Of a stretch of 64,000 bases of DNA, positions 1-64,000 are shown one piece after another; within the stretch, counting starts at the first letter, position 1; every line of letters starts with the position of its first letter. Under the pieces are notes generated by a model. The model was not told the origin of the DNA. It saw only the letters and a list, made by a program, of their open reading frames with translations, and searched no databases. A program made the position numbers and the translations under genes. The stretch is from Podarcis erhardii. Lineage: Eukaryota. Location of the stretch: assembly GCA_964252035.1 (NCBI GenBank), contig OZ176211.1; one strand, 5' to 3'.

Positions 1-335
1 GTGACACCAACAAATGCATGTGCTGCATAGATTGCTGTATTTGTGGCTCTCAGAATAAGCTGCCACACAGAAATCCAGAAAGGGTAACAGATGACTATTT
101 TTTTAAAAATAGCCATGGTTCCAAACAATCCATCAGTTGGCTGGATCAAGTGAACAGTGAAGTAGCCAAGTTTACAGGTGACTACAGAATGATGAAAACC
201 TAGAAATTTGCATGAACAATGGAGCTACTACAATAAGCAGAAGCAACCTGGTAACATTCCTAATTGTGAATGGCCCAATAGGAATGATGCTCTATCATGG
301 TATAGTGCCATTCGTAGGGATATTCTTTTCATTTA

Positions 336-632
336 TGTTATGTACTGAGTTGAATAGGATCCAAAATGCAGCAGTCTGATTGGTCCTAGAACAATAGGCT
401 CCAGAATGCCGCAGTGTGATTGGACCACAGGAGCCACCCAATCCATCTCCAAGTGGAAGTGAATCCGTGACCTGATTGGCCTACAGAAGTATCCCGGAAT
501 TAGCCAATCACGTGGGGCCCATTGTGTAAATAATGTATATAAAGCAGACATTCTGAGGAAAATTCATTCCTCCTCACCACTATGAGCTGAATAAAGAGCA
601 TGAAATCCACTCTCGACTCCGAGTATATTTCA
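336..632 (+). mobile_element. Solo LTR (297 bp), probably Gypsy/Ty3-type
   Basis: Begins TGTTATG and ends TTTCA. Exact 5-bp TSD ATTTA at 331-335 and 633-637. Contains three TGATTGG plus one AGCCAATCA CCAAT boxes, TATATAAA (~537) and AATAAA (~590) in U3-R-U5 order. Confidence 0.8.
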
Positions 633-904
633 ATTTATTTGTTTGTTTGTTTTTAAAAAAGGAAAGATGGTTGCCCCCATTGGACTGAAAGTTTCCAAAA
701 ATGCACTTTTGTGGGAAACAAATGGCCGCATGAAAGGAAGGCATTTTCAACCCAGCCCAAGATACAACCAATGGAAATGACTGAATTAATCCCTAAGTGG
801 TTGTATTTTAGAGGATACATTACAGGTTCCATTACAGATTGTTGTCTCCTGTACTATGCTACTGCTGCTACTATTCCTTCTATCAGTTCAGCTAAAAATA
901 GTGC

Positions 905-1087
905 ACTAGAAGCAAAGTCGAGGTCCATGCCCTGCATGCAGAACTCCCCAGGTTCAATATTTGGCCTTTCCTAGGTAGAAAGACCCCTGCCCAAGGTCCT
1001 GGATAGCCAAAACCAGTCAGAGCAGACATGCCAGTCAGACTAGATGGACAATTGGCCTTCCTTGGTTTCAAGCACTTTCCTATGTTC
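905..1087 (+). mobile_element. Degenerate tRNA-derived SINE with CR1-like tail (Squam2-like)
   Basis: B-box-like GGTTCAAT after TGCATGCAGAA; 3' end CTAGATGGAC...TTCCTATGTTC. Resembles the minus-strand copy at 33265-33460. Confidence 0.55.
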
Positions 1088-1922
1088 AGAACATTGGCAC
1101 AATGTATAATCATTGTTTGGGACCAATACTATTGCTGTGATTTCTTTGATATAACACCACACTGCATATCTTTCTGCTACAAGTGAATATCTTGGCTGGT
1201 TTTAATTTATTGTGTTTTTCTTTCAAAATAGCACCAAATAAATAAGCCCCTTGTCATGATTAATCACTTGCCAAACTTCATTCTGAAATGATTTCTTTCT
1301 GAGTTTATGGAAGTTCATGAAAAGGGTAAACTTCAAAGTTGCTGAAACACATTGTTTAAATGGCAAAATGCTTAATTTTTTTTTCATCTGCAGTTTTAAG
1401 TTTTATATTACATGATTTAGCTTAGGGCAGTATTTTAAGGATGAATTATAAAGTTTCCAGGAAGTAGCTTTATAATCAGAGTACAAACATTCTTCAATAG
1501 AGCACTGTAAATACAAAGACAAAACCAGAGATGGACCTGAACCAAAACAAAATCCCTAAACACAGAGCTGAAAAATAAAATAAAATAAGGTATTGTTCAT
1601 CGAAATGCAGTGTTGGAAGAGAACAGAAGACCAGCTCGTCCAACCAGCTGCCCAAAATGTAAGGCCTCCCACAGATAACCTACACAAGCGAGAACATGTT
1701 GTGCTATGATCAGGGAGCAAAAACAGCACAGAAATTCCACTTCACCGGAGCCAAATAAACAAAGCCGCATACTACAGGGATGGGTATGGAAGAGGTACAG
1801 TTGAGTAATGTGGTATACTAAAGCAACAGTGGGCAACCTTTGGCTCCCAAGACTAGTTAGGCTCACCAGGCCTCTGCATTTGGCCCACAAGGCCATTTTG
1901 TCCTGCCCTATAGTGTGGGGCA

Positions 1923-2266
1923 GGGACGCGGGTGGCACTGTGGGTTAAACCACAGAGCCTAGGACTTGCCGATCAGAAGGTTGATGGTTCAAATCCCCGC
2001 AATGGGGTGAGCTCCCATTGCTCGGTCCCTGCTCCTGCCAACCTAGCAGTGCGAAAGCACGTCAAAGTGCAAGTAGATAAATAGGTACCGCTGTGGCGGG
2101 AAGGTAAACAGCATTTCCGTGCGCTGCTCTGGTTCGCCAGAAGCGGCTTAGTCATGCTGCCCACATGACCTGGAAGCTGTATGCCAGCTCCCTCGCCCAA
2201 TAAAGCGAGATGAGCACCACAACCCTAGAGTCGGTCACGACCGGACTTAATGGTCAGGGGTCCCTT
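1923..2266 (+). mobile_element. Sauria SINE, near full length
   Basis: Head GGGACGCGGGTGGCACTGTGGGTTAAACC, B-box GGTTCAAATCC, body AGTAGATAAATAGGTAC, 3' end GGTCAGGGGTCCCTT. Possible TSD GGGGCA at 1917-1922 and 2268-2273. Reverse-complement match to the copy at 30892-31239. Confidence 0.92.
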
Positions 2267-5010
2267 GGGGGCAGATAAAGCAGGGTTTGCAAACACTGCC
2301 AATCTGCTATGGCTGAAAAGCACTGCACCTTTGCAAGCACCACTGTGGTCATCCACACTTGCAAAGGCACTAGGCCTTGCAAGCGCCAGCAATCAGCTGA
2401 TTGTTTGCTTTTGCAAAGTGCTGTGCCTTTGCCCAAGCTGATACGAAACCAAGCAGACAAAGGAAAATGGGTCACATGACATGCAATTGACAGGTGGGCA
2501 GCCCCACCCCACTGCTCAGCCTTGGCTGATGGGAGATCAGGGAGGTAAGGATCCAGACAGCTCATTGGATCCAATTCCCAACCTCTGTATTAAGGAGAAG
2601 TACGGTATCTGATTATTCTTTTAATCGGTTCCTTGAGCCTTGTCATTTAATAATCATTGGGTTGAGTCTACCAAGGTATGATAAATGAAGGAATAATGTG
2701 CATTTGGTTCATTTCTACATACTTAGGCTTAGATGTGGCATATTATAGAATCTCAGACAATGCTCAGAACGATAGAGGAAACTGGGTGTTCATCTACATG
2801 GGATTCCCAATTACAGAGGCACTACTAGCTTCGACTAGAAGTTGTGCATTTAGTAGCCCCATGCTAAGGAACACTTCCAGCAGAGATTCAGCAGGCATCC
2901 TCTTGCAACTGCTTTTTTTGTTAATTAGTTTATTTGTATTGTTTTTGATGATGTTTTACCATTGTTCATCACCCTGAGTTTTTATATGATGGTACAGAAA
3001 TACTGTTACAGATGAATATAATAGGTAGGTAGAATGAGCTAGACACATGTACTTATTGCGTAGGTATGTGCCAAGGTTAAATATGATCTGCCTACTCAAC
3101 TCTTCCTTCTGGCTCTCATGTTTTTATCTGCATAGTTTCCAGTTATGTGCCTCTCTCTATTTTGTTATAACAGATTGTACTTAAATGTCGCTGAGCTGGC
3201 TGCTGGTCTTGATGTAGGATAGAACTGTTCTCACAAAGCTGGAAGCAGTAGCACTGGACTCCTCTTGTCGTTTGCTGTTTTATATGTTGCATGGTGTTCC
3301 TCACAACTTCCTCCAATTAGGAATTGCTATTTCTCACGGGCTTCAGAAATCTTAACATGTTTTGCCCTACAGCCAGATGCTTAGTACTAACATCAGCCTG
3401 AACCAACGTAGGGTTGAGTTTTAGTTCAAAACATCTGGAAGGCACCAGCTTGGCAAGTGCTAATAGTGACTAGTGGGACATAGCAGGGTAGGGTGGGATT
3501 GTTTACCTGGCTTCCCAACATGGAGGTCACTGCTGGTAACCAAGAATGGGAGGTGGCAGGTGGCAGGTGGCATGAAGGTGGAATGATTTGGCCACAGAAA
3601 AGGGAGTATTAAGTTGGCTTTATTGCTGTGCCTGTACCACTAGCCACTACTGGTGAATGCTATGTGGAATATAGTATTTTACTCATAGTTTCTGCCTGCA
3701 CAGTTCTTTCGACACACTAAATTCGTCACACAAGAGCTGTGGTCACCCAAGGCTGCTTTTCTGTTTCAGGAATATTGCACCTCACAACACTCAAATCACA
3801 CTTTTGTACCTTGAACACATTACTGATGAAAAGTAGTTGCAACAAATGTCATAGACACCCAGTGGATTTTAAGAGCTTTTCCTTTCTTTAGCAGTTATGC
3901 TTAGTGACAACACGACTCTTCCACTCCATGGTACTTGTTTGTACAATTTTGTGAAACATTTTAAAAGATAAAAATAAACACTTTTGATGCTTTGTGCCAA
4001 TTTCCTTTCCAAAATTCAGAAGTGCTCATATACAGTTGTTTGTTTTAAAAAGTGGTAAAACAGGACATTAACCTTCACACAGCAGAAATATCTTCTCTTT
4101 ATGTGGACCTTTTGCTAAGATGTTTTTTTAAATACATACTGTCTATTCTACCTGCCATGACACTAATCCGTATTTTAAGAAGCAGTTGGGGTACATAGTA
4201 ACAATACCTAACTAATGCCGCCATCTGTTCTGAGTGGAAGTGGTACATTATTTATTGCACTTATAATACAGTAGAGACTAAAATGAAGTCAGCACATTAT
4301 TCTACTAATTGTGTATTTTGCCTAATTATACCTTTTTTATCATAATGTGACTAATATGAAAGCAAATAGCTTTCACTTTCTTTAGCTTTCTCTCCTTAAG
4401 TGCAAGACAATTGTTTGCATCCCACCAGCCTCCACTCAAAGCTGCTGCCTTCTCAATGGAATGCTCCCCATGTAGTCCCATAAACTACTAGATGCTGGAA
4501 ATATGTTCCAACAGCAATTGTGAAAGTTTCCTTCTGAGAAATATATATCACACATGTGTACTTCAATTAAGTAATTGCCATTTTTAACGCAAAGGGGAAA
4601 AAGCACCTCAGCACATACTCTATCAGTGTATTATTTATTAGTTTATATTGGTGGGGGCGAACCCACCATACATATAATGTTCCATACTCTCCAGTCTAGT
4701 CCTGCCAAACAGGTAAACCTCTTCTGTGTCAGTTTTGGACTGCAGGTGAAGTTTCCCACGACTTAAAGCAACTCATACCAAGGAGAAGAGTTCTAGCCTT
4801 TTCCCTGACATGTCAATTTTCTATATGATTTTTTTTCCTGATGAAGCATTCAGTTATAGGAGTGTCCACCTGTAGCCTGAAGTGGTAAAACTTTAAAATA
4901 GGTTTAGCTCATTGTCTGCCATTTGGGAGTACTGGGTGTCAGTCTGTCACCAAGCATCACATTGACCTGGTTCACACATCACTTTTAAACCATACTTAAG
5001 ATAAACTATA

Positions 5011-5236
5011 CAGTGGTACCTCAGATTACCTACGCTTCAGGTTACAGACACCGCTAACTCAGAAATATTACCTCGGGTTAAGAACTTTGCTTCAGGATGA
5101 GAACAGAAATTGTGCAGCAGCGGTGCAGCGGCAGCAGGAGGCCCCATTAGCTAAAGTGGTGCTTCAGGTTAAGAACAATTTCAGGGTAAGAACAGACCTC
5201 CAGAACGAATTAAGTTCTTAACCCGAGGTACCACTG
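5011..5236. mobile_element. Tigger/pogo-like MITE (TcMar)
   Basis: TIRs CAGTGGTACCTC...GAGGTACCACTG with TA on both sides (5009-5010, 5237-5238). Same family as 29103-29323 and 45539-45736. Confidence 0.85.
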
Positions 5237-7239
5237 TAGTTTAAATGTAAAAGGATGTGCTGAAACATGGTTGAAATGGAAAGTGTTTTGTTCATCCCCT
5301 GCTCCTGTCACATTGCCAGGAAACAGGCCATCAGCCGAGACAGCGTTGCATCTGAATTTAGGCTTGTGGTTTGTTTCTCTCCAAACTATGAATGGTAACC
5401 AAGGTTTGTTATTGGCTCAGTGTTTGTGGCTGGTTTGGAAACCTAAGGTTTAAACTTTAGAGTGAAGTGCAAATAGCTTTATCTTCATCAGTTTGCTCAT
5501 GTTTGAAATATTACCTTCCTTGAACCAAGCTGGCAGGTCTAGATTACTCAATGTCTGGGTAATGTCAGGCAGAAAGGCACACAGACAACAACAGTTAATA
5601 AACTGGGGGGGGGGGCAGAGAGTCATTACAGACAGAACCCTTTCCACATATCTTTAGGAATAAACTGCACCGGGTGCCATATTATCCTAAGCTTCAAGGG
5701 TGCCACATTTGAGTGAATTCAAAGGTAGGAGTTGAGTGAACACAAAGCATTACTGAATACCTATCAGCATCCCTTGTACGTATATTGAGTTTGGGCTACT
5801 TTGAGTTCCAGCTTCCTTCTAGAGCCTCACTGGTACATATCTGATGGCATCAAAAAGAGTGACATTAATGAGACTTCCAAAGATATCCAGCTTGTGTCCC
5901 ATGTTTCAAATAAGCAGACACAAGCAAGCATGGGGTATCAAAAATTCTCACACATTTTGTGGAGTAGTTGTAAAATCTTTCAGCTGCATTTATCACTTAG
6001 CCTGGATTACTGATATGGCATTATGGGATTCCCAATGACATATATAATGGAAGTGTAATATACTTTCATCACTGCTGGTGTCCAGCACTATCAGGGCTGT
6101 GGATAATGGGGCAGCTTCCTACAACAAGAATGGAGATATCAATGCAGCATTCACTGAATAGTCTGGTGGCAGTACAATTGTCAGCTGCTCTGGAACTCTA
6201 GGAATCTATTACCACCTTTGCCTACCTTGTATACTCTATCTTTGCATTCTTTGAATTAAAAAGTCTATTAGTCATCCACACGCCTGAACCCTTTCTCTCT
6301 CTCACTCTCTCTCTCAGTGGCTACTGACTGGTGTTTGCACAGCTGGAGCCATTGGCTAAAGAGAGAGTACCTCATCAAAACAAGGACAGGTGGCAGCGCC
6401 TCTAGACATAATGTACATTTAGAAAACATTACACCAGACACAAAATTAGAATGAGTTCTATGGAGTCGTTGATCAAAGCGATTGAAATGGTGGACATATC
6501 ATTAGTCAGAAGTGCCTTTATAGTTAAAGCTATTTTGTAGAATAAGCAAAGCATAAAAAGCACAAGAACTATATGGAAATACAAGAAGATAGTACTGCAA
6601 ACCAAGAAGAAAGCTATCGCCAAAAACCAGATGGGTTTTAGTTTAAAGTAGCTTTGTATATTGTGATTGAGTATTCATTTATTCTCACAGAGAGACTACA
6701 AGAACCAAACTAACTAAAAGTGGAAGAAAACCATGATATTCAGATGATAGGTATAACTTTTTAATACTGCACATTTATTCTCCAGATGTCTGCTCAGTAA
6801 GTGAAACCATACCTAAAATCAGCTTCTGGTGCTGTTTAGCACACATATTTTAAGAACCTACTTTAAATATGCAATATGCTGTCTTAACTTTGGATATGCT
6901 TTCTCAGTAATAAGATGCAGAGATTGCTAGCCTAGCAACTATGAAGAAAGCTTCATCTCATTGATTTGTATTATATAGAGTTCACTTAACAGCTGGATCT
7001 GAATCTTCAGAGCACTGTGTTAACCCATCGCCAACTTATTTGAACGTCACTTAAGAAAAATACAGAAGGAGTTTGATGTACTATCTATAAAATATGCATC
7101 ACAATCTATCCAGTAAATGCGTAAGTACTTCTATGATGGGCTCAGAGACTGGCTAAGCTGAGGAAATATGACAAAACTGGGACTGAGCCCACCATCTTGT
7201 CTGACTTTAGGATGGCAGACTTTTAACAACTTTGAACTT

Positions 7240-7408
7240 TGGGGATGCTCCTGGATCCATCTTTGTCCCTGGTAGCTCAGGCAGCTTTAGTGCCTTTGAT
7301 CAGCTATGGCTGAAACACTGACTATGATTGTTCCTGTACAGGGATAGTCTGGCCACAGTGATTCATGCATTGGTAACCTCAAAACCTGATCATTGCAATG
7401 TGCTCTGT
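7240..7408 (+). mobile_element. L2 LINE ORF2 fragment (5' part of an interrupted copy)
   Basis: Translates to FLYRDSLATVIHALVTSKPDHCNVL, matching the L2/CR1-clade post-RT motif L.T.VHAL.TSRLDYCN.L. Confidence 0.7.
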
Positions 7409-8008
7409 GGGCTTATCCACACTTCTCTTTCCTCCACTCTTTCCAGGTATGGTCCGCACATTAAAGCTCTGTGTCTGAGCGTCCTCTTTTTTTCTCCCTA
7501 CAGAGGTTTCCCTGCAAAATTCTGGTTTTAAAAGCTCAGTTGAGCAAATAGCAATCAGCAGCACCCCGGAACTGATGTTTGCTCTGAGTGGGTTTCTGCG
7601 GGGAAGGTTATGGCACAGACATTTTTAAAACCCACTTGGACACAGAGCTTTTAAACATGGACTCGTACCTGGAAAGACCAGGACCACTGGCAGAGGAACG
7701 GGGGTGTGGAGGGAGCGGACCACCCCCGGCACCACTATTCTGGTAGAGTGCCATCGCAGTGGCCACCCTGGGCATGCGCCGCACACACCCACACACACAC
7801 ACCCAGATGCCGGGCGCCACGCCCCCACAGGTGGCATGTCACACCCCCTGAATGCGCACTAGGCCCCTGCGAGCGGTGCACCACGCCCTCACGGGTGATG
7901 TACCACACCCCTGGGGTGTGCGCCACACCCCCGCCTACTCTCTGCCCCTAGTAGCGGAGTATGCAGCTTCATCACTGACCACGACAAAAGGTAAATGTAG
8001 ATAAGCCC
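7409..8008. mobile_element. Non-autonomous DNA element, PIF/Harbinger-like, inserted into L2
   Basis: 13-bp TIRs GGGCTTATCCACA (7409-7421) and TGTAGATAAGCCC (7996-8008), 1 mismatch. The L2 reading frame stops at the left TIR and resumes after the right one. No clean TSD. Confidence 0.55.
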
Positions 8009-8420
8009 AATGTCTGGCTACCCTTGGGCCTAGTTTGGAGGCTCCAGCTAGTGTAAAACATTGCAGCTAGATTGCTGATGGGAACAGACCACTGCCAACA
8101 CACTAAAGTGCTCAAATGCTTACAGTGGCTGCCCATTCACTAACTGACCATGTTAAAGTTCCTTTTATTAATTTACACAGCCCTTAACAATTCAGGTCCA
8201 GGATACCCTCAGGAAGCATTCCTGCCCTATCACTGATGTCCCGGGGTCTTTGGGAGCCCCCACCAGGTCTTTGGGAGCCATGCATTCAGTATTGTGGGCC
8301 AAATCTTAGGGGCCTCTCTTCCAGTTGAGGTCAGACAGGCCCCCCTCACTGTTTAACTTCCAGCACCTACTGAAGACCTTTTTATTTCAGCAGGCTTTTT
8401 AATTCCACTTTTATTTTACA
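8009..8420 (+). mobile_element. L2 LINE 3' part
   Basis: Resumes as GLPLGLVWRLQLV*NIAARLL, then LQWLP and YTALNNSGPGY motifs; ends ...AAGACCTTTTTATTTCAGCAGGCTTTTTAA. Confidence 0.75.
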
Positions 8421-8471
8421 GTTTAAATGCATTTTTATTTCTATTGTATTAAGTCTCCTGTAAACTGCTTC

Positions 8472-8555
8472 GGCCAGTAAAGCGAGATGAGCGCCGCAAC
8501 TCCAGAGTCATTCGCAACTGGACTTAACTGTCAGGGGTCCTTTACCCTTTACCTT
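8472..8555 (+). mobile_element. 5'-truncated Sauria SINE
   Basis: Last ~85 nt of the SINE with ACCTTT tail; exact 11-bp TSD TAAACTGCTTC at 8461-8471 and 8556-8566. Confidence 0.9.
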
Positions 8556-9729
8556 TAAACTGCTTCAAGGTGACTGCATGATTAAGCAGTATACAAATTG
8601 TAGAAATAAATATACAATAAAACATGGGTGATCCCTAATAATACCATTTGAAGAGACTGGCAAGATAATGGCATCAAACTATGACAGCACAGGATGTAAT
8701 GGAACAAATGTAAATGTGGAGAATATTTGATCTTGCACCTAGAATTCAGGTGCTCCAATCACCATGCAAATATTTGCTTATCACCTAAATGTGCAATGTA
8801 GTGAGGCGTGGTGCTGGCCTCCAAAGTCAGGAAAGATTTTATCAAAAAAGGCAAAGGAATAGATCTAAGTGTAGAGTGTTACTGATTTTTGGTGGTCTTA
8901 AGACTATAGAGAGGGAGGGAGAAAGAAGCAGCTTACACCACATATGATTCCTAAGCACAAATGCAAAATGTTTGTAGTTACACTGCCTTGTGCCTGCCAA
9001 CTGTTACAACTGTTTGAAAATTATTTCAAACACAGTAACAGTCTCTTGTGTGTGGACAGTAATTTATGCTCTGGCAGGTCTTGGAAACTGAGCAGGGTTT
9101 CAGATCTAAGTCATTTTCTCACCATTTTTTATAGAAACACCTAGCAGAAAAAGGCCTCTCCTGGTGTGCTTTTTGGTGACCTATGTTAATACAGTTCCCC
9201 CTCACTCCATATATATCTACAATCTTATTCCAAACTTCACTGAGAAACTGTCGCCTTGTTCCATATTCATTGTCACACGCTGTTGGAGATGGAGAGCTCT
9301 CCCCCCTCCTTTTTTTTCCTCCAGAGAGCTGAAGGTGCTATGATAGAAGCATCCTTGCCTGTGAAATCTCACAGTAGATTTTGCCGGTTGTTATTTTTTT
9401 AAAATCTTCTGCCATTCTTGCTTTGAAAAGTGCTCACAATGATTTACGGTACTAAATCACACAAATACTCTTAACTGTAGACACCTAAAAAGAACTCTGC
9501 CTTTCTTGAAACTATCCACAATGGCTCAGGGCAATAAAATGTACACATATCCAAGTGCCCCTATAGGACAGAAGTAGCAGTTATCTGCAAAAGATGCTGG
9601 TTGTGTCTTTTTACGAGAAGTAAACGCATTCAAATAATTTATATTGTTTCATGTGGTTCGATGAGTTTTCCTCTGAAGGCCTTCCCCGTGCAGAAATTTG
9701 GGTCTTGCTGTGTCCTGAGAGAAAACCCC

Positions 9730-12720
9730 TTTGTCGGGGGGCGGGAAGGATCTCTGGAGCCGCCCTGGGAGCAAAGGCAGTTCGAGTTTGGGTTGCGGCT
9801 GACGATTTCTGCTTCGCGATCGGCCGCCACTTCCTTCACCTCAGCTCTGAGAAAATAAAAGCGATCCACTTTCCTGTATGGAGTGGGAATTCGCTGCTCG
9901 CCCGGGCCAAGGAAAAAGACTGTGCGCACCACACACTCGCACACCAAGAGATCTGGCAGTCAGCAGTTCTTAAGAGTCTCGATATTCGTACTTTCCCGCG
10001 TTTTGGGCGCACTTCACCCCGTGGGCGCCCATCAACATCCCCGCCTGCTCTCTGCGGAGACCAAAGGGAAGGCGGGAAACGGACACGCCCTTGCCCGCCT
10101 CCGCTTTTCTTCTCAGAGCGCCTCCCGGCTTGCAGGCCGAGGAAGGGCGCAGGCTGGCTGCTTGCCTTTTCCCGCCCGCTGTGCATAACTGCCCAGGCTT
10201 CCTCTCTCTTCTCCCAATACAGAACTTTTCTCCCTCGTATCTCGCAGCAGCAGCCCCGGAGATCTCCCTCTTTCCAGTGTGCGTGCTGAGGGGAAAGTGT
10301 GGCATTTCTCTCTGAAGAGACAGCCCGCGTCCTCCGGGAGTGCGCGCGCGCTTGTGTATCGGCGGTGTTGCCCCGGGGGGAGCCTCGCCTTGCGCCTGGG
10401 CTTGCCATTTGTGCTGACACAAACCCACTCACGCGCCCGCCCGCCCGCCCGCCCGCCCCCTCCATCGCCAGCGAGGGCGTTAATGATCAGGAGGAGGCGG
10501 AGGCGGCGGGAAGCCGGTGGCAGGAGGGCGAGCGGGGAAAGGGTCGTGACTAGGCAAGCGGGGGAGGGAGGTGGGTTTGTGGTGGGTCGAGAGATACGCC
10601 CCACACCGGCATCTTCAGTCAGGATACAGTAATGGGGGGAGGAAAATGGAGCTGGAGCAAGGTGCATAAACCAGAAAACACGCGCCGAGGGAGGACAAGC
10701 TCCGTGCAAGGGCGCTGCTGGACAGATGTAGGCAAACACATCTGGGCTTCTGCCAGTTGCCGGCTGGCGGTGAACGAGGCTGGTCAGAGCGCGCGCAGGC
10801 GGGGAGAGCGGAGTGGAAAGCGTGGGGAAGGCGCAGCAGGTGGCCAGTGCCCAGTCCGCGGGCGCGTCTTGCTGAAGCGGCTTGAAAGCGGGTAGCCAGC
10901 ACACGGCGCTTTTGCACGGGGGTGGAGAGGAGAGACGGGAGGCGAGAGGACAAGGCGCAACAGGGAGCAGGAGAGAGAACACGGAGCTTTTAATCCCCCC
11001 AAGTGGAGGCGAGGCGCTTCCCCGCAGGGGTGCGTGAGCGCGCGCGCCTGGCAGACTGGGCAGCAGGCGGCGGCGGGAGGGGGGGGCAGAACCACCGGGC
11101 TGCGCCGGTGGGCACCACTGATCAAAGGGGAGGGGAGAGAGAGGATGAGGGAGGACGAGCAAAGAGCGGAGAGCGAGCGCCTACTCTTAAAGGTGGCCGC
11201 GACGTGATAACCACGCTCCCAAGTGTCCGCTGATGGCAGCGAGGCTACAGCTGAGGCGGGCATGTATGAGGCATCTTCAGGTGACACTGCTGCCTGAGAG
11301 CCGCGCTAAATGGACTCTCAATCCGGTTCGGTATCTGTAGGAAGGCGTCTCCTCCGGGGTGGAATTAGCATATTCTAGTGGAGGGGAGAGAATAACGCCG
11401 GCTGGCCACGTTGGGGGTGTTTTGGTCCCGAGGAGAGGGCGCTGTGGGCAGCGGTCTGTCGGTGGGGAGTTTTCCTTCGGCGACCAGCTGTGGCCGCGGG
11501 CGCGTCACGCTTTGCCCGCTTTACCTGGCGCGCAGAGACGCCCCTTCCCCTCCCCTTCCCCCACCTCCCCACCCGCCCCTTGTGGAGCCCCCAGAGCGCG
11601 GAGAAGGCGAGGCGGCTCCTCTCCTCGCCGGCACGCTTCTGCCCTCCTCCTCCTCCTCCGACTGTCAGTCCGTCGGTCCGCGTCCCTCCCCTCCCTTCCC
11701 CAACCACTCCCCCCCTTCTTCTCCGCTTCCCACCCACCCACCCAGCCGCCTCCCCGGGTGAATTTCAGGGCTCTCGGGCTCCTTCTGTTTGTTTGTTGAT
11801 CCTTCCTTTGGGGAGGGGGCTGAGAGGGGGAGAGAGGGCGGGGACTTTGGGCTTTGGAGACGGCGGCGCCTCGGCTCTTATTGCCACTGAGTTGCGCTTC
11901 TCCTCCTCAGGCTGCGGGAAGGAGCCGCCTGACCGCTTGGCACTTCTGCTGCCTTCCTCTCCTTCCACCGCCACCAGTGGTTGGATTACCGCGGGCGGCG
12001 GCGGCGGCGGCAGCGTCCCGTCGCGTAGGGTGCCTTGGGGCTGCCAAGCCCGCAGCGCAAGTGGCCAGGTCAGTAGCCCTGGAGCCAGCGCTGGGAGGAG
12101 CAGGCAGCGCGCACCTCTCGGCTCTCTTCTCCTGGCGAGCGGATCTCCCTTCCAGGAAGGGATCGCTGGCGAGGAAGACGCCTGCGCCCCTCCTCCTGTG
12201 ACGGGCGCGCTATCCCGGGGTGAAGAGGGCAGGAGGGCGGGGAGGGAGAGGGCTGAAGCGGGCCACAAAAAGTCGCCTCCGTCCTCACCGCTGCTTTCCC
12301 TTCTTCCTCCGCGTAACAGACAGGCGCTCATCTCATCCCGGCGAACCCTTGGAGAGTTTTGCAACCACTTGGAGAAGACGGAGAGCTAGCTGCAAGGGGT
12401 GTTGCTACTTCCCCAACTCCCTTCCCCTTCTCACTGTTGGGACTTCCTCGCTAGTTTTTCCACCGGTGCTTTTTTAAAAAAAAAACAAATAAAGTCTGTT
12501 TGGAAATGGCAAAGGCAGTGACGCCTGGAAAGGGAACAAGTGTGGGGCGAGCCAGAGGAAGCCGGAGCTAAATGACAGGATGCAAGAGACTTGAGGAGAT
12601 ACACAACCAACAGAGAAGCGTCTCTTGTACTAACCGGACTCTTGCTGCTGCCGTCCGCGCTGCTGTGCCGACTGAGCCATCTTTCTGATCTTTTTGCACC
12701 GGCCCTACTGGAGGATTTAA
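9730..12720. promoter_or_regulatory. NRP1: CpG island / NRP1 promoter region
   Basis: Abrupt shift to high GC with abundant CpG, unlike the CpG-depleted flanks. Contains GC boxes, (GCCC)n at ~10435-10458 and (GGC)n at ~11994-12011. Ends at NRP1 exon 1. Boundaries judged by eye. Confidence 0.85.
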
Positions 12721-12798
12721 GATCTAAGAGGAATTGTGCGCTGAAGAGACCGGATATTTTATTCTCTTTCTTCAGTCTTTCTGTACTGAGAAAGGAAG
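12555..12798 (+). other. NRP1: NRP1 exon 1 5' UTR (TSS not determined)
   Basis: GGAAGCCGGAGCTAAATGACAGGATGCA...GACTTGA...AGAGAAGCGT resembles the mammalian NRP1 leader as I recall it; contiguous with the start codon. Confidence 0.6.
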
Positions 12799-12865
12799 AT
12801 GGATTGGGGACTCTTCCTGCACTGTGTTGCCCTCACCATTACCCTTGGCAGGGCTTTGAAGAGTG
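12799..12865 (+). CDS. NRP1: Neuropilin-1 coding exon 1 (signal peptide)
   Basis: ATG at 12799 gives MDWGLFLHCVALTITLGRALKS plus 1 nt (67 nt), close to the chicken NRP1 N-terminus MDWGLFLHC. Donor GTAAGT at 12866; phase 1 fits exon 2. Confidence 0.95.
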
Positions 12866-15800
12866 GTAAGTGACTGACACGGAATCTCTTTCAAGTGAAG
12901 CCAGGTAGCTGCAAGCAGAGGGCCCCTTACCTGAGCTCCTGATATATAAAGCCAACTGTGAAACTAACTAATATAATGGATAAAAGGAAGCTGAACACAA
13001 AACACTGGGTATTTACCTTGAGTTACACACAATCTTTGTTTGGCTACCCATCCTGAATGCTACCTGATTCACAAGAATCAGAATAGCCAATTACTTTAAT
13101 GTTTCCTCCTTTGGCAATTGCACAAGATTCCACTTTAAAACCTGACAGACAGTGAATACTTAAAAGGCAGGGTTTTTATTGAGAGACAGGGGGAAAGTGA
13201 AAGTTTAGGGTCATATATTTGATTATCTTTTGTAGCTATGAGTCCCCACGGGTACCTATTTCCAAATCCTCATCCTCCTCATCCATCTATATTATGCATT
13301 AGGGCTCACAGGGCACTTATTGTCTCAAGCTAAGCAACCTAAGGTACTGTTCATACACAACAGTTATAAGAGAAATCCTATGGCACAGACTTCACATCTG
13401 GTTTTGAGGGAGCATTTAAGAGCTGCTTCAAATTGATGGAGGCTTCCTTCATTCAGCAATGAAATAACACTCATACTAGCTCCCTAATCTATGCAGTTTT
13501 TAAGGATGTTCTGCCTGGAATGGTTGACATCTTACTTGCACACATGGAGGGGGGGGGGAGTTATTAGGAGTTTTTCCTTCCCAGACCAATTTCTGAGCAA
13601 TTATTATTAACTAATTACCAAATATTTATTTTTAGTCTGACTAGGATTTCAATCAAAGTAATTAAAAGAAGGTAACATTCTCCACTTAGAATGGTATATT
13701 CTTTTAATAAGGGACCACAATAGGAGTATTCTTTTACTGGAGGATGTAGATCACACTTTATGGTGGAAATCAGTCTTTTCTCAATATATTTTGAAGAGGT
13801 TGGCTAATTTAGCAAGAAACAAGTTCTTCCTCTGCTCCTTCATGACCAGGAGAAGGGAAGAAAAAAAGTCTTTAAAGAAGTATTAGCATGTTAGTCCCTG
13901 AGAATCATGCCTGAGATCCTGTTTGGCCTAATCTTTTTGAAGAGTGTAGCTAACTAGACCTAATCTTTCAACCTGAAGTCTTCCTTTGCAAAGATAACAG
14001 GATCACACTGTATTTCTGCATCGATTTGCAGGCAGTGTTGAATTAATGGAGATGAGTAAATAAGCAGAGATGAACTGGAGGCATAAAGTGGAGTGAGATG
14101 TATATCGTGCCTTTTTGCTATTATGAGCAATATCATTCTCTTAAGTGCTGAGCCAACCATAGGAAGATCTGAGGGGAAGGAACTATGAAGCTGTCATTAA
14201 GTCTGAGCAGTTATAGGCATAATGTAATAGCCCTGTAGAGTCACCATGACCATCCATCTCTTCTGTAGCTTAGCAGACTCATGGATGCCACATCTACCTC
14301 TGTCCAGGACTTGTGTCTGCTAAATTAATTCATTAACCTTATGTAGGTAGACTGGTCCAGAGTCATTAGAAACTGCTCCTCTTAATCAAGTGTGCGAGAG
14401 ATTGCACAGAGCCAGGGAGTCTAGCAGCTCCCCACATTATCTTATTATACTATCACTTTCCCAGGAGTTACCGATTAAAGTGCTGTTGGTAGTGAGCCCA
14501 CCTAAATGTCTCCTAGAGTGACTCTTGTCAAGTGACTTGCAGCAGCGCTGGTTTATTTCACTCGTTTAACAGATGCCAGATCCTGCCATGTTGTTTGCAT
14601 AGAGCTGGAGTGGACTTAATGAGGCGGGATCATTTTCCAAGTCAGCTTGCACGCGGCAAATCATGCAAGATTGTCTCTGAAACCACATGCAGGAGGCTTC
14701 CAGATAAATATCATTGGCTGTGGATTTTGAACTCATTGTTGCAACATCTTTTGTTCTCGGAAATGAGACACGCGATACAAACTGTCAAGGCAGAAATAAA
14801 TAGTAGCTCATAACCAACTATGAAATAGCAATTCGCTGAACAACAAAAACCCACAGCATACATCTCATTCCCTTCTAATTTATAGCAAATGTTTCTTATA
14901 ACGGCTGTAGTTTATGCATTTTTGATGTGCACTTTATCTTTCATTTCCATTTGACCTGGTTATCTATAATAAAATTCTGCACATTTGTAACTTCGTGTGG
15001 AGTACAAGGAATGCCATTTCCAGTTCACAAGAATTTTATTAGATACAGAAGTTTCATATGTCATTACTGTGAAAATGGGCTGCCAGAGTGTCATTTGTTA
15101 ATGCTTGTCTGATTATCTGATGTTAGTAGAAAATATTTCAGTAAAGTTTCAAAGTGTCAGTGCAAACCTGCACAGAACAATAGAACAAGTGGCCTTGGAG
15201 GTTAGATTACATTGCCTCTGTTTCATCTCTCAATATTTATTTGTAAAGAACCCTAGCATGGCTTTGGAGAGGAGCAACCAGATTTTGCTCAAGATATGGC
15301 TATTTGCACTTAGAGGGCTGGGGAACTTAACAGTTTTGTAATTAGAAATAAACTTCATTTTGTTTTTCCTTGCTTTCTGTTACACTGCTCTTATCTGGTC
15401 TCCAAGGGGGGGGGGGACTTCCTTAAAGGAGTCCACTGAATCATTGCTGCTTCAACAAATTCTACTTTGTTCTTTGGTAGTCTGGACTTGAAGATCACAG
15501 ATAGCTTCAAATTGTTTAGATTTAGGATCTGATAAAACCAAAAGGGGGTTGTTGTAAACAGGAAGGGGTCTTGGAAAACAAGTTCTGTTGTCAAATGACA
15601 TAGAGCAGGCTTATTATCAGAATGCTAAGTAAAAGAATCAGATAACATTGCTCTCTGAATCACTCTCAATTAAAACTTATTACTTAATGACACTATAGTT
15701 TCCAATAATAATTAAGAATTAACCATTCATTACTTATTAATTATTAGGTGTAAAAGCTGTTATAATCACAAAGACCTCTGTCTGGATTAAGAAGTTTTGT

Positions 15801-16020
15801 AAAAAAAAAAAAAACAACAACAAAACCACCTCCCCTGTTCTGTCTTTTGCAGGGGTGGCTATACAAAACCAGAGCTAATAACTGCAGAAAGCAGCTTTCT
15901 TTAAATCATAAACCAGGAAAAAAATGTTCTGCAACAAGGGCTTGAACTATTGCAGGAAATATAGATGTTTTGTTTGATTGACATGAAATGTGAACATGAA
16001 ATGTGTTTTCTTAATCACAG

Positions 16021-16195
16021 ATAAATGTGGTGAAAATATAAGAATCGTGGAGCCTGGGTATCTCACCTCTCCTGGCTATCCAAACACTTATCATCCAAGC
16101 CAAAAATGCGAGTGGCTGATTCAAGCTCCTCAACCATACCAGAGAATTATGATCAACTTCAACCCTCACTTTGATTTGGAGGACAGAGAGTGCAA
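16021..16195 (+). CDS. NRP1: Neuropilin-1 exon 2 (CUB1/a1, first half)
   Basis: Acceptor ...TTTTCTTAATCACAG, 175 nt, donor GTAAGT. Encodes (D)KCGENIRIVEPGYLTSPGYPNTYHPSQKCEWLIQAPQPYQRIMINFNPHFDLEDREC(K). Confidence 0.98.
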
Positions 16196-16224
16196 GTAAG
16201 TGAGATGGTCTGTGAAGGGAGCCA

Positions 16225-16243
16225 TAGCACCATCTACTGGACA
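16225..16243 (-). promoter_or_regulatory. Candidate CTCF site
   Basis: Minus strand TGTCCAGTAGATGGTGCTA fits the consensus TGGCCACCAGGGGGCGCTA (CCASYAGRKGGYRC) at nearly every informative position. Confidence 0.7.
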
Positions 16244-17172
16244 AAAAGCTCCACAGTTTCTTGTTGGGGGTGGGGAAGGGAGATGAAACAGCTGATGAGT
16301 GCAAAACTCTGCGCATAAAATGAATCCCTCTGAGGTCTGAATCCATACCAGATCATATGTTTGTGGTAAAGATATTAAAGCAAGTGCTTACTGCATGTCA
16401 GGCACTATATAAGATTGTTTTAGATATAATCTTGTAATCCCGCTGTGTCGTTTTTGTTGGAAACATGGATCCATTAGCAGTTATTTCCTCTGAAACTTTC
16501 CCCTAAGCCGCTCAGTGACTTGGAGGTTGTGGAACGCCTATGCAGGAACAGTAGGGGAGAAATAAGCATTTGCCTCTGCATTCATGATTGTGCCACTGCG
16601 TTAAATGTTCTGAAGTTGCTTAGAAACGTATTGATGCTTAAGGCAAAAGACGTGTGGTTATTTAGAATTTTGCAAGTTCCAGTTCACTCAGTATTGTTTG
16701 ATGGGAGAGGTTGTACATTCATGGGGCATTATAATGTATTTTAAGAGCCCGACAACTATACATGCTTTGTTTTGCTGTGCTAGTGCCATAATTGGGGATA
16801 ACACGTGTGTGGCATCGAGGGGAAGTCATCAGTTTTCTTAACTAATATTAACAGAAGTTGTTTTTCATTTTGAGTTGGTGAGGCAGTGTGAAGAAAACGT
16901 ATGAAAGTTAGACTGCTAGGTATTGTGTAGAACAGAAATGAGGAACCTGTGGCCCTCCACATGTTGCTAAGACACTTCAACCCACTCCAACCCCTTAGTG
17001 TGGTTGATAATCAGGCATGATGGGAACTGTAGTCCAGCAACACCCCAATCCCTGATAAAGGGCTTTACCATGATTAATTCTGATTATAATGGTGCAGGCT
17101 TTTCACAGAACTCCGTTTTCATGAGCATAAAAGTGGCTGCACATTAAGTTCTTGCCTTGTGTCAAAATATAT

Positions 17173-17990
17173 TGTGAGAAGGACCGCTTACTGTTGTCTG
17201 ATGGTGAGTGGTGACTGCGGCCTGGCATGAATGCAGTCTGAGCTGAGGATGATCTTATGGCCCTGCACGATCATTGTGGGACAACACTCCCTCCTCTGTT
17301 TGCACAGGTTGCTGCGGGCCTGCATTTTAACCGACCTATCACAGGCAAGCAAGGGCATGTGTTTTGTGTGGTGGAGCTGAATGAAGGCTTCAGTCCCTAG
17401 TCTTTACTCAGCTCTGCTCACTGGATGTATAAAGAAGCCTCACCCAGGCTCATCAATCAGCTCGGTCGGAGCTGGATTCTCCACCCTCCCACCCCATGTA
17501 GCATATGGTCCTGCCTGAAGGTGAGTGGGCAGGTTCAGGTCCTGCATAAGACCTTGCTATGGAAATATTCAGTTGTCGTATTTGGGGCCAGGGAAGAATT
17601 TGCCTGCAGATAAATTGGGCCCGTCTGGTGTCACAGCTTGTTGGCGGATAAGGCACTGGGTTGGATCCTTAGTCTTGGGGGCGTGGGAGTTGAGAGCCCA
17701 CCTCACCCCTACTTCAGGAAATTGAGGGTACCCCGTTAAAGGGGTCCAAGGGAAGATGCAGTCAGGATGCCCAGACAGTGTGGGATTCTTAATCTAGGAT
17801 CAACCTTGCAAAATAATCAACCAGCAGTCAGGATGGATGAATCAGGGTACATACCCAATGCCCATGCCAAAGTCTACTTGCATTTGTAACCAATAAAGTT
17901 GTGGCCTGTTTGAACCCAAGATGTTTGTCCGGTGTGTTTATTTTATCTTTCTATGCTTTGGGTCCTGTCAGCAGTGGGTTCCCTGCACCT
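17173..17990 (+). mobile_element. Possible degenerate LTR remnant
   Basis: GC-richer block containing TGTATAAAG (~17426) and TGTAACCAATAAAGTTGTGGCC (~17886), typical of LTR R/U5. No TSD found, so ends are uncertain. Confidence 0.3.
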
Positions 17991-18333
17991 GGGCCTATAA
18001 GTAGAGCTCTCTGAGGTAATAAGTTCTAATGTAAAACACAAGGTTCAGTGGAAGTATTTTGAAGTTCCTCATGTGAAGTAGTGCACCAGGAGGATTGAAC
18101 CATCTCAAGCTGTGAATCCTTCAGCCAAACCTTTGTAATGCTTAAAACAACTCTGCAACATATGCAGATTATAGTCCCAGTTTACAGATGGGAATGAAAA
18201 GTGATGACTTTCACAAGGCCTTCTAGTGACTTTGTGTCAGAATATGAGCTTGTATAAACTTGCTACTTAGCCACACTGGCTTCTCACGGTGGGGGGAAAG
18301 GCTATTCTCTATTCACAGTCTTACAGAAGTAAC

Positions 18334-18450
18334 AGGGGACTTGTAGCTTTCCAGATATTGTTGGACTACAACTCCCATCATCCCTAACCATTGGCCATGC
18401 TGACTGGGGCTGAAGGGTGTTGGATTCCAGCATTTGGAAGGCAAGATATT
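18334..18450. mobile_element. Degenerate palindromic hAT-type MITE
   Basis: Core GGACTACAACTCCCATCATCCC shared with 23135-23270. Further decayed copies near 16950-17045, 25880-26010, 35970-36090 and 52625-52745. Confidence 0.6.
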
Positions 18451-21400
18451 GCCCTGCCCTCTTTTAGAGCTCTGGATGCCACAGGTAATCCCCAAGTGGC
18501 TATGAGATTCTTTCTGGAAGAATTCCAGAAACCCCGTCTTTGAGAAACTGCTTGGGCCATGCTTATTTCAAGGCTTCACTCTTACCCTATTTTCTTTCAT
18601 GCATGCTACAACCCCACAGAGAACCTCTTGCATCAAATATGAATGTGAGGGTGCCTAAAGAGTTGTCCTTAGAGGCTGTTTTCCAGCTGGACAACAGCTT
18701 TCCCTTAGAGAGAAAACAATAGCAATTTCTTCAAGCTAGTGTTTTGAGCTATAAAAAAAAAATAGAACAGGATCACTGTAACTATTTAATAATATTATTA
18801 CATTTCATCATTGCTTTCGGTTCACTTTATTTTCATATAAGCAGAGATAACTAATTACATGCCACAGCAATGTTAAAACCAAGGACACATTAACAAACGG
18901 TGCCAAAAAAGTGTCACCATTCTCTGCATGCAACGACTCCTACTTCATATTGGAGCAGTAGCTTGTTGATCTTTTAAAAACGGGTTTGGATGACTAGCTC
19001 TAGAAACCAGTTTAACCATTGCTAGGTAGGGCGGATTAGAAATAGAAATAAATGAATAGTGAGTTCCTACAAATGATGAGCAAACAATCCAAGGCCTTGG
19101 AAGAAAGAAGCATGAAGAGTATCGCTCTAGCTGTCCCTGCCAGTTTCTAGCTCTCAATCAAAATGTGTCCTTGTGTTGTAGAAAGAACTGATACCAAGAT
19201 AGGCTTGTTGGAGACAGAGCAGATCTTGTTAACATAATAGGGCATGTAGTATGTTTGCTATGCCTCTCACCCCTGTTCATTTAATTGGGAGGCACAGAAA
19301 ACTGCCAAGTCCCATCCCAGAAGTGTTGCTGCTAAGCATGTTTGGGAAAGTCCAGGTCAGTTAAGGAGACCACCTACAAGGTTTCATTGTCTCCCTATGC
19401 TTGTCTCCCTATACCTTCACAAGAAATTTTTTCTTCAATTCTGAGTCGGGAGGAAATGAAAGGGAGGGCTGGGTGGTGGGGCAGTAAACCTCATGATGAG
19501 GCAGACCTCATCATTATGTGTTAGTTTTCACAACTGGAGGGGTTCATATTCTGAACCCAAACTCCTGCCACCCATTCTGAAATTCATATCATTTTTTTTT
19601 TTTTTAGATGTTGTGTTTGTGAAGATACGATGGAACTGATTGTATGAACAGACTCTTAGAGGTGTTTGCATGTGAATATTATTCTCTTCTGAAGTTCAGA
19701 GAAGAAAATGGGAGATATTTTAATCCTTTAGTGCTTGCGGAACGCTTGTTCAGAGATAACTTATACACTAATATAGCATGATAATAATAAATGCAGTGGG
19801 AGTGGTGTATTATATTGCAACCATTAGGTCAGTCTGTGTAGAGCTGATATACCTAAAACCTCTATAACTTGTCATAGGTGAATTATGCCTCTGGGCAAAG
19901 TATGTTTCTTCCTCTCAGCAGAGTATTTGTGCCTTTCAATCCAAGTCTCTGAAACCCGTCTAATTAATGTATCTTTCCCTCTCTAATTGGGCAGTTTCAT
20001 TGTCAGGCAAGGATGGGGGTAATTTTATGGGCAGAGTTTAGCTAGACAGAACAGTTTAAATTGACCTTTTGTTGAATGACTTAAATGCTTCCTGTGTTAT
20101 TTGTGCTCTCTTTTAAATTCAGATCTTTGACTTCCACACTATGACCATTAACTCTGAGTGAGGAGATTTGTGTCAAACCCTTTAGGACCATATTTTCAGG
20201 AAAAGTTATTTCTTCATAGGAAACTTTTGAAACTGTATTAGGTCTCAGAGTCCCTTACTCTCTAGAGAAATTCATATTCCTTTCACCAAATCTTGGGTAA
20301 GGCAATAGATTAATGTACCAATCAGTCTGTCATGGGATTTTTAGTGTTAAGCAAACTTTTATTTCCTAACTCTAGATTTTCAGTTTATTGTCACAGCTGC
20401 AAGTGTGTAATAGTTCAGTCCATTCAATCACTGTTTTGGTTTTTTTAAAGTGCAGTGCTGTAAATGAATATTTATCTGCAGGGAGAAAGAGGTAACAAGT
20501 TAATACTTCTGAGAGAGGAAATCTGACAGAAATACAAATGTATTGGAGGAAATTAATGTTGTATTGCTGGGATTCAATTGCCTCTGCCATTCATGTTTTA
20601 CCTCTGCTGAAGAGTTACAAGGACACTGTATGAAAGCCCTTAGTGGTGGCAGTTGATATGGATACACACTGCTTCTGATGAGATTGCAAGAGTAGATCTA
20701 CAGATTACCTTTGAAAAAAAATAAAAAAATATGGGGTGCATCACTGTTCCTACAATTGCAGTGCTGCCTCCAGGAAGGCACTACTACATCTCTCTCATGT
20801 GGCTACTGGCAAAATGTATACAAATTCACAGGAAGAACCTCTGGTTTGGAGGCCTCATTAGGTCTACCAGGTCTCCCCAGTTGGGTTGTGAGGCCATTTT
20901 GGGCAAACTATGACCCCTGCCCTGCACCTGATGTTATATGTGGGGCAGGTAAACAATTGCTTCAGCCGAAAGCAGGGTTTTGATCCTGCTTGCAGAGGCA
21001 TGAGGCATTGATGACAATCTGTTAATAAATAAATAAGCATAATTAAGGGCTTTCTCCTTTATGGATGTCTTTCTGTGCTCCTGCATTAGCATTTTGAGGC
21101 AAACATTGGTCTGAGGTTCATCTCACAGCATGGAGTTCCATGTAAAGATCTATGGAGGAAAGCAATACAAGTTTTGAATGGAGTTTTTTTTTTTGCCAGG
21201 AAAAGAGGATTTAGTTTCTCCTTACTTAAGACAAAGGTCTTAAGTCCTCCTAGGTTCCACATCAATTCTCACTTACCTGGGAGTGAGAATAGGCATGTAC
21301 AGGAATGAACCATTAGACCACCAGAACTATCCCAACCTAAAAACAAAGGGCATGAGGTGAAGGTGGTGAATAAAAATTGCCCCAATATTTTATAATTACT

Positions 21401-23134
21401 ATGTCACATATGATCACGAGCGCCTTGTTTACTGTTTTAGATGTAGTTACATTTCAGGATTAATAAATGTTACTATGAGAAATCCATTTCTTTCCTTAAC
21501 TATTGAATATATTCCACAGGGAGGATGAGTTCAATGACCTCATGATATTATGCATCATATAATTCTTGTGCTGAGGAACAAAGCTATAATCATAATTAAT
21601 TAAGCATACTATTAAAAACGAGGACAGAATAACCCAAGAAATACTCTGTAATCAATAGAGTGTGTGGACTAACATACTCAAAGCCTAAAAATCCTAAGTG
21701 TAACATATTATAATCAAGATTTTTTTTAAAAAAAATGATAATGTAATTCTGTACCGCTTTGAACAATAGCTGGAATTACATGTCTGCTTTTAAGTGGAAC
21801 GAGTCCAAAATTTGGGATCTTTTTGCAGCAGATGAATATGATGTGCCTAGTGATTACTGTATGTAATTGCAAACATATTTATTATTAATAGTCTATGTTG
21901 GTGAACAGAATATAGTTAAAAATGAATGGAGGAAAAGATAAAACATGAGCTTATTACCTCCCTTCCCTCCCACATTTGTTGACAGTTTAAAATGCTTTCA
22001 GGGTGAAACTCTACATACTCTACCATTTGTTTGTGCTAATGTCCTACTGCGTACATGTAGTTATCCTGAATCTTGTAAAACTTTATATCTGGATAATAAA
22101 CAAGAATGCCACTGATTCACAGTGCTTTGAATTTATGGAACTTTTCCGGTTTCCCAGCAATGCAAACTATCAGCATGATAATTTATAATGGTTTGTGACA
22201 AATGCCGCTGAGCAAAGAGGTGTGTGGTTACATTCAGATCAGATGTCATCAGCTAGGGAGCAATAAAAATTTCACAGACACTAGGTTAAAAACATCAAGA
22301 AAATGAATGTGAAGTTTCAGAAGACAACGTTTTGGAAAGGTGGACGGGGTGAATGGAGAAAGCCAAATAGCGGTTTCCTTCCTAACAAATTATTGACTCT
22401 TATTTCCAGAGTTAACAGCATTTTTTTTTTTTTTACAGGAGTTGCAAAGGCATAATGTCACCGAAGTTTTCGTTACTCTAGTTTCAGTGGCCATAATTTA
22501 GATATGCAGAGAGCAATATCATCCTTGTTTGACAATTACTGAGTGTGCATGTTCTGTTGTCAGATCATTTCAAACAGAAAATTCACTTGGATTTGGAAAC
22601 ATTGAAAGTGTAGAAAGAAAGGCTTGATGGTTAATTGTTCTTTAAATTGGTTTTAACAGGGATTAGTTACATGGCTGAGATTAGAGCTGTACAAGGATTG
22701 TTATCAATTACAGTTCTTTAGTAGGGGAGAAAGCTATTACAAAATATGTTTGTTTACATAGAAGTAGATGGATTAAAAATCAAAAACAGATGCTACAGTT
22801 CTAACTATTAACAGGAAATCCACTCAGTGTATTTACCATCCTGCAGAAATATGGATAACATAATTCTGTTGTAAACCAGTATCCATAAAAGTCTGAATCC
22901 CATCAAGTAAGGAATTGGCTCTGGTCCTGGTATAGGTTTTTGAAGGGAGAAAGTTGTGTTGTACATTAGTAATTTCACTATCTTGTCAAACCCTCCAACA
23001 TGCTTCAGATGAAGATAGGGACATTTCTCATTCCCACCACCTCCACCAATTGACCCTCCTCAACCCCCCCCCATTTTTGTGCCCCCCTTGAGCATTTCTA
23101 CCACCACTACATCAATAGCACACAAGCTCTACAC

Positions 23135-23270
23135 CAGGCATAGGCAAACTCCAGCCCTCCAGGTGTCTGGGACTACAATTCCCATCATCCCTAGCTAACA
23201 GGACCAGTGGTCAGGGATGGTGGGAATTGTAGTCCCAAACATCTGGAGGGCCGGAGTTTGCCTATGCCTG
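23135..23270. mobile_element. Palindromic hAT-type MITE (136 bp)
   Basis: TIR CAGGCATAGGCAAACTCC; 58-bp inverted arms with 4 differences and a 20-nt spacer. Flanks CTCTACAC and (CA)GTCTACAC resemble an imperfect 8-bp TSD. Confidence 0.9.
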
Positions 23271-25289
23271 CAGTCTACACCATCTAAGAAAAACCCTTAA
23301 TCCCGGTTTTATTTTATACTTTTGTAGATTTACAAAAAGAAAAACACACATCAATAAGTCAGTTTTAGAAAGTTGCAAGATTAGACATGGATACACAAAG
23401 CTTTTTAAAAATAAAATAAAATTTAAAAAATCAAGACTTCTTGCACTCATCTCCACTCCCCCTTTCTTCCTACCCAGGGCAGCCCTGCCCTCTGCCTGCA
23501 CCTCAGAGCCAGTGTGTCACGCAAGGTTGGGCCTTGGTGGCAGCAGGAACCTCTCCTCCTTCTCACCTGCTCTCTGAACTTCCAAAGGGAGGAGGCCAGC
23601 AACAGTGGCCCTGGAAAGGAAATAGGATGTCCCCTCACAGCCGCCGCTTCAGCCACTGCCATCACTCAGGACAAGTGCTAACTCATCCTCCTGCCAAGCT
23701 CAGTGGCAGCGGTGTTGGTGCGGAAATGCAGACAAATCAGAAGCCAGGATGGCTTTCATAATTCCAGGACTGTCTCTGGAAAACAGGAACACTTGGAGGG
23801 TACAGTGTATTCACCAATTAAAGGCCAGATCCCTTGCCAAACTGCTATTGAAGAATATGGGTTAAGAGGATCCATGTAGAGTTCGGCATATGGTGAGCCA
23901 GGACACTCTTAGTAGTGTTGTTCCCAAAGTTCCCCATATGTTCACTAAGACCTTTGGTGTAGCATCACTTTCCTTTTGGAATGTGATTCCAATATTGACA
24001 TTTAGGCACCTACTTTAAACTCAGCTGTTCATGCTGGCTTACCCTGAGAGGTGATTCAGCGATGTAGATATATTAATCTGATCTGTGATGTATTTTGTAC
24101 TTACTTTATGTATGCAGTTTCTTTATTGATTTTTATGCTGTTCGCCGCCATGCTATATATATATTTCTTAATGTTGGGTTTATAGAAGCTTTTGCAAATA
24201 GGAACTGTGAATTCTTCCCTGGCTCATTTAAAAAAAACACAACCTGAGACAGAGAATAATTTCTCTGTCTTGCCCTCTTTATCAGTGATCTGTTTAGTTC
24301 CCTGAAGCTTGTATCCAAGCCAGAGTTTGGAGAATTTTATTGGAACCTCTTCTTGCAGCAGACAGCTGCCCCATTCACAACAGCAGACTTGAGCCTTCTA
24401 AGACCCTCTAAGGAATAACCCTGTAAGAACCTTGTTCCCCGTGGCCCTGACAAAACTGCTAGGGCAGAGAGCGTAAATATCAGATATGCTTGAGTTCCAC
24501 CACCTCTCATTTTACAAATTAAATCCGGGCTGTACATTTAACTATATACAGCACATTGCTGGAATGTGCCCAACTCATCAGGCAATCTGCTTTGTGCAGC
24601 CTAGCTGCTCTGTCCTTACCATTTACTTACCACTACTCTAATTTATAAGTCATACACAAAATGTAATTAATGCCAGTCAACCTTACTTTTTAAAAATTAA
24701 AAAACGGGTCCTGTCAAACAAACCCGATTTCATGATTTGATGAGATTAAAGTTGGGCTGTTGATAGTAACAGAGTTCATGTAACATCTTTTTTGCTTGTC
24801 CACAATAATATATATGGTATGTTGCTATTGTTTAGTACTTTAAAGTTTTTTGCTTTTTTAAAAGTCCCACCATCTGCTGTTGAAGGCAGTTTCAAAGCTG
24901 CTATGCTTTGATGCTGTTGTGGAATGGAATAGAACTCCATAAAGTCATATTTCGTGTGAATCTCATTCTAAATAGGATTATCATAATAGAATTGTAGACG
25001 GCCATCTGGTCTAACCCCCTGCAATGCAGGAATCTCAGCTAAAACATTATTATCATGACTATATGAATATGCTTGGATTTATTTTGTTTTGCTGCTGTTA
25101 TGATTATCTTTCAAAAATTCATGGTCCTCAACAAATTGTATTCCCTTTTGCAAGTGCAGAGCCTGCTGTCTCATTCGGTGACTGAAAGCAGATTACATCT
25201 TCTATGTTCTGGAAGGACAAAGTTCCAGAGGATTTAGCCTCAAATACCCTCCATCTGTATAGACCTGCCCAAATGTTAAGCTGGAGAGA

Positions 25290-25630
25290 TCCTGCTCTTG
25301 GTGCTGCCAAGGGTTAATGGCACATGCAAAAGCCTTCTTTGCGATGGCCCCTTGGTTATGGAACTCCCTCCCCTTGGAGCTGCATCTGCCATTAAACTCT
25401 TTTCATTGGTTAGTCAAGACACAACAACTTTGGTTGGCCCTTTGGTTGGCCCTCACGGCCCTTCACTTCAATCATATCTTGCCCTCTTTGAAAAAAGTTT
25501 GGACACTACTTCTTCATTGTTGCAATCTTAGTGTTTTAATTATGGTTTCAAATGATGCTTTCATGTTGTTTAATATGTCTTATTGAATGTAGCATCCCAC
25601 CCTGCTACCTTTCAGTGAAGAGCAAGTAAC
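25290..25630 (+). mobile_element. L2 LINE 3' fragment
   Basis: Encodes KAFFAMAPWLWNSLPLEL (L2 motif RAFS.AAP.LWNSLP), followed by a T-rich 3' UTR. Confidence 0.55.
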
Positions 25631-27311
25631 AAATTCAGATAAATATGCTGACAAAATACCACCTTAGTAAGACTTTCAACCTAGACCCTACTTTATGTCC
25701 TCATTGATCCTTGAAATACATCCGGTTGGAACCAGGGTCTTTTCAGACGCTTTGCAATAGTTAGAACAAAGAAGAGCTTCCGGGCTTAAAAGTATGTTTT
25801 TTTAGGCAAACAGACACCTCTCATTTGAGAGATAAAGTACTCCCTAGAACTTTGGTAATTTAAGACTTAAACCTATTGTACCTGGTGCCCTTTAGAAGTT
25901 TTGGACAACAACTACCATCGAACTCAGTCAGCATGGCCTGTGGTCAAGGAGGATAGGAGTTGTAGTTCAGCAACATCTGAAGGACCACAGGCTTTCTATG
26001 CCTGGTCTCATACTTTAGCAAGTGTGCACACTGAGTTGTCTTGTACAATAATACCTCATGAAACCCTCAAATGAATAAGGGATGTGGATCAGGGCTTGCT
26101 GCCACGATCTTGCTTCTTTGCACATGCACTTCTTCACTTACCCAACATTTAACATCTATTTAAGGGCTTATTTCTCCCTCTTACCCTGAAATATTACGGT
26201 GAAAGATTAATAGCCCATAAGGTATTCAGATAACAGGAGACTCTAGTGGATCATTAAAAAGACTATAGAAGTATTTGCCCTTGTTTTATAGGGCAAATAC
26301 TTGTCTGCTTGCCTTCTAAAGACAAGAGGTTCTAAAGATAGTTCAGGGTAATTTTCATATGGCTCTGAGTGTAAAAGAGAGTTGAATGATGTTGGGAATT
26401 ATATTGTGCTCCTGATTACTGCCTTTAATAAGCACTCTTTTGTTGCTCATCCAAGCTTTTAGCCGCTGTGAAAAGCCTCCATTGTCAAACTATTTAAGTG
26501 GCTTTTTGCTGAGTAGCCTTGTCTACACTGAACTTCTGCAAGGAAAAAAAATTACAGCCAACTACTGTCCCTGAATGCCTCCTACTTGAGCAGGTATTTT
26601 CTTTCGTTTGTTTTAGATGAATGAGCCAAGGAACATTTTAATATGGCGGTAGTAGTGCATTTAATAACTCCCCGACCACTTAAACTGGCATACTCACATC
26701 ATCTGATTGATTTCAGCAGAGCCTAAACACAACTGTGCTGGCTGTAAGAGGGATCTGCACTTGTTTGTAACTGTTGCTTCTTTTTCACAAGTATGTTGCT
26801 TATATTAGTACATTTGCCTGTAATCAATGGAGCTGCAGGAAAGGTTGGTGTTAAATTGGTATAAGAAGAATACTTTCAATCAAAAAAGTTGATGTTTATA
26901 ATATAGACCACACAAGGCCTGGTGTGAACAAGGATGTCAATAACACTTTTTAAAAGGCAGAACAAAAGGTCAGGGTCTCTTTCCAAACTGAAATATATAG
27001 TAATTGGAATCCTTCCTTTCATATTATTGTGCTTCTTGGTGTTGATTTAATTTAAACAACCTTTTCCTCCACATGTTAAAAAAAAGAGGTTTGTTTGCTT
27101 AAAATGTTAACTTGTTGCAGTCTATGCCTGCTGATGATTACATGGAATCAGTCTGCATGGTACTGGTTGATAAACAGAATTAATCTGTTATTTGATGTTG
27201 TTAATAGTCTTTAAATACAATATGCTTTGCAATATTCTCTATTTTTATGTCTCTGTGTGTAAGTATTATATAATAATATGCACAAACACTTACAAACAGG
27301 AGTTTCTATTG

Positions 27312-27312
27312 T

Positions 27313-27350
<38 letters not shown>
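27312..27350. repeat. (AC)n(AT)n microsatellite
   Basis: Read directly. Other microsatellites: (TTG)n ~35205-35230 and ~40980-41010, (TAT)n ~52503-52533, (TTCC)n ~57893-57930. Confidence 0.95.
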
Positions 27351-29102
27351 CAGTTTCTTCAGGAGTTCCAGAAGTAAATCTAGCAATTAAGCTATAATAG
27401 CCATCTTAAGGCTGATAATTAGGTATAAGAAAGAACATGAGAGAGGATTAGTGTTCAGATCATGTTCCAAATGTTTCTTAATTGGCTGTTTGTAATCAAT
27501 CCTGATTGCAGGAGGCTGTGATTTGGCAGACAAAAAGAATTTAAAAAGTTTTTAATACTATTTTCCCCTTTAGTTGACTTGGATGTAGTATTTAGGTCAG
27601 GATCCAGGGGGTATGATTTCAAACCAAATGTATTTGCCAGCTATGGGAATGGTTCAAAAGAACATGAAAAGTTCCTCTAAAGCTATTTATTTGAGATTTA
27701 AATATCGTATTCCTCAGAGCTTACTCAAACGAGTGAGCTGAACTCAGGCAAAGTCTTACAAAATGTTTTGAAATTCAAAGTCTCAAGGTGATTTTTGTCT
27801 GCCATTGGCTTATGGTTTCATTAAAGTCCCATCGGTAGCTCTTGGTTATATTCACAGTAATGGTGAGTTCTTAACATTAAATAAGAAAACAATTATTCAA
27901 ACAGAAATGCCAAATGCCTTCCTGCTACCATTAGGAACAAGAAATATCTGGTCACAGGGTTAACGAGATCTATGGACCGATCTTGGGAATGGATTCTCCA
28001 TCTCTGTGGCAAATTGCCCAACCTCCTTGGTGTATTTTCTATTAGAACCTACAATCTAAGTTGGATGCCAGGATCATCATGCAGTGAGTTTCTCATCCGC
28101 CAAAAACATGGATTTGTCCCTGTAGCAGACAGTTCAGTTTAGGGAAGCTTGCATTCTCTGCAACCAGAACTCTCCTATATATTCCCTTAAAAGGATCTTT
28201 CAGGATATCCTATCCTTAACAGAGTCCTTCAAGTGATGCTTGGTATCATCTAGAAAGTTTGTTCCATTGCTGGAACAAGTTGTGAAGATTTTCCTAATTT
28301 ATGCATTGCACCCCTGCCTATTACTCGCACTGTTTTGCCACTTCTTTGCACACAGCTGTATCCACCTACAACACTAAACACCACCTTTCATGACACTGAA
28401 ATGGCAAAGAAGTTGTTACTTCTAAGCTCAGGTATGAGTTGGGAATTATGTACTGTATTGCAAAAGCTTTACAAAGGCAATTCTTTAGCTAAAAGCTCTC
28501 TTTCCCAATTCAAATCTATCTCCATTAAAAAAAAAATTAAGGAAGAGGCTTTTCTCAACAGGTACATCTTCCAGTTGCTGAGTGTTTTTTGACATTCCCA
28601 CAAAACCCTTGGGAACTTTGTGTCACAATCCTACAAACTTTTATCAGTGTGTATATTCATATCTGGGCTCAAATCCAGAATGTCTGTACATAGATTTATA
28701 ATAGACAATGCAAGCTATTCTATTACAAAACAGGCTGCCAAATACTATAAGTCAAAGCGCTTTTCTAACTTCTCTTAAATATTTCCTAGAGACAAAATGC
28801 AAAAGTGAAAGTCTTAACACTGCATTGTGGTTGGAGATGAGCAGCTGCACATTATGCCATACACAGAGAGAGAGATCCCAGTGCATTTGCTGATGAAGCC
28901 AAACGGTAGTTTAGAGGCTTGTTACACCAGCAAATAAGCAGCGACCACAACAAGGGCATAAACGCTCATCTAAACATCACCACAGAATCAAGACAGGGAA
29001 CAATCTGTCACCCCTTCCACCTCTGCCAATTGCTCTTTCCCTTTTATTCCAATTTTAAGTTCAGTTCACCCCATATCTGTACCAGGTTCCAAACTCTTTT
29101 AC

Positions 29103-29323
29103 GTACCTCGGGTTTCATACGCTTCAGGTTACAGACTCTACTAACCCAGAAATATTACCTTGGGTTAAGAACTTTGCTTCAGGATGAGAACAGAAATCGT
29201 GCTCTGGCGGCGCGGCAACAGCAGGAGGCCCTATTAGCTAAAGTGGTGCTTCAGGTTAAGAACAGTTTCAGGTTAAGAACGGACCTCCGGAACGAATTAA
29301 GTACTTAACCCGAGGTACCACTG
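29103..29323. mobile_element. Tigger-like MITE with eroded left TIR
   Basis: Internal sequence matches 5011-5236; right TIR CGAGGTACCACTG followed by TA. Confidence 0.8.
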
Positions 29324-30891
29324 TATTTTATTTTAAGAAACTCTCCATCAAAATTCATATGCCTATTTGTGTGCATTTATCCTAATATATGCATTTTTGC
29401 AAGAAGTTCTCTGTAATACGCTTCAGGTTTTGCGCATTTCCATCCCTTTTTGTGCACACTTTCCCCCAGTACGTATATGTTTTTTGGCTGAATAACTAGA
29501 AAATTGAGAGTAGCATGAATTTTGAAGGACAGCTGCCTTTTTATTCATCTATTCATTGGGTTCTCTATCCCTAGTCTAGAGCAGGGCAGGTAAGGTCAGA
29601 TGGCTGTTTCTCTTCAGGGTGGTGGCATAAGCAATGCAAGCTGGTGAAAAGACACCATCCTTGGATGGTTATTCATCAGCCACTCCTTCTGGTTCTCAAA
29701 AGGCTGCTTCCTTGCTTGCGCAGAGGGAAAACTTGCCCACCAGTCATTCTCTCTGCAGACCCCACAATGGGGCATGTCTCTTGTTGCCCCCTTCTGCCAA
29801 CGTAGGGCATTTTTAAAGGACGGCAGCTGTTCTCCACCTTCTGGACAACAACAACAAAAAACCCTTTTATCTTTGTTAATGCAGAGGGAACCAATCATTT
29901 GGAATGTGTACTGATTTAAAAAAGATGAGGGGGGAAAGTTATCTAAACTAACAAAGCAAAACAAAAGAAATGAAGTGGTAATTCTATCCATAGGAGACAT
30001 GTTACTGCTTAAGAGAAGAGCGTATAAAAGGCTCGGTTCTAACTGAAAACGGAGCAGCAAATGCCACCCATTTGCAAGTAATTTCAAGTACAGTGCTTAT
30101 TGTCTTTATGGAACTAGTCCGTTCTGCATTAGCAGGGTTCCCCCAGAGAGCTGTGAACCTAACAGCAATGACACAGTAATGGTTGTGTTCTCATGTGAGG
30201 AGGGGACTGGGATCACTTTAAAGGCATCTTGGGCAGTTTGAACTTGTAGACCCATTACTTCCCCCCCCCCAAAGGTTGCTCCTGGTTGGAAGTATCTGGC
30301 ACATAGCTTCTTTTCCACTGTGCGGTTTCTTTTGTTTTAATGACATGTCTGGTTTTGCTTTGGTGTGGATTTGCTTGTGTGTGTTAAGAGTTTTATTTAT
30401 TTATTTTGCTAAGCGAGCAACTTTGGCGCACCCTCTAGTATCGTTTTTTTTTCTTTTTGCAGGGAGGAGGGGTGCTTCTCAGAGCAGTTGTAAAAGGTGT
30501 CATATGTAGGTTTCACCCTTGCCTGTGTAAATGTTTTGTTTGTTTTTAAAAAAAACACCCTTCTTTCCCCTGCATTTTAACGCCTCTTTAAACTGACCCA
30601 AAGGATTCTAGTCAAAGTAAATGCCAGTGAAGAAAATGAGAAAACAAGAAAAGTAGGAGCAGCTATCTGAAAGCAGTTCTGCTGTTGTGTTTGAGGCTGA
30701 TGAGGACTAGGAGATAAATACATTGGATGAAATTCGGAGTATATGGCTAGTGATAATTATGTAAAGATAATTGTGGAATGGGTTGTATAGGTTTATCTGA
30801 GGTGGGGCAGCTTATGGGAAGAATGACCCAACTTCAATGAGAAAAGGAGTTTAATAAGATTCTGGATAGAGTTGTGATATTATGTCCCATA

Positions 30892-31239
30892 AAGTAAAGT
30901 ACCCCTGACCATTATGTCCAGTCGTGACTGACTCTGGGGTTGCGGTGCTCATCTTGCTTTATTGGCTGAGGGAGCCAGCATACAGCTTCCGGGTCATGTG
31001 GCCAGCATGACTAAGCTGCTTCTGGCGAACCAGAGCAGCGCATGGAAACGCCGTTTAGCTTCCCGCCAGAGTGGTACCTATTTATCTACTTGCACTTTGA
31101 TGTGCTTTCGAACTGCTAGGTTGGCAGGAGCAAAGACCGAGCAACGGGAGCTCACCCCATTGTGGGGATTCGAACCGCCGACCTTCTGATCGGCAAGTCC
31201 TAGGCTCTGTGGTTTAACCCACAGCGCCACCCGCGTCCC
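30892..31239 (-). mobile_element. Sauria SINE, full length
   Basis: Reverse complement starts GGGACGCGGGTGGCGCTGTGGGTTAAACC with intact B-box GGTTCGAATCC. 13-bp TSD with 1 mismatch: ATTATGTCCCATA (30879-30891) and ATTTTGTCCCATA (31240-31252). Confidence 0.95.
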
Positions 31240-31639
31240 ATTTTGTCCCATAGTCAGTGCCTATGCATAAGATGTGGCAAAGAGACATTTTACCTGGGCC
31301 TCTGAAGATCAAGGGACACCTGGCCTGGGCTGCGAGCCAGTTACCAGGAAGACACATTGTAGACTAGATTGTATGTCATGCTTGAGGGTATTTATGCAAA
31401 TTTACTTCCTTGTATCTTTGTGACTATCTTATAAGATCTTGTGAGATTTGTGGGAACAAATTAAATGTGAAAAGTTTGCACATTGAGACAAAAAGTCCTA
31501 ACCACATACACCTCATATGCACTGATTGTATTAATGAATTGGGTGTTAGCCACGCCACCCCTAATTTGAAGTAGGGAGGTGAGTAAGAGGGAAGAAATAA
31601 TAAAGATATTTAAAATTTATCCATAGTGTGAAGGAAAAA

Positions 31640-32010
31640 ATACCAGGCGCTAGGGTCACGCAATGAAGATGAATGTTAGGAGAAGGCAGGTAAGGGGAAG
31701 TGCTCCTTAACTGTGGAATGAATTACTGCAATATGTGATTATAACCACCAGTTTAACTTTAAAAATGAGATTAGATTAAGAAATCTGTCAATGGCAACTA
31801 GTCATGGTGGCTGTGTAGCATCCTGATCATTTCAGGATCAGAAATGACATCCCTCTTTGATGCTGGTTACTAGGAAGCAGTGGTGGGAAGGAGCTGTTGT
31901 GCTTATGCCCTGCCTGGTTGAGTTTCCCATGGGCATCTGTTTGCCCATTGTGGGAAAAAGGATGCTGTGCTAGATAAGCCTTTGGTCTCATGCAACAGGG
32001 CTGCTACTGT
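31640..32010 (+). mobile_element. CR1 LINE 3' end, degenerate
   Basis: CTGTGGAAT...TTTAAAAATGAGATTAGAT, then tail GGGCATCTGTTTGCCCATTGTGGGAAAAAGGATGCTG...CTAGAT, shared with 61380-61522. Confidence 0.55.
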
Positions 32011-32306
32011 GGCTTCATGTAGCTTTGGAAAGGTAGAAAATAAATTTAGTCTTCTTAAAAAATAATCGGTAGGAGAGCTGTCTGGAGCAAGATAGACACT
32101 CAAACCCTGTTGAAAACCAAGTTATAAGTGTGCGCTGGAATGTTTAAATCCCATTTATTTTGACAGGTTGAGCTTCTCACTGGTGTGAGTGCAGAAAAAC
32201 TCCCTTCTATGTCACTATTAAAGGCACTAGAGTCAGTCCCTGTGTGATGAGTAGCTGCCCGATTGTACCTTTAAATGTTCAGATACATGTAACAAAACTG
32301 TTATAA

Positions 32307-32538
32307 CAGTCGTACCTTGGTTCGCAAATACCTTGCGACTCAAACGTTTTGGCTCCCGAACGCCGCAAACTCTGAAGTGAGTGTTCCGGTTTGCAAACGT
32401 TATTTGGAACCCGAACGTCCAACGTGGCTTTGGATTGAGTGCAGGAAGCTCCTGCAAGCAACTGGAAGCCGCACCTTGGTTTTTGGAAGTCGAACAGACT
32501 TCCAGAACAGATTCCATTTGACAACCAAGGTACGACTG
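32307..32538. mobile_element. Tigger-like MITE, second family
   Basis: Perfect 16-bp TIRs CAGTCGTACCTTGGTT (32307-32322) and AACCAAGGTACGACTG (32523-32538), TA on the right, CpGs retained. Confidence 0.9.
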
Positions 32539-33264
32539 TATTTCTATTCTTCTTTAAATACGACAAGCTTTTTCAGATAAGGCATGCTATGTAGTTATGA
32601 TGCTCTCCTTATAGTAGTGTTAAACTTGCATGGGGATACTGGTTCAATGCTTTCCAAAGGCTCAAGGAAAAAGGTCTCTGCTCAGTCTCTTCCTAAGAGA
32701 TCGCAGTTTATTCCCTGTTCCCCGATGTGGCCATAAATGCAAGCATTGTCAGCCTAATCCTGAACACAATACATGAAATGCTTTGCATGTGTGAGTTGTC
32801 TGTATTAGTGCCTGGGTGGGCTCCTATAGGGGGGAGATTATGGAATGTTCCTCCTGCAAAGCTCTGAGGATGTGGGATCCCAGATTCTTCTTATGGTTTA
32901 GCTGGAAGAAGAGAGACAACCTCCCCCCCCCTTTCTATTGCAAATAATTGGGAAGCTATGAATCAGCCTGTTGTTTTTACTTAAGTAGGGTACAGGAAAG
33001 AACTTTATAAAATTAGGGTTCTGTCTTTCTGTCAGGCAGCTGTAATTTTTTACCATATGGCATCTCATGATCTGAATTCTTTTTAAATGTCAGAGAAAAT
33101 TACTCTTCTTTGTAAAGGACCTATAAAGGATTTTTTTGGTTTTGTACTACATTAATTTTTGTCAGTGACTTCTGTGTTGCACTGAAAGGGACTCTGAAAG
33201 AAGGAGAAATTGTGATGATGACGCAGCTATCTTCTATATCCTTCATTCTCCAGTTTGCTGCTTG

Positions 33265-33460
33265 TTAGCAGGAGTATAGGCAGCTCACTTACAATGAGCC
33301 AGACCACTGGTCAGTCTAGCTCAGTGCTGCCTAAACTCAGTAGCAGCAGCTCTCCAGGATTAGGCAGGGACCTCTCACAGCCCTACCTGGAGATGCCAAG
33401 GGTTGGGTATGGGACCCCCTGCATGCAAAACAGATGCTCTACCACTAATCTACAGTTCTT
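33265..33460 (-). mobile_element. tRNA-derived SINE with CR1-like tail (Squam2-like)
   Basis: Reverse complement has tRNA-like head TAGTGGTAGAGCATCTGTTTTGCATGCAG and tail GAGCTAGACTGACCAGTGGTCTGGCTC. Related decayed copies at ~51820-51925, ~58625-58840 and ~62131-62320. Confidence 0.7.
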
Positions 33461-33570
33461 CCTTTTTTCTATAAAAAGAATGTTTGAATTTAGTCTTCTA
33501 GTATATTCATATTGATGAAGAAATACTTTCACACCTGTTAGTAGACATACATTGCCACTATATGTTCTGA

Positions 33571-33951
33571 GTGATGCGGGTAGCGCTGTGGTCTAAACCA
33601 CTGAGCCTCTTGGGCTTGCCGATCAGAAGGTCGGCAGTTCAAATCCCCGCAACGGGGTGAACTCCCGTTGCTCTATCCCAGCTTTCCAACCTAGCAGTTC
33701 AAAAGCACACCAGTAGATAAATAGGTACAGCTGCAGTGGAAAGGTAAACAGTGTTTCTGTGCGCTCTGGTTTCCGTCACAGTGTTCCGTTGCGCCAGAAG
33801 CAGTTTAGTCATGCTGGCCACATGACCTGGAAAGCTGCCTGTGGTCAAATGCCAACTTCCTTGGCCTGAAAGCGAGATGAGCGCCGCACCCCATAGTTGC
33901 CTTTGACTGGACCTAACTGTCCAGGGGTCCTTTACCTTTATCTTTTTACCT
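33571..33951 (+). mobile_element. Sauria SINE, different subfamily
   Basis: Head GATGCGGGTAGCGCTGTGGTCTAAACCACTGAGCC, B-box, central TCCGTCACAGTGTTCCGTTGC insert absent from the 1923 copy, and (ACCTTT)-like tail. Confidence 0.9.
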
Positions 33952-36900
33952 GCTGAGTTGAAGTAGCAGCATATAAGTTTGGACACACAACATCCCTGTT
34001 CAGGAGATCATATCTTGGCTTAATATGCAGAAGACTGCATGATCACCATCGTTTCCTTCCTTCCTTCTCAGCATTCTGTGATATGCTGCTAAGTCTTTAA
34101 TTAACCACAGTTTAACTTCCTCTTTCATCCCAACTGGGAAACTATGGCTTCCAGAGTTATCGTTGGTTTAAGATCCTTGCTTTTTCTGAACCTGGTGACA
34201 TTAGTTTCCTTGTTTGCACGAAGCGAGAAATTATGGTTAATTGAAGATGTCTGAGTTTATCACAGAATAATGAGAAGGAAGAAAGAAATGGCCTGTGTAC
34301 ACAGGCACAAAGCTTTTTCCTAGCTCAGTTTATTAAGCTAGAAAAGGATCATCTTATGAGGTCAGTGGCTCCAGCACTAGTGCAAAGGGATGTTTCTCTT
34401 TCCTCTGGCATGGGACCCAAATCTTCTCTCCCCCCCCCCTTGCATTCCAACAGCTGAAGCAGCAGAAGAAAAAGACAGTTTTGGCAGTTTTATTTATAAG
34501 TATATGTTTATATGGGTGCCTGTTCACTGATGAGCCACAGCTATCTCCTAAGAAAGCTTCTGGGCTCACTAGCGTAAGAAAGGGAAAGACATTTAATCTT
34601 TTGCTGTCTGGAGCTGTTTTCTTGCTCCCCACTCTCATCTCTTTGTATTTTCTGAAAAGGCCTTGTTGCAGCAACCCTTGAGTACAAGTCAAACTCTGAT
34701 GAAAGCAACTTTCAGTGGCTGTAACAGCATCCTCCTTCTCCGCCTCCCCCAACCGCCTCTTGATTGCTGTAGACATCTGCCTTTGTAAACACCGTGTCAG
34801 AGTCCAGCAGAGATGTTTTATACTCATTGTTCCTCCAAAATAAATAAAAGAGGCACAGACGATATGAACTGGATGAAGACATCCCATTGCTAATAACTGA
34901 GCCATGTTTGTAATTGCTAATAACTAAGCTATGTAGCAGTCTGGGAACACTGCGAAAATGTCGATCTGGGCTGAGTAAAATGACACAGATGGCAACCTTA
35001 TTGCATATTTCTCTGAAGCCGAAGCTGAAATTTCACTTGGGAGGTGGGGGGAAAGAACACCATGATTTACAGACACATTCATATTGGTTTCCAGACTTCA
35101 GTAAGGCAACACAATTATTTTTAAACCTTACGTGATATTCATGCTACCCAAAGAATGAAGTGCACTTGGTAGATGTTACTTTTCACTTAATAAAATGAAT
35201 AATTTGTTGTTGTTGTTGTTGTTGTTGTTTTGCTGCCATAGCAAGGGCAGTTGTCTGATATTGTGATCAAAGGCAGGAAAGAAACACTTGATGAGCAAAT
35301 CATACTATGGTGCTGTCATTTTCAGAGGGCCTAACTGCAAGTGCTGAAACTCCTGTTTCTGCATGCTAAGAATTACTGCTCAGCAAGGAACATGGAATGT
35401 GTCCCAAATGAATGGCATCTGTCTTTGGTGTGAATGTGGGCAGTTCTTAGATGGTTTGGAAATGGTTTTAAATTGTTTTTTAAAAGAATTTTTTAGATGT
35501 TTTAAATATGTTTTTAGTTGTACTGTTTTAACATCTTGCTTTTTATCATTCTGGGCTCCTTTGCATGGAAGGGCAGAACAGAGATTCATAAATAAAACAA
35601 AGTCATGCAGATTGCACACCTCTGTTTGCAATTAATATGCTTCCAAGACTGTTATTTGTATCCTGATGCTGACACTGCCTTTTGTTAGGCTTGGAAAAAA
35701 ATCAACGGCACCCTCTATTACTCAAGCTGCAACTTGAAGTCGCCTTTAAAAAATTGAAATGGTGTTTTATTTTAAAAATAGTGGATACCAGAGCTTCCTT
35801 CTTATCAAAGAAAAACAACGCTGTGTCTTAAGAAGACCTTTCCTGTTTATCAGATATAAAGTTGCCTTGAAAATGTCTAGTCTGCTGTAGACTTGGCCTT
35901 TCGAAAGTAAAATGATAAAGGGTAACTTGTATTGGTGTTAACTTGAAGTTGGGAAGGGAACTTGTCAGGGATGAGGTCTGGGGACTAACAGATGTTGCTG
36001 AACCCATCAGCCCCATCCAGTATAGCCAGTGATCAGGGATGATAAGAGTCCAGAAACATCTGTAAGGCCACAGGTTCCCCATCCCGGCTATATAACATGA
36101 GAACATAGTGGGTAGGGAAATCCAGAAAATAATAGTGCCGTGGCCCCTTCAAAAGGAAGAGAGAAAAAACTCACTTTTTTATCAGGTTTATGGGGGGAAG
36201 ATCATTAATTTAAAGCTTCTGTTTTCCTGCCTCTGTACAACAATAGCACTATTAAACCCCACATGTGCTGCACTAAATTCTGTTTCTTATATCAAGTTAT
36301 TGATAACTCATGTCAGTTTTAAGACACTAAAACCTAAAAGATTTCATTTTCTGCAGTTTTAGGTTATGAATACAAAGAGTGCTAGATAAGCCAGCGCCCG
36401 CTTGTTCTAATGCTCCACTGCTGTTTTACACATTAGACATTTTAAGCTGTTAATTTTCAGGATTTTATTTTTTTAATCAGCCATAAATAATAAATAAATC
36501 ACGTTTTGGATGCAATCTATTCTAGGAGCAAATTGCTTAAGACACTTTGCTTAAGAAATTAGAAAAACAGCATCGCCTTTCGAAAGATGTGGGAGTAAAA
36601 TGGATTCTTAAGTGCCTTCTTACACTATTTATAAAAGCAAGATCAACCATGGATCTAAAAGTAAATCTAACCCATGTGTTGCTATCTGAAAACGAATAAA
36701 AATATATTTAACTGTTACCAAGGCTATGCCAATTGCAATGAAAATAATGGAAGCATAGACTATGTTCTCAATAGCACACTCCACTGGCTCACTTAAGTTG
36801 CACCAGCTGAAAATTTGAACCACACTTGAATACAGCATTTGCAGTGACTAATGTCCTGGCCTTGACTTCTTCATGTGTGGCAATTTGTATTTAACATGAT

Positions 36901-37584
36901 TTCTACTGAACCCAGACTAGTAGGTTAATTGTGATCATGTTTCCTAACTGAAGGTAGCAACATGCTTTACAATTATACGCACTTGCTAAATAGAAAACGG
37001 AGAGATTAAATGGCCTTTCCCAGATGGTTCAATGTTAAAGAAAGAAAGAAATCACCAGCCAGTTCTGAGAGGTATTGTTGCATCAATTACGTTTTTATGA
37101 TGCTAGCTTAAATGCCACAATGTAAGAACTGAAGAATTACCTTGTTGGATCAGATCATAGGCCACTTCTATTTCTAACAGCAGTCAGGCAGATGCCTCTG
37201 AAAAGTTTAAAGAGATATGGGGATGGTCCTCCTGTTGTTTGACCCAGGCGTTTAGTACACAGAGGTACATTGTCTCTGAACATAGAAGTTTCCATTTAGC
37301 TGTCATAGTGAATAGCTGCTGATAGACACATTCTCCACGGGTTTGTCTAGTGTCATGTTGTCATTTACTATCCAGGATAATCAACTGTGGACACCATCAA
37401 AGCCACCATTGTGAGATATAGCATATGGCAACCAGAGTCTGGCAGGTAAGGTGTGTCCATTCTGTGGTCCTGCCCATCAGCTGCAATTCCATTTTAAGAA
37501 TGGCTGCAAAACATAAGTTGCTTACAGATATCTTTTGTGGGTGGTTTTGCAAGGGTTAAAATGTAGAGCTCATCCAAGTTAGAA

Positions 37585-37950
37585 CCACCAGGAGTAGTAT
37601 GAGGAATCGTTAAAAGAGCTGGGTATTAAAGAGAGACATGGTAGCTTTCTTCAACGATCTGAAAGTTGTGTCACACAGAAAATGGAGCATATGTATTCTT
37701 TGTTCTCCAGAGTGCAGGATTAGAACCACCAGTGGATGAAAACTGCAAGGGAGCAGATTTTGACTAAACACCAAGAGAAACTTCCTGGTGGTAAGAGCTG
37801 TTTGCTGGTAGAACATCCTGTCTTGGGACATGATAGTCTCTCCTTTGCTGAAGTTATTTAAGCAAAGGCCAAATGGCCATCTGTCAAGGATGTGGTAGTT
37901 GTGTTCTGCAATTGAGCAGAATATTGGACCAGATGATCCTCAATGTCTCT
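37585..37950 (+). mobile_element. CR1 LINE 3' fragment
   Basis: TATGAGGAATCGTTAAAAGAGCTGGG (YEERLKELG-like), AAACTGCAAGGGAGCAGATTTTGACTAAAC...AACTTCCTG, and terminal TTGGACCAGATGATCCT typical of CR1. Confidence 0.75.
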
Positions 37951-39002
37951 TCAGCTCTGAAACACTATTTTTCCTTTTGAGCTTCAAACAGAACCTAGGG
38001 AACATTCTCTTTGGTTATATATATATAGTTGTGCCATGATATATATATCTCACTATTATTCATGGCAGAACTAGCCATTACTAGAAGAGTATAGAAAGCT
38101 TTCGTGCCCAAAAGAGTTTATTCCAAATAGCCCACTTTTGATATGTTTTACGTTAATGCAGAGTTTGAGAAAATGCACTGTGTCGGTGTGTCTCTGTGTA
38201 TTTCCTAAGGATCTTTCTCATAGATTATAAATAGTGTATACAGAAATAATTTTTGCCCCCTTCTCAAATAGCATAAGCAAACAACAACAACAAAAACCCT
38301 CCACTTAATCTGCAGATCACTTAACACATCCTGGCTCTCATTTCATTCGTCCTTCTGTCCACAAAAGTCTGGGAACTGATTCACAATGTGTATGTGAAAA
38401 ATGATAGTTTCCCATGACTATGTTAGGTTCACATCCTTATTATGTGAATGGACTGCTTTAGCTGGTTTTCTTTTTCTTCTGTGGTTTGTTCTGTGCTTTA
38501 GCAGATGGCAAACACTTAACACAATGGGCCAGATTAACTCCCTAGTGGAAGTCAGAATAAAATTGCACTCGTGATGGAATTGGCACCGTTTTCTGTTGTT
38601 GCTTACAACCATGCAGCCACAAGGGCAATGAGGTTGTACAAATGTAAAAGGAGATGGAGTGGAATGAAAGTGCTTATGTGAACATACTTCTGTTTCCTCT
38701 GCAAATTGCTAAAGTATGGATACCTGGCGTATAAAAACAGTAATGTTTGTTTGTTTGTTGGTTTGTTTGTTTGTTTCCATAACTGTGATCACTGTGTCAT
38801 ACGTCTGACACAGGACTGGAACTTCATTAGCTGTGAATAAAATAAAATAAAATCCAGCCCAATGAAGCTAGGGGTCTCTGTTAGCACAGGATATTATTGT
38901 TTATTAATTAAATTTCTATACTGAGAGGTGTGTTCAAAGTGAGAGAGCCAAAGGTTGCCATAGTGCCAAATATTAAAAACTTATATCTCTATTTACAGAT
39001 AT

Positions 39003-39221
39003 AAAAAATGGTAAAGGACCCCTGACAGTTAAGTCCAGTCGCAAATGACTCTGAGGTTGCGACACTCATCTCACTTTACTGGCCGAGGGAGCCGGCGTTT
39101 GTCCGCAGACAGTTTTTCTGGGTCATGTGGCCAGCATGACTAAACCACTTCTGGGAAAACCAGAGCAGCACATGGAAACGCCATTTACCTTCCTGCCAGA
39201 GCAGTACCTATTTATCTACTT

Positions 39222-39222
<1 letters not shown>
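39003..39222 (-). mobile_element. 5'-truncated Sauria SINE
   Basis: GGTAAAGGACCCCTGACAGTTAAGTCCAGTC through GTACCTATTTATCTACT; abuts a (TA)n tract. Confidence 0.9.
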
Positions 39223-39267
<45 letters not shown>

Positions 39268-39270
<3 letters not shown>

Positions 39271-39784
39271 GGTTTTGGTGTCCTCGGGTGTCTTCCCGTG
39301 TAAAAGTTGGGGTGTCTAGGCGACGTTTCGACGAGGTCTCACTCGTCATCTTCAGGCTGGTGCTTTCGGCTTCTTGTTACTGGAACAGAGCAGGATCTCA
39401 GTGTTTGAGTTCCTATAAATACTGTAGAGGGGGTGTGGTGTATAGCCTCCAATGTTCTGGGCAGAGAGGAAGTTCCCAGGCTAGTGTGCCTTTTCTTCTT
39501 TTGTTCCTTAATTACTTGAGAGATATCTTGAGTGATTTCTTGAGTGATATCCTGAGTACCACTTAGGTGGGTCATTAGGTGTGGATTAGTTGTTAAAGTC
39601 TTTGTGTCTTGACCTCTTGAACTTTGTGAAGAGTTTTCCTGAGAAGATGGCTGTACTGTACTTAGTTGTGCTCTGGCTTGGCTTCGTGTATAGGGGCGAG
39701 CTGTGGTTTTGTGGCTTGTGTCAGCCAGATCTGTGTAGGGATTGCAGGGGGGTGCAGCATCCGGAGGTGCCACCATGGATTGGC
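39268..39784 (-). mobile_element. Penelope-like element (PLE) terminal-repeat (pLTR) fragment
   Basis: 517 bp flanked by (TA)n at 39226-39267 and (TA)n(CA)n at 39785-39836. Minus-strand low-complexity ORF tail ...RPYTRSQAR...KHQPEDDE* overlaps a hammerhead motif, the usual PLE layout. Confidence 0.8.
39316..39360 (-). ncRNA. Minimal type I hammerhead ribozyme motif
   Basis: Minus strand: CCAGC CUGAAGA U GACGAG-UGAGAC-CUCGUC GAAA C GUC GCC. Core CUGANGA and GAAA intact, 6-bp stem II, palindromic ACGU stem III, GUC triplet with predicted cut between 39322 and 39321. Stem I is short. Confidence 0.8.
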
Positions 39785-39839
<55 letters not shown>

Positions 39840-40674
39840 GATGCAAGTGTAGCTGTTTTATTTGTTGGGTGAGATTAAATCAGAACAGGATAATACAAGT
39901 AGAAACTACAGAGCAGGATGAGGGGAGAGGATCATGTCCACATAAGATCATTTAAGCCAAGCTGGAAACAATCATAGAAATATTGAAGGGTAGGTGAACA
40001 TGTGAGATGCAACAGAAGGCCTTAAGAGACCAAGCTTCAAAAAGTCATACAGCAGTTGAAGCAGCTATCAGATGTTGGATCTTAGCAGAAGGCACAGGGC
40101 CAAATTAGATGTGACATGGGAGATCTGTGATTAGGATCTCTTGCTTTAAAAAAAAAAAAACACCAAAAACCCCTAGCAACAACTTAAAAGCAGCTACAGG
40201 ATTATAGCAATCATTCTCCAAAGCTGCTGTTAGTCTTGAGAGTAGGGAGAAATCTGTGTATCCCAGCCCTTACAAACATCATGACTAGTTCTGCAAGATC
40301 TGTAGGAACTCTCAGCAAGTCTTGTGGGATGTCCTCTGATCTTCGTGGGAGCAGATTTACCTGTGATTGATTAAAGTTTCAATATGTGGAAGCTTTGCTT
40401 GATCCATCCCAATCTTTTGATAAGCCAGGTGTTGAAGTAGCTAGGAATATTTTCCTCTCAGCTTTTCTTGTCTTGCACACTCTGCATCTTCTTGGATAGA
40501 TATCTTCAAGTGCTGAAGTGTACTGCTTGTTTGTTCCAACACATTCAATGTGGGGTAGTCCTTGAAGACAAGGTGGAAGCTTCATGTTGTACTTGTCTCC
40601 TAATGGTTGTCTCCTAATGGTTGTAGGAAAACATGGTCACTGTTCCAAAACACAGGCTGCCAGTATGCCTCTAG

Positions 40675-40979
40675 CTGAATTCAACACGGTGGTGCTTGCC
40701 TTTAAAGCCCTTAAATATATATCAGACACTACCTCGCCTTCTCCTGCCCACCCATGCTAGCTCTGATCATTTGATCACACCCTGCTTCATTTGCTAACCC
40801 CTGAGAGAGTGAAAACTGCCAAAACCAGAAGCAGCTCCTTTACATTTTTGGCTACAAGGCTGTGGAACTATTTTCTCCCTAGAGGTTTGCAGTTCTGCTT
40901 CCTTGTTGTCCTTTCGGAAGAGATGCAATGTTCATATCTTCTGCTGGGATTTTTGACCAGGCAGGTTATTCTGCCTGAT

Positions 40980-41012
<33 letters not shown>

Positions 41013-41140
41013 GTATGTTTGCTTTGCTTTGTGTTATGCGGCTTTTTTATGTGTTTTTGTATCATTTGGGGTTTAATGGGGAAGTATTTGACTCGGACTG
41101 TGCACTGTAATATCACTGAATAGCCTTGGACTGTGTGTTT
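40675..41140 (+). mobile_element. L2 LINE 3' fragment
   Basis: FNTVVLAFKAL and SSSFTFLATRLWN motifs, then a T-rich 3' UTR with (TTG)n. Confidence 0.6.
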
Positions 41141-42719
41141 TACAAGTTTGTGAGAGTGATTAACATGAATTTAAAACTTGTGCCACAGGCAGATATGTCC
41201 ATATAATCAATGCATCCACCATCCTTACAATATGATTTTCATAGTCCCTCTCTCCCAAACATGTTGTCTTTATGTTATGAAGGAGTTTTAGAATCACACA
41301 TTTCCTCCTCAAACTGGGGGTTGGTAGAAGGTGATTTATTTTCTTTAAGTGCCACCATGTAGCTAGAAGTGAACCAGTTGCAAGACAAACACACACAATG
41401 AATTGTTTGGTTTTTGTTAAATACATTTTCATCCACCCTGCATTATTTAAGTCTCAGGTCCTTGTGAACGTGGACTGAATTGACAAGAATGTTGAAAAGT
41501 TAATGTCTTGATAATAGTGGGAAATTTGAAGTTGGCTGCTTTATGGATCGGTTTGTGCTTGGAAAGCTTTTAGAAGTTGTAGATATAGGTTGCTTGCTTC
41601 AGACACCCAGGGAGTACGCTCTTTGTGAAGGCACACATCATTTCTCTCCCACTAAAAGTGCTACTGGCAGAATAAGTGTGGTATTTAATCTATAACCTTC
41701 TGTGTATTGCCCCCCATAGTGTCGCACAACACAGGGAACCAGAAGAAAAAAGCGATCAAAAAAAGACAGTTAAATGTCAAGCAATGGGGCTCTGTTTTAA
41801 ACTATTTAGCTGAGATGCTCTCTTGTTTTTAACAATAGCATGGCATGCCACAGAAGCAGCCTCCCTTTCTGCTCCTTTTCTTGTTCTTCTTATTGGGCCG
41901 TGACAATTTATTCCAAAAGCGGATTTCTGCTTTGCTACATTGGCACTTCACAGTTCATGTGAGCAACTATTGAAACTGTGGGCATACATTTGTAAATATT
42001 AATGAAATATTCAAGGATATTTGAAGCTTGCACAAGCTGCAGGATTTGTGATAGGCTCTTTAGCACTGACAGAAATATGAGTAATTTGACAAGAACTGGA
42101 AATGTGCCTTAGGTGATGCTGATAAGAGCCGATGAAAAATAACGAGGCTTATCTGTAATTCTTTTAAGCAATTCAACTTTAAGAAACCCATTTTTATAAA
42201 ATTCACATACATATGCTAAAGCACTAAATGGATATGCAACAACAGATGTGCTATAGCTTCCTTGAAGTTATACATTTGTTAGCAATGTAATCCTAATTGC
42301 ATTCCTAAAAACATTTTGCTAGTAATTATCCTTGTGTTTGTCAGTGATAGAGATCAGTAGGATACGCTCCACAGAACTCTTTTGTTGGAGATTAGTACAG
42401 CTGATCCTTGTGGTGCATGGGTGCTATTTTGTCATCTCTTTCTGCTTCTCCGCATGTCTGATGGGGAGCAACTGCAAGATTGTCAGGGCTGGTCATCTGA
42501 AGCAAAAACAGGCAAAGAAGTATTGAGAGCCTGAATGCAACCAGCCTTCACTCAAACAATACCGTGCTCAAACTGAGGAGCCAGGCCAGAGTCTGGGACT
42601 TTATAGGATCTAGTGGAATCCTATTAGCCTCGTGACACTGCTGAACTAGAAGTTACAGGATGGTCCTCTGACCACTGCATTAGTGGCACCTAAGCACCCA
42701 GAAGTTCTTCATAACATAG

Positions 42720-43299
42720 GGTCAGGAGTGGCTCAGGAATAAAAAAGAGGAGTGTCCATGAAGTTAACTTTTTGTTCAAAGAAACCAAAACAGCACAGGC
42801 CTAGTGATCACAGCAACTCTTCCTAGTAGGACTTGCCCCAATAGGCTGTTGCAAGGACTGAAGGCCCCCGCCTTCCCTCCTCTCTCTAAGACTCCTCCAG
42901 TGGTTCCTTCCCCAGCAGCCTAAGGCTCCATCACCTTGTATTTCATTGTGCTGCCCTCTTCATTTTTCTAAGTGTCTAAGAGACCAGTGGGGAGGAGAGC
43001 TGGTCACAACAGGAAGAGGAGGCTCCCTGGATTCTTCAACGGCCTGCCTCATCGCTGCATCTTGGACCCTTCCTCTTCTGCCTCTGATTCTGGATTGTCC
43101 TCTGCCCCAGCTTCTTCTTGCTCACTAAACCCTGTTGCTTCTTCAACGTCTGACACCTCGTCCTCCCAGCTGCTCCATCTTCTGCCTCTGACCGTGCATC
43201 ATTGTCCCAGCACCAGTTCCCTGGCTCTGAGCCTTCTTCCCTGGGGGTTCCCCAGCTAGTGCCTCCCACCACTCCTCTGCACCCAGCCAGTCCATGACA
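42720..43299 (-). mobile_element. Solo LTR (580 bp), probably Gypsy/Ty3-type
   Basis: Reverse complement starts TGTCATGGACTGG and ends ...CCTGACC (terminal CA mutated). Exact 5-bp TSD CATAG at 42715-42719 and 43300-43304. Confidence 0.8.
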
Positions 43300-44478
43300 C
43301 ATAGGCTGCACCAGCAGCAGAAAGAGGGAGCAAGTGCCCCCCCCCATAGAGTTACTCCATTTGCTCCCCATTGCTGGGCTCTGTCATTAACATACTGTTA
43401 TTCTTTTGGAGTTGTGGGCCTAACTTGCCCACCTAGTAGTATACTTTGCTCCTTCTGTACTCAACCGGAATTTTATTTCCGGACCCTCCACAGCTTGATA
43501 AGCTGCCATGATGGCACATTGCATAAGTTGCCCAAGTCTGGCTACCTGGGACCTCTAGTGCTTTACAAGGCTGTCTGCAGAATATGTATTCTGTATGGCT
43601 GGATCCCTGTTTTATCCACAGGGATGTTCAAAGGAAGTAGATGGTGGGTGGCTTCATCGCTTGGGAGATGGAGGGGTAGCTGCACTATTAAATTACTTAG
43701 ATTAACTTCTTCTGAAATAATTTAGGGGCAGGCAAATTGAAACTGATGTCACTCGCTGGCTTGAGACACCCTGACCTTCACATATATGTGATTCCAGCTA
43801 AAAAGTATTTCCCTGCTCAGAAAGAAGTGAAAATGATCCCATAGCAGCCATCCCATCTCATGAATATGTCTCATTGAAGAGACATTGCATTGAAGTCAAT
43901 GGGACTTAAGAGTGTTCAGTATTGCAGCCTTTATTCTCTAGGCTCATTATAATTAAAACTCCCATCTTTGAGCACCAGCGGATGCACAATAGTCTCTTTC
44001 CAATATCTTGGGAATTACATTGCCAACTCTTATTAACGCTAATGGGAGTTATGTGCGTAAGTCCCTGTTCATCTCGACAAGTCTGTGCCCCCAAGCATTT
44101 ATGTGTTATGAAGAGATGTTCTTGTAATGATGCTTATTATAGGGAGGTTTGATGTAATTGGTAGGACAGCACAATAGTTTATGTCACAGGCAACAGTGAC
44201 AGACCAGAAACTGGGTGTACTGTTTAAGATCTCTTTGTTCTCTTTTCAGTGACAAAAGTTGGAGAGTTTAAGGGGCAAAGCCTCTGAGATTTATTAGAAT
44301 GATGCTTGCCGTGGTATTACAGGTATTACAGAATATTTAATAGCATCCTTTCTTCAGATTCAGTGAAAGGAAAGATAACCGACACTAAGATGCTCCATTG
44401 TACAAAAACATGCTATTAAGCGCAAGATAAACCTTATACCAAACCATCAGTACAATACCAGTACTATTTGAAAGTTGT

Positions 44479-45187
44479 GGTTTTTTTAATGTATTTTTTA
44501 TTAAAGATTTCTGGGCTTACAAAAGTATGTGCAATGTCTCTTTTTTTCAAGTTACATTTGTTGAGACATTGGTGTTACATTAGGAAGAAAGGAGGGGAAG
44601 ATGTGGAGGGGGCCATGATGGGTGGGGGTGGGGGTGGGGTTGAGTGGCAATGTTTCTATTTTACTTAATGTATGTGTGGGGTTTTGTGTCAGCGTCGTTT
44701 GTGCAGGTTCTCTTTGTTATTCGCTTGTGTTGCTTTGGAGGTGAGAGAAGTTGGGATTGGCCTAGGGTGCAGTAGCTTGTTTGTGGTTGGCTGTGGTGGA
44801 CTTCGTTTTCATGTGTGAGTTGGGTGGGTGTTTTTGAATCAGGTTAGCCATATTGATTCGTATGCTGTTGGTGGATTCTTGTCGTTGTCTTGTTGGGCTG
44901 TGTATGTGATAAAGGGGAGCCATACCAGGTCGAAGGCATCTTCTTCTATTTGTCCCCATGTCAGTTTCAGTTTATTGGTTAATTTTTCTAGTAAGGCTGT
45001 TTCCCATACCATTTGGTACCATTGGTCCATGCTTGGTACCATTGGTCCATGTCAGGTTATGGTGTTTCTGGCTGCAGAGAGTAGGTGGGTTATGAGTTCT
45101 TTATGATGTGAGTGGGCATTATTGTCTTGGACCAGTTGTGGGGTGATTTTACATACCGTATTTCTCTTATGGCTGTTGTCCAGAATA
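44479..45187 (-). mobile_element. 5'-truncated L1-clade LINE
   Basis: Minus strand encodes ORF2 C-terminus KELITHLLSAARNTI...SMDQWYQMVWETALLEKLTNKL...FDLVWLPFITY*, then a 3' UTR, AATAAA and an A-rich tail. 9-bp TSD GAAAGTTGT at 44470-44478 and 45188-45196. Confidence 0.85.
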
Positions 45188-45538
45188 GAAAGTTGTTTTT
45201 TAAAAAACAAACAAACCAAAAACATAAGTACATTTTAATGGTGTATTTGGTCTCCTACAACATGACTTTACATTCTAGAAATCTGGAGGCAGGACAGATC
45301 AACATGCTGGTGGTCCTGCCTTTTTTATCTCAGTTTAATAAGTTTATCATTTCCTCTTCTCAGTTTGTTAATCAGTTATAAATGTTTCTGGTACATTGCA
45401 TTTGGTATGAATAAATTTCATTTGCTCCTATGGTACAGTGCCATGGAATCTATTTGCATGAAGGGTGGTGGCCTGTACATGGGACTTTAAATAAAATAAA
45501 TAAATCTTACAGGGTGAAATCCAGTGGTTTCAATCCAG

Positions 45539-45736
45539 CAGTGGTACCTCGGCTTACAGATGCTTCAAGTTACAGACGCTTCGGGTTACAGACTCTGCTA
45601 ACCCAGAAATAGTACCTTGGGTTAAGAACTTTGCTTCAGGATGAGAACAGCTAAAGTGGTACCTCAGGTTTAGAACAGTTTCAGGTTAAGAATGGACCTC
45701 CAGAACGAATTAAGTTCTTAACTCAAGGTACCACTG
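45539..45736. mobile_element. Tigger-like MITE with internal deletion
   Basis: TIRs CAGTGGTACCTCG...CAAGGTACCACTG followed by TA; same family as 5011-5236. Confidence 0.85.
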
Positions 45737-45871
45737 TACACAACTGAATAAACAGATTCCGCAACCCCCTGCGTGCTCCCCAAATTTGCTCTAAATAGTT
45801 GAGGGGCCTTCCAGGTCAGATTGGGGGGAGGCTTTGCAGGGGAAAGGAGATGAATACAAATCAATGGTGCA

Positions 45872-46080
45872 GCCACATTTGGAATGTTGTGCACAGCTCT
45901 GGTTGCCTCCCCTCATAATGGATATTATAAAGTTGGAAAACATTCAAAGAACGGCGGCCAAAGTGATCAAGGGAACGAAGAGTTTACCTATGAGGAAATG
46001 TTGCAGCATTTAGAGAAAGGTGGCATGACAGAAGTCTATAAAATTCTGCATGGTGTGCCAAAAGTGGAGAGAGAAAATAT
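45872..46080 (+). mobile_element. CR1 ORF2 fragment
   Basis: PHLECCAQLW..DIIKLENIQRTAAKVIKG and GMTEVYKILHG match CR1 PHLEYCVQFW..LE.VQRRATKMIKG / GDMIEVYKI.HG. Confidence 0.75.
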
Positions 46081-49000
46081 CATGGCAGTGCACAGTACAA
46101 TCACTATAGTGTACATTTATAAAATCATAAAATACAGAACAAATAATCAACACTACATCAAATTAATATTCTAAAAATGTTTGGCAAAACAGAAACCTTT
46201 TCGGCAGGCAATAAAACATCTAAATTGTAAGTGCCTGTCTGATTTAAAAAAGAACTACTGCATTTTTATATGACTTGAGCAATAATACTTTAAAATGTTC
46301 ACATGTAAGTTTCTTAAGTTTTAATTGCTGGAAAAGAGAAAAGGGGAAGGGAAGAAAAGGCTAGTCCCATCTGACTTTATATTTCCCCAAAGACCAAATT
46401 AAGTTTACAACTAATGAAGACTATATGCATTTTATTTGTCAAATGGGGATTTCTGCAGGTGTCTAGAGAGGAGGTTATTGCCATTTCAGACATGCAATAA
46501 AGAATGGGATTCTGTCTCTTGCATATTTTACAATGGAACAAATGGGACTATGTTTCGCTGTAAAATTTCAAAAGGAAATACTTAGCAATACATATACTGT
46601 GTGGCAAGAGCTGTTCACAAGGAATGCAATTATTTATGAAATTTTTAAAATGTCAGCCACTACAATGATGTCTACATTAAAAACAGTCGCTGCTAGTGTT
46701 TGCTGTTCCCGAGCCTTATGAAATAAACACAAAGGTCATTCTCCAGGTTCTGATTATCTTGGAAGCTGGCGTCTGGAACCACCAATGTTTGTTTTGCTGA
46801 TAAAATTCAGCTCTCTAGTCATAAGAAATATCCATAGGAAAATATAAATTTCTCAAACAATCAAAGAAAGAGAGGATCTCTTTGGTCTTTTAAACTTGCA
46901 CCTTGCAAGTTTCATATAGCTCCTAATAAATTTCTAGGATCATATTCATTTCAGCCCAAATATTCTATCATTTTTACTGAAATCAGTGAAATCTTTATTG
47001 ACTTCAAAGAAAATTATTCAAGCTCTGTAGATATTTATCCCAGTTTAGAGTCTCTCCAGCACCTCAGTGTAAACATCAAACTTTTATGTGCATTTCAATG
47101 AAAGGAGCAAGTCCACATGGACAAATATTTATGTTGATCTCTTTTTTTCTATATAAACAAATACTTGTTGATGGTGGAACTTCATGTGTTCATTGTTCAT
47201 TGATGCCCTCAGACCCATAGGACATCATATATGAATTTATTTATTTTTTTTAGAAGGAATAGCAGTATGTTTTCAGATTAACTATGCATAAAGTGTATTT
47301 TGAAAACAACAGGGATTTTACTCCCCTTTCTGTCTGGAAAGACCAAATTTTCCTAGGATGTGACAGAATGACTTCATGAATGATAATTCCTCACTATTTT
47401 TTTTTCCAAAGTTCTATTTCATTTGAACATATGTTCCTCTTCTAATTTTTTTTTAAAAATATAAACTCATTTGATTTTTTTTTAAAAAAAAATTACCGTG
47501 TCTGAATCCGCCCATCTTGCAGTCATAACAGTGAGCTGTCACTATGCTTTGGGTCATGTGGCTGACCCTAGCTAACAAGCTGTTCCTGCGTTTAGGCTAC
47601 TGGGAAGTTTTATTAGCCTCGATTTCCCCCCATTCTAAACACATAGTTATTTCTCAAGGCCCATATAAATCACAAGGTCACATAACTCATAAAAGCTGTG
47701 ACATTCCAGGGATATATGATACAAAGAAGCTGAACTCAGGCTTAGTGGCTTTAAATTTCTATGGGATGTTTTATCATAATATCAATCTAGTTATAACTGG
47801 GGCTGTATTTACATTTTAGCTTAAACAGCACGCACAGTAAAAATGGCACTAAAAGTTACTCGACAGGATCGACTTTTATATACTGAAATTATGATGGGTA
47901 CCATGTTACAACTAGCTGTAGTTTAAAATCAAGATAATATAATTCAGCACTAAAGAGGGTTTAGAGAAAACGTTGATTGGTTTGTTAACAGATATTAGAG
48001 CTTTGTTTTCTTGCAGTAACATGGATAGTGTTGTTTTAGTGATTGATAGTATAATCTTAGACATGTCTACTCCAAAGTTAATACCTATTCAGTTCAGTGG
48101 TACTAACTTCCAGGTCAGTGAGTATAGGTTTGAAGCCTTAAGTTCCCTTTTTTCCATATTTCTCATATAGGAGATGTTTGAAATTGACAGTCCTTGAGCA
48201 GAATACCAAGATACAAACACAGAGCAGTTCCTGAAAAAAATCACCCATGTTTCACCCTTGAACCCTGACAAAGGCAGAAAATTTTAGAGAGCTGGAATTA
48301 ATTGAGCAGGAAATGATGTTAATGGTTTAATCCTTTGCAAGCCTACTCAGAAGCAAGTCCCATTGAGTTCAATGGGGTTTACTCCCAGGTAAGCGAATAT
48401 AGGATTGCAGCTGAAAAGAGATGAGGGATACATGGTAGAGTGTAAGACATTCTTTCCTGTGGTGTTGACACACTTTTTTTTTTTATCCCATGGTCCTCTC
48501 TGGTCAGATACTTTTTTCAGGTATTCTAAGGCACTACAATTAATAATCGAACCTGCAAACAGAGACAGTAACCAGAGAGGCAACAATTCCTGTATCACAC
48601 CATTCTTCAGCACCCTTCAGAAATACCCATTGTCTCCAGATAGTTATGCCAGCTGCACTTAAAGGGGCAGTGTGCTGGTGGGAAACACCTTGCGTCTCCA
48701 GCTCAGAGGTGTACCAAAATGATAATCAGAACTGCTTACTTTGATAGTAGTAGTAGCCACCTGTGTAGGTGGCAGATGGGGCAGGGAGTGATTCTAGACA
48801 TGCCCTTGGCAGGGAGAACTCCTCAGATGGAGAAGTGTGTGTGCAACCCACTCTATGTATGGTGTTATAAACAGCTCAGGGGTCTTTGAGCAAAGGGGTT
48901 AATTTTAGTTTTAGACTAAAGACTAGACCAAGTCTGAGATATTTCTTTTTATTGCAACGACAAAAGCATACAAAGTTCCTGCATTTTTTTAAAAAAACTT

Positions 49001-49423
49001 TAAGCTGCAATCCTGTATACACTTACCTGGAAATCAATAGAAATTAAATCTAGATTAGATGACCCTGCAGAGGATCACAGTGTCTTCAGAACTGAACATT
49101 ATTTGTATGACAATATATTACCAAAAAAAAAAAAATATGCAATGATATATAATTTTAATGTTATCTAAGTGTTGCTGTCCGCAGTAATTGTGTGCAGTAA
49201 ATGTGTGCATGCCAGACATACTGGCGATATGGACATATAGGGGAAGTCATTAATCCATACTAATGATGCATACCTCAGAGCAATGCCATGTATACTCTGG
49301 AGTCAATTCACATGGAGTTCATTACAGGGCCTAAGCCCAAGTAAAGGTGTAGAATAATGGAGCCTTTTGAGTGCTTAGCCATTGGCCTTAATGGTCTTTC
49401 ATGTTTCTGAATGGAATTATTTA

Positions 49424-50779
49424 CCGTATTTTTCGCTCTATAACACGCACCTGACCATAACACGCACATCGTTTTTAGAGGAGGAAAACAAGGGGAAAAA
49501 CATTCTGAATGAAACAGTGGATGTATCATTTTTGGGCTTCATGCTGTGGCCACAGACATGTGATCTGATGGTGAATTTGGGGTGACCCAATGCAAAAATC
49601 CTGAATTCCTGTGGATCCATGCTTTGTAACCACGTTTTTGCACCATTGCAGCCCCAGGCAACAGTGGGTGCGTGATTTTTTTGGTTCAGGCTGTAGCCAT
49701 GGACATGCTATGTGATCTGAGGGTGAATTTGGGATGATCCAATGCAAAGATCCTGAGAATCCCTGTGGATCCATGCTTTGTAACCACATTTTTGCACCAT
49801 TGCAGCCCCAGGCAACAGTGGGTGCGTGGTTTTTTTTGGTGCAGGCTGTAGCCATGGACATGCTATGTGATCTGATGGTGAATTTGGGGTGACCCAATGC
49901 AAAGATCCTGAGAATCCCTGTGGATCCATGCTTTGTAACCACATTTTTGTACCATTGCAGCCCCAGGCAACAGTGGGTGTGTGATTTTTTTGGTGCAGGC
50001 TGTAGCCATGGACATGCTATGTGATCTGATGGTGAATTTGGGGTGACCCAATGCAAAGATCCTGAGGATCCATGTGGATCCATGCTTTTTAACCACGTTT
50101 TTGCACCATTGCAGCCCCAGGCAACAGTGGGTGCGTGATTTGGGGGGGGCAGGCTGTAGCCATGGACATGCTATGTGATCTGATGGTGAATTTGGGGTGA
50201 CCCAATGCAAAGATCCTGAGGATCCATGTGGATCTATGCTTTGTAACCACATTTTAAGTGGGGAGCGAAGGAAAAACAAAGAAGGGACATGAGAGGGGTG
50301 TGCAGAGAAGCAGCTGGCTAAGAATGCAGGAGAGGGATTTAACGGAGGGAGGAAAGAAAGGCAAAAGTTTCCCCCCACCCAAGCCAGCCATATCTCTCTC
50401 TCTCTCTCCCTCCCCCTCTCTCTCTCCCTCCCCCCTCTCTCTCCCTCCCCCTCCCCCCCTCTCTCTCTCCCCCAGCAGCACCCGAGCACAGAGAGGAATT
50501 CCCCTCTGCTTGCCTGGAGGGGAGGGGCTTTCCCTGCTCTTTGTTCCGTTTGAGCAAACACAGCAACGAAACAGAGGAGGGTGGGCAGTAAGACCCTGAG
50601 GCAGAATGCAGGAAAGCAGCCACTTCCTCTTTTCAAGTTTCCCTTCTAGGAGACGCGCGATTTGATTTTTGCCTGCTTTTTCGGCTCCAGGGACCACACA
50701 TTCGCTCTATAACACGCACAGACATTTCCCCTTCCTTTTTAGGAGAAAAAATCTGCGTGTTATAGAGGGAAAAATACGG
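49424..50779. mobile_element. Non-autonomous TcMar element, Tc2/Kanga-like (1356 bp)
   Basis: 26-bp TIRs CCGTATTTTTC(G/C)CTCTATAACACGCA at 49424-49449 and 50754-50779, 1 mismatch. TA TSD at 49422-49423 and 50780-50781. Subterminal ATAACACGCAC copies at ~49456 and ~50709. Confidence 0.9.
49555..50255. repeat. ~154-bp tandem array (~4.5 copies) inside the Tc2-like element
   Basis: GTGATCTGA recurs at 49560, 49712, 49867, 50021 and 50175 (periods 152, 155, 154, 154); units are highly similar. Confidence 0.95.
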
Positions 50780-53039
50780 TATATACTTATCAATCATGTT
50801 CCTGCATTTATAGATCATCACTCCCTGATTACCCTGGAGGAAAATTTCCATAAACTGTATTATAGAGCTGTAATGTACACTGACAGCCTGACTCCTCCTT
50901 TAGCCTCCTGTTTTATTAAACAAGAGCCCTGGCCAAAGTGCTCGTCATTGATTAATCTCAACAGATAAAGTATTTCAAATGTTTGAAATGCATTTTTAAA
51001 GGAAAAACTGATAGTTTTTCTTAGCTGAGTTTCTTAGCTTACAGCCACACATATCTTAACTAGTAATTGCTGATAAACAGGTGTTTAAATTATTCTGGCT
51101 GACGTGATTCATAGTTCTTACTATCATCAAAAGGGTCCTCTAAATTTCCATGGAACGTCAAAGGATCACAAGGATATCGTTCTCATTATGGTACAAACTT
51201 TATGCCCGGCGCTCATTAGATATTCCAAGAAAGGGACCTGATGATTCCATACGTACCAATTAAGAGACCTTATTAGTGCATTCAGCACTACATGTTAAAC
51301 AGCATCAAACCAAAGGCAAATCATTAAACCAGTCGGGCACATCAAAAGCAACACTTAATGGGTTTAGTAGCTTTTTTGTTTTGTTTTATATAGATACATT
51401 GGTTGTGTTCACTCTGTTCAGAAAATTGCACTAATTGGTTGATTATTATTTTTAATGCTTCTGGTCTAAGTCCTATTATAGTTTTTATTTAACCCTTGAG
51501 GGTTTCCAGGTTTCTAGCTTACTAAGTGGCAGCTCTTATTGAGCCTTCATTCATTCAATCATTTGTTTATTCTCTTTATTTACAATGTTTGTAAAATGCT
51601 GCAGTTCAACATACGGTCTCCAAGTGGTTTACATAATAAAGCCAACAAGTAAAATGTCACAAAATTGTAAAAACAGACGTAAAATTGAAATCATGGGCGG
51701 GGGAGAGACCTTAAAAGATGACAACCGGATGTGAATTGAAATGATCTATCAATATAATGGAATCAACTCCTCATGAAAAAAAATTTAGAGGTCAATTCAC
51801 AAAAAAGAAGGCATGGAGCCATTAACCCCATTCAGAAAATCCTGGAGAGCTCCTGCCACTCATTTACACGATACTGATCCAGATGAATCAATGGTCTGGT
51901 TCAGTATAAGATCGCTTCCTATGGCCTTCTAGTGATTGCTTCTCCCTCCTAGCATGCATTTCTTCAATGCCCCATAGAAAGTCACTGCCAAGCAAAGTTG
52001 TTAACAAATCCCAGTATTTTACAGAAACAAAATGATCTGTAAAAAACAAAACAAAAAAATGCAATGAAACTGGAGAATGGATAAATACCAATGAATCAGA
52101 ACGTTGAAAAATGACTTGGTAATTTCATAAATCTTGTGACTTTTGAGATACACAGCCATTAAAATCAGACTGGGTTTTTTATTTTGCAGAGAACAGTGGA
52201 AAGTTGGCAGAAACTAACGTTTTGCAGTGAGGTAGGGAGGCGAACAAGTTGTAAATGACTCTAATGTCTTCCATATGTCACATTTTTACTTGGGGACTGG
52301 ATCTGGAGTAATTAAAGGCATGTGAATTTCCTATAAAGACTGAACTTCACCAGCTTGACACTGGAAAATGCCATCAAATCTGAAGTCTTTAAACTGCTAA
52401 GTGTTTTCTCTCCCCACACCACCACCCAATTTGAAATTCTTGCATTTCGGACCATTTCTTCTTTAACAAAGGGAAATCTTATTTCCAGGGCTAAAAATAG
52501 CATTTACTATTACTATTACTATTACTATTATTATTCATGTAGTATAGAAACATTTCAAAATTATAAAACTATTCTAAAAACGGTCCTCATCTGTAGTATA
52601 ATTTAATAATCATATTAAAGCATGAGTGGAAAACCTGTGGCTCTCCAAACGTTGTTGGACTATGGCACCCATCATTCTTGACCACTGGTGATACTGGTTG
52701 AGCTGGTGGGAGTTGGGAACCATCAACATTGAGAGCGCCACGGCAGCTTTTATTTTAAAAATAAAGAAATCAATTTATCCTAATATAATGCCATTACAGT
52801 TATAATATAATTACCATTATTTTAACCAATATAAGCATTTTTGTGTGTGTTTACCCCTGTCTTTTGTAGAACTGCATGACAAAATTTGGGGAAGTGCAAA
52901 TTTTAAGTTTTAAAGTTCGTCTATTGGTGTGGGAAAGGCAAATAGTATAAATTTGTGTTACAATGCAGCCCAGATCCCACCTCCCCTAGTTAGAGGAGAA
53001 GGCGTGATGTGCAATTGAGGAGCAGAGCATGCTGTGGGT

Positions 53040-53427
53040 TATCAGGGGCTGGCAGGGCTCTGAAGAATGGGTGGCAGAGGATGAGGGCAAGAGGCTGATC
53101 CAGAGGCAGCAATTTATGGAGTTTTGCACTTGGCATGAGCCAGGGCTGGAAACCAGGGAAGAATCTGAGCAGGTGGAGACGGGAAGAGGAGGTGCAGGAT
53201 GCAGAGCAGAAGTTGGGGCTGGAGGAAGAGATGGCACCTGAGATGGGGGGGCTAGAATCTCCTCCATCCCCTCATTTGCTGTTCCCCAGGACCAGGAGGG
53301 ACTTGAAGAGACTAATACAGCAGCGACTTTTCTGTAGGAGAAGTTGCAGGTTGCTTTTGTGTGTGCCATCACGTGAGGGTGCTTAAAGTTTGGGTGTCGT
53401 GCTCACACTCTTGCTCTGGCAGCTTGG
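53040..53427 (+). mobile_element. Degenerate LTR related to 42720-43299, interrupted by a SINE
   Basis: Starts TATCAGGGGCTGGCAG (TGTCA-like), purine-rich body, peptide-level similarity to the 42720 LTR. Probably continues after the SINE to ~53944; no TSD found. Confidence 0.55.
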
Positions 53428-53435
53428 AGCACAAG

Positions 53436-53689
53436 AAGAAGAGGAGGAGTTTGGATTTGATTTCCCGCTTTATTACTACCCTAAGGAGTCCCAAAGCGGC
53501 TAACAATCTCCTTTCCCTTCCTCCCCCACAACAAACATTCTGTGAGGTGAGTGAGGCTGAGAGACTTCAGAGAAGTGCGACTAGCCCAAGGTCACCCAGC
53601 AGCTGCATGTGGAGGAGCGGGGAAGCGAACCCGGTTCACCAGATTACGAGTCCACTGTTCTTAACCACTACACCACGCTGGCTCTTCCC
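53436..53689 (-). mobile_element. CORE SINE (MIR/Ther1-related, Squam3-like), full length
   Basis: Reverse complement has tRNA head AGAGCCAGCGTGGTGTAGTGGTTAAG...GGTTCGCTTCC, CORE GCTGGGTGACCTTGGGCTAGTC...CTCACAG and a (CTT)n tail. 8-bp TSD AGCACAAG at 53428-53435 and 53690-53697. Confidence 0.9.
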
Positions 53690-54310
53690 AGCACAAGCCT
53701 GGAAAGGGGATGCCAGCTGAGAGAAGGACAAGATCACTGCACCCACTGACACATTCGAAGGACAGCAGCAGCTTCTTTGCCATTCAAAACTGGATTACTC
53801 TCCATCACCAGATTTTAAGACGCTGCTATGAGCACCAATATAATCTATACACAGAGCACAGGTTGCTTTCAAAAGTAGTAAACTCAAACGCCCTTGCTCT
53901 CTGCCTTGCAGGGTAAGGGCTTGAGTCTGTCAGTTTTGCTGACAACCTCGGATCTGTGTAACAAATAGTTCTATGTATTATATAATCTCTTTCTGGGTTA
54001 GGTAGCTGCTCTTTCACATTTGTTTTACATTTACTTATACTTCACCACCTGGTTTAACATCAGTGATGGGCATCCAAATGGAAGTTTTATTTTGTGGGCA
54101 TATCCACAAGGCAACTGTCCAGCATGCCCCCAGTTCGATTCTGTTATACGCAGCCAGAAACCAAGGCAGTCTACCAGGAAATATATTTTTCTCCCATGAC
54201 ACCATAATATACAGATAGTAGAAGGGTTATACAATAGTGACAGGTAACACCTCCAGGTACTTCTTAGAAGGAAACATGCAGAAAATCAGCTAAGCAGTAA
54301 GGAAATAATA

Positions 54311-54329
54311 CAGCACCATCTACTGGTTG
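54311..54329 (-). promoter_or_regulatory. Candidate CTCF site
   Basis: Minus strand CAACCAGTAGATGGTGCTG; same 15-bp core as the 16225 site. Confidence 0.65.
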
Positions 54330-55499
54330 GAGAGGTCATTTACACCTTTGTATTTTACAAGTGTCGTTAAGATTGGACAGCCTCTGCTGGCCCTGAGTTT
54401 TTTCAGGGGCAAACTACTCCTGATGCCAGGTACATGTTTAAACAAGTGTGCTTAACCTTTTGCTTTTGTTTTAAAGAAAAAGGAACTGCAGAATCCCAAC
54501 CTGGATTGGGCTGCATGCCTGTTTTCTGATGAAAAACGTACTTTAGTATATACTTTAAATTGAGATTATGCTCCAGATCAAGATTTGACCGCTTTTTCTC
54601 CAAAATAATGACACATGGTCACTAAGACCAACATTGAAGAAGCATGTGAAGCTTCAGGTGGTCCGCAGTGTGTCTGCATTAAATATATATATATGGAGAG
54701 AGAGAGATTTCTAGTTGTATTTTTATTGTTTCTTTTATATTGCATTTTATTGTATTAATATTTGGTGTTTAAGGAACAAAAAAGCAATTAAAAATCATAC
54801 AGCATCTAGCACAGCGCATTACAACTGCTGCAACAGGAAGAAAAATTGTTAAGTGGTCTGTCAAGGCCCTCAGTAATTTTCGTGGCGTCCATTGGAGGGG
54901 GCAAAGTTTGAGAACCACTGGCATGGACTGAAACTTTTAAAGCATGTGTGAAATGTAGGGTTGGGCGAATAAGTGCTGCACAAAAATGCCAAAACTTAAA
55001 GAACTCAGCTAATTAGCTAGGTTCTTTAACATATTTACATTTATTTTTAAGTTTTTTTTCCCTTAAGAAATGTATTATTTTGAGTATGCCTTAGAGCAAG
55101 TGTCTCAAATGTGTAAGCTGTAATAAGAGAAAGCAACAACCAGTTTTGTACATTGCATATATCTTTGGCTTTATCTTTCTAGATAAACTGATAGCACCCT
55201 ATCTGATCTCAGTGTCTCTTCATAACAAAGCTGGGATTTGTATTGGGAAGTCTGGCACCCAGGTTGTCCAATATGATGTCAACAGCTGTAAATTCCACAG
55301 TCTCAGCCTATCATCAGCATTGGTATATGGGTCTATTGAAGCACTAGAAGCAGGAATTCTTCCTTCAAGTAATTTGTGGCTTTTGCTTCTCTCTCGCTAG
55401 TCTAGCTGTGTGTGAAATAAAAACAACCAGATGTAATCAAACATAATATATCCTTTGCTTATCCTAACTTAATAGCAGACCCAAATGTTAATAAAACTT

Positions 55500-55594
55500 G
55501 GCTGTAATCCTAGCCATCTCTATTCAGAAGTGAGTCCCATTTAATTCAATGGGGCTTACTCCCAGATAAGTGGGGTTAGGTTATGATTGCAGCT
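55500..55594. mobile_element. Short palindromic non-autonomous element (Harbinger-like ends)
   Basis: GGCTGTAATCC...GATTGCAGC ends around a CCCATT..AATGGGG core. Relatives at ~48340-48413 and ~49003-49030. Confidence 0.5.
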
Positions 55595-58500
55595 CTTGTT
55601 GGAAATGTTCCTTGCTTTTCTCCACAAGAATCAAACTGATCTGAACACCCATTACTTAATTGTGATTGAATCTCATGCTATTTTCTGTTTCCCCCTAAAA
55701 ACAGATATGAATTTTGCTGTCTGTTGCTGTATGTTAATACACAGACACCTGAAACTCACATGTGCTATTGTTTTGAAAATACAACCTTCCAAACATTTTT
55801 CACACCCCTTACACCCTCAGTCTTGTATGCAATACCCAGAGTTTATGGAAACAGCTGGTATTTTAAGCTGTTTCCAATAAAGCCAGATTTCCTCTACCAG
55901 GTGTCTTGAGCGAAACACCCATGGGGAGGACTTGCAATACTCAGAGGAGAATATTCAACACATAGATCAAATGCTGATTGATAGGATCAAGGGGAACAAT
56001 TCTAGCTCTGAGCATATAGCGTTATACTGCATGAACTCATAAAGCAGAAACTTTAAGATCCTATTGCCCATTGACATGGAAATCTCTCCAGTATAAATAA
56101 CGTGCCAAGCCTGACTCCTTTAGGAAGAAGGATGGGATAGGAATTTAATAAGTAAGTTGGTACAGTAGCTGACTTCAACACTCAGCAATGCTATATAATT
56201 GTCTTTACTACCAACAGCAGTGTTTGCAATGCATCACGTACGAGGTCACAGGTTTGTTCAGAAGGAAAAAAAACCAGACATGGGCAATTCACTGTTGTCT
56301 AATATTTGAAGATGGGAATGTGGAATTCTCCCAAACCTGTATTTTGGAGCAGGTTTACAATGAACACAATCTCATCCTTCCTTTCTTTAAGTTTTTTTTA
56401 AATAACTGCTCCCTACCCTTTTTCCTGAAGCTGTAACTCAACGCTTTCAAAATAGTCTTTTGCAATCCTCGCATAAGATCCTTAGAGGATTCTATGTTCG
56501 TTTGCAATTCTGGCGGGAATCTTTCCCAGACATTGTTTTTACTGAACCATAAAATTATGACTGTCTAGTAGCAGCATGTTCAGCCCCTGATTGTGGAACT
56601 GGAAAAGAAATGGGGAAAGATTCTCACCCTGCCCTTGAGCCACTTTCCATTTAACAGGGAGCCATATGCAGCCTGCCTTAAAACACAAGGAGTGCTTCTG
56701 CTCTGTTCAAGCCTCCAAAGATTGTGGAAATGAGATTTCTCAGGAGAACCTAGGGAGTGCAAATGTGATTGTATGGTTATGTTTATTTACCATAATCTGG
56801 GCATCTACCCAAACACAAGCCACAAGTAGTCAGATTTTGTTTCTCCCATTTTCCCAAATACCACTGCTGTTTATAACACAAAGCTTTAAGCGGTACTTGG
56901 CTACATGTCTGTATTCAGATAGCCATGCTCTTCTAGACCCTGTAGAGCTATAATGTTGTAAAAAATATTTGCCATGCCATTGATAGCAATAACAGAGCAA
57001 TGATTTTGCTGGCTGGGAGAGCCACAAATGCAAGCTCAGCATCCTGGGATGTGTGCCAATCCTGTCTGGGTATGCTGCTGAAGTGACACATTTAGTCTCC
57101 TTAGAGGAATGCCAGTGTGCCAACTTGCATCCCTGGCACAGCATTTTCTAATGACAAACTTATGGAGTGGAACTGGTACCAACTCCAGAGGGAGATGCAA
57201 GCTGCTTTCCCTCGCTTCTTCAGTAACAATGCTGTTTTCAAGTTGTGAATGTACATTCTCAGGTTTTTGTTTTTAACTATTGCACTGTGGACTTGGGTGC
57301 CATTTTGAAATAGGTGTTGAAATGACAGATGCGCTTCATTTAGGAATCCCCATGAACTGCATTTTTAAGGACACTTTGAGCATAAGCTTATTGCTTTGAT
57401 ATAACTTCTAGGACTGAATAATTTTATTTATTGCTAGGATGGGATGTTCACAGACCACTGGCTGTTTTCACTTTCTCTTTTCCCATCTATATACTCACTG
57501 CTCATCTTGCCATGTGGATGTCACAGAATTTATGAAGCAATAATTGTGTCAGACTAGATGCAGAATTTGTTGAAGGCTGGATTACATTCTTTGCGATCTT
57601 AATACATCTGTGAAAGCAATTTGACTACTTCTGCAGAACAATGTGGGGGTGGGGGGCGGATTCCATCTTAGTTTCTTTTGTGGTTACAGTGGAATTGGCA
57701 AACATCACGGGGATTCTTCTGGCTTTAAAACTGTGGGATTCTGGAAGGTGTTTATTCTTGAAAGCAGTTAAATGTAGGGAGCTCAGCAGCAAATTAATTG
57801 ATTCCCATTATATGCAGATGCAGGTCCTCCCTAGTCCTGCTAATTTGTGTTGGTCAAAGTTCTTTTAGCTACATATATTAATCAGATGTAGTTCCTTCCT
57901 TCCCTTCCTTCCTTCCTTCCTTCCTTCCTTCTTGCCCAAATCAGCAGCTGAGGTTGCAATCTCCAACAAGAGACCAGAGTAGGAAGAGGAACAATGATGT
58001 CCCCTTCTGCTCCCTTTCCCAGCTGCTTTTGGCCTTAAATAGAATAGATGTGGAGGGTACCAGTTCGTTTTCTTTTGCATGGCTGAAAGCATCAGCTTTG
58101 GAAATGGGAAGCTGGAGCACATCAATAAAGTTATGATTCACTTCCGCAAACGCATTCATGTTAACCTCACATTGAAGCCCAGCCTTCACATAAGGAAAGA
58201 AAACATCAAGGGGGAAACTACATATCATGAGTAGCTTAAACCTCATTTGGCAGGAATTGCTATACTGAAGAGCCAACCTCTCATTCATGGTTAGTTGGCC
58301 TAAATTGCTGCTAGAGTGCCTGTTCTGTGCTTTAGAAAGGATTGCTGGTGCACAGAAAGTGGATAACCCTGCTACCAAGTTGTTACCAGGTCCTCACATA
58401 TTGAACTAGATGCAAGGCAGTTCAGTCCCATTTATTTGAATGGAACTGCTTAAAATCTCCAAATACATCTTCACAGACTAAAGAGTCTTGCAGACCCTAG

Positions 58501-61269
58501 TTAGACAAAGTACTTAGATGTTAGCTACGGTAATTTATTACTGTGGAGATAAGTGAAACTGAGGGCGAAACCACAATACCAAATTGATTACTTAATAATG
58601 GGGATTGGTGGATCCATCGAAACCTAGATTCTGCCTCACACCAAGGTCAAATCATTTCTCCACCTAGGCCAGTATATTCTATTCTGATTGGTGGCATCTC
58701 TGCTGGCTTTCAGGCAGAGAGCCTTTCTCGTCGCCTGCCAGTGATACCTGTGATTCCTTTTGAGCTGGAGATGCTGGAAACTGAGGCTGGGACCTTCTGA
58801 ATTCAAAGTGTGCAGTCCGTCACATAACTGCACTTTTCCCAAATCTGAATGTGGCACACATGCTTGAAATGGCTTCCCATCCACTTGATCACTGTGAAAA
58901 CAGGATACTTGACTATGTAGATCTTCTTGCATTTTTATAAGGGCCCTTCTTACATTCTTAGAATTGGCTCAAGCACATGCACAGTTCAGCCTACACCTAT
59001 GACCTTGCAGCAAAGCTTTTGGAAAAAGTAATGAGCAATAGTGTCATGAATGTGAGCTGAGCTGCAGGAGTAAGGTGTGTGCTTGATCCATCCCATGAAC
59101 CACTTTGTCCTACACTAAGTTCTATATTGATCCTCACAACCCATATTCTCAGAATATCAGGTTTTTAACTGGTTCATTTTAAACAGCTTAAATCCTAGTG
59201 TTTCAGCTTCAGCTGGGCTGTGTATCAAGCAGCTGATCAGCTAAATTTAGAAAGCAGCTGGCAGCTTTGTGTGCCTTCTTTCTTTCAGTTAACTTTTCAA
59301 TAAATATTTCACAAATTGGGGAAAGGACTATCTATGTAAACAATAAGCGCTCATGAGCAATCCCAGGAGGTGCAAGAACCCACAAGTATCACCCTGACCT
59401 ACGAGAAATACTGTTGCTCTAATCTGAAAGACTGCAGCAAACAGTTATGCTATATTCATAGACACACATGTGTAGGAAAACCTTGATTCATTCTCTTCTT
59501 CTTTTTTTCAAGGCAGGGCAATTGTAAATCCACCTTTCTGATCTCTTTTTGAGCCATCTTAACCACATGAAACATCTGCAAAACTGTCTCAGAGTGAACA
59601 TTTCCTCTTTTTGTTTCCTTGCCTTTGAAAAAGGACAGTGAAGCTAATATGCTGATCAATGGCTACTAGAGCATCCGACGTATAAGAGGAAATGCTGTTA
59701 GAACAATATTTCACATATGTTAATGTTTACAGTACCATTAGGGTCAGTCTTATTTTCTGTTTGATATATACCAAAGCTGGCATACAGTTTTAGCCAGTGA
59801 GGTAATGCCATTTTTAATTTAGAGAGCCTTTAGCTGTCCACTTTAACTAGTGATATCATCTTTGCAGTTGTCTCCTGAGATCTCATGTAAACATAAGTAA
59901 TGGGCCACAGACAGTTTGGAACTGCATTGTTAAAGGTGGCACTGGTCATTGTAAGGACATTTTCCCCCCTCAGCTCACTTCAGAATTGTCAGATATAGTT
60001 TACATTACTGCCATTACAACAACAACAAAATCCTCCATACATACATTGATATAATTTGGGCCATTTCAGTGTGCATAGCAAATGGGACAAAATGGCCAGA
60101 ACAAATTAATGCAACAAATTAATGTCAGTTATAGTGGGATAATGAAAAGAAAATGAGATTGTGGGGTGGGAGGGAAGCTAGTAGATGGGTTTTAAAAGCC
60201 GACATAATGGAGCAGAAAGAAATAAAAGATTTGCCATACTCGTCCATTTCTAGGTATTAGAAAGGGGCTCAAATCAACATGTGGACATGCCATTTCATGA
60301 CTTTCCAGCATCCTTCTGACAGCCTAGTTCCAGTCCTTCACTCCTAGGATCAGCCTATCTTTTCCCTGTTTTGCCTTGATATTTGAGATTAGTTTTTAAA
60401 AACTAATTATATTTGTAGATGCAGTGTAGGTTGTAGTGTTGCTTTGCAGGGTTAAAAAAAAGTTCGCATTTACGTCATTGGATCTGTACACCTAAATAAT
60501 TACACATCCTAATATTAATAATGTTGATGTAGTACAGGAAAAGTTGGAGTCTCTGAGTTGTGGTTGTAAACTGTCTCTTGTTGTACATGGCCAGAAGCAA
60601 TCCACTCCCCTTCCACAGTAGTTAGCAAGAACAAAAATTATGGTGGTCATTACGATGTATGGGTTTCTTTGTACAAAAGCAAAACAGGAGATCTGTAGTA
60701 ATGAGGGAGCAGTAGACGAAACAATGGCCAGGAAGGGGGACATGAACAGGAAGAGGAAAATTACACGACATCTGTCCAGCTAATTGTTGGTAGAGCTATA
60801 ATTATTTAATGAAGTATAAACCAGTGGCAGGCAGTCTTTCCTCAGTTCCAAAAATACAAGATTTCTTCGTGTGGGTTTGAGAATTGTAGTTCCCAGAACC
60901 AGCTGTGGCAGAGTTACTTGGAAATTCAACTATCCCCCTTCTGAAAGTAAGCATGATCTGGATGTAAACTACATAAAACATTTGCAAAAAAAACAAATGG
61001 GAGAATGGACCCAAACTGAGAAGACAGTCATCTGATAAATGATGGTTTGGTTGGGTGATCTGGTCCCATAGTTCATAGTAACCAATTTGGACATCTGGTC
61101 TGCTGAATGCTGAGTGCACATGCTTGGAATCTTATAAAATCTCATTTTACACTGCCAAGATAGAGCAGAACTGTTTTGGACAATTGCGACTTAACTTGTA
61201 ATACATCATGGCATTATACAAATGGGTTACATAATTTAAAACTTGTTTAAACTTTTGCTTGGAGAAAAG

Positions 61270-61345
61270 TAAGAAAGTTGAGAGATTGTTGGTTATGGTG
61301 GAACCCAGGCAGACAAAATTGTCTACCACCACAAGCATGTGGTCA
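61270..61345 (-). mobile_element. RTE-clade LINE RT fragment
   Basis: Minus strand LVVVDNFVCLGSTITNNLS resembles the RTE motif LEVVD.F.YLGS.IS; very short match. Confidence 0.4.
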
Positions 61346-61379
61346 CCAATGTTGTAATGCTTGTGAATATCAATTGATG

Positions 61380-61522
61380 AAAACAGGGGACGGGAAGAGA
61401 ATGCTCTTGTACTCAGGCCCCTGCTTGTTTCCTACAGGCATCTGGTTGGCCACTGTGAGAATGTGATGCTGGACTGGATGGGTCTGTGGCCTGATCCAAC
61501 AGGCTCTTCTCTTGCTGTTATG
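61380..61522 (+). mobile_element. CR1-type 3' tail
   Basis: GGCATCTGGTTGGCCACTGTGAGAATGTGATGCTGGACTGGATGGG...TGGCCTGATCCAACAGGCTCTTCT. Confidence 0.65.
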
Positions 61523-61865
61523 ACATGAACATTGCCAGTGTGAACACAAAAACAACAAATACACTTAAAACAAGACTAAAGCGCTAACAAGGGGGCACTA
61601 ATGGTAAAGACACATTTATCCCCCTGGGAAAGCCTGTTGACACAAAAAATGCCTTCACTTGTTTCCAGAAAGTGCATATAGCAGGCATCAATTGTATCTC
61701 GACAGGAATTCTATTCCACAGAACAGGGGCAGTCACACCAAAAGCCCTGCCCCACGTTGCTGTGGATTGAGCTTCTATGATCTCTGGAACTTGCCCTCAG
61801 ACCACAGTGATCAACTGGGCATATATCCTGCCCTTCCTCCTGAAGGAACTCAGGACAGCAAATGC

Positions 61866-61917
<52 letters not shown>
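61866..61917. repeat. (AAT)17 microsatellite
   Basis: Read directly. Confidence 0.95.
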
Positions 61918-63103
61918 GAAAGCATTCTAAAGCATTTAAAATGAGATGAAGTTCTTTTGAGGATTACTGCAATAGCACATTGGGAAATTCGAGAAATAAC
62001 AAGCCCATAGCCTTCCTTGGTGTGCAGAACCAGTTATGTGATTCTTTTGGTCCTGGCCATTGACCCATAAATTTTTTAGCTGCTGATTTCACTCTTATAC
62101 TTAGGTAAACTTCCAATATCAATAAGGGAGGGGGCATAACTCCTTAGTAGAATCTGTGTCTTGCATTGAAAAGGTTTTGGGTTCAGTCCTCAGTATCTAT
62201 GGTTGAAAGGTTCTCTGGTGGTGAAGTCCTGCTCTACGGCACTGAAGACCTGCCTGGAGTCAGAGTGAACCACTTTAAGCTAGATAGAGTAATGGCTGAG
62301 TTTGTATAAGGCAGATACGCATTTTCAATCAATGCAATATTCATCTCTTATCCTTTCATTTGGAGTTTATTATACAGAAGTGTATTTTAACATGCCCATG
62401 CAGATGAAACAGTAGGATATAAATTATCATTATTGTGTTCTGTATGAATATAATCAATCCAGTCACTTAGATTAGACATTTCAAAATAAAACTTAAAGCC
62501 GGGTTCTTTTTTGAGTGTGCAACAGATCTAATGTTATACAGATATTTCAAGTGATGTGATGCAAAAAGGATATGTGCTAAGATATACAGTGGAGTAGTAA
62601 AGAGCGCTAAATATTTAGAGCTTCATAAATTATTCTCTGGACCTATGTTTAGAGAGCTACATACAGAAATTAAAGTATTATGCAGAAATTAAAGCTGAAA
62701 AGGCATTTTAGAATTCAGGCGAGAACTTCACCATTTGAAAAGAACGCTGTGTATTATGTATTGATAACAATGCTGCTATAGACAAAGGATGCAATTTAAT
62801 AATACAGAATTGTACTCATGAGATTTCCTTTTTCTTGTTAATTGGTTACTTTAGCTGACATTGTCTGTAAGCATAATGGGCACCATTCTTCCTAATAGTT
62901 CTATGTTGCCAGATGATGTCTACAGACATGATGTAGTCCATTTTAATTATTGCATTTTGCTTACATCTCTCAGAATAACGCAGCTTCCAAACATGCTAGC
63001 ATTTTTCTTCATTATGTATGCTGCATGGCTATGGTTCCTAAATTAATTAGCTCTCTTTTCTTTCCTGGAAGTTAAAAGTTTCTTTCTTCAATTTATCTAC
63101 CAG

Positions 63104-63285
63104 GTACGATTATGTTGAAGTGATTGATGGAGACAACGCAAATGGCCGAGTATGGGGAAAGTTTTGCGGCAAGATCGCCCCTCCTCCTGTGATATCTACA
63201 GGACCATACCTCTTAATCAAGTTTGTCTCTGATTATGAAACTCATGGAGCAGGCTTTTCCATTCGCTATGAAATTTTCAAAAAAG
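63104..63285 (+). CDS. NRP1: Neuropilin-1 exon 3 (CUB1/a1, second half); gene continues beyond the window
   Basis: Acceptor ...TTTATCTACCAG, 182 nt, donor GTGAGC. Encodes YDYVEVIDGDNANGRVWGKFCGKIAPPPVISTGPYLLIKFVSDYETHGAGFSIRYEIFKK; phase fits exon 2 (AA+G = Lys). Confidence 0.98.
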
Positions 63286-63635
63286 GTGAGCAAAAATAAT
63301 TTAAGGTTGTTTTGTCACGCTAATTATTTCAAGCCTAAAATATTAACAGTAGGGATTGTTCAAACTGAAGAGGCCTAGTATTGGGGATGGGGGTAATTAA
63401 AATAGCAATTTGTAACGGATCAGTGGCAAGCGTGTTGTATTAATGGGAATCCTGTGTTCAAATGTCTACTCACCCATGGAGCTCAGAGAGTAACTGTAGT
63501 TAAGTTGCTATCTCTTAGCCTATCTTGATGAAAACATATTTACCATTCATATCTTCTAGCATTCTGTTTTCAGTAGTGTTTTTATGGAAATCATACAAGA
63601 AAGTCATGATGGTTATAAACTTCCTTTATTGGAGG

Positions 63636-63770
63636 GGTGGGGAACTGGTGACCCTCCAGATATTGTTGCACTATAACTCACATCACCACTGACCGTTGAC
63701 CATGTTGCCTTTGCTGATGGGTGTTAAAGTCTGAAGACCTCTGGAGGACCACAGGTTGCCCACACTTGCT
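63636..63770. mobile_element. Degenerate palindromic hAT-type MITE
   Basis: GGGGAACTGGTGACCCTCCAGATATTG...CTGGAGGACCACAGGTTGCCCAC; same family as 18334 and 23135. Confidence 0.6.
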
Positions 63771-64000
63771 CTGTTCCCTTATCCCTAACAGAAATAATCC
63801 TTTTGCTGCTTATGACAGGACATGCTTAAATCGCTATGTCTTTGTTCACATGTTATATTAAACCATAATTGATGCTGAACTATGGTTTAACACAAACAAG
63901 CAGCTTTGTTGACGATACTGCTCCAGGAGCAAGAAATCATAAGCTTTGGTTTGCTGTTTGATCTAAATCCAAACAAGCCAAGAACATTGTGCCAGGATTG

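Follow-up and report, generated by a model that had tools for sequence, protein, structure and literature searches.

MMTV sag and HIV nef are accessory genes that overlap the U3 of the 3' LTR, and they are separate genes with their own mRNAs. In plants, the gag-pol frame of group A CRM chromoviruses and of some Reina and Bingo elements extends into the 3' LTR, and the part encoded by the CRM-A LTR is the C-terminal end of the integrase, for which a role in directing integration is proposed, according to the excerpted text of two papers (PMC3059260, PMC3605345). Self-priming is given as a mark of the Tf1/Sushi group in an excerpt of PMC6317226, and the excerpted tables of PMC3601003 give the ends of Sushi-type LTRs as TGTYANR ... 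CNTNACA. At the protein level, R-R-S-x-R is the stretch with which HMGN2 and Dsup engage the H2A-H2B acidic patch, as seen by cryo-EM, and yeast Dot5 uses RRSARIAT (excerpts of PMC12487698 and PMC13347269).

We analysed here a stretch of 64,000 nucleotides of Podarcis erhardii DNA (the window), which contains a dead solo LTR. The broken, formerly selected frame in its U3 was probably the C-terminal Pol/integrase tail of a chromodomain Ty3/Gypsy retrotransposon.

The solo LTR and its broken reading frame

An earlier note on this DNA had recognized a solo LTR on the minus strand, which we recovered from 43299 to 42720, with a TGTCA start and the sequence CTATG on either side. The features of the insertion are the following:

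42720..43299, minus strand: solo LTR of 580 nt from an old high-copy family, recognized by its TGTCA start, its 5-bp target-site duplication (TSD) and its copies in the genome
43300..43304, minus strand: upstream copy of the target-site duplication CTATG
42715..42719, minus strand: downstream copy of the target-site duplication CTATG
42886..43298, minus strand: broken U3 frame, about 137 codons long, with in-phase reading from LTR base 2 to the TAG at 42888-42886
43293..43295, minus strand: ATG at LTR base 5, probably read as an internal Met and not as a start
43068..43295, minus strand: Trp-studded acidic part of the frame, in three frame pieces
42976..43067, minus strand: Ser/Pro-rich part of the frame
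42916..42936, minus strand: site of a basic RRSxRL-type motif, broken, with a stop here in the window copy
42720..42870, minus strand: predicted non-coding R/U5, the U3/R border being placed only by analogy with young elements
near 42776-42771, minus strand: degenerate poly(A)-signal site, where other copies have AATAAA

The CTATG duplication is perfect and the last LTR base deviates from CA. No gag or pol match was obtained in the window or in the flanks of the solo LTR, so that no internal region adjoins it. Both junctions of the insertion were crossed by contigs from two DNA-like runs, corresponding to two organisms, and the contigs of the putative RNA runs that matched the LTR were mostly other copies.

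When the animal's own genome (1.5 Gb) was searched with the DNA of this LTR, its family, hereafter the focal family, returned 4154 first-look candidates, and the 39 other copies scored showed 76-80% identity. The protein search for the frame gave 7360 candidates in the genome, of which 150 were scored. The copies start with TGTCATG and have TGACA-type ends, CCTGACA in many, and a five-base TSD matching at 5/5 or 4/5 positions was found in 15 of the 36 copies with an intact 5' end. The terminal branches average 0.12 substitutions per site, which indicates that the family is old.

In comparison with 84 other natural copies, the window copy presents four frame changes, near 43242, 43168, 43067 and 42975, and two stops in its last frame piece. 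With four frameshifts and two stops it encodes nothing now, and it is a dead insertion. The five peptide pieces read in the earlier note were all found in the order given there, in alternating frames, and the ATG that it placed 5 nt inside the LTR is at element base 5 (43295-43293).

Several other repeats were seen in the window. In the 3' direction, 80 nt beyond the solo LTR, there is a second piece bounded by TGTCA...TGACA and about 157 nt long (42481-42637, minus strand); it has no evident TSD and no match in the other loci examined, and may be an LTR from a different family with an internal deletion. At 49415-50788, a 154-bp tandem array (49558-50295) stands between 35-bp inverted repeats, and the whole resembles a non-autonomous DNA transposon that contains a minisatellite. 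SINE-like dispersed copies, which we take to be the Sauria SINE, were found at 1923-2266, 8465-8550, 30896-31239, 33609-33954 and 39006-39221, a MITE-like family at 5011-5243, 29098-29330 and 45539-45738, and a hairpin with 58-bp arms at 23135-23270.

Coding signature of the U3 frame

A total of 85 natural focal copies were aligned and compared pairwise, with the codon phase set from 25 natural open stretches. The family frame is open, as the earlier note had supposed: none of its 134 codon columns shows a stop in the majority of the 85 copies, compared with 2 and 5 such columns in the shifted frames. The tree separates two subfamilies of 49 and 29 copies, and the 7 intermediate copies were left out of the contrast between them. 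Omega was estimated with transitions and transversions treated separately and with 20 CpG-prone columns removed. Under these conditions, comparisons within subfamilies give the focal frame an omega of 0.82 (0.68-0.96), and the net divergence between the two subfamilies gives 0.26 (0.09-0.70). When only the copies found by DNA search were used, the values were 0.86 and 0.24, giving a net range of 0.24-0.26, or about 0.25 with a 95% interval of 0.08-0.70. The shifted frames gave 4.7 and 1.2, with wide intervals. When transitions/transversions and CpG are left uncorrected, a net ratio of 0.41 (0.25-0.66) is obtained versus 0.64-0.67 within subfamilies, its upper bound meeting the within value. 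The dN/dS that the earlier note had proposed to compute between subfamilies is thus about 0.25 and not about 1, the uncorrected estimate being weaker. The near-neutral omega within subfamilies corresponds to decay after insertion, while the net divergence reflects the active parents, and hence purifying selection during their activity.

The phase of the indels, also raised in the earlier note, agrees with this selection. Indels common to at least 4 copies are multiples of three in 6 cases out of 9, compared with 56 of the 184 private indels, and the six most widespread ones (at least 7 copies each) all preserve the frame; in R/U5, none of the 3 shared indels does so. The focal frame is therefore a real coding sequence that was under purifying selection while the family was active, and the frame of 130-140 aa first noticed in this LTR is borne out as a formerly selected one of about 137 codons.

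The Pfam search of 4 natural focal stretches (E up to 1) gave nothing meaningful. A profile of the 25 natural stretches, run against 1.84 billion proteins, matched only 13 short proteins; the 8 that were looked up are all single-member clusters, two of them hypothetical Podarcis predictions. Gene calls made on decayed copies are expected to give such clusters, and neither a conserved stand-alone homologue nor a domesticated gene was indicated. Two Podarcis lilfordi 'hypothetical proteins' (P0001 and P0004, NCBI/UniRef) contain pieces of the LTR frame and are likely false gene calls or exonised copies. No longer protein containing the frame was present among 828 candidates, which is weak evidence.

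Pol frames running into the 3' LTR of related elements

The focal gag/pol or polypurine tract (PPT) junction was not found in the flanks (1.2-1.5 kb) of copies L001-L064, L115-L144, L276-L353 and L354-L383, and five junction patterns, flank sharing among copies and a chromodomain-first search gave no focal internal region. The recovery of full-length elements suggested in the earlier note was thus unsuccessful, and hence there is no focal RT to classify. A guessed focal self-priming junction had 39 matches in the genome versus 60 for the control, none of them focal. Two sets of candidate junctions were rejected: the recurring matches to a G-run followed by TGTCATGGATGC belong to another repeat, presumably CR1-like 3' ends, and 22 exact subterminal matches are copies of one duplicated segment without pol.

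As no internal region was found beside the focal copies, the intact LTR elements of the same genome were examined instead. Nine elements with a long frame overlapping the 3' LTR, chosen from 20 loci around integrase matches, were phased. In these young elements Pol has the order PR-RT-RNaseH-IN-SH3-(chromodomain) and continues through the PPT and nearly all of U3, 102-232 codons into the 3' LTR. LTR base 1 is Pol codon position 3 in 8/8 computed elements, the ninth (L073) also reads through, and the phase of the focal frame is the same as that of Pol in these 3' LTRs. Pfam detected the chromodomain in L073 (Chromo, 3.8e-13) and gave no chromo match in L065 and L068. The young tails are acidic, then Ser/Pro-rich, then basic, which is the layout of the focal frame, and their dN/dS is 0.22-0.41 (8 overlapping pairs, 3 families), with 0.07 for the RT-IN core. 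In related elements, acidic stretches studded with Trp are likewise present in the Pol linker that precedes the LTR. These young Gypsy families (L065-L084), with LTR-encoded tails of 100-230 codons, have matches that cluster near contig ends and on contig C19.

A complement of 7-12 nt to the sequence following the 5' LTR was found inside the LTR, near the Pol stop, in 5/6 young elements. This position of the self-priming complement indicates that the tail fills U3 and that, in a 5' or solo LTR, it precedes the transcription start. By analogy, the focal frame would also lie upstream of the transcription start, which counts against an ATG-led accessory protein.

The frame may nevertheless have been made as a separate protein of about 137 aa, or as an optional extension of Pol, a reading that we regard as unlikely. 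Pol would then stop at the TGA that ends the PPT, and translation would enter the U3 frame through re-initiation at the ATG, from a spliced RNA or after a one-base ribosomal slip in the G-run. This reading draws on the ATG at LTR base 5, kept in 46 of the 54 focal copies covering it (two main subfamilies), with a purine at minus 3 and a G at plus 4. By the Kozak rule these two positions make a good start context, and the ATG could serve re-initiation if the tail were optional or separately made.

Family Y (L258-L263, e.g. L259:2316-7187, minus strand), a young and abundant chromodomain Gypsy family, bears on this point. Its LTRs start with TGTGATGG and share with the focal LTR the ATG at base 5; the LTR pairs are 99% identical in most copies. 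The tail has 117 codons and ends in PRRSARLKA. Although the ATG is present, the tail is fused to a Gag-Pol of 1608-1674 aa in 4/6 copies examined, where the ATG is an internal Met of Pol. The two other near-intact copies (L258 and L262) are shifted at the junction, at the polypurine G-run. Since both shifted phases occur in these near-intact copies, the G-run of the PPT is plausibly an indel hotspot. A hand count of the chromodomain-first search gave 49 rows with open frames of at least 1590 aa and 7 rows of 1500-1530 aa. The self-priming complement, of 8-10 nt, was present in 5/6 elements of the family. The family Y protein, tail included, already has a UniRef entry, under the name of a Gypsy integrase-like protein from Podarcis muralis, and the protein search for relatives of the tail returned only Podarcis muralis entries and one weak distant match. 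A protein profile of the focal tail scored the tails of Y, S, L065, L068 and L081 no better than shuffles.

At the DNA level, closer relatives were found. Five LTRs starting with TGTCAGG, thus with AGG in place of the ATG, scored 66-180 bits on the focal DNA profile, compared with at most 3.4 bits for codon shuffles, and they preserve the same residues in frame as the focal family; by these scores they are homologous to it. The sixth AGG-type candidate (L355) was rejected as not homologous with the same profile. A decayed AGG-type LTR start was also observed in a segment repeated every 120-130 kb or so near several chromosome ends (L354-L377).

The LTRs of the S/W clade share 12 of their first 13 bases with the focal LTR, carry EEWW and SPR-RR/SP-TR motifs, are without the ATG in nearly all copies, and are situated behind chromodomain integrases. 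The focal DNA profile gives just 2-14 bits for 6/10 S/W loci, and the link of this clade to the focal family is only suggestive on sequence grounds. The tail of family S is constrained, with an omega of 0.34 (0.21-0.60) for L178 against 25 copies. In the decayed S/W junctions, 3 of which were read by eye, the chromodomain frame enters the LTR in frame in 7/15 (L210, L211, L214, L223, L238, L299 and L348); among the 8 out of frame, 7 have one offset and 1 the other, several with a stop at the LTR edge. A set of 21 automatically called junctions fell into the three phases as 7/7/7. S/W junctions shifted at the polypurine G-run were seen at L176-L178, L212, L213, L216 and L217. The idea that family S is always out of frame (3/3) was weakened by in-frame junctions found later.

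The shifted junctions with a shared offset could be due to a mutation bias or represent a real tail-less form. The lopsided 7:1 distribution is unexplained and, together with the constraint on the S tail, keeps alive an optional or separately made tail. These junctions are, however, old and carry other breaks, and the S and AGG relatives have no ATG at all. The suggestion of the earlier note that the ATG starts an accessory protein as in MMTV was not supported: the phase is identical to that of Pol, the same codon is an internal Met in family Y and it is AGG in the five homologous LTRs.

We therefore retain the C-terminal Pol/integrase tail as the probable nature of the focal frame, its arrangement being inferred from the young elements. 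Focal Pol would have run through the PPT and across the U3 of the 3' LTR, and the frame would have been translated only from the full-length genomic RNA, in which U3 is 3'-terminal. The thousands of solo copies would then be the product of recombination of one LTR with the other, and the decay of the frame in them is almost neutral. The tail itself would be a long, acidic, disordered linker ending in the basic RRSxRL motif.

The ends of the focal LTR, with a TGTCATG start and in many copies a CCTGACA end, match the Sushi type TGTYANR ... CNTNACA. The Gypsy order of RT and IN with a C-terminal chromodomain is present in the young relatives and in S/W, the focal family being known from its LTR alone. 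By relation to these elements, the focal family is likely a Ty3/Gypsy chromovirus of the Tf1/Sushi group. We consider it very improbable that the LTR comes from a true endogenous retrovirus of class III or of spuma-like type, with a U3 accessory protein like MMTV sag or HIV nef. Class III and spuma-like endogenous retroviruses also have a 5-bp TSD, the frame is led by an ATG and no RT is tied to the focal family; the TGTCA/TGACA ends, the phase and the layout nevertheless fit the chromodomain Gypsy elements of this genome, in which LTRs with the same 12 of 13 first bases stand behind chromodomain integrases. Least credible of all, and already largely refuted, is a frame that is an illusion of purine-rich (GAG/GAA/TGG) promoter DNA: the 5' part of the frame is indeed 71% purine, 30% of the private indels are multiples of three anyway and the third-position excess is marginal alone (0.001-0.089), but the low net omega is confined to the focal frame, no stop is fixed in 134 codons, the widely shared indels keep the frame and coding counterparts are proven in young families.

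The basic motif and comparison with known systems

RRSxRL is present as such in 3/85 focal copies (L026, L118 and L122), as RRSLRL or RRSFRL; SxRL is retained in 36 more, 46 are outside the search pattern, and the window copy itself has no readable RRSxRL. The two positions before the motif serine are highly variable among the copies (stop, Gln, Trp, His or Arg), and this variation resembles the decay of methylated CpG-containing codons. The basic RRSxRL C-terminus announced in the earlier note thus stands for the family, where it is intact in these three copies and is met again as RRSARL in family Y, and is broken in the window copy. The R-R-S-x-R core is present in 6/6 family Y tails, and RRSxRL appears in 0.045% of the shuffles of this tail (rate 0.00045). 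RRSARL at the same place in family Y is meaningful because the motif had been named beforehand, although the protein profile of the focal tail scored the Y tail no better than shuffles. Among 5 tails checked besides the focal one, RRSxRL was absent from 4.

In comparison with RRSARLSA, the focal motif differs at positions 4, 7 and 8 and that of family Y at position 7. Pfam gave no HMG14/17 match in the 4 natural focal stretches, none of which spans the motif site unbroken. Judging from their sequences, the tails bearing the motif are not HMGN proteins. The RRSxRL motif is predicted to bind the H2A-H2B acidic patch as do the motifs of HMGN, Dsup and Dot5. Such a basic end might dock there and, together with the chromodomain, tether the integration complex to nucleosomes, a prediction that we make with some reserve; a role in nuclear localisation or DNA binding is the alternative. 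In a wider, still tentative proposal, the Sushi-type elements of lizards would carry in U3 an integrase tail of 100-230 residues, ending in at least two families with an HMGN-type arginine anchor, so that the integrase would read both a histone tail, with its chromodomain, and the H2A-H2B acidic patch, with RRSxRL; the focal tail could even have been set free as a small stand-alone chromatin protein via a start codon just behind the Pol stop.

The choice of insertion sites by vertebrate LTR retrotransposons is poorly known, and if the integrase of a young, abundant family does carry an acidic-patch motif, this would give a direct handle on it. There would also be a parallel to the CR motif that plant centromeric elements encode in their LTR, and retrotransposons would join the users of the HMGN motif. 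A Pol tail in U3 would explain why thousands of lacertid solo LTRs resemble exons and yield spurious 'hypothetical proteins'. In the titles and abstract openings covered by the literature search, neither a Pol tail inside the LTR of a vertebrate element nor an HMGN-type motif in a retrotransposon integrase was described. Pol running into the LTR is known from plant chromoviruses, and, within this coverage, the vertebrate case and the HMGN-type integrase motif are apparently undescribed.

The likeness to MMTV sag and HIV nef is a coding frame overlapping the U3 of the 3' LTR. The lizard relatives differ from them by the in-frame fusion to Pol and by a start codon that is dispensable in homologous LTRs.

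With the vertebrate Tf1/Sushi elements (V-clade), as presented in excerpts, the focal family shares TGTYA-type ends and a 5-bp TSD, and its young relatives share the chromodomain integrase and the self-priming primer-binding site. The excerpted texts of PMC6317226 and PMC3601003 mention no Pol tail inside the LTR, and the comparison concerns a focal family represented by its LTR.

With HMGN, Dsup and Dot5, as far as the excerpts describe them, the lizard motifs share the residues reported to contact the acidic patch and a disordered protein with a long acidic part. In contrast to HMGN, the lizard motif is not the full RRSARLSA, has no Pfam HMG14/17 match and is placed at the C-terminus of an integrase, where its binding is a prediction.

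The plant CRM-A elements are alike in that the Pol frame enters the 3' LTR, which in the lizard is seen in the young families and in 7/15 S/W junctions, the phase of the focal frame being the matching one. In CRM-A, according to the excerpts, a CR motif inside the LTR replaces the chromodomain, whereas the lizard elements retain a chromodomain before the PPT. Unlike the CRM-A elements, whose CR motifs were compared by their description in these excerpts, the lizard elements have an acidic tail of 100-230 aa with a basic end.
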